Part shown: positions 1 through 38,777 of the stretch, piece by piece
How positions within the stretch are numbered: position 1 is the first letter of the stretch
Layout: each line of letters opens with the position of its first letter
Assembly (NCBI GenBank): GCA_964653745.1
Contig: CAZZHC010000002.1
Location: forward strand, 1-38,777
DNA length: 38,777 nt
DNA from: an uncultured Gammaproteobacteria bacterium
GTDB lineage: Bacteria > Patescibacteriota > Microgenomatia > Daviesbacterales > UBA10151
Direction of reading: 5' to 3'
The notes under the pieces: model-generated
What the model saw: the letters and a program-made list of their open reading frames with translations, nothing else
Told to the model about the DNA's origin: nothing
Databases searched by the model: none
Position numbers and translations under genes: made by a program

Positions 1-1
1 A

Positions 2-706
2 AAATATGAATATGATCCCCAATCTCCAATTATTAGAGGTTCCGCCTTGAAAGCTTTGGAAGGTGATGCTGAAGCTGTCAAAAGCATTGAAGAGCTGATG
101 GATGCTGTTGATGAGTGGATTCCACCTCCCACCCGCGATATTGATAAACCATTTTTAATGGCTGTTGAGGATGTCTTTTCAATTAAAGGCCGGGGAACAG
201 TAGTAACTGGAAGAATTGAACGGGGAAAAGTAAAAATTAATGAGGAAATTGAGATTGTGGGAATTAGGCCAACTAAAAAGAGTGTGGTGACAGGAATTGA
301 AATGTTTCACAAAATGCTTGATGAAGGCCAGGCTGGTGATAATGCCGGACTACTCCTTCGGGGTATTGAAAAAGATGATGTGGAACGTGGTCAGGTTTTG
401 GCCAAACCAGGTTCAATTACCCCTCATGCTGAATTTGAAGCTGAAGTCTATATTCTTTCTAAAGAAGAAGGTGGAAGACACACTCCATTTTTCAAAGGCT
501 ACAGACCACAATTTTATGTCAGAACCACTGATGTGACCGGTGAAGTACAGCTTCCAGAAGGTGTGGAAATGGCTATGCCAGGTGATACCACTAAAATGAA
601 TGTTAAACTAATTACTCCAGTTGCTATGGAAGATGGTTTAAGATTTGCTGTCCGTGAAGGTGGAAAAACAGTTGGAGCTGGAGTAATTACTAAGATTATT
701 AAATAG
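2..706 (+). CDS. tuf: elongation factor Tu, C-terminal part (5' end outside window)
   Basis: ORF is open to the left window edge in frame 2. Translation ([52 protein letters not shown]) matches EF-Tu domains II/III. It lies directly upstream of rpsJ. Confidence 0.97.
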
Positions 707-732
707 GGTTTTGGGTTTAGGTTTTAGGGCTT

Positions 733-757
733 AGAAGAGGCGAAAGCCTCTTTTTTA
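733..757 (+). terminator. rho-independent terminator after tuf
   Basis: Stem agaagaggc / gcctctttt closed by a GAAA tetraloop and running into a T-tract, 27 nt after the tuf stop. Confidence 0.8.
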
Positions 758-766
758 TGTTAAAAT
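758..766 (+). promoter_or_regulatory. extended -10-like promoter element (tgttaaaat) for rpsJ
   Basis: TGnTAAAAT motif 30 nt upstream of the rpsJ ATG. The same 9-mer recurs upstream of infA, and similar TGnTAnnnT motifs occur in other intergenic gaps. Confidence 0.4.
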
Positions 767-795
767 AGTTAGCACATTGAAAGGTTTAGTAATTT

Positions 796-1104
796 ATGGC
801 CAAAGGTAAAATTAGAGTTAGATTAACAAGCTTTGATCATCGGGTACTGGATAATACTGTTGAGCAGCTTTTAGATACTGCTATCAGAACCGGTGCCAAA
901 ATTGTTGGACCTATCCCACTTCCTACCAAAACTACCAGATTTACTGTTCCCCGTTCCCCTCACACTGATAAAGATTCCCAAGAAGCTTTTGAACTTAAAA
1001 CACACAAAAGATTAATAGAAATTGTTGAACCAACTGATAAGACAATCGACAGTCTTATGCATCTCGAGCTACCAGCGGGAGTTAACATAGAGGTTAAAAT
1101 GTAA
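796..1104 (+). CDS. rpsJ: 30S ribosomal protein S10
   Basis: 102-aa [22 protein letters not shown]...[26 protein letters not shown]10 family, in the canonical position after tuf. Confidence 0.97.
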
Positions 1105-1126
1105 GTCGATTGTCTTGCGATAGTTC

Positions 1127-1158
1127 CACCGCTTCGCGGTGTATAACTATCTAAAAAC
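1127..1158 (+). repeat. GC-rich hairpin (caccgc-ttc-gcggtg) followed by CTAAAAAC; member of an island-specific repeat family
   Basis: Perfect 6-bp inverted repeat at 1127-1141, with ctaaaaac at 1151-1158. The architecture resembles the units at 1345-1376, 2830-2855 and 2915-2940. Confidence 0.5.
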
Positions 1159-1219
1159 AATTGATTCGCTGATGCATCTTGAACTCCCTGCAGGTGTAAA
1201 TATTGAAGTAAAGATGTGA
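1154..1219 (+). pseudogene. displaced, out-of-frame duplicate of the last 21 codons plus stop of rpsJ
   Basis: Reads [21 protein letters not shown], identical in amino acids to rpsJ codons at 1039-1104. 17 of the 19 codons that can vary synonymously differ, and the stop is tga versus taa. It lies in frame 2 whereas rpsJ is in frame 1, and no start codon or RBS was found. Confidence 0.85.
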
Positions 1220-1233
1220 CCCTCTTTTGCTAT

Positions 1234-1251
1234 TGATTTTTTAAAAAATCA
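1234..1251. repeat. perfect 18-nt AT-rich palindrome tgattttttaaaaaatca
   Basis: Exact inverted repeat (9+9 nt, no spacer) 15 nt after the relic rpsJ stop. It could be an operator, a recombination site or a weak hairpin. Confidence 0.6.
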
Positions 1252-1344
1252 GTTGTAAAATAGTTTTTACTGTGTTTAGGATTAGACCAAAAATAAGATA
1301 TATAAAACAATATGCCTTTTTAGAAGGCAAAGAAGCTTAACAAG

Positions 1345-1376
1345 ACCCGCGCAAGCGGGTTTTTAAATGGCTAAAC
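1345..1376 (+). terminator. terminator-like hairpin (acccgc-GCAA-gcgggt + TTTT) followed by GGCTAAAC motif
   Basis: 6-bp GC stem with a GNRA loop and a T-run at 1345-1364, with ggctaaac at 1369-1376. It lies upstream of the Hsp70-like gene. Confidence 0.55.
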
Positions 1377-1406
1377 GGTATACAATAGAAAGGAAATGAT
1401 CACAAG

Positions 1407-2816
1407 ATGAAATTCGGTTTAGACTTTGGAACAACAAATAGTTCGATTTCTATAAATCAGGGTGGAAAAACTCGAGTAATTGAAGTAGATCAGGCTGCGC
1501 TGGATCAGAGGGTGATTCGCTCGATGCTTTACTTTCTAAGAAGAGAAATACTTTATGGGTCAAACGTGACTCCACAGCAAATACAATCTCAAACCTTTAA
1601 GGTTGGTGACATTCAATATCAAGGGAGGCAAGAACTTCTAATTGGTCAAGAAGCAATAGAATCTTATCTAAATGATAATAAACAAAGAAAACCTGGTATA
1701 AAGAGAACTATTTATACGGGTCGTTTTCGGAGAATGAAAGATAATCCTGATCAGCCCCGGACTGACCCAGTTCCTGAATATTATGAAGAAGTTGATTATG
1801 GAACGGGTAGGTTAATTCAAGCATTAAAATCCAGTTTGAGAACCTCTTTTAAGGGGACAACAATTTTTGGGCAATTTTATTCAGTTGAAGAATTAATCGG
1901 CATGTTTGTAAAAAAAATTAAGGAAAAAGCAGAAGCTGAAAATGGTTTAGCTATAGAAGAGATTACCATTGGTAGGCCAGTCCATTTTTCTTTAGACCCG
2001 GAGGTAGATCAAAAAGCTCAAAACCGTTTGGCAGTGGCAATGAAAACAGCCGGTTTTAAAAAACTTAAATTTGAATATGAACCTGTAGCAGCAGCTAAAC
2101 AATTTTTGGCCGCATCTAATCAAAAACAAACCATTTTTGTGTTTGATTTTGGGGGTGGAACTTTGGATACAGCCATAGTTAGATTTGGAGAAAAAATAGA
2201 AGTTTTGGCAACTGATGGGGTGTATATTGGTGGAGATTTACTAAATGCTGATATTATGCAACACACGCTTTGGGATTATTTTGGCGCTTCTTCTACTTGG
2301 GGTGAACAAAAGCTGCAAATGCCCAGTTATATCTATTCAGCTTTAAATTCTTGGTACAGCATTCCCTCACTAAATGGCCCTGATGTTATGAATTTCCTAG
2401 AGCGGGCGGGTTATAAAAACTCTAATCCCAAGGCTTTAGAAAGATTAATTTATCTTATTAAAACTAATGTTGGTTTTGAAATTTATGAGGCCATTGAAAA
2501 AGCTAAAAAACAGTTATCAGAAGAAAAAGAAGCACGGATTATTTATGATGATGGTCCAATTAACCTGGATTTGAAAATTACCAGAGATGAATTTGAAAAA
2601 ATAATTGCTCCCAGAGTTGAAGAAATAAAAGAAGTAGTGTTAAAAACATTGCAAATGGCAAAATTGGAAGGGAGTCAAATTGATATGGTAGTTAGAACTG
2701 GCGGGTCATCACTAATCCCAGTTTTTGAACACATTTTGGAAGATATTTTTGGCAAAGAAAAAATCACTTTATTTGAAACTTTTACCAGTATTGCCGCAGG
2801 ATTATCCCTAAGTTAA
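1407..2816 (+). CDS. Hsp70/actin-fold ATPase, nucleotide-binding-domain-only (YegD-like), no recognisable substrate-binding domain
   Basis: 469-aa ORF. It contains the N-terminal phosphate-1 motif MKFGLDFGTTNSSISI, the phosphate-2 motif FVFDFGGGTLDTAIV and the adenosine motif VVRTGGSSLIPVF, all typical of the DnaK/Hsp70 NBD. The length is too short for an SBD and lid. Confidence 0.85.
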   Translation: MKFGLDFGTTNSSISINQGGKTRVIEVDQAALDQRVIRSMLYFLRREILYGSNVTPQQIQSQTFKVGDIQYQGRQELLIGQEAIESYLNDNKQRKPGIKRTIYTGRFRRMKDNPDQPRTDPVPEYYEEVDYGTGRLIQALKSSLRTSFKGTTIFGQFYSVEELIGMFVKKIKEKAEAENGLAIEEITIGRPVHFSLDPEVDQKAQNRLAVAMKTAGFKKLKFEYEPVAAAKQFLAASNQKQTIFVFDFGGGTLDTAIVRFGEKIEVLATDGVYIGGDLLNADIMQHTLWDYFGASSTWGEQKLQMPSYIYSALNSWYSIPSLNGPDVMNFLERAGYKNSNPKALERLIYLIKTNVGFEIYEAIEKAKKQLSEEKEARIIYDDGPINLDLKITRDEFEKIIAPRVEEIKEVVLKTLQMAKLEGSQIDMVVRTGGSSLIPVFEHILEDIFGKEKITLFETFTSIAAGLSLS

Positions 2817-2829
2817 TTTGATTTGTGGG

Positions 2830-2855
2830 TCCACCTCGAAGGTGGAAGGCTAAAC
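2830..2855 (+). repeat. hairpin (tccacc-tcgaa-ggtgga) + AGGCTAAAC repeat unit R1
   Basis: Inverted repeat at 2830-2846. The 3' arm plus tail, ggtggaaggctaaac, is nearly identical to ggtggcaggctaaaaac at 2924-2940. Confidence 0.6.
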
Positions 2856-2864
2856 TTTTGTTTA

Positions 2865-2907
2865 TGCCCGCAGGTGTCCCGCTTCGCCCGCGAAGCGGGG
2901 CGAGCAA
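2865..2907 (+). repeat. long GC-rich hairpin (core cccgcttcg-cccg-cgaagcggg)
   Basis: 9-bp perfect stem at 2878-2899, extendable by tgcccgc/gcgagca with one mismatch. It shares ccgcttcgc with the hairpin at 1127-1141. Confidence 0.6.
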
Positions 2908-2914
2908 CCTAATT

Positions 2915-2940
2915 CACCCCTGGGGTGGCAGGCTAAAAAC
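2915..2940 (+). repeat. hairpin (caccc-ctg-gggtg) + CAGGCTAAAAAC repeat unit R2
   Basis: Direct-repeat partner of R1. Together they bracket the central hairpin within the 180-nt gap between the two island genes. Confidence 0.6.
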
Positions 2941-2996
2941 TGGGTATATTGTAATTTAAGTATGGTTTTGGTTTAATAGTCAATTAAGAAACTATT

Positions 2997-3344
2997 ATGC
3001 AAGAAAGACATGGTTTATCGGTTAGAGCGGTTTGTTTTAGTGAAATTGGTGGTGCTTTTAATCCTGCAACAGATGAGACAGATCCACAAAACAGCCCTGG
3101 TTTAGATTTATTATGGGCAGGAGCAAGACCCGGTCAGACTTTATCAGAAAAAGTAGAGGCAGTTTTAAATCGTTTGCCCTGGCGGCAAACAGTGATATTT
3201 GAACTAAGGCATGGTTTAGGTTCAGATGAACAAGAACATACACTGCGAGAGATAGCAGACCTTGTAAAATTACCCCTACCAAAGGTGTATAGGACTTTAA
3301 CTTTAGCACACCGGGCACTCTATAACTATTGCAACCCTAAATAG
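2997..3344 (+). CDS. stand-alone sigma-70 region 4-like HTH protein (possible sigma-factor fragment or regulator)
   Basis: 115-aa ORF. The C-terminal 70 aa (LSEKVEAVLNRLPWRQTVIFELRHGLGSDEQEHTLREIADLVKLPLPKVYRTLTLAHRAL) follow the region 4.1/4.2 pattern L..L..RE..V..LR.GL......TL.EI......S...V.....AL. No region 2 or 3 is present upstream. Confidence 0.6.
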   Translation: MQERHGLSVRAVCFSEIGGAFNPATDETDPQNSPGLDLLWAGARPGQTLSEKVEAVLNRLPWRQTVIFELRHGLGSDEQEHTLREIADLVKLPLPKVYRTLTLAHRALYNYCNPK

Positions 3345-3351
3345 CCTCTAC

Positions 3352-3381
3352 TTGCAATTTAGCCTCAACTCATGCTACAAT
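3352..3381 (+). promoter_or_regulatory. sigma-70-type promoter for the rplC-onward operon
   Basis: -35 ttgcaa (3352-3357), an 18-nt spacer and an extended -10 tgctacaat (3373-3381). It is located just after the island genes. Confidence 0.6.
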
Positions 3382-3533
3382 CCTTATAAGCCATGCAGAT
3401 GGTTTTTGAGACGTAAAAAAGAAAATAAATTTCAGTAAATCGCGTCCTTCGTCAGGACGTTGATACTGACTCAGGATAAACTGAGAGGTATCAGCGACTT
3501 GTCCTGAGGAACAAAGTGACGAAGGAAATACTG
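3382..3533 (+). promoter_or_regulatory. structured 5' leader RNA upstream of rplC with mutually exclusive pairings
   Basis: Hairpin H1 at 3443-3459 (cgtcct/aggacg) and hairpin H2 at 3462-3492 (gatac..ctcag/ctgag..gtatc). The segment tccttcgtca (3445-3454) can instead pair perfectly with tgacgaagga (3517-3526). Confidence 0.5.
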
Positions 3534-3566
3534 GAGTGAGTTCGTCTAGGCGACTCGCTCTTTTTT
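3534..3566 (+). terminator. intrinsic terminator/attenuator immediately upstream of rplC
   Basis: 8-bp stem gagtgagt/actcgctc (one G-U pair) at 3534-3560 followed by TTTTTT at 3561-3566. It ends 13 nt before the rplC ATG. Confidence 0.6.
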
Positions 3567-3578
3567 GTGGAAAAAGAC

Positions 3579-4319
3579 ATGATAAACACATTACTTGGTA
3601 TTAAAAAGAATATGACTAGCACTTATGATGCCCGGGGACGCCGGGTTGGTGCCACTGTGGTGGAAATTGGACCAAACTTTGTTACCCAAATTAAAGATAA
3701 AGAAAAAGATGGATATAGGGCAGTTCAGCTTGGATTTGGGACTAAAAAAAGTGTTAAAAAACCTCAAATCGGACATGCTAAAAAAGCAGGATTAGAGCAA
3801 AAAATCCGCTGGTTTAGGGAAGTTAAAGTTGAAGGTGGAGATGTTAAATCTGGCCAAGAAATTAAAGTGGGCCAGGTTTTTTCTATTGGAGATGCTATTA
3901 AGGTGACAGGTATTTCTAAGGGTCGGGGTTTTCAAGGTGGTGTGAGACGCCATGGTTTTGCCGGTGGACCCAAAACTCATGGTCAATCAGATAGATGGAG
4001 AGCTCCAGGTTCAATTGGGTCAGGTACTACTCCAGGTAGAGTTTTAAAGGGTAAAAGGATGGCAGGACATATGGGGGTAGAAACTGTGACAACCAGGGGT
4101 TTGGAAATAGTGGGAGTAGATAAAGCTAATAATTTACTCACTATTAAGGGGGCGGTACCAGGAGCAACAGGTGGTTTGGTAATTGTGGAAAAATTAGGCA
4201 GAATTAAGGGTTATACTCCCCCACCAGAGGAAAAACTAGATGAAGAAGAAGAGGTTAGTGAGTCAGAAAATAGTGAAGCAGTGAAACAGGAGGAGCAAAA
4301 TGCCAACAGTGAAAGCTAA
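3579..4319 (+). CDS. rplC: 50S ribosomal protein L3 (with acidic C-terminal tail)
   Basis: MINTLLGIKKNMTSTYDARGRRVGATVVEIGPN... matches the L3 N-terminus. ATG 3579 is preferred over the ORF-track GTG 3567. The tail is PPPEEKLDEEEEVSESENSEAVKQEEQ. Confidence 0.93.
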   Translation: MINTLLGIKKNMTSTYDARGRRVGATVVEIGPNFVTQIKDKEKDGYRAVQLGFGTKKSVKKPQIGHAKKAGLEQKIRWFREVKVEGGDVKSGQEIKVGQVFSIGDAIKVTGISKGRGFQGGVRRHGFAGGPKTHGQSDRWRAPGSIGSGTTPGRVLKGKRMAGHMGVETVTTRGLEIVGVDKANNLLTIKGAVPGATGGLVIVEKLGRIKGYTPPPEEKLDEEEEVSESENSEAVKQEEQNANSES

Positions 4320-4986
4320 AATAACAAAACCGGTTGTTGGGGGTTTATCTGTACCAGTATATGCTTTGGATGGAAAAGCAGCTGGGAGTATGATTTTACC
4401 AAAGGAAATTTTTGGAGCCAAGGTAAATAAAGCCTTACTTACCCAGGCTGTTAGAGTTTATACTTCCAATCAAACAGCCCATTTTGGAAATACCAAAACT
4501 AGAGGTGAGGTTAAAGGTTCAACCAGAAAAATTAGATCCCAAAAAGGTACTGGTGGGGCCAGGCATGGTGGTATCAGGGCTCCAATTTTTGTTGGAGGTG
4601 GAATTGCTATGGGGCCAAAATATCGGAAAGTCTCTTTGGACTTACCAAAAAAGATGAAAAAAGCAGCTTTGGTTTCTGCTCTGTCAAGCCGGGCCTTAGA
4701 TCGAGAAATAGTGGGTCTCGTAGGTTGGGATAAAGCTACTGGTAAAACCAAACAAATGCAAGTCTTATTTGATAAATTAGGTAAGAAAAATATTTTGCTA
4801 ATTAGTGGTCAAAGTCAAGAGAAAGCCAATCGGGCAGCTAAAAATTTACCGGGTTTGGAAGTAATTTTAGCCGATAATTTAAATGCCTTAGAAGTAATTG
4901 CCCATCAAACTTTAGTGTTGACCAAAGATGCAATAGAGAAGTTAGAGCTAAGAATGAAGAGTGAAGAATTAAAGAAGGAGAAATAA
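4300..4986 (+). CDS. rplD: 50S ribosomal protein L4
   Basis: 228-aa ORF containing KTRGEVKGSTRKIRSQKGTGGARHG. An AGGAGG RBS lies upstream, and the start overlaps the rplC end by 20 nt. Confidence 0.95.
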   Translation: MPTVKAKITKPVVGGLSVPVYALDGKAAGSMILPKEIFGAKVNKALLTQAVRVYTSNQTAHFGNTKTRGEVKGSTRKIRSQKGTGGARHGGIRAPIFVGGGIAMGPKYRKVSLDLPKKMKKAALVSALSSRALDREIVGLVGWDKATGKTKQMQVLFDKLGKKNILLISGQSQEKANRAAKNLPGLEVILADNLNALEVIAHQTLVLTKDAIEKLELRMKSEELKKEK

Positions 4987-5418
4987 ATGAAAATTATTTT
5001 GCAAAAAGCGCATATTTCAGAAAAGACCATGGGGCTGGCTAAAGCTGGTTGGTATACCTTTTTGGTAAGTCGCAATGCTAGAAAACCAGAAATTATTAAA
5101 GCTGTAAATAATAAATTTGAAGTGGAAGTGATAGCTATTAAGACTGCCAACTATAAAAAGGAAACTAAATTACAACGATCAAGAAAGGGTCATTTTACGG
5201 TGCCAGGATTTAAAAAAGCCATAGTTGCACTTAAAAACGGTCAAAAAATAGCCCTTTTTGAGACAGAAACCGTTGAGGAAAAACAGCCCGAGAAAAAAGA
5301 GGCCAAAGAAAAGAAAAGTTTACTCAAAGGCACTAAAGTCAAAATTGAAAAAAGTGAAAAGAAAGAAGTGGATGTTAAAGATAAAAAAGCAAAAAGTAAG
5401 AAAAAGGAGAAAAAATGA
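4987..5418 (+). CDS. rplW: 50S ribosomal protein L23 (Lys-rich C-terminal extension)
   Basis: The N-terminal ~95 aa are L23-like and the position is canonical. About 45 extra residues at the C-terminus are rich in K and E. Confidence 0.9.
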   Translation: MKIILQKAHISEKTMGLAKAGWYTFLVSRNARKPEIIKAVNNKFEVEVIAIKTANYKKETKLQRSRKGHFTVPGFKKAIVALKNGQKIALFETETVEEKQPEKKEAKEKKSLLKGTKVKIEKSEKKEVDVKDKKAKSKKKEKK

Positions 5419-5446
5419 GCCTTAAGGCTCTTATCTAAAGATAATA

Positions 5447-6265
5447 ATGGCACTTATAAATTACAAGGAAAAAACTAAAACCAGAAGATTTGCTTCTAAA
5501 TTAGAGCGTCCCAAGAAAAACGGGTCAGCTCCCAAATCTTTGCGGACAATTTTGGTCAAACACAGCGGTCGATCACACGGGACTGTTACAGTCAGACATC
5601 AGGGTGGCAGACACAAAAGATACTGGCGGGAAATTGATTTTTTGAGAAATAAATTTGGGGTGGAAGGGAAAGTCGAGGTTTTCGAATATGATCCAAACCG
5701 CAATGTCGATATTGCTTTAATTAAATATATTGATGGTGAGTATCGTTATATTTTGGCCCCCCAATCTTTAAAAGTTGGTGACAAAATTATCTCTGGTGAA
5801 AAAGTAGAAGTCAAAACTGGTAATGCTATGAGATTAAAAAACATGCCAATTGGGAAAGTGGTTCATAATGTAGAGCTCACACCAGGTAAAGGTGGACAAT
5901 TGGGCAGAAGTGCTGGTACCTCTTTAACCCTACAAGCCAAACAATCACCTTCCGCTCACTTGAAACTTCCTTCAGGAGAGATTAGAATGGTTCCTTTGGA
6001 AGCCTTGGCTACAATTGGAACATTGGGTAATGAAGAATGGAAAAATGTTAAGTTTGGTAAGGCCGGTAGAAAAAGGCACATGGGAATAAGGCCATCAGTT
6101 CGAGGTGTAGCCATGGATCCAGATTCTCACCCTCATGGTGGAGGAGAAGGTAGATCAGGAGTAGGACGAAAAAAACCAATGACTAAATATGGCCGTCCGG
6201 CTGTTGGAAAAACCAGAAAAAAGGGAAAATATTCAGATAAATATATAATTCGGAGGAAAAAATGA
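5447..6265 (+). CDS. rplB: 50S ribosomal protein L2
   Basis: Contains [18 protein letters not shown] and [16 protein letters not shown], which are L2 hallmark motifs. Confidence 0.97.
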
Positions 6266-6546
6266 GTAGAAGTTTAAAAAAAGGACCATATATTGATGCA
6301 AAATTAATGAAGAAAATCTTAGCTCAAAAAGCTGGAGGGTCAAAAAGCCCCATTAAAACTTGGGCTAGGGCTTCTCAAATTGCCCCCGATTTTGTCGGAC
6401 ACACTTTTTCGGTTCATAATGGTAAAAACTTTATTTCAGTTTATGTTACTGAATCAATGGTGGGACACAGATTGGGAGAATTTTCTCCAACCAGAACTTT
6501 CAGAGGCCATGGAAAAATGACTGAAAAATCAACGTCTAAAACTTAA
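6262..6546 (+). CDS. rpsS: 30S ribosomal protein S19
   Basis: [12 protein letters not shown]...[32 protein letters not shown]. Confidence 0.97.
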
Positions 6547-6556
6547 AGGAAATTAT

Positions 6557-6910
6557 ATGGAAGTTACAACTATACAAAAATATATTCATACATCGCCCAG
6601 AAAGCTCAAATTAGTAGCAGATTTGGTGAGGGCTCTAAAGCCTGATCAAGCTCTTCAGACATTGGAATTTACCAATAAAGCTGCTGCTAGACCTTTGGCC
6701 AAAGCAATCAAGACAGTGCTTGCTTCTGCCAGACAGCAAAATTTAAAAGAGGCTGACCTAACTTTTAAAAAATTAGAAATTAATGAAGGACCGATATTAA
6801 AAAGAATGCGGGCAGGGTCTCGGGGTCATGCCGATCCTTATACAAAAAGAACCAGCCACATCAAAATAGTGCTAAGTGATGAAGGAGGTAATAATGGGAC
6901 AAAAAATTAA
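6557..6910 (+). CDS. rplV: 50S ribosomal protein L22
   Basis: IHTSPRKLKLVADLVR... matches the L22 family, in the canonical order. Confidence 0.95.
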   Translation: MEVTTIQKYIHTSPRKLKLVADLVRALKPDQALQTLEFTNKAAARPLAKAIKTVLASARQQNLKEADLTFKKLEINEGPILKRMRAGSRGHADPYTKRTSHIKIVLSDEGGNNGTKN

Positions 6911-7535
6911 TCCGGTTGGTTTTAGGATGGGGGCAGCAGCCACTTGGCAATCAAGGTGGTTTGCTGACAGTAGAAAATACCGCCAGTATGTGATTGAAGA
7001 TTTAAAACTGCGAGACTTTTTGATGAAAAAGTTAAAGCCGGCTGGAGTAATCCGGGTGGAAATTGAAAGAGCTGGCAATAAAATTAAAGTGATTATTTTT
7101 GTGGCCAGACCGGGAGTATTAATTGGTCGTGGTGGAGCAGGGTTAACAGAACTTAAGAAAATGGTGATGAAAGTGCTTGGTACCGAAGATGAAAATGTAA
7201 TAGAAATTGCTCCAATGGATATTAAATCACCTGATTTATCTGCTTACTTAGTGGCTCAAAATATTGCTGACCAATTAATCAAGAGGTTGCCAGCTCAAAG
7301 AGTGATGAATCAAACAGTGGAAAGAGTGATGAGATCTGGAGCCAAAGGGGTAAAGATCCTTTTATCAGGTCGGATTGGGGGAGCAGAAATTGCCAGACGA
7401 GAGTCAAAATCATCCGGTAGTATGCCACTTCATACTCTTCGTCAAGATATTGATTTTGCCGCCATTCCAGCTTTGACTAAATCGGGTTATGTGGGAGTTA
7501 AAGTCTGGATTAACAGAGGGGAGGCAGAAATTTAA
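6894..7535 (+). CDS. rpsC: 30S ribosomal protein S3
   Basis: MGQKINPVGFRMG... is the conserved S3 start, with a GGAGG RBS upstream. The ORF-track start at 6876 is probably too early. Confidence 0.95.
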   Translation: MGQKINPVGFRMGAAATWQSRWFADSRKYRQYVIEDLKLRDFLMKKLKPAGVIRVEIERAGNKIKVIIFVARPGVLIGRGGAGLTELKKMVMKVLGTEDENVIEIAPMDIKSPDLSAYLVAQNIADQLIKRLPAQRVMNQTVERVMRSGAKGVKILLSGRIGGAEIARRESKSSGSMPLHTLRQDIDFAAIPALTKSGYVGVKVWINRGEAEI

Positions 7536-7951
7536 TGGCACTATTGGTACCAAAAAGAGCTAAATATCGAAAGGCCTTCCGTGGTAAACGCGGTGGAGTG
7601 GCTGCCAGAACTAATACTTTATCATTTGGCACTTTTGGTTTAAAGTCAGCTGATCGTGGCTGGATTTCGTCTAGACAGCTGGAGGCAGCCAGACGTGCTA
7701 TTACCCATTTTACCGCCCGAGGTGGAAGGCTTTGGATTAGGGTTTTTCCTGATAAACCAGTTACCAAGCATCCAGCAGAATCTAGGATGGGATCTGGTAA
7801 AGGTGATGTGATAGGATATGTAGCAGTTGTAAAGCCCGGAACAATGATTTTTGAAATGGGGGCAGTATCTAAAGAAATTGCTGCTGAAGCCTTGAGGTTA
7901 GCTGCCCATAAATTACCAATTAAAACGAGGTTGGTGAATAAAGAAGATTAA
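7535..7951 (+). CDS. rplP: 50S ribosomal protein L16
   Basis: MALLVPKRAKYRKAFRGKRGG...RMGSGKGD. Confidence 0.97.
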   Translation: MALLVPKRAKYRKAFRGKRGGVAARTNTLSFGTFGLKSADRGWISSRQLEAARRAITHFTARGGRLWIRVFPDKPVTKHPAESRMGSGKGDVIGYVAVVKPGTMIFEMGAVSKEIAAEALRLAAHKLPIKTRLVNKED

Positions 7952-7955
7952 AAAC

Positions 7956-8186
7956 ATGAAAAAAAATGAATTGGCAGAAATTAAAAAAATGGACCCAAAA
8001 GCTTTACTTACTAAAGTTAAAACAAGCCAGGGGGAGCTTTTGGATTTGGTGATGGATCGAAATATGAATAAAGCTACTAATAAAAAAGGAGCTCAAAATA
8101 AAAGAAAAGAAATTGCCCAAATGTTAACAGTTTTAAAACAAAAACAACTAATTAGTAAAATAGAGGAGGAACATGGTAGTAAGTAA
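7956..8186 (+). CDS. rpmC: 50S ribosomal protein L29
   Basis: 76-aa helical K-rich ORF in the canonical slot between rplP and rpsQ. Confidence 0.9.
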   Translation: MKKNELAEIKKMDPKALLTKVKTSQGELLDLVMDRNMNKATNKKGAQNKRKEIAQMLTVLKQKQLISKIEEEHGSK

Positions 8187-8616
8187 AGATCAAAAAATTA
8201 AGAAAGTAAAAAAAGAAATCAAAGAACCAAAAGTTAAAGAAACTAAAGTGGTAGAAGAAAAGCCAATATTAAAAGCTGTCCAAGTGATGCGTGGACTAGT
8301 CATTGCTGCTAAATCTCCCAAGACTGTAGTGGTATCGGTGGAGAGAAGAAAAGTACACCCACTTTATGGTAAATCTTTTATCAGAAGTAAAAAATATTTA
8401 GTTCATGATGAAGTGGGTGTGAAAGCAGGTGATGTGGTGGAAATAAAACCCTGCAGGCCAATCTCTAAAAATAAACACTTTGCAGTTGTAAAAGTTGTTG
8501 GTAAAAAGATTGAGACTTTGATTGAAGCAGAGTTGAAAGAACGGGCAGCCGAAGAAATAGCTGAAATTTTGCCACAAGAACCACAAGAAATTGAAAATGA
8601 AAAGGAGAAAGCATAA
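8173..8616 (+). CDS. rpsQ: 30S ribosomal protein S17 with N- and C-terminal extensions
   Basis: The core MRGLVIAAKSPKTVVVSVERRKVHPLYGKSF...KPCRPISKNKHF is S17. It is preceded by about 38 Lys-rich aa and followed by an acidic tail. An alternative internal ATG at 8287 is possible. Confidence 0.88.
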   Translation: MVVSKDQKIKKVKKEIKEPKVKETKVVEEKPILKAVQVMRGLVIAAKSPKTVVVSVERRKVHPLYGKSFIRSKKYLVHDEVGVKAGDVVEIKPCRPISKNKHFAVVKVVGKKIETLIEAELKERAAEEIAEILPQEPQEIENEKEKA

Positions 8617-8985
8617 ATGGTACAACATCGAACAATGTTAAAAGTGGCTGATAATAGTGGAGCTAAAATTGTCCAGGTTATTCAACCCTTGGGCGGTTCT
8701 GGTAAAAGAAAAGCAACTATTAGTGAAATAGTGGTGGGGGTAGTGAAAGAGGCTGATCCTAATGGTCAGGTTAAAAGCGCTGAAATTGTTAAGGCTTTAA
8801 TTGTCAGGGCTAGAAAAGAGATTAGGAGAGACGATGGTTCTTATATTAAATTTGATGATAATGCTGCCGTCATTATTGATAAAGATGGTAATTTGCGAGC
8901 TACTCGGGTATTTGGACCAATTGCCCGGGAAGTTAGAGAAAAAGGTTTTACTAAAATTGCCTCACTGGCGCCGGAGGTATGGTAA
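8617..8985 (+). CDS. rplN: 50S ribosomal protein L14
   Basis: [17 protein letters not shown]...[12 protein letters not shown]-type L14 sequence. Confidence 0.97.
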
Positions 8986-9001
8986 TTCGACGACGCTCAT
9001 T

Positions 9002-9322
9002 ATGAAAATTAAAAAAGACGACACTGTACAAATACTTTTGGGAAAAGACCGGGGTAAAACTGGTAAAGTCCTGCGTGTCATCACCAAAGATAATAAAGTT
9101 TTGGTTGAGGGGGTTAATATGGTTAAAAGACATGTTAAAAAAAGCGGTCAATTTGAAGGTGGGGTACTTGATTTAGCCAAGCCAGTCAATATTAGTAATG
9201 TGATTCTGGTTTGTCCAAATTGTAAAAAAGCCACCAGGGTAGGTTTTAAAGTGGACAATGGAACAAAAATAAGGATATGCAAAAAATGCAAGGAGGTAAT
9301 TAATGTCAAGATTAAAAAATAA
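9002..9322 (+). CDS. rplX: 50S ribosomal protein L24 (KOW domain plus CxxC...CxxC C-terminal ribbon)
   Basis: MKIKKDDTVQILLGKDRGKTGKVLRV is the L24 KOW start. The upstream part of ORF 8801-9322 overlaps rplN and was discarded. Confidence 0.93.
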   Translation: MKIKKDDTVQILLGKDRGKTGKVLRVITKDNKVLVEGVNMVKRHVKKSGQFEGGVLDLAKPVNISNVILVCPNCKKATRVGFKVDNGTKIRICKKCKEVINVKIKK

Positions 9323-9854
9323 ATATCAACAAGAAATAATGCCTAAATTAAAAGAAGAATTTGGTATAAAAAATGATTTAGCGGTGCCACAAGTTGCCAA
9401 AATTGTCATCAATGTGGGGATGGGTGATGCCAAAGAAGATCAGGCCATGGCTGAAAAAGTGGTGGAAAATTTGAAAGCTTTATCTGGTCAAAAACCAGTG
9501 GTCACCAAGGCTAAAGGCTCAATTTCTGGTTTTAAGTTGGTCAAGGGTCAAATAGTGGGGGCAATGGTCACACTGCGGGGAGATCGGATGTATGATTTTT
9601 TGGATAAATTGGTAAGTATTGTATTACCAAAAGTGCGAGATTTTCGTGGAGTGTCTGCCAATTCTTTTGACAACCAGGGCAATTTTAATTTGGGCCTTCG
9701 GGAACAGGCCATTTTCCCTGAAATAAGCTTTCAACAAGAGGCCCGAGGTAGTAAAATAAGAGGCTTGGAAATAACTATTGTGACAACTGCCAAAGATAAA
9801 GAACAAGGCAGGAAACTACTAGAACTATTAGGCATGCCTTTTAGTAAAAATTAG
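9303..9854 (+). CDS. rplE: 50S ribosomal protein L5
   Basis: [21 protein letters not shown]...[28 protein letters not shown]. Confidence 0.97.
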
Positions 9855-9862
9855 GGAGTTAT

Positions 9863-10042
9863 ATGGCAAAAACAAGCAACATTGTTAAAAGATCGGAAAA
9901 ATTTCAGGTTAGATACCATAGCCGCTGTTTGCGCTGTGGCAGGTCACGGTTTGTTTACCGAAGATTTGGTTTATGTAGACTTTGTTTTCGGGAACTGGCT
10001 CATGCTGGACAATTGCCCGGCGTGAAGAAAGCGAGTTGGTAA
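9863..10042 (+). CDS. rpsN: 30S ribosomal protein S14, zinc-binding type Z (59 aa; below the ORF-track cutoff)
   Basis: Manual translation gives [59 protein letters not shown]. It has CxxC...CxxC and sits in the canonical slot between rplE and rpsH. Confidence 0.93.
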
Positions 10043-10428
10043 TGCAAGATAAAGTTGGAGATTTATTAATTCGAATTAAAAATGGTTACATGGCCCGTCG
10101 AAGTGAGGTATCAGTTTTGCGCTCCAAGCTCAACTTGGCAATTTGTAAGCTACTGGTTAAAGAAGGTTTTGTTAAAGAATGTGAGGAGGGTGAGCGGGAA
10201 ATTAAGATAGTTTTAAAGTATGAAGGCCTATCCCGCAAAAACCCGGCCCTAACTGATGTTAAAAGAGTATCAAAACCGGGCAGACGTGTATACATGGGTC
10301 GCAAATTATTGCCTCGTGTTCAAGGAGGACTAGGTATAGCCATAATTTCTACCCCCAAAGGGGTTATGACTGATAAAACAGCACGAAAGGAGAATGTGGG
10401 CGGAGAAGTAATGGCCTACGTTTGGTAA
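10042..10428 (+). CDS. rpsH: 30S ribosomal protein S8
   Basis: [20 protein letters not shown]... is the S8 N-terminus. The ATG overlaps the rpsN stop by 1 nt, and the ORF-track start at 9982 was rejected. Confidence 0.95.
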   Translation: MQDKVGDLLIRIKNGYMARRSEVSVLRSKLNLAICKLLVKEGFVKECEEGEREIKIVLKYEGLSRKNPALTDVKRVSKPGRRVYMGRKLLPRVQGGLGIAIISTPKGVMTDKTARKENVGGEVMAYVW

Positions 10429-10431
10429 TTT

Positions 10432-10983
10432 ATGTCTCGAGTAGGAAATGCACCAATTATTATACCTTCAACAGTTAATGTCGAAATTGATGGACACCAT
10501 GTCTTAGTTAAAGGTCCTCAAGGGGTTTTGGAGGCTGATTTTAGGCCAGAGATTAAAATTGAACAAGAAGATGGCAAAGTCTTAGTTAAACGCAAAAAGG
10601 AAGATAAATTATCTAAATCATTGCATGGTTTGACCAGATCGCTAATTGCTAATATGATCTTGGGTGTTGAAAAAGGCTGGCAGAAAAAATTAGAACTGGT
10701 AGGAGTGGGATTTCGGGCCCAAACAAATGGAGAAAAATTAACTTTGGCAGTTGGTTTTTCCCACCAGGTTGAAATTGACGCCCCAGAGGGGATTAAATTT
10801 ACAGTTGAGGATAACACTAAAATTACAGTAGAGGGTATTAATAAAGAATTAGTAGGACAAGTTGCTGCTAAAATTAGGGCAGTCCGTCGCCCCGAGCCAT
10901 ATAAAGGAAAAGGAATTCGTTACGCGGGCGAGTATATTAGACGCAAAGCCGGTAAAGCTGGCAAAGTAGGAGCAGGAGCCTGA
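10432..10983 (+). CDS. rplF: 50S ribosomal protein L6
   Basis: [21 protein letters not shown]...[11 protein letters not shown]. Confidence 0.97.
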
Positions 10984-10987
10984 AGAT

Positions 10988-11329
10988 ATGAAAAAATATA
11001 GTGGTAGAATAAAAAGACATTTTAGTATTAGAAAATATGTCCGTGGGACAACTAAACGCCCAAGGCTAGCAGTGTTTCGTTCCGGCAAGCATGTTTATGG
11101 ACAAGTGATTGATGATAGCTTGGGTAAAACCTTAGCTTTTGCTTCTGATCTAAAAATTACTAAAAAAAGTGCTAAACAAGATTTAGCTTTTGAAGTCGGC
11201 AAAAGTTTGGCAGAAAAAGCTGTTAAAAAAGGTATTTCAGAAGTTGTTTTTGATCGGGGTGGATTTTTATATCACGGCCGGATTAAAAAACTGGCTGAAG
11301 GTGCCAGAGAGGGAGGATTAAAATTCTAA
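10988..11329 (+). CDS. rplR: 50S ribosomal protein L18
   Basis: [20 protein letters not shown]...[26 protein letters not shown]. Confidence 0.97.
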
Positions 11330-11330
11330 A

Positions 11331-11825
11331 ATGAACCCAGATATTATTCAACCAGAATTTTTTGAAAAAGTCATCCAAATAAATAGTATGTCAAAAAAAA
11401 CTAAATGTAGAAATAAAAGATCTCTGTCAGTTATAGTGGTGGCTGGTGATAAAAAAGGCCGAGTGAGAGTAGGGCTTGGTAAAGCAGCGGATGTTCAATC
11501 AGCAGTTAGAAAAGCAGGAGCTTATGCTAAAAAACATTTGATCTTAGTACCAATGGTTGATAATAGAACCATTACTCATCCCATTACTGTAAAATTGGGT
11601 GCTGCCAGGGTGATGTTAAAACCTGCTCCAGCTGGAACCGGAATTATCGCTGGAGGAGCAGTTAGAGTGGTGGTTGAAGCAGCAGGAATTTCTGATGTGG
11701 TGTCTAAAATTTTGGGAACCAGCAATCAGGCATCAAATGTTTATGCTACCATAGAAGCTTTAAAAAGGTTAAAGACAATTAAACCAAGAGAGGTTGAGAA
11801 AAAGGAAAAAGGGAGGCAGTCATGA
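11331..11825 (+). CDS. rpsE: 30S ribosomal protein S5
   Basis: VVAGDKKGRVRVGLGKAADVQSAVRKA...PAPAGTGIIAGGAVR. Confidence 0.96.
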   Translation: MNPDIIQPEFFEKVIQINSMSKKTKCRNKRSLSVIVVAGDKKGRVRVGLGKAADVQSAVRKAGAYAKKHLILVPMVDNRTITHPITVKLGAARVMLKPAPAGTGIIAGGAVRVVVEAAGISDVVSKILGTSNQASNVYATIEALKRLKTIKPREVEKKEKGRQS

Positions 11826-12262
11826 AACTCCACAAACTTACTAAAGTTACTACTAGATCCAAAAAAAGAATAGGTCGGGGTTTAGGCTCTGGCAAGGGTA
11901 AGACTGGCGGTCGAGGTACCAAGGGACAAAAAGCCAGAGGAAGAGTGGCGGCCGGATTTATTGGTGGAACTTTACCGATTTATAAAAAAATACCATTTAG
12001 AAGAGGTTTGGGTAATCCTAAAAGAAGTACTAAAATGGTACCAATGGCTTTATCTAAACTGGAACTTTTTACGACAGGTTCAACAGTTGATTTACAAGGC
12101 TTAATTGATAAGGGTTTGATTTTAGAGAAGCAGGCTAAAAAATTTGGTGTTAAAATTGTAGGTAATGGAGAAATATCTAAAAAACTCACTATTGCTTTAC
12201 CAACAACTGCCTCAGCCAAAACTGCAATTGAAAAAGCAGGGGGGAAAGTAGTCAGTGGCTAA
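11822..12262 (+). CDS. rplO: 50S ribosomal protein L15
   Basis: [39 protein letters not shown]. The start overlaps the rpsE stop (ATGA), which leaves no room for rpmD. Confidence 0.96.
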
Positions 12263-13541
12263 TTTCCTTTCGCCAATCTTAAACTCTTTTAAAATCCCTG
12301 AACTGCGTCGAAAAATCATTATCACTGCCATCATTATGGTAGTTTACCGAATTGCTGCCCATATTCCAGTTGGAGGAGTGAATTTGGCCTCACTTAAATC
12401 TTTATTTGAAGGCAATCAATTTTTAGGTCTGCTTGATATTTTTTCTGGGGGAACTTTAGCCAACTTTTCTATTATTTCTTTAGGGCTTAATCCTTACATC
12501 AACGCTTCAATTATTATTCAACTTTTAACCATGGTTTTCCCATCACTTGAGGCATTATCGAAAGAGGGCGAATATGGCAGGCAAAAAATTAACCAGTACA
12601 CAAGATATTTGACAGTACCATTGTCTATTGTCCAAGCCATTGGGATGTTTACCCTGTTAAGAAATCAAGGAATTGTGGAGGTGGCAACCCCACTTTCCAT
12701 CTTGGCATTGATTGTGACTATGGCCGCTGGGACCATATTGGCAATGTGGTTTGGGGAACTGATTACTGAATATGGGATTGGTAATGGGATCTCTCTGTTA
12801 ATTTTTGCTGGAATTGTGGCTCAAGCGCCAGTGGCTTTAGTCAAAACAATGTCTGTAATTGATACCCAGCAAATACTCAACTTGCTGCTTTTTGTGGCGC
12901 TGGGTATAGCAGTAACGGCTGGTATTGTCTTGATTAATGAAGCCAGGCGTCAAATTGTAATTCAATATGCCAGAAGATTTATTGGCGGACGTGAAGTGGG
13001 GGGAGCCTCAACTTATTTGCCACTGCGAGTTAATCAAGCAGGAGTTATCCCAATTATTTTTGCTGTTTCTTTGGTGCTGGTACCTTCATTCGCCGGTCAA
13101 TATTTATCTAATTTGTCTCAACCTGGCCTGGCTGTTTTTGGCAGGTGGTTGGTCACCCACTTTCAGGTTCAATCTTTAACCTACAATCTATCTTATTTCC
13201 TGCTGGTAATAGGTTTTACTTATTTTTATACAGCAGTGGTTTTTAACCCTAACAAAATTGCTGAAGACATTCAAAAATCCGGAGCTTTTATTGCTGGTGT
13301 CAGACCTGGAGTCGCCACGGCGACTTATTTAAACTACATCTTAACCAGAATTACTTTGGCTGGGGCGGTCTTTTTGGGAATTGTGGCTATTTTACCATCA
13401 ATTGTTTCTCAAATTACCAATTTTTCCACAATTGCTTTGGGGGGAACTGGTATTTTGATTGTGGTATCAGTCATTTTAGACACCGCCAAACAGTTTGAAA
13501 GTAAATTAGTGGAAAGGAACTACGAGTCATTTCTAAAGTAG
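12255..13541 (+). CDS. secY: preprotein translocase subunit SecY
   Basis: 428-aa polytopic ORF with [26 protein letters not shown] and [15 protein letters not shown] motifs. The start is probably GTG. Confidence 0.95.
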
Positions 13542-13550
13542 AGCTAAAAG

Positions 13551-14090
13551 ATGAGAATTTTGGTCACTGGTCCTCAAGGCTCTGGTAAAACCACCCAAGC
13601 TCAAATTTTGGCCAATAAATTAGGTATACTTTTGGTAGACGCTGGGGAGATGCTTCGTAAATTGGCCGAGCAGAAAAGTTTAGAAGGAGTAGAGGTAAAG
13701 GACGAGTTGAATAAGGGTGAGCTAGTTGAAGATGAAATTGTGGCGGGTTTGGTCAAAGAGGAAGTGGGAAAGTCAGCTTATCAAAAAGGGTATGTTATGG
13801 ATGGATACCCTCGGACCATGGATTCATTAAAATTATTTGATCCTTGCTTTGACCAAGTTTTTTACCTGGATGTATCAGATGAGGAGGTAGAAAAAAGATT
13901 GTTGGCACGAGGTAGATCTGATGATACACCTACTTTAATTCGGGAAAGGCTTATGCTCTACCACCAAAATACTCAAGCAGTGTTGGATTATTATCAAAAC
14001 TTGGGCAAATTAGTCAAAATTGATGCTAGAGGCGGTATTGAGCAAATTGCTCAAGAAATTGACAGAAAGTTGGTTACTTCTAATGAGTAG
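13551..14090 (+). CDS. adk: adenylate kinase, short-LID form (179 aa)
   Basis: P-loop GPQGSGKTT, DGYPRT and RGRSDD motifs. There is no Cys4 or long LID insert. Confidence 0.9.
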   Translation: MRILVTGPQGSGKTTQAQILANKLGILLVDAGEMLRKLAEQKSLEGVEVKDELNKGELVEDEIVAGLVKEEVGKSAYQKGYVMDGYPRTMDSLKLFDPCFDQVFYLDVSDEEVEKRLLARGRSDDTPTLIRERLMLYHQNTQAVLDYYQNLGKLVKIDARGGIEQIAQEIDRKLVTSNE

Positions 14091-14838
14091 GGTACTCATT
14101 AGAAGTAAAGATGAGCTGGGGTTGATGAGAAAAAGCGGTTTAATTTCTGCCAAAGCTTTAAAAAAGACCTTAACTGCTGCCAGGCCGAGCGTGAGTTTGG
14201 CAGAACTTGATAAAATTGCCGAGGAAGAAATTATCAGATTGGGTGGTCAACCTTCTTTTAAAACAGTGCCGGGTTATTTTTGGACCACTTGTTTAACCAT
14301 CAATGATGAGGTGGTACATGGAACTCCTCGGGATATTAAACTAAAAGAAGGAGATGTTTTGGGAGTAGATTTAGGGGCAATTTACCAAGGTTGGCATAGT
14401 GATACTGCCTGGTCAATTGAGGTTGGTGGGTCAGAAAAAAATAAATTTTTGGAGGTTGGAGAGAAAACTTTATGGGAAGCAATTACTCAGGCGAGGGAAG
14501 GAAATAGAATTGGTGACATTTCATCAGCTATCCAAAAAGGTGTGGAAAAAGCAGGCTACGATGTAGTTAAAAGTCTGGCTGGTCATGGAGTGGGGAGGCA
14601 GCCACATGAAGATCCAGAAATTCCTGAATTTGGTAAAGCAGGGACAGGGTTAAAATTAAAATCTGGAATGACCTTGGCTATTGAGGTCATTTATGCCCAA
14701 GGCCGTGGTACAGTCTATGAGAAAGATGATGGCTGGACAATTGCAACTTCTGATGGAAGTTTAGGAGGGTTATTTGAAATGAGTGTGATTGTGGGTAAGA
14801 AAAAGGGGGAAATTTTAACAGATTGGCGAACAGTTTGA
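14083..14838 (+). CDS. map: methionine aminopeptidase type I
   Basis: MSRVLIRSKDELGLMRKSG..., VVHGTP, DLGAIYQGWHSD, GHGVGRQPHEDP and EVIY metal-ligand context. ATG 14083 overlaps the adk stop, and ORF-track start 14020 was rejected. Confidence 0.93.
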   Translation: MSRVLIRSKDELGLMRKSGLISAKALKKTLTAARPSVSLAELDKIAEEEIIRLGGQPSFKTVPGYFWTTCLTINDEVVHGTPRDIKLKEGDVLGVDLGAIYQGWHSDTAWSIEVGGSEKNKFLEVGEKTLWEAITQAREGNRIGDISSAIQKGVEKAGYDVVKSLAGHGVGRQPHEDPEIPEFGKAGTGLKLKSGMTLAIEVIYAQGRGTVYEKDDGWTIATSDGSLGGLFEMSVIVGKKKGEILTDWRTV

Positions 14839-14868
14839 GCCCAGAGTATTGTTTTTTCAAGCTAATTC

Positions 14869-14877
14869 TGTTAAAAT
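14869..14877 (+). promoter_or_regulatory. extended -10-like element tgttaaaat upstream of infA
   Basis: The same 9-mer as upstream of rpsJ, located 25 nt before the infA ATG in a 63-nt gap. Confidence 0.35.
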
Positions 14878-14901
14878 TATTAACTTGTAAGCCAAAAATT
14901 T

Positions 14902-15144
14902 ATGGATACAGATGCAATTGAAGTTGAAGGTAAGATTATTGAGGTGTTGCCCAATACCTTATTTCGGGTGGAAATTGACAGATCGCCCGATATACCGGAA
15001 CTTTTAGGGAGGGTGATTTTAGCTCACATTTCAGGTAAAATGCGCTTACATTATATTAAGCTTTTGGCAGGAGATCGGGTCAAAATTGAAATGAGCCCAA
15101 AATATGATCTTGATAAGGGACGGATTACTTTTAGACTAAAATAA
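14902..15144 (+). CDS. infA: translation initiation factor IF-1
   Basis: [20 protein letters not shown]...[29 protein letters not shown]-like S1-fold sequence. Confidence 0.95.
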
Positions 15145-15145
15145 C

Positions 15146-15262
15146 ATGAAAGTGCAGGCGAGTATTAAAACAAGATGTAAATTTTGTAAAATTGTGAAGC
15201 GTGAAGGCGTGTTATACGTTATTTGTTCACGCGATCCAAGGCACAAACAAAGGCAAGGATAA
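15146..15262 (+). CDS. rpmJ: 50S ribosomal protein L36 (38 aa; below the ORF-track cutoff)
   Basis: Manual translation gives [38 protein letters not shown]. It sits in the canonical slot between infA and rpsM. Confidence 0.93.
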
Positions 15263-15264
15263 TT

Positions 15265-15660
15265 ATGGCTAGAATTGCAGGAGTAGAGCTACAAGAAAAT
15301 AAAAGGGTTGATATAGGACTAACCTATCTTTATGGGATAGGTAGATCTAACGTGAATAAAGTGATCGAAGATGCCGGAGTGGATGGAACCAAAAGAATTA
15401 AAGATTTAACTGATGAAGAAATTAATAAATTACAAAAAGCAGTTGATCAATTTAAAGTTGAAGGAGAACTTCACCAAGAAATTAACCAACATATTAGACG
15501 CTTGGAAGACATCGGAGCTTATCGCGGTATTAGGCACCGTCGAGGGTTACCAGTTCGCGGACAGCGGACCCGCTCTAATGCCAGGTCTCGGCGTGGTAAA
15601 AGAAAGACTGTAGGAACAGTTAGAAAAGAAGTAACGGCTAAAACAGGAGGAGCTAAGTAA
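15265..15660 (+). CDS. rpsM: 30S ribosomal protein S13
   Basis: [29 protein letters not shown]... is the S13 start. ORF-track start 15223 overlaps rpmJ and was rejected. Confidence 0.96.
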
Positions 15661-15662
15661 CT

Positions 15663-16082
15663 ATGGCTAAAAAAATAATTAAAGCTAAATCAAAAATCTC
15701 CGCCAAGGGTGGTAAAAAAGAAACTAAGGCAAAAATTGTGCCAACTGGTCGTGTCTATGTAACTGCTACTTTTAATAATACGTTAATTACCTTAACTGAT
15801 CAGCAGGGGAATGCTTTGGCCTGGAGTTCAGCTGGAGCAGCTGGTTTTAAGGGTACCAGAAAATCAACACCTTTTGCTGCTATCACTGCTATGGAAAAAG
15901 TGGTGGAAAAAGCTAGGGCTTTAAGTATGAGTGCGGTTGAGGTTTATATTAAAGGTCCTGGACCAGGACGTGACGCCGCAGTAAGAGCCTTAAGAAGCGC
16001 GGGCTTGAATGTGACTATGATTGCCGATGTAACTCCTGTTCCTCATAATGGGCCACGCGCTGAGAAAAAGAGGAGAGTCTAA
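15663..16082 (+). CDS. rpsK: 30S ribosomal protein S11
   Basis: GRVYVTATFNNTLITLTDQQGNALAWSSAG..FKGTRKSTPFAA. Confidence 0.97.
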   Translation: MAKKIIKAKSKISAKGGKKETKAKIVPTGRVYVTATFNNTLITLTDQQGNALAWSSAGAAGFKGTRKSTPFAAITAMEKVVEKARALSMSAVEVYIKGPGPGRDAAVRALRSAGLNVTMIADVTPVPHNGPRAEKKRRV

Positions 16083-16688
16083 ATGGCAAGATATACCGGA
16101 CCAAAAAGAAAATTAAGCCGTCGCGAAGGAACACCCCTTTTTGCCAAAGATGTTTCCTATTTTGAAAGAAAAGGAACTGTACCCTTGGGACAACAACGTA
16201 CTAGCAGGGGCCGCCGCCGGGTATCAGAATACGGTATTCAGCTTCGGGAAAAACAAAAAGCTAAAAGAATGTACGGGATATTGGAAAGACAATTTTCTCG
16301 CTATTACCAAACGGCCAGTAAAAAAAGAGGCAATCGGGGTGAAGTATTGCTTCAATTGCTTGAAACCAGGTTGGATAATGTAGCTTATCGGTTAGGTTTT
16401 TCTCCTTCCCGGGCTGGAGCAAGACAGTTGGTTTCCCATGGTCATGTGAGTGTTGATAATAAAAAAGTTACTATTCCCTCATTTCAAGTTAAAGCTGGAT
16501 CAACTGTTGCTATTTTGGATAAAATGTTGGATAATACTCAGGTTAGAAAGAGTTTGGAGAGTCAACAAACCTTGCCAGGCTGGCTAGAAAGGAAAGCAGC
16601 GGTCGGCAAGGTTTTACGTGTGCCAACTAGGGAAGAGATGGAACCAGGCATTTCTGAACAACTAATAGTAGAATATTATAGTAGGTAA
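16083..16688 (+). CDS. rpsD: 30S ribosomal protein S4
   Basis: MARYTGPKRKLSRREGTPLF...RLDNVAYRLGFSPSRAGARQLVSHGHV. Confidence 0.97.
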   Translation: MARYTGPKRKLSRREGTPLFAKDVSYFERKGTVPLGQQRTSRGRRRVSEYGIQLREKQKAKRMYGILERQFSRYYQTASKKRGNRGEVLLQLLETRLDNVAYRLGFSPSRAGARQLVSHGHVSVDNKKVTIPSFQVKAGSTVAILDKMLDNTQVRKSLESQQTLPGWLERKAAVGKVLRVPTREEMEPGISEQLIVEYYSR

Positions 16689-16689
16689 T

Positions 16690-17601
16690 ATGATTAATTT
16701 TAAAATTAACGCTTTAGAACAAACTGATAATAAAGGCACTTTTGCGATGGAACCTCTGGAGAAGGGGTTTGGTCATACTATTGGTAATGTATTAAGAAGG
16801 GTTTTACTATCTTCTTTAGAAGGAGCAGCTATTACTTCAGTTAAAATTGATGGGGTGTCTCATCAATTTTCTACTTTATCTGGGGTAGCTGAAGATGTTA
16901 TCCAGATTATTCTTAATTTGAAAAAAGTCAGACTAAAGGTTTTTTCCGATAAACCAATTAAATTAAGTTTGAAAGCTTCAGGTAAAGGTGAAGTTAAAGC
17001 CCGCGATATTGATGCTTTGGGGGGTGGAGAAATTATTAACTCAGATTTACACATTGCTTCTTTAACCACCCCATCAGCCAAATTAAATATTGAGATGACA
17101 GCTGAAAAAGGTACTGGTTATGTCGGAGCTGATGAAAAGAAAACTGGGGAAATTGGGGTAATGCCAATTGACTCCATCTATACTCCGGTTTTAGCAGTTA
17201 ATTACAAAATTGAACCAACTCGGGTTGGTAGAAGCACTGATTTTGATAAGTTGATTTTAGAGATTACCACTGATGGTACTATTTCTCCGGAAGAAGCTTT
17301 AGGGCAATCAGCTAAAATATTGTCTGGCTACTTTAAACAAATTTTTGAACCAAATTTTGACAAAGAAGAAATCGCTGTTCAACCAGCTGTGTCTGATGAG
17401 GTACTAAAATTGAGTGTTGAGGAATTGGATCTACCAGTCAGAATTACTAATGCCCTAAAGGCTGCTGATATTGAAACAGTAGAAAATTTGGTAGTTGCCC
17501 CAAAAGCTCAACTGATGAAAACCAAGAATTTAGGAGTCCAGTCCATCAACCTCATTGCCCAAAAGCTTGAAGAAAGGGGTCTTAAGTTAAGTGAGGCATA
17601 A
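16690..17601 (+). CDS. rpoA: DNA-directed RNA polymerase subunit alpha
   Basis: 303 aa: an N-terminal domain (GFGHTIGNVLRRVLLSSLEGAAITSVKIDGV) and a C-terminal domain (LDLPVRITNALKAADIETVENL). Confidence 0.96.
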   Translation: MINFKINALEQTDNKGTFAMEPLEKGFGHTIGNVLRRVLLSSLEGAAITSVKIDGVSHQFSTLSGVAEDVIQIILNLKKVRLKVFSDKPIKLSLKASGKGEVKARDIDALGGGEIINSDLHIASLTTPSAKLNIEMTAEKGTGYVGADEKKTGEIGVMPIDSIYTPVLAVNYKIEPTRVGRSTDFDKLILEITTDGTISPEEALGQSAKILSGYFKQIFEPNFDKEEIAVQPAVSDEVLKLSVEELDLPVRITNALKAADIETVENLVVAPKAQLMKTKNLGVQSINLIAQKLEERGLKLSEA

Positions 17602-17995
17602 AGTTTATGGCAAACACTTGGGTAGAGATAAAAATCAACGGACAGCCCTACTTCGAGGCTTAGTACGTAGTCTTCTGTTACACGAAAGTATCACCACCAC
17701 TAAAGCTAAGGCTGCTGCTATTAAGGGTTTGATGGATAGGCTTATTGTTAAAAGCAAAGAAAAAACCAACGCTTCTTTGAATGTGGTTCACTCAACTTTA
17801 CCAAATGTTGAAATTAGTAAAAAATTAATTGAAGAAATTGCTCCTCGTTATCAAAAGAGAACTTCAGGTTTTACCAGGACTGTGAAAGTTGGTAGAAGGT
17901 TGGGAGATGGAGCTTTGATGGTTAAGATGAGTTTAATAGAAGCTGATCAGGTAGAACCCAAAAAAGAAAAAACTGTGGTAAAAAAGGAGAAATAA
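17591..17995 (+). CDS. rplQ: 50S ribosomal protein L17
   Basis: (GTG)RHKVYGKHLGRDKNQRTALLRGL... is the L17 N-terminus, overlapping the rpoA end. Confidence 0.93.
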   Translation: MRHKVYGKHLGRDKNQRTALLRGLVRSLLLHESITTTKAKAAAIKGLMDRLIVKSKEKTNASLNVVHSTLPNVEISKKLIEEIAPRYQKRTSGFTRTVKVGRRLGDGALMVKMSLIEADQVEPKKEKTVVKKEK

Positions 17996-17998
17996 AAA

Positions 17999-18430
17999 AT
18001 GAGTACTAACAGAGTTTGTGCTAAAGATATTAAAAGAAATTGGCAACTAATTGATGCTAAAAATCAAATTTTAGGAAGGTTGTCCAGCCAAATTGCTACC
18101 ATCTTAATGGGTAAACAAAAGCCTGAATTTGTACCATACCTAGATTTAGGTGATCAAGTAGTGGTAATTAATGCTGCCAAGGTGAAGGTAACTGGTCAAA
18201 AAGAAAATCAGAAAAAATATATTCACCACTCTGGTTACCCGGGTGGATACAAAGAGGAAAAATTCTCTGAAGTTCGAGCAGAAAAGCCAGAACGGCTCAT
18301 TATTCATGCAGTAACTGGGATGCTACCTAAAAATAAATTGGGTAGAAAAATGGTTAAAAAATTACATGTTTTTGCGGGCAGTGAGCATCCCTTTAAAAAA
18401 CAATTAGGAAAGGAAGAAGATGCCCAGTAA
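17999..18430 (+). CDS. rplM: 50S ribosomal protein L13
   Basis: WQLIDAKNQILGRLSSQIATILMGKQKPEF...GMLPKNKLGR. Confidence 0.96.
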   Translation: MSTNRVCAKDIKRNWQLIDAKNQILGRLSSQIATILMGKQKPEFVPYLDLGDQVVVINAAKVKVTGQKENQKKYIHHSGYPGGYKEEKFSEVRAEKPERLIIHAVTGMLPKNKLGRKMVKKLHVFAGSEHPFKKQLGKEEDAQ

Positions 18431-18818
18431 AAATTTTTATCAATCAGTTGGAAGAAGAAAAGAAGCGGTAGCCCGAGTGAGGGTGATGGAGGGTAATGGA
18501 CAAATCATTATTAATGGTAAACCAATTTCTGAAGTTTTCCGTGGCCCAATTAACCAAAAGGTTTATCAAAGGCCTTTTGAACTGACTAAAACTTTAGGTA
18601 AGTTTACTGCTACAGTTAAAGTTGTGGGTGGAGGTTCTGCTTCACAACTTGGAGCAATTATTCATGGGCTGGCAAGGTCACTATCTCAAATTAGCCCAGA
18701 ATATAGATCTGCCCTAAAACCAGCAGGACTTTTGACCCGTGACCCAAGAGTTAAAGAGAGAAGAAAATATGGTTTGGCTCACAAGGCCCGGGCCAAAAAA
18801 CAATCCCCCAAGAGGTAA
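18420..18818 (+). CDS. rpsI: 30S ribosomal protein S9
   Basis: GRRKEAVARVRV...DPRVKERRKYGLAHKARAKKQSPKR. Confidence 0.96.
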   Translation: MPSKNFYQSVGRRKEAVARVRVMEGNGQIIINGKPISEVFRGPINQKVYQRPFELTKTLGKFTATVKVVGGGSASQLGAIIHGLARSLSQISPEYRSALKPAGLLTRDPRVKERRKYGLAHKARAKKQSPKR

Positions 18819-18832
18819 ACTAATAATTATTG

Positions 18833-18841
18833 TGTTATACT
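18833..18841 (+). promoter_or_regulatory. extended -10-like element tgttatact
   Basis: TGnTATACT 17 nt upstream of the 18858 ATG, in the 39-nt gap after rpsI. Confidence 0.35.
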
Positions 18842-18857
18842 TTTATTAAAGGATAAC

Positions 18858-19910
18858 ATGTTCTTTTTGTATCTTATTCTTCTAATACCTGCAGTTATAT
18901 TTCTATCAATTTTTTTAAATCAACATATTTTTAAATCGTTACCAATTATCTTGATCCCCTTGGTAGCTTTCGCGGTCCTACAATTTATTCCTTTGCCACG
19001 TACCCCTTTGGAATATTCTCCAGAGATTCATGAATCAACTGAACCATGGGCAATTGGATTAGGTTTCCCCTTCGCTACTGTTAAATTGTATTTAGGAGAT
19101 GGTTGTCTGTCAGGTAAGGTGCCATGTAAAAAGGGTGGTTTTTCATATGGTTATCGTTTCTTTCATCATGGTTCATTAATCTCTCAGATCGGCACCGGTT
19201 TTGAGCTTAGGCCGGGGGATATTGTACCAACAAATGGGGGGATGATTAGGGGAGTAATTCTTTGGTTGCCACTTTTTTTAATAGCATATATCCTAGCTCT
19301 TAAGAAATTACAAGGGATCGGGTCTGTTCAAAAAAGTAAGCCCTTAGTTGAAATCTTCGGATTTTTGACTCTGTTGCTAGTAGCAGCATTTTCAATAGCC
19401 CCTTTGCATGTTATCTATGTTTTTAGCCCAGCAAAGTGGGGACAACAATGTTTTACCCGTTATGTGCCAACTTATACCCCTTCAGGTTTTATTGTGAAGG
19501 AAACAGACGTTCAAAAGGAAACACCTTTTAATTGCGCTATGAGTGGGTATATTACGTTTAATGGATACAAAGACCAAGGCAGAAAAATAACTCTAGCCGA
19601 TTCTGCTGGTTGGATGATTGAGGAAGATCGTAATGATAAAGCTGTCGGCAGATCGCCAGTATATCAAGAGCGCATTAAAAAGCAAAATAAACAATTAACA
19701 GTTTTGTCGGATAGACAGTATACTATTTTGAATGAAGTTCATGTGGCATCTACCGATGCAGGGTTAGTTGAGACTATCAGTCAAGAAGAAATGCTGGTAG
19801 GTTTTATTGGAAATACAATCATTACCATTACCAATTATACTAGTGATAAAGCCACAAAAATTTCTCCAGAAGAAATGGTTAAAATTTTCACTGGACTTAG
19901 AAAAGAATAA
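18858..19910 (+). CDS. hypothetical membrane protein (350 aa)
   Basis: Long ORF with several hydrophobic segments (N-terminal FFLYLILLIPAVIFLSIF; central ILWLPLFLIAYILAL and FGFLTLLLVAAFSIA) and a hydrophilic C-terminal ~150 aa. No family was recognised. Confidence 0.6.
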   Translation: MFFLYLILLIPAVIFLSIFLNQHIFKSLPIILIPLVAFAVLQFIPLPRTPLEYSPEIHESTEPWAIGLGFPFATVKLYLGDGCLSGKVPCKKGGFSYGYRFFHHGSLISQIGTGFELRPGDIVPTNGGMIRGVILWLPLFLIAYILALKKLQGIGSVQKSKPLVEIFGFLTLLLVAAFSIAPLHVIYVFSPAKWGQQCFTRYVPTYTPSGFIVKETDVQKETPFNCAMSGYITFNGYKDQGRKITLADSAGWMIEEDRNDKAVGRSPVYQERIKKQNKQLTVLSDRQYTILNEVHVASTDAGLVETISQEEMLVGFIGNTIITITNYTSDKATKISPEEMVKIFTGLRKE

Positions 19911-19927
19911 CCATTTTCTATTTATTA

Positions 19928-19952
19928 GAAATCTTAATGCAAAGATTTTTTA
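19928..19952 (+). terminator. AT-rich intrinsic terminator
   Basis: aaatctt-aatgca-aagattt stem-loop followed by a T-run, 18 nt after the stop at 19910. Confidence 0.55.
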
Positions 19953-19973
19953 TCTGTAATATGATAACAACAT

Positions 19974-20177
19974 ATGAAAAATAAAAAATTTTACCGGAGT
20001 AAAAGTAACAGAGTAATTGCCGGAGTGATTGGGGGTTTGGGAGAATATTTTAACGTTGATGCCAATATCTTGCGTCTATTTTGGATTTTACTAGTCATGT
20101 TTACTGGAATTGTGCCGGGTATTATTGCCTATATTGTAGCTGCTGTTACTATCCCGGAAGAACCAAAGAAGATGTAA
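19974..20177 (+). CDS. PspC-domain small membrane protein
   Basis: 67 aa. The segment RSKSNRVIAGVIGGLGEYFNVDANILRLFWIL matches the PspC N-terminal domain pattern and is followed by a TM helix. Confidence 0.8.
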   Translation: MKNKKFYRSKSNRVIAGVIGGLGEYFNVDANILRLFWILLVMFTGIVPGIIAYIVAAVTIPEEPKKM

Positions 20178-20179
20178 AT

Positions 20180-20740
20180 ATGGGAACTAAATGGATCAGT
20201 AGATTTTATGTTTTGTTTGTAGGTATTATTATTGCGGTGACCGTTGGATTTGGTCTAGCTGCCTTTTACCCTAAACCGGTTGCTCCTTTTTCTCCCGCTG
20301 TTTCGCCGGCGTTACTTCCAGAAAGTTGTAAACAAACACCAGAGGCTATGGCAAGTGTTGAGTGTCAACAAATTTTGACCAAGCAAACTCAAGAACAAGA
20401 GAAACAAAGCCAGCAATATAATGCTGCCATGGAAACTTTCCGCAATAAAAATGCTGCTTATACCAGAACCACTGTCTTTTTTGGAATTACTATTGGAGCA
20501 TTTTTAGTATTAATGGGACTATTTTTTATTAAAAAATCAAAACTACTGGCCCATGGTTTACTTTTGGCTGGAATATTTACTGCTATCTTTGCTAATTTGT
20601 TAGTATCTTTAGCATCTTTGGGGGCACCAGTGGCTGGAACTACCCAGGTTAATATGATAGCTTATGCCCAGTTTGGTATTTTGCTAGTTTTATCAATTGC
20701 GGTTTGTCTAGTTGGTTTAGTAACTTTAAAAGAAGAATGA
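20180..20740 (+). CDS. hypothetical membrane protein (186 aa)
   Basis: MGTKWISRFYVLFVGIIIAVTV... has one N-terminal and about three C-terminal TM segments around a Q-rich loop. ATG 20180 directly follows the PspC stop, and ORF-track start 20081 overlaps PspC. Confidence 0.6.
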   Translation: MGTKWISRFYVLFVGIIIAVTVGFGLAAFYPKPVAPFSPAVSPALLPESCKQTPEAMASVECQQILTKQTQEQEKQSQQYNAAMETFRNKNAAYTRTTVFFGITIGAFLVLMGLFFIKKSKLLAHGLLLAGIFTAIFANLLVSLASLGAPVAGTTQVNMIAYAQFGILLVLSIAVCLVGLVTLKEE

Positions 20741-20741
20741 T

Positions 20742-22028
20742 TTAGGCCGCCATATCAAGCAAGGCTGCTGCTGACCAGGCTTGTTCATGGCAAGATAGTT
20801 GTCCACAAGATGAGCAATATTCTAAATAAGCGTCACCCTTTTTAACGTAAAGTTCAATTGGGCAATTAAAATGAATAAGCGGTAGCAGTGAAGCCCGCTT
20901 TAACCTATCAGCTTGAGTTGTAAACCCAAAATTTTCTAAACCTTCTACCACTAGCCCATTTAAAATTGGCCAAAAACTGCCATTATGATAACAATCTTGA
21001 TTGGGATTAAAGGTGGGAGAGTTGGAACTCATGGTTCTAATTCCAGCATCTTCCACAAACAAGTCTGGCAAGAAAGCTCTGCTGACAAAATCGAGAGTTA
21101 AATTATCGTCTAAAATTGAGTGAGTTGTGCCATTTTCATGATAAGAGGCCCAAAGACAAAGTAGGGGGTTGGCAGTAATAGTTTTAATTTGGTTTTTATT
21201 TCCATCTAAAGCTTGGGCTCCAAAATGAAGACCATTATCCTGTAAAATAAACTTTTTATTAAAAGATTTTTTCATCATATCAGCATAAGAGGAAAGTTTT
21301 TGAGAAAATTCATAAGATGAATCATGGTAAAAATTGGACCATAGTTTTAAAGCTAGCCAAGCAAAAGCCTGGACTTCGATCGGGGCAATTGGGTATTTTG
21401 GCATTTGTCCGTTTTGATCAGTTAAAGATTGATGGGAATCAGTCCAAGATTGGACTACCAGCCCCCCAAATTGCCTAGTGGGCGGAAAATCATACTCTAG
21501 GAGGAAATCTTCATCTAAATCACCAAAACTAATAATCCAAGTAAGGCCTGCTTCTACTGCAGGCAAAACTGTGATCAAAAATTCGCTGTCTTGGGTAGTT
21601 TGCCAATATTTATAGAGGGCGATTAAAGTTAAGGGTGTGGCATCAATTGAATCGTAATTTCGTAAAATTTTATCAGGACCAACAAACCAGGGAGAGCTGC
21701 CGTGCAGTAGATGTTCATAATTTGAGGGGCGGTATTCATGAATAAATTTGCCTGGTTGCTCACCGTTTTCAATATTAAAAGTTTTACCCTGTAAGCTTAC
21801 TAATGTCAAAAGTGTTTGTCGGCAGGATGGAAGGAGCTCTGACAGGGGATGGCGCTTATGGGCTCTTAAAATTTTTAAAATGGTAATAGCGCTGTCCCGG
21901 CCAAAGAGACAATCAAACACCTCATCTTTTCCGGAAGCATGAATTCCTTCATCGGCAGAAAGATTTAAAAGGGTTTGTAGGGCAAGTTGATACAGTTCGT
22001 CTTTGAGCATGACATGAAAGTCTATCAC
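20742..22028 (-). CDS. glycogen-debranching-enzyme-like (amylo-alpha-1,6-glucosidase / GDE_C, alpha-alpha6 barrel) protein
   Basis: 428 aa. The FGRDSAITIL, QSWTDS and YHNGSFWPILNG motifs are characteristic of the GDE C-terminal/GH-like barrel family. Confidence 0.75.
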   Translation of the reverse strand: MIDFHVMLKDELYQLALQTLLNLSADEGIHASGKDEVFDCLFGRDSAITILKILRAHKRHPLSELLPSCRQTLLTLVSLQGKTFNIENGEQPGKFIHEYRPSNYEHLLHGSSPWFVGPDKILRNYDSIDATPLTLIALYKYWQTTQDSEFLITVLPAVEAGLTWIISFGDLDEDFLLEYDFPPTRQFGGLVVQSWTDSHQSLTDQNGQMPKYPIAPIEVQAFAWLALKLWSNFYHDSSYEFSQKLSSYADMMKKSFNKKFILQDNGLHFGAQALDGNKNQIKTITANPLLCLWASYHENGTTHSILDDNLTLDFVSRAFLPDLFVEDAGIRTMSSNSPTFNPNQDCYHNGSFWPILNGLVVEGLENFGFTTQADRLKRASLLPLIHFNCPIELYVKKGDAYLEYCSSCGQLSCHEQAWSAAALLDMAA

Positions 22029-22056
22029 AACAAGCTAAGAGCGCAAGGGGGTAAAT

Positions 22057-23100
22057 TTAGTGATGTTTGGATTTTTTTATCACCCGCTGATAAATTTTCT
22101 CATAACCATCTGCCATTTTGGTATCACTGAACATTTTTAGGGCATATTCACGACAAAAGCCACGGTTGATTTGATCCAGCTTGCCGATAGCTTCAATCAT
22201 ACCATCAACGTCCTCATTTTTAATGACAAAACCGCTTTTACCATCTTTGATAATTTCTGGAACTGAACCGCGGTTAAAGGCAATTACCGGACATCCACAA
22301 GCCATGGCTTCAATCATAGTTAAGCCAAAAGGTTCTGGCCAAGTAATAGAGTGAAGTAAACACAGTGCCCTGCTCATTAATTTATTTCTTTCTTTTTCAT
22401 CAACCTCACCAACCCAACGGATATTATCTGAAAGCCTGGGGCCGACATATTCATTAAAATATGGCATATCAACGGTGTCTAATTTAGCGGCAATAATGAG
22501 CGGTAAATCTAAATATTCTGCTACTTCAATAGCCAGATGGGTGCCTTTTTCCAAAGAAATTCGGCCAACAAATAATAAATAACTATCATGACTATCAGAA
22601 AAAGGATAATCTTTCATATTAAGGCCGTTATAGACACAGCCAATATAATTTAAATTAGGAGCTAATTTTCTTTGGGCGTTGGAAATACTAACTAAATATG
22701 GTTTTTTGAGGGTGGTAAAAATACGTTTAATCTCTACAGTTAAAGGCCCATGTAAAGTCATGATTGTTGGGGTTCGGGCAATATTGGCAACTGGTAGGCT
22801 TAATTGTCCATTGTGATCATGAATGATATCAAATTGTTTCTGCATTGAATAAGCCAAACCAATATTAAGTAGTGTTAAAATGTTGGGACCATATAAATCT
22901 TTTAATTTAGCATCACGAATTGATCTGGGATAAACAGCAATAAGTTTGGCGGAAGTAATAGAATCGCCAGAAGCAAAAAGAGTGACCTCGTGTCCTCTTC
23001 GAACTAGTTCTTCAGTTAAAGCAAAGACCACCCGTTCGGTCCCGCCATATTTTTTCGGTGGGACCCGTTCCACAATCGGTGCAATTTGGGCAATTTTCAT
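22057..23100 (-). CDS. glycosyltransferase family 4 (GT-B fold)
   Basis: MKIAQIAPIVERVPPKKYGGTERVV.. at the N-terminus and EPFGLTMIEAMACGCPVIAFNRGSVPEII (E-x7-E region). Confidence 0.88.
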   Translation of the reverse strand: MKIAQIAPIVERVPPKKYGGTERVVFALTEELVRRGHEVTLFASGDSITSAKLIAVYPRSIRDAKLKDLYGPNILTLLNIGLAYSMQKQFDIIHDHNGQLSLPVANIARTPTIMTLHGPLTVEIKRIFTTLKKPYLVSISNAQRKLAPNLNYIGCVYNGLNMKDYPFSDSHDSYLLFVGRISLEKGTHLAIEVAEYLDLPLIIAAKLDTVDMPYFNEYVGPRLSDNIRWVGEVDEKERNKLMSRALCLLHSITWPEPFGLTMIEAMACGCPVIAFNRGSVPEIIKDGKSGFVIKNEDVDGMIEAIGKLDQINRGFCREYALKMFSDTKMADGYEKIYQRVIKKSKHH

Positions 23101-23137
23101 GCCGGACTCATCTTATCGTTTAAAAGTAAGAGGAAAA

Positions 23138-23722
23138 TCAAAAACCAGTAATTATCTTGTAAGCGCCTTGTCTTAAAACGACAACTTGATCATTTTCTAA
23201 TTTGATCAAGGTTGAAGGTTGGCTAGTTAACGTTCCGCCATCAACATAAAATTTAACTTGTTCACCAAAATATGCGATGGCTTGATTTAAAGTTTCAGGT
23301 GTGGGTAAACCTTCGGGATTAGCAGAAGGAGCAATCAGAGGTCCGGTTTGTTTGAGTAATTTTAATAAATTTTTATTTTTAGGTAGACGAAAAGCTAAAC
23401 TTTTAATTCCCCGATGGAGGTAAAAAAATTGATCATTCATGCAGGGTAAAACAACACTGACTGGATTGGGCCAAATTTGATCAAGAAACTTTTTGGTTTT
23501 ACCGGAAAGTGAAATATTAAATAGTTTAAAATCCTCAAGAGATGAAATTAGAATAATAAATGGTTTATCTGGTGTTCTTTGTTTAAGCTGATAAACTTTT
23601 TCTACTACCTGTTTATCCAATGCCAAACCAATTATCCCATATAAAGTATCAGTTGGTATAATTGCTACCTGACCGTTTTTAACTTCCTCGATTACTTCAT
23701 CAAATGTTAAGTGTTTAGCCAT
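23138..23722 (-). CDS. tsaC: L-threonylcarbamoyladenylate synthase, YrdC/TsaC type
   Basis: 194 aa with the IIPTDTLYGIIGLA, KQRTPDKPFIILI and SANPEG motifs of the YrdC/Sua5 domain. Confidence 0.85.
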   Translation of the reverse strand: MAKHLTFDEVIEEVKNGQVAIIPTDTLYGIIGLALDKQVVEKVYQLKQRTPDKPFIILISSLEDFKLFNISLSGKTKKFLDQIWPNPVSVVLPCMNDQFFYLHRGIKSLAFRLPKNKNLLKLLKQTGPLIAPSANPEGLPTPETLNQAIAYFGEQVKFYVDGGTLTSQPSTLIKLENDQVVVLRQGAYKIITGF

Positions 23723-24609
23723 TTGCCGAGTATAGTGCCTGCAAGGTGTTTTTGCCAGTTAACTTGGTGGAAAAATTTGACTGTCAAAAAATAAAAAATT
23801 AAAGTGTAAATTGCCCCGCCTATAATATCTGTTACATAATGTTCTCCCAAATAAACAATTGAAAACCATACAGCCAAAACATAAGGTAGGAAAAAGAAAG
23901 CCTTTTTACCAAAAAAATGTAAAGAAAAAAGAAAAATTAAAAAAGGATAAGCTGTGTGCATAGAGGGAAAACTACCAACCGGGTTGGGGTTTAAATTATG
24001 GTAAACAGTAGCAAAATCAAACCGCCCAAAAATATTAGTTAAAGTAAAATTCATGATTTTAACTACATTTGGCAAGTATCCAACCTGATTTGCCAGCCAG
24101 GGTGGAGCAGTAGGAAAAATTAAATAGGTGATCCAGGCGGCATAAGATAAAAGCGAGAGACCGGTGACAAATTCTTTAAAATATCTTTTGCTATTAATCC
24201 AAAGTAAAAAACCAAAACCAAACGGTAGGATATAGTGCAACATGTAGATCAAAGTAGCAAGATAGTCATACCACCGCAAGTAACCCGGATGAAATAGACT
24301 ACTTTGTAAGATTTGATTTGGTATTTTATGAAAAAACCAAAAATCTGTTTTGATCATTTCTGTAAAATGAGTTTGAGGGATAAGGCTGGGAACAAAACCG
24401 CGTAAATAATCGTAGGAAAGTAGGATAAATAAAAACGGCGCCCAGTCAAAAATAAAATTGCGGGCACGTTTAACCATTAAACTACCAAAAATTAAAATGA
24501 CTGGATAGCGAAAAGATGGGTATATTTCCTCTTGCCACATCGCGACCACAGTCAAAATTACTATATAAAAAATAAATAAAGAAAAGATAAAAAAACGGTG
24601 TTTCACCAA
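23707..24609 (-). CDS. PAP2-superfamily integral membrane protein (Aur1/IPC-synthase-like PAP2_C type)
   Basis: 300 aa, polytopic. It carries SFPSMHTAY and GEHYVTDIIGG, which are the C2/C3 phosphatase motifs. Confidence 0.75.
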   Translation of the reverse strand: MVKHRFFIFSLFIFYIVILTVVAMWQEEIYPSFRYPVILIFGSLMVKRARNFIFDWAPFLFILLSYDYLRGFVPSLIPQTHFTEMIKTDFWFFHKIPNQILQSSLFHPGYLRWYDYLATLIYMLHYILPFGFGFLLWINSKRYFKEFVTGLSLLSYAAWITYLIFPTAPPWLANQVGYLPNVVKIMNFTLTNIFGRFDFATVYHNLNPNPVGSFPSMHTAYPFLIFLFSLHFFGKKAFFFLPYVLAVWFSIVYLGEHYVTDIIGGAIYTLIFYFLTVKFFHQVNWQKHLAGTILGKWLNT

Positions 24610-24623
24610 CAGTCATTATATTA

Positions 24624-25118
24624 TTATTTTCCATTTTCTCCAACCCTTCCCAACTTCTCAATATCTTCAATTAAATGCTTGGGATTAATCTTGCTAATAT
24701 CAATTCCTTGTTCAGTGGCAAACAGAAGTCCTTCGATGATTTGACGGGCCTGGACCGCCTCGTCTTTTCTCAAATATTTTACTGTTATTTCCCTTGGTAC
24801 AGCCGGTTCTTTAGATCTTTTATCAACAATTTTTAAAGTAGCAAAAAATGGATCGTGTTGTGTTGAGACTTCATTAATTTGTTTGATGGGGACAGTATAA
24901 ACTTGTTCTGCGCCAAAAAGTTGATGAGTAATAACAATAATCCTGTTTTCATCAATAATAATTTCACTTGGGGAAAAATCAAAAATAAAAGCAGAACTGG
25001 CTCTAAATAAAACCTGGCGCGACTTTTTAATTAGCTGTTCAAGCTTTTCATCCTCCTGTCTTTCTTCCTCGCTGCCCGGTTGTTGGTTTTGAAAGGAGAC
25101 TTGGCCAGATTTGAACAT
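24624..25118 (-). CDS. hypothetical protein, possible bacterial PH (bPH/YdbT-like) domain
   Basis: 164 aa. The pattern IIIDENRIIVITHQLFGAEQVYTVPIKQINEVS..ATLKI resembles bPH_2 domains. This call is tentative. Confidence 0.45.
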   Translation of the reverse strand: MFKSGQVSFQNQQPGSEEERQEDEKLEQLIKKSRQVLFRASSAFIFDFSPSEIIIDENRIIVITHQLFGAEQVYTVPIKQINEVSTQHDPFFATLKIVDKRSKEPAVPREITVKYLRKDEAVQARQIIEGLLFATEQGIDISKINPKHLIEDIEKLGRVGENGK

Positions 25119-25194
25119 AATTTTCTTTTGACAGCTCCATCTTAAGGTTTGAGTGTGAGAGATGAGTTATGGGTTGGTAAGAAGAAGATAAAAT

Positions 25195-25203
25195 GCTACT
25201 ATA
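25195..25203 (+). promoter_or_regulatory. extended -10-like element tgctactat, 6 nt before the ppsA ATG (possible leaderless mRNA)
   Basis: TGnTACTAT at 25195-25203, with the ATG at 25209. No SD-like sequence fits in between. Confidence 0.35.
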
Positions 25204-25208
25204 AAATC

Positions 25209-27254
25209 ATGGATCAAAAATTTGTACTTCATCTTGACCAAGTAGGCATTGACGATGTAGGAGAAGTGGGAGGTAAAAATGCTTCTTTGGGAGAAATGAT
25301 TCAACATCTTGAACCCAAAGGGGTGAGTATTCCGGGTGGGTATGCGGTGACAGCTACTGCATACCGCCATTTTTTAACCAGTACAGGGTTGGTTGATTTT
25401 ATCAAAAAAACTTTAGAGGATCTAAACTCCAGTAATTTAACAAATCTTGCGTCACAGGCTGAAAAAATTAGGGAACAGATCAAAAAAACTGATTTTCCTA
25501 AAGAGTTGAAAGAGGCAATTGTTAAAGCTCATCGAGAGGCTGAACAAAAATACGGTAAAATGGGAGATTTTGCAGTTCGTTCTTCAGCCACAGCCGAGGA
25601 TTTACCTGATGCTTCTTTTGCCGGTGAACATGAAACTTTTTTAAATATTTCCGGGTCGGATAATATTTTAAAAGCAGTCCGTGCTTCTATGGCCTCACTT
25701 TTTACCGACCGCGCTATTTCTTACCGAGTGGATAAAGGATTTGACCATTTGAAAATTGCCCTCTCTGTTGGGGTGCAAAAAATGGTCAGATCCGACAAAG
25801 CCTCATCGGGCGTGATGTTTACACTGGATACTGAAACCGGTTTTCCTAATGTGGTGGTAATTCAGGGTTGTTGGGGTTTAGGAGAACTGATTGTTCAGGG
25901 GGAGGTAACTCCGGATGAATTCTTGGTTTTTAAAAAGACTTTGGATAAATTTAAGCCAATTATTAGTAAAAACCTGGGAGTTAAAAATCAAAAAATGGTT
26001 TATTCTGACAAAACTCCTACCAAAATTGTAGCCACTAGTCAAAAAGAAAGGGAAAACCTGGTTTTATCAGATGAAGAAGTTTTAAAATTAGCCAAGTGGG
26101 CAGTAGAGGTAGAAGATCACTACTGCCAAAAAAGAGGAAAATGGACTCCAATGGATTTAGAGTGGGCCAAAGATGGTCAAACCGGCAAGCTTTTTCTCGT
26201 TCAGGCCAGACCGGAAACAGTCCAATCCACGCGTGATTTTTCCAAAATTAAAGAGTATATCAGACAAGAAGATGGAAAAGAAATTGTCAAAGGGGCCTCG
26301 GTTGGTAATAAGATAGCCTCTGGACTGGCCCGAGTCATCTTGAATCCTGCGGATATAAAATTGTTTAGACAGGGAGAAATTTTGGTAACAGAAATGACTG
26401 ATCCGGACTGGGAACCAATTATGAAAATTGCAGCAGCAATTGTAACTAACAAAGGTGGTCGAACTTCTCACGCTGCCATTGTCTCCCGAGAGCTGGGAAT
26501 TCCTGCAGTGGTGGGGACTGAAGAGGCCACTGATAGAATTAAAACTGGTGAGAAAATCACTGTTGATTGTAGTGGTGCAGAAGGGAAAGTATTATCAGGA
26601 TTTTTGAAATTTAAAGTTGAAGAACATGATGTGGCAAAACTTCAAAAACCCAAAACTCATGTGATGTTAAATATTGCTACTCCGGACACTGCTTTTGAAA
26701 AATCGTTTTTACCCAACGAGGGAGTAGGGTTGGCCAGAGAAGAATTTATTATTGCTTCTGATATTGGTATTCATCCCAGGGCAGTTTTGGCTTATCCAAA
26801 ATTACCAGAAGCTTTAAAGAAAAAAATTGATCAAAGAACTTTTGGTTACTCTGATAAAGTGCAGTTTTATGTTGAGAAATTATCTTATGGTATTGCCAAA
26901 GTGGCAGCGGCTTTTTACCCAAAGAAAGTGATTGTCAGGTTTTCTGATTTTAAAACTAATGAGTATCGAAGTTTAATTGGGGGAGATTTATATGAGCCAG
27001 AAGAAGCAAATCCAATGATTGGCTGGCGAGGTGCCTCTCGTTATTATCATCCTGATTTTGCTGATGCTTTTGTTTTAGAGCTTAAGGCTATTAAAAAAGT
27101 CAGAGAGGAAATGGGGCTTGGTAACGTAGCAGTGATGATTCCAATGTGTAGAACTACCGAAGAAGGGAAAAAAGTTTTAACAATTATGGAAAAACATGGT
27201 TTAATAAGAGATCCCTCGACCCATTCGACTAACGCTCAGGGTCATACTGAGTAA
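25209..27254 (+). CDS. ppsA: phosphoenolpyruvate synthase, N-terminal 681 codons up to an in-frame TAA
   Basis: MDQKFVLHLDQVGIDDVGEVGGKNASLGEMI is the PpsA N-terminus, the phospho-His region is TNKGGRTSHAAIVSRELGIPAVVG, and a PEP-utilizer TIM barrel begins. The ORF stops at TAA 27252-27254 inside a 57-nt insert. Confidence 0.9.
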   Translation: MDQKFVLHLDQVGIDDVGEVGGKNASLGEMIQHLEPKGVSIPGGYAVTATAYRHFLTSTGLVDFIKKTLEDLNSSNLTNLASQAEKIREQIKKTDFPKELKEAIVKAHREAEQKYGKMGDFAVRSSATAEDLPDASFAGEHETFLNISGSDNILKAVRASMASLFTDRAISYRVDKGFDHLKIALSVGVQKMVRSDKASSGVMFTLDTETGFPNVVVIQGCWGLGELIVQGEVTPDEFLVFKKTLDKFKPIISKNLGVKNQKMVYSDKTPTKIVATSQKERENLVLSDEEVLKLAKWAVEVEDHYCQKRGKWTPMDLEWAKDGQTGKLFLVQARPETVQSTRDFSKIKEYIRQEDGKEIVKGASVGNKIASGLARVILNPADIKLFRQGEILVTEMTDPDWEPIMKIAAAIVTNKGGRTSHAAIVSRELGIPAVVGTEEATDRIKTGEKITVDCSGAEGKVLSGFLKFKVEEHDVAKLQKPKTHVMLNIATPDTAFEKSFLPNEGVGLAREEFIIASDIGIHPRAVLAYPKLPEALKKKIDQRTFGYSDKVQFYVEKLSYGIAKVAAAFYPKKVIVRFSDFKTNEYRSLIGGDLYEPEEANPMIGWRGASRYYHPDFADAFVLELKAIKKVREEMGLGNVAVMIPMCRTTEEGKKVLTIMEKHGLIRDPSTHSTNAQGHTE

Positions 27255-27275
27255 AGCCGAAGTACGACAAGCTCG
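27219..27275 (+). other. 57-nt in-frame insertion within ppsA carrying a hairpin and a TAA stop
   Basis: Bounded by TCG at 27216-27218 and 27273-27275. Removing it restores [17 protein letters not shown], which is colinear with my recollection of E. coli PpsA LKRGENGLKIIMMCEIP. The hairpin ctcag-ggtcata-ctgag lies at 27235-27251 and abuts the TAA. Confidence 0.75.
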
Positions 27276-27290
27276 GGACTAAAGGTTTAT

Positions 27291-27650
27291 GTGATGTGTG
27301 AAATCCCGGCCAATATTATTTTGGCAGATGAATTTTTAGAAATTTTTGATGGGATGAGTATTGGCAGTAATGACCTGACCCAGTTGACTCTTGGGATTGA
27401 CCGTGACGGCAATGAAACAATCAGGGGTATTAGCAATGAGAAAGATGAGGCAGTGAAAACTTTGATTAGTGAAGTGATCAAAAAATGCAAAGCCAGGGGA
27501 AAATATATCGGTATTTGTGGACAAGCTCCATCAGATTATCCAGATTTTGCCCAGTTTTTAGTTAAAGAGGGGATTGAAAGTATTTCCTTAAACCCTGATA
27601 GTGTGATAAAAACTACTTTGGCAATCCTTGAGGCGGAGAAGAGTCGGTGA
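27291..27650 (+). CDS. ppsA: phosphoenolpyruvate synthase, C-terminal portion (same frame as the N-terminal part)
   Basis: [41 protein letters not shown]...GICGQAPSD contains the catalytic Cys loop and the end of the barrel. Homology already begins at GLKVY (27276). Confidence 0.9.
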
Positions 27651-28822
27651 AAATTTCTGATATTAATTTAAAAATTATTCCTGATTCAAGAGGCAATGAT
27701 ACATTAGAAGTAGAGTTGGAATCTGCTGGAATAAAAGTTTCAGCCAGCGTGCCATCTGGTAAAAGCACTGGTAAGGGAGAGGTCGCAGTTTTGCCACCCA
27801 AAGATGCTCTGGAAAAAATTAACTGGATTTTTTCCCAAATTAAAGATCACGATTTTGCAACTTTGGAACAATTTGATCAACTTTTAATTACTTTAGATGG
27901 AACAGATGATAAATCTAGACTGGGTGGAAATTTAATTTTAGTTTTAAGTATTGCTTTTACAAAACTTTTGGCCAAACAGGGTGGGATGGAAGCCTGGCAG
28001 CTGATTAGTAAAATTTCTGGCAATCAAATAGGCAAACCAATTTGTTTTTTTAATTTAATTGAAGGGGGAGTACATGCTCAAAATTCGTTACCTTTTCAGG
28101 AATATTTATTTATCCCCCAAACAAGTTCTGCCAAAGAAAGTTTAGAAGACGTAATGATGGTGATTAAAATATTGGGAGATAAAATCCAGGAAAAATATGG
28201 GCAGTTAAAACAAGGGGATGAGGGTGGTTATATTGTGCCTTCATCTGATCCGAAAGTTGGTTTGGAAATTTTACAAGAAGTACAAAATGAGATGGGTGGT
28301 GAAAATAAACTAGGGCTAGACACCGCAGCATCAACCTTTTTTGAAAATGGTAAATATAAAATTGGAGATAAGGTTATGGGTACTGATAATTTATTTTCTT
28401 ACTACCAACTACTTACTACCAACTACCAACTACTTTCTATAGAAGATCCTTTTGCAGAAGATGATTGGGAAGGCTTTTCAAAAATAACTGACCAGTTGGG
28501 AGAAAAAGTTTGGATTGTGGGGGACGATTTAACAACCACCAATACCAGTAAAATTAAGTTGGCTGGTGAGAAAAAGGCAGTAAATGCTGTGATTATCAAG
28601 CCCAATCAAATTGGTACGGTCTCTGAAACTTTACAGGCAGTAAATTTGGCTAAAAGTTTGGGTTGGAAAATTATTGTGTCCCATCGTTCTGGTGAAACCA
28701 CGGACACTTTTATTGCAGATTTGGCAGTAGGGGTTGGAGCAGATGGATTTAAATCGGGTTGCCCCTTGCAAAAAGAACGATTGGTAAAGTATCAAAGATT
28801 GGTAGAAATAGAAAATGGTTGA
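27647..28822 (+). CDS. eno: enolase (short, divergent, 391 aa)
   Basis: [14 protein letters not shown]...[49 protein letters not shown] and [18 protein letters not shown]. The GTG start overlaps the ppsA stop. Confidence 0.9.
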
Positions 28823-29459
28823 ACTGGTGGTGATGGTGTCTGATGGAACAAAACTACCTGCTATTTGGCAATACACTCAAAAGCCTAATTCTCGAAGCCG
28901 CCTTGCTTTGATAATTTCTAATAAAGAAAATTCCAAATGTTTTGATTTTGCCAAACAACACAACATCCCAACTTTTCCAATAATTTGGGAAAAAGAAAAA
29001 GGAGAAAGTAGGCAACAGTTTAGTAATAAAGTGGGTAAATTTATTGCATCTCGTGTCGGAAATTATTTAATTATTTCAGCTGGTTGGCCTTATGTTTTAA
29101 CCAAAGAATTTATTCAACAGTTTTTGCCAAATAAAATTATCAATCTTCACCCTGGACTTTTGCCGGATAATCCAAATGATAATGAAATTGTTTTAGGAAA
29201 TGGCGAAAAAATTCCAGCTTTAAAAAATGTTTATAGTATGAAAGCCTTTGAAGAAACACTTAAACGTGGTTTAAAATGGACAGGGGTGACAGTTCATTTT
29301 TTAACAGAAGAAGTGGATAGTGGACCTGTCATTTTAAGACAAGAAGTTCCGGTGCTAAAGAGTGACACTATTCACACTTTGGCTGATAGGGTACACAATG
29401 TGGAAGATGAAATTTTACCACGGGCAATTGATATACTAATAAAGAAGGAAGAGAAATAA
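28815..29459 (+). CDS. formyltransferase-fold protein, PurN-like
   Basis: INLHPGLLP (Asn/His) and VHFLTEEVDSGPVILRQ (Asp) match the GAR-transformylase catalytic motifs. About 15 extra aa lie between them. Confidence 0.7.
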   Translation: MVELVVMVSDGTKLPAIWQYTQKPNSRSRLALIISNKENSKCFDFAKQHNIPTFPIIWEKEKGESRQQFSNKVGKFIASRVGNYLIISAGWPYVLTKEFIQQFLPNKIINLHPGLLPDNPNDNEIVLGNGEKIPALKNVYSMKAFEETLKRGLKWTGVTVHFLTEEVDSGPVILRQEVPVLKSDTIHTLADRVHNVEDEILPRAIDILIKKEEK

Positions 29460-29465
29460 AAAATT

Positions 29466-30092
29466 ATGGCTTATCTTGTACTCGTGCGACATGGAGAATC
29501 AAAATGGAATGCAATTGGAGCCTGGACAGGTTTGATGGACATATCTTTGGACGAAAAAGGTTATGAGGCAGCAAGAAAAGATGCCCTACTTTTAAAAGAT
29601 ATTAAATTTAACACAGCTTATACCTCTAAATTACACCGGGCTATACAAACTCTGGATGAAATTAAAAAAGAATTGGGATGTGATGGTTTACCAGTGGTTG
29701 AAGATGGTGCTTTAAATGAAAGGGATTACGGGGATTTAACTGGTAAAAATAAATGGGAGATAGAAAAAGAATATGGCGAGGATCAATTTTTAAAATGGAG
29801 AAGAGGATGGGATGAAAAAATTCCCAATGGAGAAACTTTAAAAGATGTTTATAGTAGGGTGGTACCATATTACCAGCAACAAATTTTACCTGACCTAAAA
29901 AATGGTAAAAATGTACTGATAGTAGCTCATGGAAATAGTTTGCGGGCTTTGGTTAAATATTTAGAAAATATTACAGATGCCGATATTTCTAATTTAGAAA
30001 TTGCCACCGGGGAAATTTATATTTATCAAATAGATCAAAAGGGAAAAATAACTTCTAAGGAAATTAAAGCCGCCCAAGACTCGCCCTATTAA
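29466..30092 (+). CDS. gpmA: 2,3-bisphosphoglycerate-dependent phosphoglycerate mutase
   Basis: LVLVRHGESKWNAIGAWTGLMDISL..., ERDYGDLTGKNK and VAHGNSLRAL are histidine-phosphatase dPGM motifs. Confidence 0.9.
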   Translation: MAYLVLVRHGESKWNAIGAWTGLMDISLDEKGYEAARKDALLLKDIKFNTAYTSKLHRAIQTLDEIKKELGCDGLPVVEDGALNERDYGDLTGKNKWEIEKEYGEDQFLKWRRGWDEKIPNGETLKDVYSRVVPYYQQQILPDLKNGKNVLIVAHGNSLRALVKYLENITDADISNLEIATGEIYIYQIDQKGKITSKEIKAAQDSPY

Positions 30093-30130
30093 CGCTTGCT
30101 TCAGAGGGGAAAATTAACTAGACTAATACA

Positions 30131-32938
30131 GTGGCTAAAGATTTAACAAACCTCTTCTGTCCAAAATCAGTCGCAGTTATTGGTGCTTCCAGATCCCCCC
30201 AAAAAGTGGGGGCAATTGTGCTTAAAAATATTATTGAATCAAAATTTCCTGGTAAAATTTATCCTGTTAATCCCAATACTGAAACTATTAATAATCTGAC
30301 TTGTTTTAAAAATGTGGATAGTTTACCGGAAGTTGTTGATTTAGTAGTAATAGCTATTCCAGCCGTCCGAGTTTTGGCAGTGTTAAATGAAATTGGGGAA
30401 AAAGGAATTAAAAATGTGGTGGTGTTAGCAGCTGGTTTTAAAGAAAGTGGAGCGGAAGGAGAAAAATTAGAAAAAGATTTGGTTGAAATTTCCCAAAAAT
30501 ATAATTTAAATTTATTGGGGCCAAATTGTTTGGGCTTTGTTAATAATTTGTGTCCAATTAATGTAACATTTGGTCAAGCGTCTGCCAGCATCGGTAACCT
30601 GCGTTTTATTTCTCAATCTGGAGCCATTGCAGCCAGTTTGTTTGATTTTTGTAAATCTTCTGGTTTAGGATTTTCCCAGTTTATCACTTTGGGTAATAAA
30701 GCTGTCACTACCGAAAGTGATGTTTTAGAATATTTTCAAGGTGTTGCGCCCATTGAGTATCAAGAAGGATTATCCAAATCCCAACCAATTGGACTTTATT
30801 TAGAAAATATTTCTGATGGCTTAAAATTTTTAGAAATTGCACAGCAACTTTCGAAAACGGACCCCATCTTTATTTTAAAACCTGGTAAAAGTGAAGCAGG
30901 AGTTAAGGCTATGCACTCTCATACCGGGGCGATGGCTTCTGATAGTGCTGTTTTAGATGCGGTTTTAAATCAAGCCGATATCATCCGTTGCCAAACTTTG
31001 GAAGATTTTTTTGATTTTTCTCGGGCTTTTGCTTTTGAAAATGCACCAACTGGGCCTAAGGTAGCAATTATCTCCAATGCCGGTGGACCAGCGGTAATTT
31101 CAGCCGATGCAATTACCAGCGCTGGTTTAGAGCTTGCTCAATTTGATGACCAAACCCGTCAGGCTTTGGCCCAAATTTTACCAAGGTCGGCCAATATACT
31201 AAATCCAGTTGATGTTTTGGGTGATGCTTTGGCTGACCGTTTTGCCAAATCGGCAGAAATTATCCTGCAGGCAGAGGAGGTTGATGCTTTGGTAGTAATT
31301 TTAACTCCTCAAATCATGACTCAAATTGAGCAGACAGCCAAATATTTAGTAGAGCTGTCTAAAAAATATCAAAAGCCAATTCTTTGTTCTTTTATTGGCG
31401 GAAGTTTGGTGGTAGAGGGAGAGAAAATATTAAGCCAATATAAAATCCCTGTTTTTCGTTTTCCGGAACTGGCCATTAATGCCTTGTCTGCGATGTGGCA
31501 ATTTTATAAAAACCGGTTGCAAGAAGAAAATAATATGGCACAGGTTTCAACTATTGAACTGGATTTAATTAAAGTAAAACAAATTATTGCTGGTGCAAAG
31601 AGCAATAATCAAAAAACATTGGATAATTTGCAGGCCAATAATTTACTTTCATTAGCTGGGATTTTAACACCAGCAACTGCTGTGGTTGAAAGTTCTGATG
31701 TTGCTAGAAATTTTGCTAAGGAACATGGATATCCCGTGGTCTTGAAATTATCATCACCCGGACTTTTACATAAAAAAGAAATAGGGGGAGTGATTATTAA
31801 TATTTTAAATGAAGAGCAACTGCAAAAAGCTTGGGAAAAATTAGAGCAAAAATTGGAAAATGGATTTGAGATCCAAATCCAACAAGATGTAGGAGAGGGG
31901 GTGGAAGCAATTGTGGGGATAAAACATGATCCTAATTTTGGACCAGTTTTACTTTTTGGGGCAGGGGGTTCTTCGGCAGAACTTATCGCTGATAAAAATT
32001 TGCATTTATTACCAATTAATCTCACACAAGCCCAAAAATTAGTTGAACAATCCAAACTTTGTTCGCTTCTTAATTTTGATTTGCAAAAACTTAATGAGAC
32101 AATTGTTAGTTTTGGAAAATTGGCCCAAAATTTAGCAGAGGTAGCAGAGATGGAAATTAATCCTTTAATTATTACTAAAGATAATGTTTGGGCAGTTGAT
32201 GGTAAAGTAATACTCAAGGAAAATCAGGTGGAGCAAGTCGGCGGTCCCAAATTTCAAACAGCCAAGGTTGTAAAACATGTTAATTTGGCCAGTACCTATC
32301 ATTATTTTGAGTTTGAAACAAATGAGCCTTTAATTTTTAAACCAGGTCAATATATCAGTGTTAAAGTGGCTAGTGACCGAGTTAATTGTTACTCAATTGC
32401 TGGTAGTATAAACCCCAATCAATTTAGCTTGCTAATTGATATTTCACCGGGAGGTCCAGGATCACAATTTTTTGAAAAATTAAAAGTGGGCGGGCAAATG
32501 CTATATCTTGGACCATTTGGTATTTTTACTTTGGATATGGAAGATGAAGCTTCAAAATTATTATTTTTGGCAACTGGTAGTGGTTTGGCCCCGTTAAAAT
32601 GCATGATTGAACAAATTTTGTATAAAGAAAAAAGTCAGTTACCAATTGATTTATATCTTGGTTTAACTTCTCCAAAAGATTTATTCTGCGAGGATTATTT
32701 ACAAAATTTAGCCCGGCAATATTCTAACTTTCATTATAAAATAGTGATATGGAAAGGGGATCAATCTTGGCAAGGGGAAAGTGGATTTATTACTACCAGC
32801 CTAGATAAAGATTTAGCCGATGCAAGTGACGGGGCAGCTTATCTTTGTGGCAACCAAGAAATGATTGCCGATGCCACCAAAATACTCCTTGAGAAAAATA
32901 TGCCAAAAGAAAGGATTTACACTGAAAAATATTTTTAG
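30131..32938 (+). CDS. ADP-forming acyl/acetyl-CoA synthetase (fused alpha+beta) with C-terminal FNR-like FAD/NAD(P)-binding reductase domain
   Basis: 935-aa single ORF. It has the CoA-binding motif PKSVAVIGASRSPQKVG, the ligase-CoA motif GPNCLGF and an ATP-grasp domain (HGYPVVLKLSSPGLLHKKEIGGV). From about nt 32245 it has FNR motifs: KPGQYISV, CYSIAGS, LGPFG, FLATGSGLAPL, YLCGNQEM and a terminal aromatic YF. Confidence 0.85.
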   Translation: MAKDLTNLFCPKSVAVIGASRSPQKVGAIVLKNIIESKFPGKIYPVNPNTETINNLTCFKNVDSLPEVVDLVVIAIPAVRVLAVLNEIGEKGIKNVVVLAAGFKESGAEGEKLEKDLVEISQKYNLNLLGPNCLGFVNNLCPINVTFGQASASIGNLRFISQSGAIAASLFDFCKSSGLGFSQFITLGNKAVTTESDVLEYFQGVAPIEYQEGLSKSQPIGLYLENISDGLKFLEIAQQLSKTDPIFILKPGKSEAGVKAMHSHTGAMASDSAVLDAVLNQADIIRCQTLEDFFDFSRAFAFENAPTGPKVAIISNAGGPAVISADAITSAGLELAQFDDQTRQALAQILPRSANILNPVDVLGDALADRFAKSAEIILQAEEVDALVVILTPQIMTQIEQTAKYLVELSKKYQKPILCSFIGGSLVVEGEKILSQYKIPVFRFPELAINALSAMWQFYKNRLQEENNMAQVSTIELDLIKVKQIIAGAKSNNQKTLDNLQANNLLSLAGILTPATAVVESSDVARNFAKEHGYPVVLKLSSPGLLHKKEIGGVIINILNEEQLQKAWEKLEQKLENGFEIQIQQDVGEGVEAIVGIKHDPNFGPVLLFGAGGSSAELIADKNLHLLPINLTQAQKLVEQSKLCSLLNFDLQKLNETIVSFGKLAQNLAEVAEMEINPLIITKDNVWAVDGKVILKENQVEQVGGPKFQTAKVVKHVNLASTYHYFEFETNEPLIFKPGQYISVKVASDRVNCYSIAGSINPNQFSLLIDISPGGPGSQFFEKLKVGGQMLYLGPFGIFTLDMEDEASKLLFLATGSGLAPLKCMIEQILYKEKSQLPIDLYLGLTSPKDLFCEDYLQNLARQYSNFHYKIVIWKGDQSWQGESGFITTSLDKDLADASDGAAYLCGNQEMIADATKILLEKNMPKERIYTEKYF

Positions 32939-34574
32939 TTTAAAAATTGGAGGGGCAGCCGGTCAGGGTGTTAAATCGGCCGGACTCACTTTGGCCAAAA
33001 TTGCTACCAGATCCGGTTATCATATTTATACCTACACAGAGTATCCATCTTTGATTAGAGGTGGACATAATGTAATGCAGATAAATATTTGCCCTGATGA
33101 AGTAATAGCTCCCCAAAGTCAAACTGATTTGTTGATTGCTTTAAATCAAGAGACTATTAATCTTCACTCACCGGAACTGTTGATCGGGGCAGATTTGATT
33201 TTTGATAATGAGGATGGTTTAGATACCTCTGGGGTGGGAAAAGAAATTAATCTCTGCCCGGTACCACTTGTTAAACTGGCTCAAGAAAGTGGCGGTGACA
33301 AGCTTTTTGCTAACACTGTAGCTGTGGGAGCAGCCTTGGCACTACTGGGAGGTAATTTGGATATTTTACAAAAGTTGCTTGAGGAAGAATTTATCAGCAA
33401 AGGTGATGAGGTTATAAAAACAAATCAGAAAGCAGCAGAAAGTGGTTTTGGTTTTGCTACAGAGCATTTTGCTAGCAACATCAAAAAGACTTTGGTGAAG
33501 ATAGACACCACTCTACCTACCATGATTGTTAATGGTAATGAAGCCATCTCTTTGGGGGCTGTGGCTTCCGGTTTACAATTTGCTGCTATTTATCCCATGA
33601 CTCCCATCACCAACATCATCCATACTTTGGCTCCACTGCAGGAAAAATTTGGTTTTGCCTACGTACAACCGGAAGATGAAATTGCTGCTATTAATATGGC
33701 AATTGGAGCCTCTTTTGCCGGAGCGAAAGCCTTAGTTGCTACTTCTGGCGGCGGTTTTTGTTTAATGAGTGAAGGATTGGGCCTGGCTGGAATGACCCAA
33801 ACACCCCTGGTAATAATTTTGGGGATGAGACCCGGTCCTGCCACCGGACTTCCCACTTGGACTGAACAAGGTGATCTACAGTTTGCTTTGCATGCTCATC
33901 AGGGAGATTTTCCCAGGATAGTTCTTGCTGCTGGTGACGCAAAAGAGGCTTTTGATTTAACAAGAAAAGCTTTTGATTTGGCAGAAAAGTATCAAACTCC
34001 GGTGATCGTTTTGGTTGATAAAAATATTTGTGAAAATGATCAAAGTTTTGCGCCATTTGATTATTCTGTTAGTGAAAAAGGGGATTTTCCCAAGGCAGTT
34101 GTCGGTAGTGGCAATTTTTTTATAGCTAATTCTGAAGAACATGATGAAATGGGCTTTTCCAGTGAAGAAGCAGAAAATAGAAATGAGCAGATGATAAAAA
34201 GAATGGCTAAATTAAAAGCTTGTGCCACGTCTGATATGAAACCACCAGAGCTTTTTGGTCCGGAAGATGCAGATCTCACCATTGTTTCTTGGGGTAGTAA
34301 CAAAGGGGCAATTTTACAAGCTATCAAAGAATTTAACAATGTTAATTTTTTATATATTACTTGGATGAGCCCATTTCCGGTTGAGGTGGTAACAAACATT
34401 TTACAAAGAGCTAAACATATTGTTGATATTGAGTCCAATTATACTGGACAGCTGGCAGAAGTGATTAGGGAAAAAACCGGTATTGAAATAGATGATAAAA
34501 TGTTAAAGTTTGATGGCAGACCATTTTACCCAACAGAGATTGTGGGGAAAATTACCAAGGTTTTAAAAAGATAA
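32871..34574 (+). CDS. 2-oxoacid:ferredoxin oxidoreductase, alpha subunit (gamma-alpha fusion, two-subunit KorA type)
   Basis: IGGAAGQGVKSAG...YPSLIRGGHN (gamma domain) is followed by an alpha domain (GNEAISLGAVASG..YPMTPIT). The start is uncertain: ATG 32871 overlaps the upstream gene by 68 nt, and CTG 32922 has the better RBS (aaagga). Confidence 0.85.
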   Translation: MPPKYSLRKICQKKGFTLKNIFSLKIGGAAGQGVKSAGLTLAKIATRSGYHIYTYTEYPSLIRGGHNVMQINICPDEVIAPQSQTDLLIALNQETINLHSPELLIGADLIFDNEDGLDTSGVGKEINLCPVPLVKLAQESGGDKLFANTVAVGAALALLGGNLDILQKLLEEEFISKGDEVIKTNQKAAESGFGFATEHFASNIKKTLVKIDTTLPTMIVNGNEAISLGAVASGLQFAAIYPMTPITNIIHTLAPLQEKFGFAYVQPEDEIAAINMAIGASFAGAKALVATSGGGFCLMSEGLGLAGMTQTPLVIILGMRPGPATGLPTWTEQGDLQFALHAHQGDFPRIVLAAGDAKEAFDLTRKAFDLAEKYQTPVIVLVDKNICENDQSFAPFDYSVSEKGDFPKAVVGSGNFFIANSEEHDEMGFSSEEAENRNEQMIKRMAKLKACATSDMKPPELFGPEDADLTIVSWGSNKGAILQAIKEFNNVNFLYITWMSPFPVEVVTNILQRAKHIVDIESNYTGQLAEVIREKTGIEIDDKMLKFDGRPFYPTEIVGKITKVLKR

Positions 34575-35410
34575 TGACTAAAATAGCTGATTTACAGACA
34601 AAATGTGATCCAACCTGGTGTCCGGGTTGTGGTAACTTTGGCATCTGGGGAGCTTTTAGAAATGCTGCTGTTTTAAACGGTTGGGATAATACCAACACAG
34701 TGTTGACAGCCGGAATTGGTTGCCACAGCCACATCTTAAATTTTGTTAAACTTACTTCTTTTGAGGGATTACATGGACGGGCTATTCCTGTGGCCACTGG
34801 TATCAAAATTGCCCGCCCCAATTTAAATGTTTTTGTTTTTACCGGAGATGGTGATTGTTTGGGGGAAGGCGGTAACCATTTTTTGCATGCTTGCAGGAGA
34901 AACCATAATTTAACTGTAATATTGCATGATAATGCTATCTATGGTTTAACTACCGGTCAAACCTCACCCACTTCCCCTTTAGATTTTAAATCCAAATCAA
35001 CTCCCTTTGGTAATTTAGATCAGCCAATTTCTCCGGTTACCTTGGCTATTGCTGCCGGGGCTACTTTTGTAGCCAGGGGTTATGCACCGGACATTCCAAA
35101 ATTAACAGAGCTGATTACTTTGGCCAACAACCATAAGGGGTTGGCAGTAATTGATGTTTTGCAACCTTGTGTAACATTCAATCACCGGTACACTCATCAA
35201 TATTACCAGGCCAATACCTATTATTTGGGCAAAGACCATGATATTAAAAATAAAGAAGCAGCTTTTAAAAAATCTTTGGAGTGGGGAGAAAAACAAATCC
35301 CTTTGGGGATTTTTTATCAAGTTGAAAAACCTTCTTATGAAGAGCAACTTCCCAAACTGGATCAAAAAAATTTAACTAATCTGGAAGAGCTATTGAAAGA
35401 GTATATTTAA
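34574..35410 (+). CDS. 2-oxoacid:ferredoxin oxidoreductase, beta (TPP-binding) subunit
   Basis: TWCPGCGNFGI, VFTGDGDCLGEGGNHF and NAIYGLTTGQ. The ATG overlaps the alpha-subunit stop. Confidence 0.9.
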   Translation: MTKIADLQTKCDPTWCPGCGNFGIWGAFRNAAVLNGWDNTNTVLTAGIGCHSHILNFVKLTSFEGLHGRAIPVATGIKIARPNLNVFVFTGDGDCLGEGGNHFLHACRRNHNLTVILHDNAIYGLTTGQTSPTSPLDFKSKSTPFGNLDQPISPVTLAIAAGATFVARGYAPDIPKLTELITLANNHKGLAVIDVLQPCVTFNHRYTHQYYQANTYYLGKDHDIKNKEAAFKKSLEWGEKQIPLGIFYQVEKPSYEEQLPKLDQKNLTNLEELLKEYI

Positions 35411-35413
35411 AAA

Positions 35414-35659
35414 ATGGCTGATAAAGTAGTTACCATTGGTAAATATAAAATTCAGGTTATCAGAGACTTATGTATTGGAGCAGCTACTTGTGTGGCAATT
35501 TCTCCTCCTGTTTTTCAAATGGATAAGGAAAATAAAGCAGTGACTTTAGAAGGGGGAGCTGATATCCCGGAAAATATTTTAGCAGCTGCCCAGTCTTGTC
35601 CCACAAAGGCAATTATAATTATTGATAGCAAAACAGGCGAGCAGGTCTGGCCGAAATGA
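35414..35659 (+). CDS. small single-cluster ferredoxin (CxxxxxC...CP type)
   Basis: 81 aa. DLCIGAATCVAISPPVF...AAQSCPTKAI matches the Fer4_13/15-like 3Fe-4S/4Fe-4S ferredoxin pattern. Confidence 0.8.
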   Translation: MADKVVTIGKYKIQVIRDLCIGAATCVAISPPVFQMDKENKAVTLEGGADIPENILAAAQSCPTKAIIIIDSKTGEQVWPK

Positions 35660-35672
35660 TATAATCAAAACA

Positions 35673-36464
35673 ATGGATCAAACTTCAATAAATCAATTAC
35701 TTAATTTATCTGGCAAAACTGTCATTGTGACGGGTGGTGCAGCTGGGATTGGTTTGGGAATTTCTACTAGGCTTGCAGAAGCTCACGCCAATCTAGTAAT
35801 TGCTGATTTATCAGAAGAAGACTCTGGCAAAGCTGTCCAGGAATTTACGAATAAAGGATGGAAAGTAAAAGCAGTTAGGGCTGATATATCTTTGGAAGAT
35901 GATGTTAAAAATTTAGTTTCAGAAACTCTAAAAGAATTTGGGTCAGTTGATATTTTGGTCAACAATGCCGGAATTTATCCTTCAATACCTGTTTCTAAAA
36001 TGACCTTTGATGATTTTGATAAAATTTTGGCTGTAAATTTGGAGGGAGTATTTTTAACTACCAAATATGCTTCAGAACAAATGATTGCTCAAGGCAAGGG
36101 TGGGAAAATAATCAACATTACCTCAATTGATGCCATTCACCCTTCAATGGTGGGACTGGCAGCTTATGATGCTTCCAAACATGGGTTGTGGGGTTTTACT
36201 AAAAATTCTGCTTTGGAGCTTGCTCCCCATAAAATTTGGGTTAATGCCATAGCACCGGGAGGGATTGCCACCCCGGGGGTAGCAAAGATGCAAAGTGGTG
36301 CGCCGTCTTCTCAAGAAGTGGAAAATTTTATGTCTAAAATCCCCATGCACAGGATGGGGGAGCCGGATGATATTGGCAAGGTAGCACTCTTTTTGGCGTC
36401 TGATTTATCTTCCTATATGACAGGCAGTCAAATAGTGGTTGATGGTGGAGCACTTCTTTCTTAA
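35673..36464 (+). CDS. short-chain dehydrogenase/reductase (classical SDR)
   Basis: GKTVIVTGGAAGIGLGI, NNAG and YDASKHG (YxxxK). ATG 35673 is preferred to ORF-track 35622, which overlaps the ferredoxin gene. Confidence 0.9.
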   Translation: MDQTSINQLLNLSGKTVIVTGGAAGIGLGISTRLAEAHANLVIADLSEEDSGKAVQEFTNKGWKVKAVRADISLEDDVKNLVSETLKEFGSVDILVNNAGIYPSIPVSKMTFDDFDKILAVNLEGVFLTTKYASEQMIAQGKGGKIINITSIDAIHPSMVGLAAYDASKHGLWGFTKNSALELAPHKIWVNAIAPGGIATPGVAKMQSGAPSSQEVENFMSKIPMHRMGEPDDIGKVALFLASDLSSYMTGSQIVVDGGALLS

Positions 36465-36970
36465 TGGAAAAAAAGATTTTAATAGTCATCATTGTTTTTG
36501 TAGTTTTAGCTGCCCTGGTTTATCTACAACTTTCTAATAATAAAGAAAATCCTAATACACAGCTACTTGGCCAAGTTAATTTCCCCACCGCCTCTTCTCA
36601 AACTTCAACTTCTACCACCACTACTCCTAGTCCTACTGTAACTGTTAATCAATTGCAAATGGCAGATATTAAAATTGGTACCGGTTCGGCAGTTAAGTCG
36701 GGAGACACCGTTAAAATTAATTACGCGGGAACTTTAACAAATGGTCAAAAATTTGATAGCTCTTATGATCGGGGACAACCTTTTGAAACACAAATTGGGG
36801 TAGGAAAAGTTATCAAAGGTTGGGATTTAGGAGTTATAGGGATGAAGGTAGGAGGAAAAAGAAGGTTAATTATTCCACCAGATTTGGGTTATGGGGAAAA
36901 AGGTGTTGGGGGAGTTATCCCTCCCAATGCCACCCTGGTTTTTGACCTGGAACTTTTAGAAATTAAATAG
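36464..36970 (+). CDS. FKBP-type peptidyl-prolyl isomerase with N-terminal membrane anchor and S/T-rich linker
   Basis: YAGTLTNGQKFDSSYDRGQPFETQIGVGKVIKGWDLGVIGMKVGGKRRLIIPPDLGYG...LVFDLELLEI. Confidence 0.92.
   Translation: MEKKILIVIIVFVVLAALVYLQLSNNKENPNTQLLGQVNFPTASSQTSTSTTTTPSPTVTVNQLQMADIKIGTGSAVKSGDTVKINYAGTLTNGQKFDSSYDRGQPFETQIGVGKVIKGWDLGVIGMKVGGKRRLIIPPDLGYGEKGVGGVIPPNATLVFDLELLEIK
36942..36970 (+). repeat. direct repeat copy 1 (functional 3' end of the FKBP gene)
   Basis: ttgacctggaacttttagaaattaaatag. 27 of 29 nt are identical to 38456-38484. Confidence 0.9.
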
Positions 36971-36991
36971 ACCTAATCTCTATTTGACGTG

Positions 36992-37000
36992 TGCTATACT
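36992..37000 (+). promoter_or_regulatory. extended -10-like element tgctatact, 7 nt before the ATG at 37007 (possible leaderless mRNA)
   Basis: TGnTATACT inside the insert. ttgacg lies at 36984-36989, which is too close to serve as a -35. Confidence 0.4.
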
Positions 37001-37006
37001 ACTTTT

Positions 37007-38386
37007 ATGTCCGAGGGTTCCTTTTCACCAGAATTACCTAAAGAACAAAAAGCAGCAATCCGTGAATTTACCAAATCTACTCCAGAAGGTAGACAAGCTA
37101 GGAATGATGCTGCCGAAGATATCCTTGGTCAAAGAAGTGAAGCCAGACAATCGCGGCAAAAACAAAGAGATTATTTAATAGATAGACAAACAGATAACCA
37201 ACAAAACCGGGCAGATGCAGAAGCAAAAAAGGTAGAGGCAGAAAATCGGCTTTTATACTTAAAAGCTGAATTGGTTGACAGGTCTACATCCTGGCTTGCG
37301 CGGGCACGCGCATTGGTTAGTAGGAGTTTTAGAGAAGAAGCTTGGAAGCTACAAAAACAACTACCTGAACTTGAATACGGCCTGGAGAGACAAAATATGT
37401 CTCTGAAGATACAACGGGAAACTTATCAACGAGAGTTGTTTGTTTTAGAAAAGAAATTTAATGAACTTTCTCGGTGGCATAAAACTCATCCACTTGTTGG
37501 TAAAAAAACTTTACAAAAGTTTTATGGGCAACAATGGGGCTTACTTAAAGATCAACGACAATCTTTAGAAGAACAAAGACAAAAGGCAGAACTTGAACGT
37601 TACAAACAAGAGCATGGCACTGTAGCAGAAGTTACAGATAGATATCAAGGTTATATTGTCCACGGTATAACTCCAGGATTTGGTGGTGCTAATAACATGG
37701 TGTTAGAAGATACGGCTAGCTGGGCAGATAAATTGATGGTTATTGTGGCTGAACGACCACCTCTTTCTGCCTCATTTGTTAAAAAAGGCAATGGTCCCCA
37801 GCACTTATGGAGCCCAATAGGTGTTGTGATTCAAAGCGGTATTATAGCTGAAGCAGAGGGTGGAGATTTAGGATCATTGGCGGTGGACAAAAAGACTAAA
37901 AAAGGGAAGGACCCGAAAAATATTATGAGGTATCAACAAAGTTTAGAAAGAGCCGTAGCAAAAAATAATGCTCATATATCTTCGGGTTGGCATAATGAAG
38001 TAATTTTAGAATTTGGACTCAAAGTAGGTGGAGTCTATATTAATTTAGATCAAGGTGGAGATACTATTTTTGACAATAAGGGAATGAGATTTGAATCCGG
38101 AAACCTCAAGCGTGCTGCAGGTGGTACTGGTGAAATTATAAACCGGCTTGATAGAATTGAATATGAAGATATTTATGAGACTGCAAGTATTGTCGGTTTA
38201 CCTGTTGTTGTTTTGAAAAATGGCATTTTGTATGAAAGTTCATATGACCCAACTCGAGGGTTAACTGTGGGGAGAGAATTATCCCCTAGAGAAATCACCG
38301 CCAGCCCAACAGAGATTCCAAATGAAAATATACCAGGGGTACAAAAAAGAGCAAACTCTGTTTTAAAGACTGTAGCAGTTTATTAA
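37007..38386 (+). CDS. hypothetical protein: ~210-aa coiled-coil N-terminal half plus ~245-aa unrecognised globular C-terminal domain
   Basis: Uninterrupted ORF of 459 aa from ATG 37007 (track start GTG 36989). The N-terminal half is rich in R, Q, E and K with heptad-like periodicity. The C-terminal half (GYIVHGITPGFGGANNM...GGDLGS...GGTGEI) matches no family I recognise. Confidence 0.65.
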   Translation: MSEGSFSPELPKEQKAAIREFTKSTPEGRQARNDAAEDILGQRSEARQSRQKQRDYLIDRQTDNQQNRADAEAKKVEAENRLLYLKAELVDRSTSWLARARALVSRSFREEAWKLQKQLPELEYGLERQNMSLKIQRETYQRELFVLEKKFNELSRWHKTHPLVGKKTLQKFYGQQWGLLKDQRQSLEEQRQKAELERYKQEHGTVAEVTDRYQGYIVHGITPGFGGANNMVLEDTASWADKLMVIVAERPPLSASFVKKGNGPQHLWSPIGVVIQSGIIAEAEGGDLGSLAVDKKTKKGKDPKNIMRYQQSLERAVAKNNAHISSGWHNEVILEFGLKVGGVYINLDQGGDTIFDNKGMRFESGNLKRAAGGTGEIINRLDRIEYEDIYETASIVGLPVVVLKNGILYESSYDPTRGLTVGRELSPREITASPTEIPNENIPGVQKRANSVLKTVAVY

Positions 38387-38455
38387 AAATAAGTCCATGT
38401 CAACTTTTAAATCTAATAATCTTATTATCATACCGAGCTTGCCTAAGTGCCAGAA

Positions 38456-38484
38456 TTGACCTGGAACTTTTAAAAATTAAATAA
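38456..38484 (+). repeat. direct repeat copy 2 (relic FKBP 3' end)
   Basis: ttgacctggaacttttaaaaattaaataa would read DLELLKIK* against DLELLEIK* in the gene. Weaker similarity extends about 12 nt upstream (cctaagtgcca vs cccaatgcca). Confidence 0.9.
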
Positions 38485-38529
38485 AGGCTGTAATTAAACG
38501 TGTTATTACCAGGACTTGAATAAATCGTT

Positions 38530-38558
38530 AGTTCGGTTTATAATAGATAAACCGTACT
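38530..38558. promoter_or_regulatory. imperfect palindrome enclosing a TATAAT box upstream of fic
   Basis: cggtttat-aatag-ataaaccg (8-bp stem, 38534-38554), extendable with one mismatch. tataat lies at 38539-38544, 30 nt before ATG 38574. Confidence 0.4.
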
Positions 38559-38573
38559 TAGCTATTTTTAAGT

Positions 38574-38777
38574 ATGGGCAAAAATATGAGTAAAATAGGA
38601 CAATATATAAAACAGCCCAAGAATTATCGGGCTTTTATACCTACTCATTTTCCGGATCATAATTTAATTATTTGGGACGATGATTTACATGTACTTCTTT
38701 CAGAGGCAGATATGGCAATCGGTAAATTGAATGCTATTGACGAATTGGTCCCCGACGTTGATTTTTTTATCCTCATG
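38574..38777 (+). CDS. Fic-family protein, N-terminal (Fic_N) part; 3' end outside window
   Basis: Manual translation gives MGKNMSKIGQYIKQPKNYRAFIPTHFPDHNLIIWDDDLHVLLSEADMAIGKLNAIDELVPDVDFFILM. It fits the Fic_N pattern (Y.AFIP..LP....L..LL.EA...LG.L......P....F). The start could also be ATG 38586. Confidence 0.75.
   Translation, partial: MGKNMSKIGQYIKQPKNYRAFIPTHFPDHNLIIWDDDLHVLLSEADMAIGKLNAIDELVPDVDFFILM

Follow-up and report, generated by a model that had tools for sequence, protein, structure and literature searches.

The window, that is, the whole 38,777-nt stretch of DNA analysed here, opens with tuf (to position 706), followed by rpsJ (796-1104), an Hsp70/YegD-like gene (1407-2816) and a small sigma-70-region-4-like ORF (2997-3344), and then by rplC-rplD-rplW-rplB and the remaining ribosomal protein cluster. 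Comparison with related loci identifies the organism as a Candidatus Daviesbacteria bacterium (Microgenomates, CPR). As it now reads, rpsJ encodes a ribosomal protein S10 of 102 aa (forward strand, as all features described below between 796 and 2816; ORF list; Pfam Ribosomal_S10, E 6e-35). The gene consists of a body of 81 codons (796-1038), which is probably resident, and an in-frame end of 21 codons plus the stop TAA (1039-1104), referred to as c1. A spacer of 49 nt (1105-1153) separates c1 from a second rpsJ end of 21 codons plus TGA (1154-1219), referred to as c2, so that the two ends start 115 nt apart.

Although c2 lies in frame 2, both ends translate to the identical 21-aa peptide. When S10 is searched by tblastn, the second copy is hit over residues 82-102 with 100% identity (E 1.6e-8), and an nhmmer profile of the tail also detects it (E 4e-15). 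The reading frame of c2 is open only from 1124 and has neither a plausible start nor a ribosome-binding site; c2 appears to be an untranslated orphan. At the nucleotide level 46 of 66 bases are identical, and 19 of the 20 differences fall within the 63 sense bases. No difference is non-synonymous, and 17 of the 19 non-Met codons differ, with only ACA (Thr83) and CAT (His89) in common; serine is encoded by AGT in c1 and TCG in c2, and the longest identical block is ATGCATCT (8 nt). Two further assemblies, a contig of the MAG GCA_016198265.1 (L001) and the Logan assembly of SRR12113383 (L002), are 100% identical to the window over 441 nt spanning the feature. With three assemblies in agreement, the arrangement is to all appearances real and no one-off assembly error. 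The preliminary description of this DNA had reported such a doubled end for one and the same peptide, with 20 of 66 nucleotides and 17 of 19 codons changed, and recounting, tblastn and the two additional assemblies bear it out.

Provenance of the two ends

Three independent lines, namely sequence context, the codons of relatives and codon usage, point to c2 as the resident end of rpsJ. With regard to context, the DNA after c2 (1220-1253), taken as the resident 3' flank, starts with CCCTCTTTTGC and resembles the post-stop CCTTCTTTTGC of L005, a locus whose tail comes nearer to c2 than any other (57/66). The adjoining leader of the Hsp70/YegD-like gene (1254-1406; promoter-like site at 1233-1261, terminator-like hairpin at 1345-1366) continues this picture: the stretch 1254-1420 aligns with the DNA that in L016 comes straight after the rpsJ stop codon and leads into the orthologous Hsp70-like gene, and the leader hairpin is kept in L016, L011 and L014. 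The Hsp70/YegD-like gene itself (Pfam HSP70, 2.6e-34; NCBIfam PRK11678, 4.9e-46) has orthologues in the same rpsJ-rplC gap of L011, L014 and L016. Since their identity of 60-65% is similar to that of L3, the gene is an old resident of the gap and lies outside the insertion.

The codons of relatives point in the same direction. The nearest S10 is that of L163 (91% aa), which has a single tail; c2 shares 10 of 18 synonymous codons each with L163 and L085, c1 only 3/18 and 2/18, respectively. Third positions match L163 at 12/21 in c2 and 6/21 in c1, compared to 58% overall in the gene body. In terms of codon usage, c1 ranks in the lowest 0.2% of 1365 21-codon windows taken from the housekeeping genes of the window and departs from recodings drawn from genome usage (P = 5e-5), with ATC, GAC, CTC, GAG, CTA, GCG, AAC and ATA among its codons, whereas c2, at the 11th percentile, lies inside the range of the genome. 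Judging from its codon usage and its poor codon match to relatives, c1 would therefore be of foreign origin. Taken together, flank, codon match and codon usage argue that 1039-1153, comprising c1 and the 49 nt behind it, is an inserted foreign rpsJ end, in which the spacer, unique in the window, would be the foreign 3' flank that arrived along with c1. As the similarity of the body to L163 stays at its normal level until about codon 79, and no foreign tract is visible in the third-position match to L163 on the 5' side of codon 82, the foreign piece is likely to be essentially these 115 bp. This is the polarity that the preliminary description had proposed, with 1039-1153 as the incoming segment and 1154-1219 as the native end pushed out of frame; two of its proposed checks, an alignment of the rpsJ ends of relatives (10/18 codons for c2 against 2-3/18 for c1) and a test of codon usage (11th percentile against the lowest 0.2%), both favor it.

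The divergence between the copies conveys further information on their history. All 20 differences are synonymous even though c2 is untranslated, which implies that the copies diverged as working ends in different genomes and were joined recently; the absence of any replacement change thus upholds what had been suspected from the window alone. Tails of different Daviesbacteria species are at synonymous saturation (on average 51.5/66 identical, unrelated to body similarity), and 4.8% of 351 in-frame Daviesbacteria tail pairs are as different as c1 and c2. Random synonymous recoding leaves no more than two codons in common with c2 at P = 0.0004 under genome usage and at P = 0.02 under uniform choice; the two ends of L017 are identical at 49/66 bases and 8/18 codons (counted by hand), and neither L017 nor L007 shows excess divergence. 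The excess between c1 and c2 thus seems modest (P about 0.02-0.05), and we read it as the combined outcome of foreign codon usage and survivorship of insertions whose repeats cannot recombine, since repeats whose identical stretches are short (no more than 8 nt here) would escape deletion by recombination. Near-maximal recoding as a design feature, which had been put forward earlier, is not needed to account for tails that are saturated already. An apparently unusual divergence of the tail relative to the body was also considered and proved to be an effect of amino-acid composition (0.41 for the tail, 0.42-0.58 for other windows).

Double rpsJ ends among Daviesbacteria

A survey of 164 loci, combining a six-frame scan, sensitive tblastn and an nhmmer tail profile, detected secondary rpsJ tails only in the window, L017, L007, L014 and L009. 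This amounts to 5 of 24 Daviesbacteria-type loci versus 0 of 101 other loci (Fisher P = 1.8e-4). The working copy lies upstream and the orphan downstream in all five cases, but junctions and inserts differ. In the window and in L017 the junction is at Lys82, with spacers of 49 and 52 nt, respectively, and intact orphans. The junction of L007 is at Ser86, and its 566-nt insert holds a sigma-region-4 ORF and two promoter-like modules in front of an intact orphan of 17 aa. In L014 the junction falls at about Met88, the insert of about 640 nt contains an ORFan, and the orphan has acquired H->R and E->K replacements, its last 21 nt being equal to the in-frame copy. L009 is joined at Glu78 and has an insert of about 370 nt with a sigma-region-4-like ORF, followed by an orphan decayed by indels and stops. 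The five inserts are unrelated in content and have no sequence in common, and the L014 ORF and the L007 sigma-like ORF match only themselves in a large protein database. In L017 and L009 the in-frame end reads IKT, a rare variant seen in 1 of the 120 nearest S10 clusters, and the orphan has the VKM that is usual in the clade.

While the orphans of L014 and L009 are decaying, the other three of the five show no amino-acid change. These are many for neutral relics, which implies either that the events are recent and turnover is fast, or that the orphan is under some constraint. The joints offer microhomologies at most; candidates are, for the window, AACT or the 11-nt arm of the hairpin and, for L007, ATTCT.

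The surrounding rpsJ-rplC gap appears as a general insertion hot spot. In the Daviesbacteria lineage its length varies between 130 nt and over 4 kb, and its ORFs are diverse, among them a GIY-YIG-like gene, an IS200/RAYT-like pseudogene and an IS fragment; the GIY-YIG-like ORF is located in the gap of L003, a locus with no double tail. Tails that start with AAG or use ATA for isoleucine seem to be linked with the presence of an ORF right behind them, an observation that is suggestive only.

Origin and persistence of the arrangement

We consider it probable, with some room for doubt, that 1039-1153 is a horizontally acquired rpsJ 3' end that displaced the resident end downstream in the manner of homology-facilitated illegitimate recombination (HFIR). 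The acquired piece, recombined at codon Lys82, would comprise 21 terminal codons with their stop and 49 nt of foreign 3' flank, and would have left the resident end at 1154-1219, 115 nt further downstream, as an out-of-frame and untranslated orphan still attached to its native downstream DNA. In such an event, DNA from another Daviesbacteria or Microgenomates cell could pair with conserved rpsJ sequence just 5' of codon 82, while its other side would join out of register at the start of the resident tail via short or illegitimate homology; HFIR or microhomology joining of this type would result in what has been named C-terminal displacement. The 3' arm of the junction hairpin described below, which, given how the hairpin is built, nearly repeats the start of the tail, may supply the short homology for the right-hand join. 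Such a stem is possibly native to 3' flanks of the donor type and is a candidate cause of the Lys82 junction in two of the events. Further rounds of this process in the hypervariable rpsJ-rplC gap might have left the comparable scars of at least four more species. Joins beyond the stop codon would simply add genes to the gap, which would account for its hypervariability, and double tails would represent those joins that fell inside the resident tail. Without an identical block longer than 8 nt, c1 and c2 could not recombine out, and the arrangement would persist.

Displacement predicts an in-frame upstream copy together with an untranslated downstream copy, as in the window, L017, L007, L014 and L009; a foreign upstream copy and a resident downstream copy contiguous with its native flank, as indicated for the window; and variable downstream joints, which fall here at codons 78, 82, 82, 86 and about 88. 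The absence of an integrase, the differing junctions and the unrelated inserts argue against a site-specific element and fit 3'-end displacement.

Several facts are less accommodating. No donor tract is visible 5' of codon 82, where a long homologous anchor would be expected to leave one; the anchor may have been short, or its tract may have been repaired, and a short-homology event is favored over a long anchor. The Lys82 junction in two of five events counts against the recombination model, and the 12-nt inverted repeat together with the 60-nt hairpin exceeds what simple illegitimate recombination predicts. A search for a donor of c1 among 110 unique tails, by whole and by half tail, was unsuccessful; the closest partial match, L021 at 31/33 in the 3' half, lacks significance once about 109 comparisons are allowed for. 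A metagenome scan returned no additional double tails and no spacer-like flank, and the tail had no match in a scan of viral contigs. The 3' flank of L010 was considered as a donor-type structure and discarded, as it has two 8-mers in common with the spacer but is unalignable and unstructured. Asn97, present in both window copies, is rare among close relatives (2/120) and common in sister families (e.g. L019-21, L100, L102, L104 and L105); to explain it in both copies, the donor must have belonged to an Asn-bearing lineage, or D must have changed to N later on.

Among the alternatives, a site-specific element, either an integrase island or a homing-endonuclease cassette, that brought a recoded rpsJ end and was then mostly deleted from the window seems unlikely to us, yet it fares best. 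It would be in line with one gene being hit in five lineages, with the likeness of the window and L017 in Lys82 junction, 49-52-nt spacer and inverted repeat, with the cargo ORFs between the copies at three loci, with a c1/c2 difference beyond random recoding and with the known entry of ICEs and IMEs into the 3' ends of ribosomal protein genes (PMC4701971, PMC5357655). However, integrase or recombinase domains were found neither in the window gap nor in the other four inserts, nuclease ORFs (LAGLIDADG, GIY-YIG, HNH, PD-(D/E)XK) are lacking in all five, no integrase, recombinase or nuclease domain lies beside the inserts, and the L014 cargo is an ORFan. Instead of the identical core and fixed crossover typical of att sites, there is an 8-nt block in the window and four different junction codons that vary by species, with inserts of no common sequence; moreover, the tail is absent from viral contigs, and synonymous divergence is ordinary rather than maximal in L017 and L007. 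The preliminary description had favored an integrative element of the SXT/prfC type, a reading that finds no support given the mere 49 nt between the copies and the lack of integrase, nuclease or element body both here and in the four other species. A diversity-generating retroelement was rejected as well, for the differences comprise all base types and are all synonymous, and no reverse transcriptase occurs among the ORFs of the region.

When the window was scanned for orphan ends behind conserved genes, another duplicated gene end, built in the same way, came to light; it flanks a 1.5-kb insertion behind an FKBP gene (36942-38485). Its direct repeats are 27/28 identical and resemble att sites, a point on the side of the mobile element. 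Alternatively, Daviesbacteria could have a mechanism of their own, dedicated to inserting cassettes, with the conserved 3' ends of housekeeping genes such as rpsJ as landing pads, replacement ends brought by the cassettes that make insertion silent for the host, and the palindromic junction at Lys82 as the recombination site. The FKBP gene would then perhaps be another landing pad, and the small sigma-70-region-4 proteins recurring in the gap would be part of the machinery or of its regulation. We hold this to be slightly less likely again than a site-specific element; the unexplained structure of the junction leaves it a modest chance.

The spacer begins with GTCGATTGTCTT (1105-1116), which repeats the opening 12 nt of c1 (1039-1050) in inverted orientation without a mismatch, and forms a long hairpin (1104-1167) with its 5' arm in the spacer, an inner G+C hairpin at 1127-1141 and its 3' arm at 1145-1164, including the first 11 nt of c2. 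The predicted RNA fold of 1104-1167 reaches -27.6 kcal/mol (z = -6.5, none of 200 shuffles as stable), so the spacer hairpin noted earlier is real and bigger than was claimed; the 211-nt region as a whole also folds better than shuffles (z = -3.7). The duplex between tail start and post-stop DNA (-22.3 kcal/mol) ranks first of 95 windows across rpsJ. The same pairing is again first of 95 in L017 and L007 and second in the single-tail locus L091, with ACA ATC / GATTGT as paired bases in the window, ACT AT / ATAGT in L017 and ACC AAA GA / TCTTTGGT in L091. Codons Lys82-Leu87 are quasi-palindromic in tails with AGY serine codons, and TTGTCTT follows right after the stop codon in the window spacer and likewise in the rpsJ 3' flank of L091. 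Attempts to assign the spacer to a known class gave little: as a MITE or REP it was rejected, being single-copy in the window and occurring among the loci only in the same-genome contigs L001 and L002; Rfam has no family at gathering score in the whole window and only chance-level matches in 700-3700; and no tRNA or tmRNA was found.

An RNA role might maintain the arrangement, with the spacer hairpin pairing with the start of either c1 or c2 and acting as a translation-sensing stabiliser, a processing site or an attenuator between rpsJ and the downstream genes, and with the orphan as one arm. This reading concerns maintenance rather than origin and is compatible with recombination. The stability of the hairpin and of the 211-nt region, the top-ranked pairing with bases changing in step among loci and the three intact orphans would agree with it, but the hairpin holds just 11 nt of c2 and leaves 21 intact codons unexplained. 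In addition, CGATAGT alone is conserved between the spacers of the window and L017, the folds of L017 and L091 are weak (z = -2.1 and 0.1), a similar structure is absent from most single-tail relatives, and the orphans of L009 and L014 decay. No U-tract follows the hairpin, where a terminator scan made no call, and no Rfam family applies. We therefore rate an RNA role as improbable, a little below the two preceding proposals.

Local tandem duplication of the resident tail with subsequent divergence in place is far less credible. It would explain the rare Asn97 in both copies and their tandem position 49 nt apart, but with about three quarters of random changes expected to be non-synonymous, an all-synonymous outcome would have a probability of about 1e-11 under neutrality; the preliminary description had named local duplication as one reading that could overturn its own, and the 20 synonymous differences out of 20 contradict it. 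Furthermore, c2 still fits the relatives while the codon usage of c1 is foreign, and the spacer is no copy of the DNA 3' of c2. Least plausible of all, and hardly to be entertained, is an artefact in which two strain variants were joined in tandem, for even though the data are metagenomic assemblies, the three identical assemblies stem from different pipelines, the 49-nt spacer is unique and comparable structures exist in the genomes of four other species, including contigs of 18-58 kb.

Relation to known systems

If displacement is the correct reading, foreign DNA reaches as far as the core cluster of ribosomal protein genes in CPR bacteria, where gene ends can be swapped silently. Since phylogenomic studies routinely use rpsJ as a marker, both marker-gene trees and gene calling have to reckon with chimeric ends and orphan fragments. 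Taken together, the scars at the five loci form a natural series, from intact to decayed orphans and from inserts of 49 nt to 640 nt, that is useful for understanding how small-genome, probably competent bacteria add genes beside conserved anchors. Such scars may account for the hypervariability of the rpsJ-rplC gap, which is seen in this lineage only. Should the junction hairpin turn out to be a recombination site, it would point to a new insertion mechanism.

Duplicated gene ends are known from integrative elements, such as SXT, which integrates at prfC. Streptococcal ICEs and IMEs integrate into the 3' end of rpsI, rplL and rpmG (PMC4701971, PMC5357655). The rpsJ case resembles these elements in its duplicated gene end, in a working end that would come from the incoming DNA and in a ribosomal protein gene as target. 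ICEs and IMEs, however, have an integrase beside one att site, near-identical attL and attR cores and a fixed crossover, all three of which are missing here. In the mitochondrial atp6 gene of Allomyces macrogynus, a free-standing homing endonuclease with a foreign C-terminus is reportedly inserted, as described by Paquin, Laforest and Lang in 1994. There, too, a foreign in-frame C-terminal piece replaces the native one, which stays downstream as an untranslated remnant. Mitochondrial cases of this type carry an endonuclease ORF, in contrast to the five Daviesbacteria inserts, none of which has a nuclease.

With respect to the joining reaction itself, short-patch double illegitimate recombination in Acinetobacter baylyi causes microindel mutations of variable size (bioRxiv 10.1101/2023.11.22.568220). 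Short foreign single-stranded DNA is joined at microhomologies on both sides and needs no long anchor, and an event of this type would fit the absent donor tract 5' of codon 82; the A. baylyi events are described as microindels, whereas the window insert measures 115 nt. Natural competence has been shown in the CPR Saccharibacteria (PMC10633639).

The closest parallel is provided by C-terminal displacement at Rhs, CdiA and T6SS effector loci, which has been attributed to homology-facilitated illegitimate recombination (PMC5361080, which cites Jackson et al., 2009, PMC2935791, on C-terminal displacement); PMC5361080 puts the same model forward to explain the orphan 3' ends of T6SS and Rhs loci. 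In these systems as in rpsJ, incoming DNA that matches the conserved 5' portion of a gene supplies a new 3' end, the former end is left downstream as an orphan, and repeated events build up a variable region behind the conserved gene. The Rhs, CdiA and T6SS tips, however, are different toxins accompanied by an immunity gene and under selection for diversity, whereas the rpsJ end restores the same peptide and leaves the protein unchanged; the gene hit here is an essential one that codes for a ribosomal protein, and the import beyond the rpsJ end amounts to only 49 nt in the window. The double rpsJ end would thus represent a known kind of recombination scar in a new setting, an essential ribosomal protein gene of CPR bacteria, where it appears to be recurrent and lineage-specific.

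The end of the FKBP-type PPIase gene

The rpsJ tail is not the only gene end that occurs twice in the window. The final ~28 nt of the gene for an FKBP-type PPIase (36464-36970) are present again 1514 nt downstream, with 27/28 identity between the copies (36942-36970 and 38456-38485), which translate to DLELLEIK* and DLELLKIK*, respectively. The DNA inserted between them (36971-38455) contains an ORF of 465 aa (36989-38386) that has a promoter-like site of its own and for which a search for a family match returned none. This locus is a second gene-end duplication in the window and displays the same layout as rpsJ, namely the gene, its in-frame end, inserted DNA and an orphan end.

Variant ends of ribosomal protein S10

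An S10 protein ending in ...GVDIEIKT is rare and was found in one of the 120 nearest clusters. Two related rpsJ loci with double ends, L017 and L009, belong to different clades and both carry this ending in frame (1635-1697 and 4244-4306, respectively), while their orphan ends retain the common ...VKM. The in-frame ends of both loci were apparently imported. Counted by hand, the two IKT tails share only 51/66 identical positions at the DNA level, and any common origin must therefore be old.

The single-tail relative L091, represented by a short contig, has an unusual tail start (AAG ACC AAA GAT), to which the DNA following its own stop codon (ATCTTGTCTTAAGGTCTTTGG; 1640-1670) is complementary. 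The resulting duplex of tail start and post-stop DNA reaches -17 kcal/mol and ranks second of 95. In some lineages, a stem enclosing the rpsJ tail may therefore pre-exist.

Hand counts in a subset of ~57 Daviesbacteria-like loci, in which kinship was ignored, gave ATA for Ile98 more commonly in tails starting with AAG than in those starting with AAA; an ORF within 25 nt downstream was also commoner with AAG-start tails. These counts are a hint of tail "haplotypes" moving together with downstream genes.

Contents of the rpsJ-rplC gap

The interval between rpsJ and rplC is hypervariable in Daviesbacteria, ranging from 130 nt to >4 kb (L003-L018, L083-L099), and is occupied by unrelated ORFs; in other Patescibacteria the distance is only ~80-250 nt. 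Minus-strand occupants include a GIY-YIG-like gene (L003, 4420-4692), an IS200/RAYT-like pseudogene (L006, 4330-5004) and a fragment of an IS transposase (L008, 4879-5169).

The Hsp70/YegD-like gene is preceded by a conserved leader in the window (1262-1406, hairpin at 1345-1366), in L016 (4310-4457), in L011 and in L014. A small hairpin is followed by the invariant terminator-like ACCCGCGnAAGCGGG, a T-run and ATGG. The leader has no match in Rfam and could be the terminator of rpsJ or else an attenuator.

Small stand-alone proteins consisting essentially of sigma-70 region 4 are found repeatedly in the gap (window 2997-3344; L007 4322-4639; L009 4313-4693). The L007 protein matches Pfam Sigma70_r4 (3.7e-10) and is homologous to that of the window, with 28% identity and the motif TDPQN in both. 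Promoter-like modules adjoin the genes of these proteins. Upstream of the sigma-region-4-like ORF in the window, CACCnnnnnGGTGnnnnGCTAAA, comprising a hairpin and GCTAAA, is present in two copies (2832-2854 and 2915-2937), against a chance expectation of 0.04. A related module, AGCTTGACAC..GGTG..CTAAATATT, occurs in L007 (4658-4687 and 4834-4863), where one copy adjoins the orphan rpsJ end, and in L017 (2178-2207); it resembles a -35/-10 promoter whose spacer contains a hairpin.

Follow-up and report, generated by a model that had tools for sequence, protein, structure and literature searches.

The 2.47 kb of DNA that separates rpsJ from rplC in this genome of Daviesbacteria, a member of the candidate phyla radiation (CPR), is probably a mosaic of independent pieces in a recombination-prone gap, and not the two-gene mobile module that an initial annotation of the locus had proposed. 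In the window, the whole 38,777-nt stretch of DNA that was analysed, rpsJ (ribosomal protein S10; 796-1104, + strand; ORF scan and Pfam Ribosomal_S10, E 6e-35) is followed after 2474 nt by rplC (ribosomal protein L3; 3579-4319, + strand; ORF scan), which opens the downstream ribosomal-protein operon. The rplC reading frame spans 3567-4319; its ATG at 3579 is conserved, lining up with the rplC start of 14 relatives. All contents of the gap lie on the + strand. The features listed in the initial annotation were recovered at or near the positions it assigned to them, and the junction is indeed split by accessory-like content that varies among related genomes. Its premise that only a few tens of nucleotides separate the two genes in bacteria generally applies, in a comparison of 80 loci, to Gammaproteobacteria only (~45-115 nt), whereas Clostridia and most CPR loci have 80-330 nt. 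As it had also remarked, the composition is not obviously foreign: GC is 0.377 in the island and 0.382 in the window, and the GC3 of the two island genes (0.245 and 0.259) is host-like next to that of the ribosomal genes (0.27-0.30).

The downstream edge of the gap consists of native regulatory DNA. In Daviesbacteria, tuf-rpsJ and rplC...rplQ are, by their sequence, separate transcription units, divided by a spacer of ~220 nt with an rplC promoter and an attenuator-type leader. In the window, the promoter-like site (TTGCAA, 18 nt, TG-TACAAT, with a TG extension) lies at 3352-3381 and keeps its sequence and position across relatives. It is followed by a structured leader at 3383-3566 (fold z = -7.1), comprising a first hairpin at 3388-3405, a core starting with TCAGTA at 3432 and a predicted intrinsic terminator or attenuator at ~3535-3566, right before the rplC start. 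The leader motif is found in all 20-odd Daviesbacteria loci examined, and an RNAalifold alignment of 18 sequences revealed compensatory changes in the P1 stem (7 sequences) and 4 terminator pairs. Promoter and leader also occur in the 'empty' junctions L014, L020 and L025, with gaps of 221-267 nt. The operon thus appears to restart at rplC, as had been annotated, but the elements that restart it are not part of the island, because every Daviesbacteria relative carries them, empty gaps included. Judged by this sequence comparison, the ancestral state is two transcription units with a regulatory spacer between them. In E. coli, the S10 leader mediates attenuation by L4; by analogy, the most likely role of the rplC leader is feedback attenuation in response to a protein that its operon encodes. 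Like the E. coli S10 leader and other ribosomal-protein leaders, it is a structured 5' UTR directly before an operon encoding L3 and L4, with an intrinsic terminator just ahead of the first gene. Unlike the E. coli leader, it precedes rplC and not rpsJ, and it differs from known ribosomal-protein leaders in that it matches no Rfam family and was seen only in Daviesbacteria among the loci examined. An L4 leader upstream of rplC is known from Archaeoglobi (PMC7247131).

The spacer between the rpsJ stop codon and this promoter is a hotspot that tolerates insertions and turns over rapidly between related genomes. Across 17 complete Daviesbacteria junctions the gap measures 221-4464 nt (median 1807) and exceeds 400 nt in 14; eight CPR loci from outside Daviesbacteria hold 0.9-3.3 kb at the same junction. 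An all-against-all blastp comparison found the cargo to be unrelated between genomes; it includes an ABC-2 transporter, an IS200-like fragment (L016), a putative toxin-antitoxin pair identified by eye and many orphan ORFs. Searches in and beside the inserts for a recombinase, transposase or HUH (rolling-circle) nuclease yielded only the fragment in L016, and PHROGs returned no recombinase or phage structural match. Conserved flanks, highly variable and mostly orphan cargo, toxin-antitoxin-like and IS-derived genes, and patchy presence among relatives are all shared with chromosomal integration hotspots. The rpsJ-rplC hotspot differs from these in lying within the otherwise highly syntenic tuf-S10-spc ribosomal cluster, with no associated integrase or tRNA gene. 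We postulate that turnover proceeds when imported DNA recombines via the conserved flanks, namely the rpsJ 3' end and the rplC promoter and leader, and that occasional one-sided or site-specific events leave tail duplications behind.

One such duplication is seen at the upstream edge of the gap. Tail comparison identifies the last 22 codons of rpsJ (tail1, 1039-1104) as the apparently incoming and currently functional gene end. A 49-nt spacer that would have arrived with it (1105-1153; inverted repeat I4, fold z = -3.65) precedes tail2 (1154-1219), the displaced former rpsJ 3' end from K82 to the stop codon, now a pseudo-fragment out of frame with rpsJ. The first 12 nt of the spacer (1105-1116, GTCGATTGTCTT) exactly match rpsJ 1039-1050 in reverse complement; a GC hairpin, CCACCGC-TTCG-GCGGTG, occupies 1126-1141, and 1106-1125 can pair with 1145-1164. 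The spacer resembles none of the other loci compared. The displaced tail of the initial annotation is a genuine rpsJ end: its translation is identical to rpsJ residues 82-102 (21/21 amino acids), and 20 of its 66 nucleotides differ from tail1, none altering an amino acid. A random single-base substitution here would be silent in only 21% of cases, so the pattern is not due to chance. Tail2 has an in-frame TAG stop upstream (1121-1123), and its sole in-frame start is a GTG at 1139 that lacks an obvious ribosome-binding site. Tail2 shares 84-87% identity with the end of rpsJ in L015, L020 and L007, and tail2 plus 1255-1370 align collinearly with the spacer between the rpsJ end and the ATPase gene of L004. 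Since all 20 differences are synonymous, the two tails appear to have diverged in different lineages, each within a working rpsJ, and the incoming piece would therefore stem from another, probably congeneric, genome. Both tails carry an Asn found in none of 17 relatives, so the donor would have to belong to the same narrow lineage, unless the change was convergent; a search for the donor of tail1 and the 49-nt spacer found none. In this later event, the recoded last 21 codons of rpsJ and the hairpin spacer would have been placed before the original gene end, which would have stayed behind as a non-functional fragment.

Similar scars are present in three other genomes (L027, L017 and L024), and they bear on whether the duplication, or the island itself, could be an artefact in which strain variants were joined by the assembly. 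The DNA comes from a metagenome-assembled genome, and its two tails resemble two alleles, as such an artefact would have it. A second assembly record (L001) has the identical sequence and arrangement, the analogous duplications come from three other species, ATPase-bearing junctions are held by contigs of up to 609 kb, and tail2 continues into its downstream DNA as in L004. The second record and the homologous arrangements in other species make an assembly chimera very unlikely, to the point of being negligible, and the 2.5 kb between rpsJ and rplC are real.

The four independent tail displacements among ~20 junctions have clustered breakpoints, at K82, K82, S86 and M88 of the 102-codon gene. 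L017 and L024 each hold one complete ORF between the two tails, starting 6-12 nt past the new stop codon. In the window and in L027, the two with short spacers, the start of the duplicated segment recurs in inverted form after the new stop, over 12 nt in the window and 8 nt in L027, a feature not found in 18 other loci. Furthermore, a palindromic motif, TTAGCTTgACACC-N5-GGTGTaAAGCTAA, has seven copies in 273 kb of Daviesbacteria DNA, of which five fall in rpsJ-rplC gaps and one abuts tail2 in L017. All this would suit site-specific cassettes, integrase-less or mobilised in trans, that target the rpsJ 3' end: small elements with a recoded rpsJ tail would insert at about codon 82 and leave their cargo before rplC, the 115-nt tail1-plus-hairpin piece of the window would be a miniature or decayed element, and the palindromic motifs would mark cassette boundaries. 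A comparable case in E. coli is the integration of prophage e14 and phage 21 into the 3' end of icd. There, too, the incoming DNA replaces the 3' end of an essential gene with one that differs mainly at synonymous sites, and the original end is pushed downstream as a non-functional copy. The scars described here differ in that the target is rpsJ, only 49-652 nt lie between the ends, no integrase is present, and the new stop codon is followed by the breakpoint sequence in inverted form. Against such cassettes stand the lack of mobility enzymes described above, the absence of any common sequence between the window and L027 spacers and the unrelatedness of the ORFs between tails; given the small sample, the clustered breakpoints could also reflect a structural hotspot for illegitimate recombination. 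We consider cassettes a possible but rather unlikely explanation, and favour a mosaic of independent pieces.

The largest of these pieces is a gene for a YegD-like Hsp70-family ATPase of 469 amino acids (1407-2816; Pfam HSP70, E 2.6e-34). As had been annotated, the protein consists of a nucleotide-binding domain (NBD) only, with neither linker nor substrate-binding domain; its AlphaFold2 model (pLDDT 90.8) matches DnaK NBDs in Foldseek (E 1e-23), in keeping with a predicted Hsp70 fold. No variation was seen across 46 homologues in the phosphate-1, phosphate-2 and adenosine motifs. The best-scoring NCBIfam model is PRK11678 (YegD; E 4.9e-46), at 157 bits against an equivalog cut-off of 331 bits, which places the protein in a separate Patescibacteria subfamily. 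E. coli YegD is likewise an NBD-only Hsp70-family member, to which no function has been assigned (PMC13580251). The two share the Hsp70/actin-fold NBD with all nucleotide-binding motifs, a length of ~450-470 amino acids and the missing linker and substrate-binding domain. The window protein differs in a β-rich insertion around residues 20-150, and its gene in the conserved 5' leader of two hairpins and in its place beside the ribosomal-protein operon or Lon.

Homologues with 60-79% identity are found directly before the rplC operon in ten or more relatives (L004/L026, L007, L021, L024, L093, L096, L097, L098 and L099). The closest stand alone (L093) or with an unrelated 125-aa ORF (L096), two adjoin an ABC-2 transporter (L097, L099), and other relatives have other ORFs. 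The large size of the family in Patescibacteria (4372 matches), the host-like composition of the gene and its recurrence at the same site indicate by sequence that the ATPase is a resident, neither a recent nor a foreign acquisition. About half of the junctions lack it, among them those of the nearest relatives, L018 and L027; L018, the nearest neighbour of the window in the flanking-gene tree, has 4.5 kb of other genes instead. In two genomes the gene is found between Lon and H+-PPase, not at rpsJ-rplC, and L002, a copy from the Lon site, branches within the rpsJ-site copies in the ATPase tree. Like the flanking-gene tree, this is a star-like neighbour-joining tree that carries no support values. 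The history may have been one of old residence with losses or of repeated relocation or horizontal exchange; patchy presence and the nested copy fit either.

The ATPase gene has a conserved 5' leader (1313-1365), which is found upstream of it in eight genomes and at both genomic sites, accompanying the gene to the Lon-PPase site as well as to rpsJ-rplC. Hairpin 1 lies at 1313-1329, and a GC hairpin at 1344-1360 is followed by a U-run and AATGG; RNAalifold yielded 13 pairs, 7 with compensatory changes. The GC hairpins that had been read as the island's own terminators are present (1126-1141; 1344-1360, with U-run), but the terminators prove to be this conserved leader. Further upstream, the annotated 18-nt perfect palindrome TGATTTTTTAAAAAATCA was located at 1234-1251. 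It is overlapped by a candidate promoter of the ATPase unit (TTGATT-17-TAAAAT, 1233-1261), a consensus match of a kind no more frequent region-wide than in shuffled sequence; the site is not conserved in L004 or L093. We propose that the ATPase is an old resident and a self-contained transcription unit, with a promoter region and the two-hairpin leader, which would originally have followed rpsJ directly, an arrangement kept in L093 and L004.

Most likely, the protein is an ATP-dependent Hsp70-like factor in protein homeostasis and not part of a mobile or defence system. Its place beside the ribosomal-protein operon might itself be functional, for instance if it were a ribosome- or nascent-chain-associated factor expressed by read-through from tuf-rpsJ and kept there by selection. 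The gene is retained just before the rplC promoter in those ten or more genomes despite turnover around it, its terminator-like leader could permit regulated read-through from rpsJ (130 nt away in L093), and the alternative site adjoins Lon, a protein-homeostasis neighbour. Such linkage is nevertheless unlikely in view of the many junctions that lack the gene, L018 and L027 among them, of the unrelated genomic contexts of distant family members, and of the fact that no YegD-like protein has an experimental function (PMC13580251, PMC13232886).

Downstream of the ATPase, the annotated cluster of hairpin repeats is present at 2823-2943 (fold z = -2.4) and contains two decayed copies of the palindromic motif (2823-2860 and 2908-2943) on either side of a GC hairpin at 2876-2901. 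It is followed by ORF115 (2997-3344), an orphan 115-aa protein with a C-terminal sigma-70 region-4-like helix-turn-helix (HTH). Its match to Pfam Sigma70_r4_2 (E 1.4e-4, 21.9 bits) falls below the Pfam cut-off of 25.7, whereas its relative ORF105 of L017 scores above the cut-off against sigma-70 region 4 (39.6 bits). The two share 26% identity (E 1e-6) and an ATxxTDPQN motif. Among 5.8 billion proteins only ORF115 itself was found; an exhaustive search matched multi-region-4 proteins (E 4e-15), and the AlphaFold model (pLDDT 44) is unusable. DNA binding is the most likely role of ORF115, with the adjacent palindromes as possible targets.

That the ATPase and this HTH protein form a self-contained accessory or mobile module, possibly defence-like or regulatory, lodged in the S10 operon, could be suggested by their adjacency on the same strand, the hairpins and repeats on either side and the variability of the junction. 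Ten related genomes, however, have the ATPase at the site with no ORF115 relative, and no orthologue of this orphan was detected in ATPase-bearing relatives. The relatives thus carry the ATPase, but not the pair, at this position, and an ATPase with an ORF115-type gene was seen together nowhere besides the window. ORF105, the sole detectable relative of ORF115, sits after rpsJ in a metagenome-assembled genome from which just one ATPase copy was recovered, at the Lon/H+-PPase site (L002); a second copy may lie beyond the end of the L017 contig, which breaks off before rplC. PADLOC matched neither protein, its sole match being ORF105 as a weak sigma-type MzaA (E 0.003), and a scan of viral contigs returned only generic Hsp70s at <=29% identity. 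With the native composition added, a two-gene module is highly improbable. The palindromic hairpin block and the orphan HTH gene would instead constitute a further piece of the mosaic, found only in this lineage.

Beyond the origin of the island itself, two by-products are worth noting for Daviesbacteria: the recurrent replacement of the rpsJ tail, and an rplC-operon leader that is absent from Rfam.

The sequence comes from a Candidatus Daviesbacteria MAG, and the same DNA serves as locus L001 in our comparison set, where L-numbers denote the loci compared. ORF scanning and Pfam place the 3′ end of tuf up to position 706, rpsJ at 796-1104, a 469-aa Hsp70-family ORF at 1407-2816, a 115-aa ORF (ORF115) at 2997-3344 and the conserved ATG of rplC at 3579. 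GCA_016198265.1 encodes an identical copy of the Hsp70-family protein. The small features listed by the initial annotation are all present: a copy of the rpsJ tail (1154-1219), an 18-nt palindrome (1234-1251), GC hairpins (1126-1141 and 1344-1360), a hairpin cluster (2823-2943), and a promoter-like site (3352-3381) followed by a strongly folding leader (3383-3566, z = -7.1). The impression that the interval is not obviously foreign in GC also holds, its composition being native (0.377, with the window at 0.382); the two genes in the interval have a GC3 of 0.25-0.26, versus 0.27-0.30 in ribosomal genes. The stretch is best seen as a mosaic within a hotspot between two operons. It combines a YegD-like ATPase unit that has long been resident, an HTH gene specific to the lineage together with palindromic motifs, a scar of tail replacement, and the rplC promoter and attenuator-type leader that are native to the clade. 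The genes for the ATPase and the HTH protein both belong to known families, and there is no sign of a new system.

Elsewhere in the window, a 935-aa ORF (30131-32938) fuses CoA-binding, succinyl-CoA-ligase-like and ATP-grasp domains, an acetyl-CoA synthetase (ADP-forming)-like architecture, to FAD-/NAD-binding oxidoreductase domains. This unusual fusion adjoins pyruvate:ferredoxin oxidoreductase subunits. A 465-aa ORF at the window end (36989-38386) matches nothing in Pfam at E <= 1e-5.

To place the junction in context, 80 rpsJ loci, one genome per species, were compared, with tuf, rpsJ, rplC and rplD located by tblastn. The rpsJ-rplC gaps of the 17 complete Daviesbacteria junctions measure 221, 239, 267, 465, 949, 1087, 1134, 1656, 1807, 2161, 2474, 2603, 2818, 2932, 3373, 3976 and 4464 nt, and eight other CPR loci carry 0.9-3.3 kb at this position; the gap in Gammaproteobacteria is about 45-115 nt. 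A neighbour-joining tree of tuf, rpsJ, rplC and rplD is star-like, and empty and occupied junctions are interleaved in it. The gap ORFs are mutually unrelated, except for the ATPase and one small ORF common to L016 and L021, and most match nothing in Pfam or PHROGs. Among the recognizable cargo are ABC-2 transporters (L097, L099), an IS200-like fragment (L016) and, by eye, a toxin-antitoxin-like small gene pair (L027). No recombinase was found among the gap ORFs with either database, and literature searches returned nothing on the rpsJ-rplC junction in CPR bacteria. Toxin-antitoxin-like pairs occur in or near the tuf-rpsJ-rplC stretch of several Daviesbacteria (L027 2230-2626, L016 303-858, L004 2760-3277); the L004 pair, PhdYeFM/ParE between fusA and tuf, is supported by precomputed Pfam annotation, the other two by eye only.

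The promoter and leader preceding rplC had been counted among the parts of the inserted island. They are native instead: a promoter of the form TTGCAn-17/18-TAnAAT lies 5′ of rplC in every Daviesbacteria-type locus of the 80-locus set, and the leader follows the same order in each, namely TCAGTAGATYGYGCGTC, a variable hairpin, GATACGRCRATTG, TACTGAGTGAG, a loop, and CTCACTCTTTTT. In L014, L020 and L025, the whole gap of 221-267 nt is hardly more than promoter and leader. Since both elements are present even in these near-empty gaps, the clade ancestrally had tuf-rpsJ as one transcription unit and rplC onward as another, with a regulatory spacer between them. Lineages outside Daviesbacteria carry conserved rpsJ-rplC sequences of their own. 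Several Parcubacteria-type loci (L060, L064, L082, L089, L092) contain CCATGTYC...ACCTCTGGACAC and then a GC hairpin about 120 nt 5′ of rplC, and the Clostridia loci L067-L086 have GGGAGCTTCAAATCCCGAA...GTCAACCAATAACC in common between rpsJ and rplC.

The rplC leader was located at 3383-3566 in the window, at 7902-8003 in L004, 6474-6563 in L020 and 6563-6651 in L093, and in 15 other loci; the window and L018 have a longer form of it, into which an additional helix is inserted. RNAalifold analysis of 18 leaders revealed a compensatory change of a U-A pair to C-G in the P1 stem in seven sequences, and compensatory changes at four pairs of the terminator stem. The leader is accordingly a conserved, structured 5′ UTR with covariation and an intrinsic terminator before the first gene, a combination expected of an attenuator-type r-protein leader. 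Rfam 15 holds no family for it: the whole window gave no match at the gathering score, and permissive thresholds across 650-3700 yielded chance-level matches only (E >= 0.15). A survey of ribosomal leaders lists an L4 leader 5′ of rplC only in Archaeoglobi and an S10 leader in Firmicutes (PMC7247131), and no r-protein leader in this phylum turned up in our Rfam or literature searches. On these sequence comparisons, we propose the element as a candidate new r-protein autoregulatory leader, possibly responding to L4 or L3.

The larger of the two genes in the gap was described by the initial annotation as an Hsp70-fold ATPase consisting of the nucleotide-binding domain (NBD) only, and the structural comparison bears this out. 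An AlphaFold2 model built on an alignment of 46 homologues (pLDDT 90.8) matches DnaK/Hsp70 NBDs in Foldseek with E ~1e-23 and a TM-score of 0.7 on the target. The model ends with the NBD, the Pfam HSP70 profile (E 2.6e-34) is unmatched beyond about position 367 of 599, and the 469 residues include neither an interdomain linker nor a substrate-binding domain. The phosphate-1, phosphate-2 and adenosine motifs (DFGTTN, DFGGGT and GGSS) are invariant in the 46 homologues. PRK11678, which represents the YegD equivalog, ranks first among the NCBIfam models (E 4.9e-46), with a score of 157.5 bits that lies below the 331-bit equivalog cut-off; the protein is YegD-like and not an equivalog. YegD-type proteins are without established function (PMC13580251, PMC13232886).

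The ATPase family is large in Patescibacteria, with 4372 matches at E <= 1e-5; a metagenome scan with the single ATPase sequence as query returned only three loci. Homologues lie directly 5′ of the rplC operon in L096 (79% identity to the window protein), L093 (74%), L097 (72%), L098 and L099 (68%), L004/L026 (66%), L024 (62%), and L021 and L007 (60%); in L093 the ATPase is the sole gene in the gap. Two further homologues are situated between Lon and the H+-PPase (L002, 68%; L008, 56%), and more distant members occur in other contexts. This patchy distribution may stem from loss, relocation or exchange. A conserved pair of hairpins precedes the gene, the second being rich in GC, with a U-run and AATGG behind it. 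The two hairpins occur both after rpsJ (window 1313-1365, L093 4900-4955, L004 5930-5975) and after Lon (L002 ~5945-5985, L008 ~4960-4990), so that the hairpins interpreted at first as terminators of the island belong to the leader of the ATPase gene itself. RNAalifold predicts 13 pairs in this leader, seven of them with compensatory changes. The leader may be an attenuator or regulatory RNA.

ORF115 is an orphan. A word-indexed search of 5.8 billion proteins returned no homologue, and an exhaustive HMMER search gave six weak matches (P0122-P0127), proteins of 600-1087 aa that ORF115 matches at 3-7 separate stretches each. Pfam, run on four of them, showed repeated sigma-70 region 4 units in two, P0123 and P0124, and ORF115 matches the multi-region-4 protein P0123 with E 3.7e-15. 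ORF115 itself stays just below the Pfam gathering thresholds for region 4 (PF04545 / PF08281), with scores of 21.9 vs 25.7 bits and 18.9 vs 24.1 bits. Its only relative among the fetched loci, ORF105 of L017 (26% identical, E 1e-6), passes the Sigma70_r4 cut-off with 39.6 bits and is itself an orphan; the N-terminal halves of the two have only an ATxxTDPQN motif in common. A sigma-70 region 4 domain in ORF115 is therefore likely, by this indirect route. Neither protein matches sigma-70 region 2 or 3, and without a region 2 match a complete sigma-70 factor was rejected for both. The single-sequence AlphaFold model of ORF115 (pLDDT 44) was too poor for a fold search. Three further gap ORFs that appeared region-4-like by eye, L019 ORF126, L007 ORF305 and L099 ORF148, were discarded after profile comparison (E 0.006, 0.056 and 0.76, respectively).

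The ATPase and the HTH gene had been proposed to form a self-contained two-gene module. No ATPase-bearing junction contains a relative of ORF115. L017 and L002 belong to the same MAG, whose sole recovered ATPase copy is the one at the Lon site in L002, with the qualification that the L017 contig stops short of rplC, 1.2 kb past rpsJ, so that a second copy may lie there. The ATPase and ORF115 are therefore no conserved pair, and the module is unsupported.

The outer hairpins of the cluster between the two genes (2823-2860 and 2908-2943) each represent a decayed copy of a palindrome with 13-bp arms, TTAGCTTgACACC-N5-GGTGTaAAGCTAA. A covariance model run on 273 kb of Daviesbacteria DNA identified only seven real copies: the two in the window, L017 6653-6690 and 6829-6866, L027 2173-2210, L016 162-199 and L002 61-98. 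Five of the seven are in rpsJ-rplC gaps. The copies adjoin region-4-like ORFs or toxin-antitoxin-like pairs. Both L017 copies follow ORF105, and one abuts a displaced tail; the L027 copy precedes a putative toxin-antitoxin pair, and the L016 copy a pair that is Phd/RelE-like by eye. A plain terminator does not fit, as no U-run follows on either strand, nor does a plain promoter, as the -10-like hexamer lacks the invariant final T and the -35 is good in only three of the seven copies. The motifs may serve as operators bound by the region-4-like proteins, or may mark the boundaries of cassettes.

Other origins for the interval were considered. PADLOC-DB 2.0 gave no match for the ATPase or ORF115, which speaks against a defence system; the sole match was a weak sigma-type one of L017 ORF105 to MzaA (E 0.003). 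For a phage origin, PHROGs offered only a sigma-factor match, again for L017 ORF105, and a scan of viral contigs returned only generic Hsp70s at <=29% identity. No tRNA or tmRNA was found in the window, and a tRNA-type attachment site is therefore absent.

The displaced rpsJ tail reported by the initial annotation is confirmed as a former gene end. In this copy (tail2, 1154-1219) the 21 encoded residues and the stop match those of the live end (tail1, 1039-1104); 20 of 66 nucleotides differ, but no amino acid. Seventeen differences are at third codon positions, and the remainder comprise a six-fold serine codon swap and one stop-codon base. As only 21% of random changes in this stretch would be silent, both tails must have diverged under selection within working rpsJ genes of different lineages. 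At one position both encode Asn, the residue being Asp or Glu in 17 of 17 relatives. The rpsJ ends of L015, L020 and L007 show 84-87% identity to tail2, the L015 match running 11 nt beyond the stop, and in L004 the spacer from rpsJ end to ATPase is collinear with tail2 plus 1255-1370. This collinearity indicates that tail2 was once contiguous with the ATPase unit. Tail1 and the 49-nt spacer behind it are the newcomer. The spacer matches nothing else, and no donor of tail1 can be assigned because identity among all rpsJ tails is about 75-88%.

Expression of tail2 from the present locus was weighed in two forms. Frameshifting or bypass from rpsJ is rejected, given the different frame and an in-frame stop at 1121-1123, and independent initiation is unlikely, the only candidate start being a GTG at 1139 that has no obvious ribosome-binding site. 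A diversity-generating retroelement was rejected as the source of the two tails, as the differences extend beyond the adenines of one copy, all are synonymous, and a reverse transcriptase is absent.

The same duplication pattern is found in three other loci. The tails are separated by 52 nt with a breakpoint at K82 and nothing between them in L027, by 563 nt with a breakpoint at S86 and ORF105 between them in L017, and by 652 nt with a breakpoint at M88 and a 201-aa ORF between them in L024, where the displaced copy has two non-synonymous changes. Where the spacer is short, in the window and in L027, the beginning of the duplicated segment recurs in inverted form directly behind the new stop (12/12 nt in the window, 1105-1116 against 1039-1050; 8/8 nt in L027), a feature seen in none of the other 18 loci examined.

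We read these duplications as recombination scars left by DNA from related genomes. Simple homologous exchange does not explain the clustered breakpoints and inverted copies, which therefore leave room for a site-specific mechanism of tail replacement, in our estimation an unlikely one. The closest known precedent is icd, whose 3′ end is replaced by e14 and phage 21. As in that case, the window insert is flanked by a direct repeat of the target gene 3′ end, diverged mainly at synonymous sites; unlike it, the insert has no integrase or recombinase, and only 49 nt lie between the tails. Likewise unlikely, in our view, is the idea that the rpsJ 3′ end serves as the attachment site of undescribed small CPR cassettes, recombinase-less or mobilised in trans. 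Each unit would bring a recoded rpsJ tail and a hairpin, insert at about codon 82 and deliver cargo genes into the heart of the r-protein cluster, with the palindromic TTAGCTTGACACC-N5-GGTGTAAAGCTAA motif as cassette boundary or operator.

Bacterial gene order is regarded as most stable in the tuf-S10-spc cluster, which is a basis for CPR phylogenomics. Across a whole CPR clade, one junction inside it is a hotspot of fast turnover at which the end of an essential gene has been replaced repeatedly, which calls for caution in synteny-based binning and annotation. Two unannotated RNAs are open to direct test: the rplC leader, as a candidate L4/L3 feedback attenuator, and a second candidate regulatory RNA attached to a YegD-like Hsp70. 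The junction itself may offer a window on DNA exchange in organisms with few recognisable mobile elements.

Follow-up and report, generated by a model that had tools for sequence, protein, structure and literature searches.

The ppsA gene in this stretch of DNA carries an in-frame TAA codon within a short insertion. The earlier note on the locus offered three explanations: programmed bypassing or read-through, a tiny mobile insertion that has produced a two-piece enzyme, and recent pseudogenisation or a base-call error. Which of these best accounts for the interruption? We analysed the window, by which we mean the whole stretch of 38,777 nucleotides, together with the rest of the 541-kb genome and the genomes of other bacteria. 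The evidence inclines us to view the interruption as selfish repeat DNA combined with an ordinary nonsense mutation, which would make ppsA a young pseudogene and not a recoding device.

The interrupted ppsA gene and its context

The gene and its two parts are arranged as follows.

25209–27650, + strand: ppsA, one frame broken solely by TAA 27252–27254
25209–27254, + strand: ppsA 5′ part, 681 codons from ATG 25209 to the in-frame TAA; PF01326, PF00391 and PF02896; PDB entry 2ols matched with E 1e-242
27255–27650, + strand: ppsA 3′ part in the same frame, from the catalytic Cys strand MCEIP to the natural TGA; PF02896 positions 179–290 of 293

Translation of 25149–27653 gives a single internal stop, and the ORF that begins at GTG 27291 is in the same frame, confirming the claim that two ppsA ORFs are separated by one TAA. 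The 5′ part encodes the ATP-grasp/PPDK_N domain, the phosphohistidine swivel domain and approximately two-thirds of the PEP-binding TIM barrel. When aligned with Neisseria PpsA (2ols), the conceptual product is colinear over ∼800 residues with a single 19-residue gap, in agreement with the 19 extra codons counted previously. The gap sits exactly at GLIRDPS–THSTNAQGHTE-stop-SRSTTSS–GLKVYVMCE. The product retains the phosphohistidine motif GGRTSHAAI as well as the Cys strand MCEIP, and neither the translation nor the 2ols alignment revealed any further stop or frameshift in ppsA; both halves are intact, as had been stated. Same-frame ORF pairs number 53 in the genome.

The gene is the first of a conserved ppsA–eno operon, and its end overlaps the enolase start (GTGA, 27647). 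Because we found no pyruvate kinase in this assembly and ppsA heads the operon, loss of PpsA might be costly here. PpsA is present in 6 of the 25 genera of the family, many genomes of the lineage have neither PpsA nor pyruvate kinase, and ppsA is dispensable in this lineage. The insert is missing from PpsA relatives of the family at 69–80% identity. A protein search returned no orthologue above 76% identity, the collections searched held no conspecific genome, and metagenome contigs searched with degenerate codons of the insert's left flank contained neither a conspecific nor an empty site. The search of relatives proposed in the earlier note yielded copies of the inserted DNA in other genomes and other genes, but no conspecific and no empty site.

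A 48-nt module nested in a hairpin unit

The insert had been described as 57 nt flanked by TCG (CTCG) direct repeats. CTCG does stand at both edges, but 57 nt is the excess over proteobacterial PpsA only; relative to the closest orthologues that carry a repeat unit at this position, the insertion is 48 nt (16 codons), is bounded by CGAC/CGAC and is nested in an older repeat unit of ∼20 nt. Its parts are the following.

27211–27220, + strand: 5′ half of the outer hairpin unit, ATCC-C-TCGAC, comprising the stem and the first half of the conserved loop
27221–27268, + strand: inner palindromic module, 48 nt, CCATTCGACTAACGCTCAGGGTCATACTGAGTAAAGCCGAAGTACGAC, identified by covariance-model arm scores, at least 22 copies in relatives and alignment
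27235–27251, + strand: central hairpin of the module, CTCAG-GGTCATA-CTGAG, with pairing in 95.5% of cells over 13 distinct copies
27252–27254, + strand: in-frame TAA, with T 27252 in place of the C of the two closest module copies
27269–27279, + strand: 3′ half of the outer hairpin unit, AAGCTC-G-GGAC, comprising the second half of the loop and the stem

Removing 27221–27268 leaves GAT CCC TCG ACA AGC TCG GGA CTA AAG (DPSTSSGLK), which matches the loop of the orthologue L151, AAT CCT TCG ACA AGC TCA GGA CTA AAG (NPSTSSGLK). The outer unit, ATCC-C-TCGAC/AAGCTC-G-GGAC, is homologous to that of L151, and the two differences within the unit (T>C and A>G) form a compensating pair. In several CPR orthologues of PpsA the unit occupies the same codons and is translated: the loops of P0011, P0012 and P0016 read PSTSSG/PETNSG/PSASSG, those of P0052, P0068, P0093, P0103 and P0116 read LRQAQG, and P0109 has a nested unit. 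The unit has reached this PpsA loop on at least two independent occasions, in two reading frames.

In its first half, the insert matches a family that is dispersed through the same genome. Members of this family are about 20–24 nt long and consist of a variable 4–5-bp stem and a conserved loop, TTCG(A/G)C-N2-4-GCTCA; matches to motif plus stem number 25 in this genome, compared with 2–9 in shuffled genomes. A covariance model (R1), trained on 24 copies from this genome that did not include those in ppsA, finds 23 own-genome copies at E<0.1, scores the arms of the insert at 16.5 bits (+ strand) and 14.4 bits (− strand), and matches the PpsA loops of the unit-bearing orthologues at 23–32 bits. 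Stem positions pair in 88% of cases versus 68% in shuffles, a difference that is partly circular because copies were chosen for their stem. The unit occurs in 35 of the 41 genomes of the class, with 0–39 copies each, and its exact 24-mer consensus turns up in more than 120 species spread over many phyla. The range of the family takes in CPR bacteria, Cyanobacteria, Bacteroidota and Proteobacteria.

Many units lie within genes (about half of those in this genome and 40% of those in other phyla). Ten own-genome units are in frame in ORFs of at least 161 aa, among them PGK, TypA, AlaRS, TrpRS, DnaK, PolX and DNA ligase. The units of TypA and TrpRS coincide with small loop insertions relative to PDB homologues, and the alignment is ambiguous for PGK. 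Of 74 units in other phyla, 30 fall in ORFs of 150 aa or longer, every one of which stays open. Doublets of units occur at C27:1713–1760 and C1:30401–30489 in this genome, and also in Sphingomonas and at other loci. At permissive thresholds, Rfam gave nothing credible on the ppsA region, on the repeat loci of this genome or on the long-form units of other phyla. The loop has GA…GA flanking an inner stem and a GUC triplet on the opposite strand, and we considered a ribozyme or K-turn; this was rejected because there are only two helices and the spacing does not fit a hammerhead core. Two small GIY-YIG ORFs in the genome have other repeats at their flanks (GTCATTGCGAGCG…) and no TTCGAC units.

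The inner module consists of two inverted unit-like arms, one on the + strand (about 27221–27242) and one on the − strand (27241–27268; stem GTCGTAC/GTATGAC, loop TTCGGCTTTACTCA). The central hairpin is the inner stem of its long palindrome (arms 27224–27239 and 27247–27261) and shows little covariation. Copies of at least 50 nt number 22 or more and come from at least 14 of 96 related genomes of the Daviesbacteria family, with 78–92% identity to the ppsA module over 50–65 nt; the two closest (91–92%) are from two other genera. The ppsA module matches the module consensus at 85% identity only, and the unit model gives its arms low scores. Of 15 copies read, 14 lie directly after the (T)TCGAC of a unit, and module copies end in (T)ACGAC. 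One copy, L172, lies outside a unit, with TATGAC/TATGAT at its flanks. CGAC ends both the ppsA module and its target, and the CGAC/CGAC junction may be read as a duplication, as a target motif or as belonging to the element. All five module copies in ORFs of at least 146 aa leave them open, three in the frame used in the window (387, 570 and 146 aa) and two antisense (383 and 384 aa). Translations in the window frame follow …STHS.N.QGRTE[Q/W].RSTT.SG…, for example …STHSTDAQGRTEQGRSTTSSG….

A more speculative reading is that the module may be an ultra-small element that parasitises another mobile element, entering the single-stranded loop of the unit site-specifically, 3′ of TTCGAC, and built for translation in the host frame. 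We regard this as a possible reading and not the one to be presumed. Entry would probably depend on a hairpin-recognising enzyme acting in trans, for example a RAYT-like Y1 transposase.

The nested family also bears on whether the insert belongs to this genome at all. An assembly chimera, or foreign or synthetic DNA such as an adapter, a linker or a read from another organism, would fit its higher G+C content (51% for the 57-mer versus 37.5% in the flanks, the enrichment reported earlier) and its uniqueness: the search of the genome that had been suggested found the whole 57-mer once, and an exact 24-mer from its centre was absent from the genome contigs and viral contig collections searched. 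Against this stand the 91–92% identity to copies in two other genera, the same nesting position as in 13 other copies, the precise restoration of the reading frame and the lack of any 12-mer shared with the rest of the genome that could have caused a mis-join in the assembly graph. The insert is also not known to resemble common sequencing adapters, linkers or the 57-bp EZ-Tn5 linker scar, and the related copies in other genomes were a further ground for setting these candidates aside. A chimeric or synthetic origin is the least probable of the explanations considered here, and we give it hardly any weight.

The stop codon and the fate of ppsA

At the position of the TAA, the two closest module copies have CAA (Gln) and most others have TGG. 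CAA becomes TAA by one C>T step. The stop therefore most probably arose later, as a nonsense change within an in-frame insertion that could be translated. T 27252 falls on a minus-strand G of the unit loop that is invariant in 24/24 and 59/59 copies. The direction of the change rests mainly on the two closest copies, because T is common at this position elsewhere (as TGG).

Bypassing from TCG 27216 to TCG 27273, or read-through of the UAA, would restore full-length PpsA. The locus does resemble the programmed bypassing reportedly found in T4 gene 60, in work associated with Herr, Atkins and Gesteland, and in the byp elements of Magnusiomyces mitochondria that Lang and colleagues are said to have described in 2014: a short, G+C-richer insert in AT-rich coding sequence has matching codons at its edges, an internal stop and a hairpin, and both gene halves are intact. 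The two TCG codons (27216–27218 and 27273–27275) are in frame, and the hairpin adjoins the TAA as had been reported. However, the match between these codons stems from the two halves of the outer unit. The codon after the putative take-off TCG is ACC, a sense codon, and the stop lies 11 codons farther on instead of next to the take-off site; the hairpin begins 17 nt 3′ of the take-off codon, which stays outside it. Folding is no better than for shuffled sequences, both for the RNA of the 106-nt region (z = +1.19, not unusually stable) and for the DNA of the module (z = −0.85 to −1.5). Both release factors recognise UAA, which is the stop codon least prone to read-through.

The gene copies of the repeat family provide a further comparison. 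If ribosomes skipped such inserts, copies within genes would not need to remain open, but the 10 own-genome units, 30/30 units from other phyla and 5/5 modules are all open and in frame. They are evidently translated and not skipped, and selection to keep them open, which would be needless under skipping, disfavours bypass. The simplest history of ppsA is a point mutation, and recoding of either kind is very improbable.

A two-piece PpsA would require termination at the TAA and restart at GTG 27291 or ATG 27294, the only possible restart codons in the 3′ part, with fragments of 681 and 119 aa active together. The break does fall in a surface loop that tolerates insertions, both parts are intact, and an SD-like AAAGG with a start codon lies 37 nt past the stop. 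This AAAGG (27280–27284) had been placed 5 nt before GTG 27291 and is in fact 6 nt before it. The AAAGG-N6-GTG arrangement is nevertheless the coding sequence of the conserved L-K-V-Y-V, with AAAGG in L-K-V, and is present in intact orthologues too. There is no start codon between the TAA and 27291, so the C-terminal fragment would begin (M)MCEIP and lack most of the LKVYV strand that carries the catalytic Cys. None of the 120 closest orthologues is split at this site. We therefore consider a functional two-piece enzyme improbable, although its premise of a tiny mobile insertion was sound: the inserted DNA is part of two nested, dispersed families of palindromic mini-repeats, and the TCG/CTCG duplication proposed for it is not the true junction.

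A more serious alternative is that the gene is intact in the cell, with T 27252 an error of the consensus or assembly or a minority allele, and with a loop 21 residues longer than in unit-free orthologues. This would explain why a 2.4-kb gene that is perfect elsewhere has just one lesion, one base from the CAA of the closest copies, within an in-frame insertion whose module is read in the same frame in other genes; it would also suit a gene that heads a conserved operon in an assembly where no pyruvate kinase was found. On the other side, substitution errors in a short-read consensus are rare relative to real nonsense alleles, and no 12-mer of the insert recurs elsewhere in the genome, making a repeat-induced mis-join within it unlikely. 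We judge an intact gene unlikely overall, with an appreciable chance all the same.

The reading that we favour, repeat insertion combined with a nonsense mutation, has three steps, the first two of which the sequences show. A hairpin unit of ∼20 nt occupies the PpsA surface loop just before the catalytic-Cys strand, and the 48-nt module lies inside it, directly after TCGAC. After this ORF-preserving insertion, a C>T transition probably turned the Gln codon CAA into TAA. Ribosomes would terminate at 27252 and yield a 681-residue PpsA without its last 119 residues, including the catalytic Cys. Judged from the coding sequence, ppsA is most likely a very young pseudogene that has not yet decayed further. 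The proposal of recent pseudogenisation or a base-call error is thus the best supported of the three original explanations for the TAA, given the CAA of the closest copies and the gene copies that read through in the same frame. As a counterpoint, neither half shows any damage and the length of the insertion is divisible by three; a consensus error or a minority allele would therefore account for the stop equally well.

Relation to known repeats and significance

A parallel is offered by the small dispersed repeats (SDR) known from Nostoc punctiforme and further cyanobacteria, which Elhai and colleagues reportedly described in 2008 as very small mobile sequences of about 21–27 nt that occur within genes and nested in other repeats, without an obvious transposase of their own. 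The units share these habits, but SDR are reported from cyanobacteria only and the unit occurs in many phyla; the two are set apart here by description.

Rickettsia palindromic elements (RPE) are in-frame palindromic repeats of about 100–150 bp in housekeeping genes, which are translated and are confined to Rickettsia (Ogata et al. 2000, Science 290:347; summarised in PMC10969869). Like RPE, the units and modules are palindromic selfish repeats found in frame in unrelated housekeeping genes, where extra surface peptides are tolerated. They differ in size (about 20–24 nt for the unit and 48 nt for the module), in the near letter-for-letter conservation of the unit across phyla and in nesting at a fixed position; the distinction from RPE is by size and not by sequence comparison. 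MITEs within ORFs can inactivate or extend genes, as in the case of Coxiella QMITE (PMC5896051; review PMC10969869). The module resembles them as a non-autonomous inverted-repeat element that may fuse in frame or knock out genes during genome reduction, but we found no parent IS with ends matching the module, and its size is far below that of typical MITEs.

REP/REPIN sequences, which are associated with RAYT transposases, are extragenic and lineage-specific and flank the RAYT gene, and their new copies go into existing copies or beside them (Bertels & Rainey 2011, PMC3116915; Nunvar et al. 2010). The units are likewise short hairpin repeats whose inverted doublets fold into a longer hairpin, as in the module and the C27 and C1 doublets, and the genome encodes three RAYT-like Y1 (HUH) proteins. 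In contrast to REP, about half of the own-genome copies lie within genes, the unit is cosmopolitan, and its stem varies while its loop is conserved. The three Y1_Tnp ORFs with an HUH motif are flanked by another hairpin, GTCCACCTGAAAGGTGGAC, and the sole unit-like sequence near them lies ∼100 nt downstream of the C8 copy. The number of RAYT-like genes correlates loosely with the number of units (rho 0.43, p 0.005, uncorrected for phylogeny), and two genomes, one of them 100% complete, have at least five units and no Y1 gene. With so loose a correlation and a different flanking hairpin, we set the RAYT link aside. Candidate mechanisms for the spread of units and modules would be single-strand hairpin transposition by the RAYT-like Y1 enzymes of the genome or templated patch copying between units. 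Literature searches found no paper with the unit motif, its reverse complement or its typical peptides, and none that describes the unit, the 48-nt module or the fixed nesting after TTCGAC.

For annotation, ppsA is better treated as a probable pseudogene, or as a gene with one base to re-check, than as two genes, and the apparent recoding site is most likely a repeat insertion plus a nonsense change. More broadly, a cosmopolitan unit of ∼20 nt sits in frame in surface loops of many housekeeping proteins and, in Daviesbacteria, serves as a landing pad for a 48-nt module. Together they form a system well suited to studying the movement of the smallest mobile DNAs, the reason why the loop is conserved while the stem varies, and the extent to which such elements reshape or destroy proteins in candidate-phyla bacteria, whose genomes are streamlined. 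If the reading of an element within an element is true, this ppsA allele would be a natural snapshot of its cost inside a gene.

The interrupted ppsA frame

In the source assembly of this Daviesbacteria-type CPR bacterium (541 kb in 49 contigs, 86.5% complete), translation of 25149-27653 gives a single continuous PpsA frame whose sole break is the TAA at 27252-27254, and the ORF downstream of this stop (GTG 27291) is in frame with the upstream part of ppsA. Alignment with Neisseria PpsA (PDB 2ols; E 1e-242, residues 3-806 aligned) leaves one 19-residue gap, GLIRDPS[THSTNAQGHTE*SRSTTSS]GLKVYVMCE, with the phosphohistidine motif and the Cys strand both kept, and the PpsA proteins of family relatives (69-80% identity) are without the 19-codon insert. 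These results confirm the interruption of ppsA by an in-frame insert with a stop codon, as described in the earlier note. The entire 57-mer is found once in the genome, and its G+C content is 51% compared with 37.5% for its surroundings. We resolve the region into the following elements:

25209-27650 (+), ppsA
27252-27254 (+), in-frame TAA
27211-27220 and 27269-27279, the two parts of a split hairpin unit
27221-27268, 48-nt palindromic module nested inside this unit

A dispersed hairpin unit

A short-word BLAST search of the insert against its own genome returned two 19-nt matches with a shared motif, and a search with this motif defined a repeat unit of three parts:

Stem, 4-5 bp, variable in sequence but complementary
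Loop, 13-14 nt, conserved, TTCG(A/G)C-N2-4-GCTCA
Tail, (T/C)AAAC or CAAG

Motif-plus-stem matches number 25 in the own genome compared with 2-9 in shuffled genomes. A covariance model (R1), trained on 24 own-genome copies with the ppsA copies excluded, finds 23 copies in this genome at E<0.1 and detects units in 35 of the 41 genomes of the class, with 0-39 per genome. Within the insert, R1 reports a plus-strand unit at 27218-27247 (16.5 bits) and a minus-strand unit at 27239-27267 (14.4 bits); such arm scores are weak genome-wide, yet they carry meaning in a target of 57 nt. Three more unit-like copies are found by R1 in the window, two upstream of rplC and one in the rplN-rplX spacer (TGGTAA-TTCGACGACGCTCA-TTATGAAA):

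3442-3482 (+), unit-like copy, 17.6 bits
3496-3529 (-), unit-like copy, 13.0 bits
8980-9008 (+), unit-like copy, 24.4 bits

The exact 24-mer consensus CCCTTCGACAAGCTCAGGGTAAAC is present in more than 120 species-representative genomes (loci L022-L141) from many phyla, with carriers among CPR, Cyanobacteria, Chloroflexi, Bacteroidota, Alpha-, Beta- and Gammaproteobacteria, Planctomycetes, Verrucomicrobia, Spirochaetota, Actinomycetota, Omnitrophota and Fibrobacter; cultured carriers include Sphingomonas vulcanisoli and Variovorax sp. An Rfam search with the unit matched no family, and a literature search for the motif and its peptides found no paper containing either. Some units have a long form, in which TTCGAC-TC and TC-GCTCA surround an inner stem-loop, 15-28 nt long and private to the copy (C33:1293-1338 in the own genome; L054, L091, L103 and L069 elsewhere), and L128 encloses an inverted unit instead. 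The site directly 3' of TTCGAC is thus, in several phyla, a general place for extra hairpins.

Units located within genes are translated. In the own genome, ten copies are in-frame within ORFs of at least 161 aa, including PGK, TypA/BipA, AlaRS, TrpRS, DnaK, PolX, an ATP-dependent DNA ligase, TatD and a NUDIX protein, where they are read as ALRQAQG, SFDxAQD and PSTGSG/GSAGSP. Relative to solved homologues, the copies in TypA and TrpRS fall on loop insertions of 5-6 residues, and the PGK alignment at its copy is ambiguous. In other phyla, ORFs of 150 aa or more hold 30 of 74 copies; none of the 30 closes its ORF, and 27 are in sense orientation. Within genes, the 24-mer consensus is nearly always read as (A/T)LRQAQGK.

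A nested module and the origin of the stop codon

Among the 120 closest PpsA proteins, the interrupted loop is short in most (e.g. GLKRGRDLK). The loop peptide is PSTSSG in P0011, PETNSG in P0012 and PSASSG in P0016, five other orthologues have LRQAQG in a different frame and register, and a second unit is nested within the first in P0109. The two registers differ in position, with LRQAQG 9 nt farther upstream and PSTSSG adjoining GLK (P0052, P0068, P0093, P0103, P0116, P0117, P0106 and P0109 compared with P0011, P0012 and P0016). Two frames and registers in one loop therefore imply at least two independent unit insertions among CPR orthologues. R1, whose training copies all come from the own genome, scores L153 at 31.8 bits, L151 at 30.9 bits and L155 at 23.2 bits in this loop.

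The DNA of the loop reads AAT CCT TCG ACA AGC TCA GGA CTA AAG in the orthologous locus L151 and GAT CCC TCG AC[48 nt]A AGC TCG GGA CTA AAG in the window. Taking out 27221-27268 leaves a DPSTSSGLK unit homologous to that of L151, and the two in-unit differences, T>C and A>G, compensate for each other. Thus the 57 nt represent the excess over proteobacterial PpsA, and in the recent event 48 nt entered an older unit that was already in place.

The 48-nt module belongs to a family of its own. BLAST of 27213-27285 against 96 family genomes returns at least 22 copies of at least 50 nt, 78-92% identical and spread over at least 14 genomes; the own genome has one. The copies that were aligned share the conserved palindrome CCATTCGATTAACACTCAGGGTCGTACTGAGTGGAATCGAAGTACGAC, in which 95.5% of cells are paired and covariation is slight, and folding of the window's copy is weak. 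The module lies directly 3' of the unit's (T)TCGAC in 14 of the 15 copies read, and the host unit itself varies between copies in its stem, its central bases and its 3' half. The only copy read outside a unit, L172 (G009:C3:30658-30710, in a related genome), has the flanks TATGAC/TATGAT and terminal bases altered to suit them; these flanks hint that the target was duplicated over a short length or supplied the end bases.

In five further cases the module is inside an ORF of 146 aa or more, and each of the five is open:

L158, 387-aa ORF, ppsA frame, STHSTDAQGRTEQGRSTTSSGQ
L159, 570-aa ORF, ppsA frame, PSTHSINTQGRTEWNRSTTGSG
L166, 146-aa ORF, ppsA frame
L164 and L173, open in antisense frames

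The codon matching the window's TAA is CAA in L157 and L158, the two closest copies (91-92% identical), and TGG in most others, and TGA stops in the ppsA frame occur only in copies untranslated in that frame. On the minus strand, T 27252 corresponds to a position of the unit loop occupied by G in all 24 own-genome copies and in 59 of 59 others. The simplest history of the stop, as read from these alignments, would be a unit in the PpsA loop, the ORF-preserving gain of a 16-codon module within that unit, and one C>T transition from CAA to TAA. Recent pseudogenisation or a base-call error in a tolerated insertion, one of the explanations offered earlier, is thus supported in refined form, since the closest module copies have CAA and in-gene copies are read through in the ppsA frame. 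The proposed mobile insertion is likewise supported in refined form, as a module nested in a unit, both of them repeat families. Programmed bypassing or read-through of the stop is not supported, because, of four defining features of bypass elements open to testing, three are lacking and the open frames of the in-gene units and modules contradict it.

Consequence for PpsA and spread of the repeats

Normal termination at 27252 would produce a PpsA lacking its final 119 residues, the catalytic Cys among them, with DPSTHSTNAQGHTE as a C-terminal end. A working two-piece enzyme, as the earlier note had envisaged, is unlikely: the first restart codon would cost most of the Cys-bearing beta-strand, and the apparent 'SD' is conserved coding sequence. 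It is a serious, if improbable, alternative that T 27252 is a consensus error or a minor allele, because a search of the own assembly for pyruvate kinase (PF00224) found none, ppsA is the first gene of a conserved ppsA-eno operon, and the gene is otherwise undamaged. Loss of PpsA is nevertheless plausible, because ppsA is present in only 6 of the 25 genera of the family and PpsA and pyruvate kinase are both missing from many genomes. A 480-aa ORF at C1:37162-38601 is faintly like the PEP-utilizer barrel, with no Pfam match at E<=0.001, and at least 12 further genera of the family have ORFs of ~500 aa weakly resembling this barrel.

Likeness to known systems weakly suggests that the repeats may spread by single-strand transposition of the REPIN/RAYT or IS200/IS605 type. 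The shared features are the inverted doublets, the use of repeats already present as insertion targets, with a fixed site after TTCGAC, and, within 0.54 Mb of genome, three RAYT-like Y1 (HUH) genes:

C12:7588-8295 (-), IS200-like/RAYT-like Y1_Tnp ORF
C11:8040-8711 (-), IS200-like/RAYT-like Y1_Tnp ORF
C8:5651-6301 (-), IS200-like/RAYT-like Y1_Tnp ORF

These ORFs (217-236 aa) carry the HUH motif NHFHLLVK and RYIHxNP. However, unlike in REPIN/RAYT systems, they are flanked by another perfect hairpin, GTCCACC-TGAAA-GGTGGAC. Genes of this type are present in 34 of the 41 class genomes (maximum 13 per genome), and their numbers follow those of the units only loosely (rho 0.43). Alternatively, the spread may be templated, with sequence copied from unit to unit and the unit halves as homology arms.

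Several units adjoin tRNA genes. At C1:30332-30520 (L143), a unit doublet, 30401-30428 (+) and 30461-30489 (-), stands behind tRNA-Lys. It occupies a piece of about 80 nt, and 17 nt of the tRNA 3' end (AATCCCAGCCGGCTCAC) recur as direct repeats on both sides, an arrangement reminiscent of a small integration scar. The tRNA-Ser/tRNA-Arg spacer at C27:1713-1760 is filled by units as well, and one lies 3' of a tRNA at C5:57-85. Stand-alone GIY-YIG ORFs of 88-100 aa are found at C5:9254-9454 (+) and C1:17917-18138 (-), one directly behind a tRNA; their surroundings contain another repeat (GTCATTGCGAGCG), not TTCGAC units.

At the level of the gene, the ppsA event is ordinary. The cosmopolitan unit and the Daviesbacteria module nested in it represent a novel form among the known kinds RPE, REPIN, SDR and MITE.

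Follow-up and report, generated by a model that had tools for sequence, protein, structure and literature searches.

The 3' end of an FKBP-type peptidyl-prolyl isomerase gene is present twice in the window, i.e. the whole 38.8-kb contig (38,777 nt) analysed here, and the available evidence supports that the two copies mark both junctions of an inserted segment carrying a single gene (Table 1). We interpret the locus as the scar of a recombination with DNA that bore its own gene end, most likely via homology-facilitated illegitimate recombination, and assign this reading a probability of roughly 0.45. It is likewise supported that the incoming copy of the repeat now provides the working end of FKBP. 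On this interpretation the locus is a genuine but not very unusual trace of gene acquisition.

Table 1. Features of the window that bear on the insertion at the FKBP gene.
Feature	Position (nt)	Strand	Description and basis
rpsJ tail duplication	1039..1219	+	Working tail 1039-1104, remnant 1154-1219
FKBP-type peptidyl-prolyl isomerase gene, 168 aa	36464..36970	+	ORF list; Pfam PF00254 (FKBP_C), E 2.2e-37
Repeat copy 1, TTGACCTGGAACTTTTAGAAATTAAATAGA	36942..36971	+	Working FKBP end, left insert junction
Insert left end	36972..37006	+	Extended -10 box TGcTATACT (36992-37000), 6 nt before ATG
Cargo gene, 459 aa	37007..38386	+	ORF list; family uncharacterised
Insert right end, 69-nt non-coding	38387..38455	+	Without terminator-like hairpin
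Repeat copy 2, TTGACCTGGAACTTTTAAAAATTAAATAAA	38456..38485	+	Displaced non-coding FKBP tail (IDLELLKIK*), right insert junction
Right neighbour, Fic-like gene start	38516..38777	+	Promoter scan; Fic_N weak, E 0.064; cut by contig end

The FKBP protein consists of an N-terminal membrane anchor, a Thr/Ser-rich linker and the FKBP_C domain. Its last nine codons and the stop form the first repeat copy, which terminates the reading frame as ...FDLELLEIK*; the closest ortholog (P0033, 75% identity) ends likewise. Between the first and the second copy, 28 of 30 nucleotides are identical. This figure comprises a core, TTGACCTGGAACTTTTA[G/A]AAATTAAATA, in which 27 of 28 nucleotides agree (36942-36969 and 38456-38483), the last position of the stop codon (G/A) and the A that follows. 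Repeat and DNA searches of the contig found the core in two copies only. The second copy has no in-frame start codon upstream and is contained in no ORF, and the 1,484-1,485 nt separating the copies hold exactly one. The repeat ends on the right one base past the stop codon and begins abruptly on the left; in a local alignment tested against 1,000 shuffles, no significant similarity was detected outside the repeat, either upstream (p=0.87) or downstream (p=0.61). The first-pass annotation had described a repeat of the FKBP 3' end around a single-gene insert, which is borne out by the match over 30 nt, by its absence from shuffled sequence and by two Logan assemblies; the weaker similarity it had seen over some 12 nt ahead of the repeat is noise.

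AT-rich sequence such as this often contains short repeats in two copies, and the pair could in principle be fortuitous, be an assembly chimera, or stem from a local slippage-type duplication that had nothing to do with the insertion. We regard this as barely credible. The search with the repeat core gave no matches in 100 dinucleotide shuffles, and the flank-to-flank similarity around the insert has p<0.003. In a whole-window scan the 30-nt repeat was the strongest direct repeat of the contig (runner-up ≤91% over 22 nt), and it coincides exactly with a gene end and its stop codon. A scan of the 3'-terminal 30 nt of 311 ORFs gave the FKBP tail as its sole match, with none in the controls. FKBP, the insert and both copies are identical in an independently assembled k=31 Logan contig that spans the whole locus (L001, SRR12113383), and the insert is present again in a second one (L094, SRR12113384). 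Since the copies differ, share no exact run longer than 17 nt, and are matched by L001 and, for the insert, by L094, an assembly artefact, which had been raised as an objection, is unlikely; k-mer collapse could not have made non-identical copies.

The earlier view of the insert as one gene with its own promoter is supported to the extent that a promoter-like element, an extended -10 box, stands ahead of the ATG of the only ORF. Judged by its position, this promoter-like left end implies a probably leaderless or near-leaderless mRNA, and the homologues L088, L089 and L095 also have a TG(C/G)TATACT box, 6-7 nt ahead of their ATG. Alignment with homologues favours the ATG at 37007 over a GTG at 36989 as start. 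The right end of the insert has no similarity to the 3' flanks of homologous genes. In composition the cargo gene (GC 0.39, GC3 0.25, codon usage r=0.82) is indistinguishable from host genes, hence the insert cannot be called foreign on this basis; a donor, if there was one, would have been similar in composition, as expected of a related lineage. Searches for a hidden RNA gene or a tRNA target at the locus were negative.

In AlphaFold2 models, the first ~200 aa of the cargo protein form a coiled coil and the remaining ~260 aa an alpha/beta domain (residues 195-459), which was modelled with a pLDDT of 94.5. The protein has no match in Pfam, NCBIfam, PHROG or PADLOC. Eight homologues were found among 5.8 billion proteins, and a profile search extended this rare family to 315 representatives (clusters). 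The best PDB matches of the globular domain are chains of CteC, with weak Foldseek scores (E 0.02-0.06, probability 0.57-0.72, TM 0.30-0.40), and HMM comparison with PDB sequences and Pfam returned no match, hence no sequence-level link to CteC. Conservation across 18-65 family members is complete or almost so at H25, S62 and N136-E137 (domain numbering; H25, S62 and E137 are H219, S256 and E331 of the full-length protein). These residues could be a candidate ADP-ribosyltransferase (ART) triad, in the same order as in R-S-E enzymes. CteC-type (R-S-E) mono-ADP-ribosyltransferases are toxins with known structures (PDB 8htf, 8ux2; PMC10810742). The cargo domain resembles them as its best structural match, at E 0.02, probability 0.72 and TM 0.34-0.40, and differs in having His for Arg, a long N-terminal coiled coil and no relationship at the level of sequence. 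From the model, the C-terminal domain is possibly ADP-ribosyltransferase-like, and the gene possibly toxin-like.

The first-pass annotation had recognised no integrase or transposase, which is correct for the insert and for all scanned non-ribosomal ORFs of the contig; excisionase and replication genes are likewise absent from both. It had also suggested that the cargo protein might itself be an unrecognised recombinase. No profile, PDB-sequence or Foldseek search (PDB, BFVD) matched it to a recombinase, transposase or nuclease, and the confident domain model matches none of these folds, so this suggestion was abandoned. Its further proposal, a large target-site duplication, is not supported as the work of a transposon. 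No inverted repeats join the termini (CCTAATCT... and ...GTGCCAGAA), and homologous cassettes have no end sequences in common: pairwise alignments of the 3' flanks of five homologues were all non-significant, the apparently shared right-end motif TAARTGCCNGA occurs in the window's own copies only, and the hairpin element of L095 is absent from the window.

The same features bear on transposition in the style of the IS1202 group, with an unusually long target-site duplication and the cargo as transposase. Members of this group are ~1.5 kb long, with one ORF of ~450 aa and duplications of 16-28 bp (PMC10132070); for the comparison we took them to have 24-26-bp terminal inverted repeats with TGT...ACA ends and a DDE transposase with an RNase H fold (TnsB-like). 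The insert is similar in size (1,484 bp), in being filled by a single ORF and in its 30-bp flanking duplication, but the resemblance is superficial. It lacks terminal inverted repeats and TGT...ACA ends, its protein matches no NCBIfam or Pfam transposase, and the modelled domain, from a protein that combines a coiled coil with a possibly ART-like domain, matches no RNase H/DDE structure in the PDB. The gene is single-copy in the genome's cluster, the repeat copies differ at 2 of 30 positions, and in distant homologues, which lack flanking repeats, the cargo gene shares a two-gene operon with that of a 115-aa partner, located upstream in L002, L090 and L006. We consider transposition of this kind essentially refuted.

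Two other small-module systems were rejected as candidates. IMEX elements and the dif modules of Acinetobacter are Xer-dependent and integrase-less, bounded by 28-bp dif-like sites with two 11-nt, partly palindromic arms and a 6-nt spacer. The insert is comparable as a small recombinase-less gene module with bounding sites of ~28-30 bp; by eye, however, the 30-mer shows neither clear dyad symmetry nor XerC/XerD-type arms around a 6-nt spacer, it lies in coding sequence, it lacks the ATAA-N6-TTAT core, and it does not resemble dif consensus sequences. A repeat search found no inverted repeat that involves the 30-mer. An integron attC cassette was dismissed as well, with no inverted repeat or hairpin in 38387-38485 and no integrase in the contig.

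A serious rival, if on the whole an unlikely one, is that a small circular, non-autonomous cassette of ~1.5 kb, in which the cargo gene is accompanied by a 30-nt stretch that mimics the end of FKBP, integrated at the end of FKBP in an att-type or Campbell-type event, helped in trans by an integrase or by a host recombinase, and left attL as copy 1 and attR as copy 2; a variant would be the eroded remnant of a larger integrative element. Some integrative elements, such as phage 21 and e14 in icd, or SaPIs, target the 3' end of protein-coding or tRNA genes and have a substitute for that end in their attP. The layout at FKBP is exactly attL-element-attR and is like that of these elements in that the insert lies between two copies of its target gene's terminus and an element-borne copy rescues this gene; it departs from them in lacking integrase and excisionase, in consisting of 1.5 kb with one gene, and in an att-like sequence that related cassettes do not have in common.

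The genomic contexts of homologous genes speak to this rival on both sides. Close cargo homologues occur in at least five other contexts, and a solo clade of the gene lies directly 3' of unrelated genes (FKBP, ftsK, GIY-YIG), which could reflect targeted insertion rather than a recombination scar. The contig of a 56%-identical homologue, L089 (SRR22388088), has identical first and last 30 nt and closes into a cycle of 1,748 bp with one gene and 293 nt of non-coding sequence, which is either a circle or an exact 30-nt (k-1) flanking repeat. In L005, a weak direct repeat (18/22, p about 0.02) brackets the cargo homologue. Both fit a cassette-type element better than a scar, but the flanks of L089 and L005 are unrelated to the FKBP tail, and L002, L006, L090 and L095 have no flanking repeat, as expected for a scar. 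A cassette would, furthermore, have to move without any integrase, excisionase or replication gene of its own and with a cargo whose modelled fold is not that of a recombinase. Neither DNA nor protein searches of IMG/VR, INPHARED phages and PLSDB plasmids gave phage or plasmid relatives, and the 26-nt repeat core is absent from 2.9 million viral contigs. Going further, one may see the repeat in the window, L089 and L005 as three footprints of a single undescribed mobilisation mechanism in CPR (Patescibacteria), in which integrase-less single-gene cassettes (own promoter plus a coiled-coil/ART-like gene) would form circles of ~1.5-1.75 kb and insert at the 3' ends of unrelated genes, with a duplication of ~30 bp made or used in the process. 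This generalisation is speculative and, in our estimate, quite improbable.

Both an empty site and an excised circle were sought. At nucleotide level an empty site would read ...CCCTGGTTTTTGACCTGGAACTTTTA[A/G]AAATTAAATA[A/G]AGGCTGTAATT and a circle junction ...CTAAGTGCCAGAATTGACCTGGAACTTTTA[G/A]AAATTAAATAGACCTAATCTC. GTDB genomes, JGI metagenomes and a 5.8-billion-cluster protein set contain no relative of FKBP above 75% amino acid identity; the empty site that the first-pass annotation suggested looking for did not appear in genome, metagenome or protein collections. The nearest relative (L087, 75%) keeps the SDR-FKBP order and has no cargo gene within 172 nt 3' of FKBP, in line with a scar, but it is distant and its downstream sequence is unrelated. 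A synteny search over 80 FKBP loci yielded none with conserved neighbours, and in a search for strain variants through neighbouring genes, the contigs that carry the identical ferredoxin break off short of FKBP. The FKBP protein cluster has a single member among 15 billion proteins, hence no empty-site (…LLKIK) allele exists in that set, which argues against the circular cassette. For the FKBP locus neither an excised circle nor a second copy of the insert was found.

Contig L094 starts at 36940, 2 nt before copy 1, and ends at 38467, 12 nt into copy 2, which counts in favour of a cassette. An empty-site or circle variant assembled at k=31 is predicted to break at 36929/38485 or 36942/38472, however, and neither pair matches; these runs have low coverage, coverage-driven contig breaks and an untrimmed adapter. 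The end positions of L094 are an unexplained coincidence.

Copy 2 could also be the left att site of a larger island to the right, from the Fic-like gene onward and past the contig end, with the cargo gene as an older or satellite insertion in tandem occupancy. Fic genes frequently occur in regions that are mobile or variable, and tandem integration at one att site gives three repeat copies. Both the contig and L001 break inside the Fic-like gene, 145-290 nt past copy 2, as an island there might entail; but the breaks look coverage-driven, and neither a third repeat copy nor an integrase was seen. Extension to the right via the Fic N-terminus led to one relative only (L091), in an unrelated context, and recovered nothing beyond 38777. 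We consider such an island very unlikely.

Of all these readings, we favour the recombination scar. A segment of ~1.5 kb, consisting of an FKBP tail, the promoter, the accessory gene and the 69-nt trailer, would have entered the resident FKBP gene at a point 30 nt short of its stop codon. As the incoming DNA would have supplied the last nine codons and the stop, FKBP stayed intact and copy 1 became its working end, while the resident tail, copy 2, would have been displaced 1.5 kb downstream, where it is non-coding. The donor would most likely have been a related CPR lineage in which the cargo gene already lay just 3' of FKBP, its DNA being taken up and integrated by a single crossover within homologous sequence, either in FKBP or upstream of it, together with an illegitimate join at 38455/38456. 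A mirror image, in which the incoming fragment comprised tail 2 and the Fic side and was anchored on the right, is equally possible. We infer the pathway, its direction and the uptake by transformation; in favour of this reading, cultured CPR bacteria (Saccharibacteria) have been shown to be naturally competent (PMC10633639). Only events that left FKBP (or rpsJ) intact would have survived, which would explain why scars are found at gene 3' ends.

The sharp edges of the repeat agree with such a scar, the right one lying where the similarity of the tail regions ends and the abrupt left one being expected of an illegitimate join, as do the missing integrase or transposase, inverted terminal repeats and common cassette ends. 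Against it, the literature consulted describes illegitimate recombination mainly as displacing or deleting recipient DNA, the required donor with the cargo gene after FKBP was not found in any genome, and the FKBP tails differ at only 2 of 30 positions (one non-synonymous, one in the stop), too few for a synonymous-only signature of the kind seen at rpsJ.

At rpsJ, near the other end of the same contig, a second tail duplication is present. The two tails are separated by a 49-nt spacer with a GC-rich hairpin, and remnant and live tail encode identical peptides of 21 aa, each with its stop, although 20 of 66 nt differ, all of them synonymously. These differences show that the tails diverged while functional in separate lineages and were joined recently, a two-lineage origin that supports a scar at FKBP as well. 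The rpsJ remnant is located to the left of a 2.3-kb insert, which is the wrong side for an attL-element-attR layout and fits an illegitimate left junction; the circular cassette cannot account for it. Tail duplications were not seen in 12 other CPR-like loci. The first-pass annotation had proposed a recurrent mechanism that inserts DNA at gene 3' ends. Its second case is real, but the synonymous-only differences point to recombination between diverged lineages and not to a dedicated insertion machine.

Scars of illegitimate recombination with displaced 3' ends have been described for transformation in Acinetobacter, S. pneumoniae and P. stutzeri, for T6SS effector-immunity arrays of Vibrio cholerae and for Rhs/CDI orphan modules (PMC5361080). 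The FKBP locus has in common with them foreign DNA beside a conserved anchor, with the incoming DNA giving the working end and the old 3' end left as a downstream remnant, no dedicated recombinase encoded and an accessory, possibly toxin-like cargo. It is unlike them in that the anchor is a housekeeping gene, FKBP (and rpsJ), instead of a polymorphic toxin gene, and in that the remnant is only 30 nt long. Such scars have one homologous and one illegitimate junction, the latter often with microhomology; at FKBP the donor, the homologous crossover and any such microhomology are hypothetical.

How CPR bacteria, with their tiny genomes, acquire accessory genes is poorly understood. The contig offers what appear to be two clear examples of DNA from a foreign or sister lineage being inserted at the end of an essential or conserved gene that nevertheless stayed intact. 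The analysis also defines an uncharacterised CPR protein family of 315 representative clusters with a confidently modelled new domain, possibly that of an ADP-ribosyltransferase; its members move from one genomic context to another, and the contig of one closes into a 1.75-kb cycle. Should the cassette reading prove true, the insert would be a minimal mobile element of a new kind; otherwise the locus still serves as a useful, datable recombination marker in an uncultured lineage.

The host is an uncultured groundwater-type bacterium. To the right of the repeat, the Fic-like gene starts with an ATG at 38574 or 38586 and is preceded by a sigma-70-like promoter (TTGAAT, 17 nt, TATAAT; 38516-38544), which is overlapped by a palindrome, CGGTTTAT-N5-ATAAACCG (38534-38554).

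The repeat at the end of the FKBP gene is the strongest direct repeat in a scan of this complete NCBI contig of 38,777 bp, which belongs to a low-GC, CPR-like bacterium. Within the window, the sequence TTGACCTGGAACTTTTA[G/A]AAATTAAATA has just two occurrences, 36942-36969 and 38456-38483, and 0/100 dinucleotide shuffles contained two matches to it. Counting the last base of the stop codon and the following A, the copies are identical at 28 of 30 positions (36942-36971 and 38456-38485). A comparison of the 3'-terminal 30 nt of each of 311 ORFs, from the window and 13 other, mostly CPR-like loci, with the downstream 6 kb gave this repeat as the sole match (controls, 0). Copy 1 is the genuine 3' end of the 168-aa FKBP isomerase gene (Pfam E-value 2e-37); copy 2 translates as IDLELLKIK* and has no in-frame start. 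Since similarity stops abruptly at both edges, the weaker similarity over ~12 nt upstream, described in the first-pass annotation, is not supported.

The proposed arrangement, an FKBP-tail repeat flanking a single-gene insert, was confirmed in two independent k=31 Logan assemblies, one reproducing FKBP, the insert and both copies (L001), the other the insert (L094). The differences between the two copies make an assembly artefact very improbable, and we give artefact or chance hardly any weight as an explanation of the layout. Contig L094 (1-1528, run SRR12113384) equals window 36940-38467, beginning 2 nt before copy 1 and stopping 12 nt into copy 2, a coincidence of roughly p 0.003-0.02. An empty-site or circle variant would be expected to break at positions other than these ends, and coverage in this run is low. 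L004, from the same run, starts with the Nextera mosaic-end adapter AGATGTGTATAAGAGACAG (1-19); this run was therefore assembled with its adapters untrimmed, and its contig ends can reflect single reads.

As had been described, the insert, 1,484 nt long, contains exactly one gene, with its own promoter-like extended -10 element. The box, TG(C/G)TATACT, is conserved 6-7 nt before the ATG in the solo cargo genes of the window, L088, L089 and L095. Its equal distance in the three homologues supports the ATG at 37007 as the probable start and suggests a leaderless or near-leaderless transcript. GC content, GC3 and codon usage of the cargo resemble those of the host genes.

Features of the window and genomic contexts of cargo homologues
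Feature	Position in window	Identity to window cargo	Description
Live rpsJ tail	1039-1104		
rpsJ tail remnant	1154-1219		49 nt after live tail
Non-ribosomal block	1220-3566		~2.3 kb, between rpsJ and rplC, inside S10 operon
Hsp70/MreB-like ATPase gene	1407-2816		in rpsJ-rplC block
Sigma-70 region 4-like gene	2997-3344		in rpsJ-rplC block
Insert leader			35 nt; extended -10 box TGcTATACT at 36992-37000, 6 nt before ATG
Insert ORF	37007-38386		one ORF, 459 aa, start ATG 37007
Insert trailer			69 nt
L088		61%	21 nt after ftsK stop
L095		72% in C-terminal domain	after 97-aa GIY-YIG gene, before ybaB-like gene; copy frameshifted
L005		55%	oriented divergently to small ORFs; flanked by an 18/22 repeat (p about 0.02)
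L093		54%	before convergent rsmI-like gene
L002, L090, L006		44-51%	in an operon of two genes, the other encoding a conserved 115-aa partner; not flanked by repeats

Searches of Pfam, NCBIfam, PHROGs and PADLOC gave no match for the cargo protein. Among 5.8 billion protein clusters only eight homologues were found; 315 family members came from a profile search covering 1.84 billion representatives, and the ten longer members scanned showed no significant Pfam domain. In the AlphaFold model, long helices spanning ~200 residues lead into a globular domain, which modelled alone (65 sequences) reached a pLDDT of 94.5 and a pTM of 0.92. The sole Foldseek matches of this domain in the PDB were weak (E 0.02, probability 0.72, TM 0.34-0.40) and fell on chains of CteC, an ADP-ribosyltransferase; no recombinase, transposase or nuclease was among them. 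The residues H...S...NE, nearly invariant across the family, come in the same order as the R-S-E triad that has been described in CteC (PMC10810742) and may be its counterpart. Given these weak matches and the missing recombinase, transposase or nuclease fold, the cargo is an accessory, possibly toxin-like protein that, judging from the model, did not bring about its own insertion; the suggestion of an unrecognised recombinase was not borne out.

No integrase or transposase was recognised in the insert or among the scanned contig ORFs (ribosomal, glycolytic and other housekeeping genes, and a few with no Pfam match), in agreement with the first-pass annotation. Terminal inverted repeats at the insert ends, an end motif common to the cargo cassettes, and tRNA or Rfam elements were not found. 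The repeat has no dif-like symmetry, and an integron-type cassette end was rejected as there is no attC-like hairpin. None of the collections searched held an empty site, an FKBP allele ending in ...LLKIK or a second copy of the cargo gene. A site-specific or transposon mechanism is unsupported, while the insertion, the duplicated gene end and the lack of a recombinase stand. Transposition as in the IS1202 group, which generates 16-28-bp duplications (PMC10132070), is highly improbable, as the insert has neither inverted repeats nor a DDE enzyme. The best FKBP relatives, including Levybacteria, Roizmanbacteria and other Patescibacteria MAGs, share about 50-56% identity in one search; the nearest (L087, 75% aa) keeps the SDR-FKBP order and the ...DLELLEIK* end, with no cargo within 172 nt after FKBP.

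A larger island to the right of copy 2 is improbable; no extension of the contig beyond the Fic-like gene was recovered. In the region 38516-38777, this gene, cut by the contig end, is preceded by a near-consensus promoter (TTGAAT, 17 nt, TATAAT), overlapped by a palindrome with 8-bp arms, CGGTTTAT-N5-ATAAACCG (38534-38554). L001 likewise breaks within the Fic-like gene.

Close cargo homologues sit in differing genomic contexts, and the family was not found in viral contigs, phage genomes or plasmids. L089 (Logan SRR22388088; 56% to the cargo) is a 1,778-bp contig (1-1778) whose first 30 nt equal its last 30 nt (k-1, k=31). Closing this overlap gives a cycle of 1,748 bp, in which one gene is accompanied by 293 non-coding nt and no ORF crosses the junction; in a k=31 graph this would represent a free circle or, alternatively, an insertion with an exact 30-nt repeat at its two ends. 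Together with the flanking repeat of L005 and the exactly attL/attR-like geometry, this cycle makes integration of a circular cassette via 30-nt homology, with a recombinase acting in trans, a serious, if less likely, rival.

In the contig of the closest homologue, L095, two copies of a hairpin element rich in GC (~32-36 nt; 37-72 and 1825-1856), GTCATTCTGGAAGCC...GGCTGATAGAATCT, inverted relative to each other, bracket the GIY-YIG nuclease gene and the frameshifted cargo gene; the element is absent from the window. More distant homologues follow, at 3-4 nt, a gene for a conserved helical ~115-aa protein (L002 9650-9997, L090 100-450, L003, L004, L006) with the motif MD..Y.K..EL.ILKIIEEKLRNG.MDA.RAKAIARMVLDK.HPPLTLEQIH..., which suggests a two-gene operon. 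This possible partner or immunity protein is missing from the window and the other solo copies.

The FKBP repeat is best read as the junction scar of DNA that brought its own FKBP end. The most likely route, with a probability of roughly 0.45, is homology-facilitated illegitimate recombination: DNA including its own FKBP end would have been taken up from a related lineage and joined in this way. This route is favoured because the contig itself provides a precedent at rpsJ, the cargo has a host-like composition, neither recombination machinery nor conserved ends were found, and most homologous copies have no flanking repeats. For cultured CPR, natural competence has been documented (PMC10633639), and the displacement of 3' gene ends next to freshly inserted modules has been ascribed to such recombination (PMC5361080). 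Gene-end duplication bordering acquired DNA is already known; here it occurs in a phylum that has been little studied, and it involves a cargo family that is uncharacterised and has an intriguing, apparently circular member (L089).

The second reported tail duplication, at rpsJ, is real. The remnant encodes the same 21 residues and stop as the live tail, and none of the differences, at 20 of 66 nt, changes an amino acid; one of them is a serine codon switch (AGT/TCG). A dead remnant in place would gain non-synonymous changes, so by their sequences the tails must have diverged while each was functional in separate lineages and been joined recently. Since both lie to the left of the 2.3-kb insert, the layout is not attL-element-attR; a fragment [rpsJ tail-insert-rplC...] may have been anchored by homology at the right and joined illegitimately at the left. 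The 49-nt spacer holds a GC-rich hairpin (CCACCGC-TTC-GCGGTG), and several more surround the block genes (about 1340-1360, 2834-2935, 3440-3560). Elsewhere, a PEP-utilising enzyme gene (PPDK/PEP synthase-like) is split (25149-27254 and 27291-27650) by a ~65-nt GC-rich, partly palindromic insertion (27213-27290), which is read in frame as …GLIRD[[21 protein letters not shown]][10 protein letters not shown]…, bringing in a stop; within this glycolytic gene it resembles a miniature insertion element.
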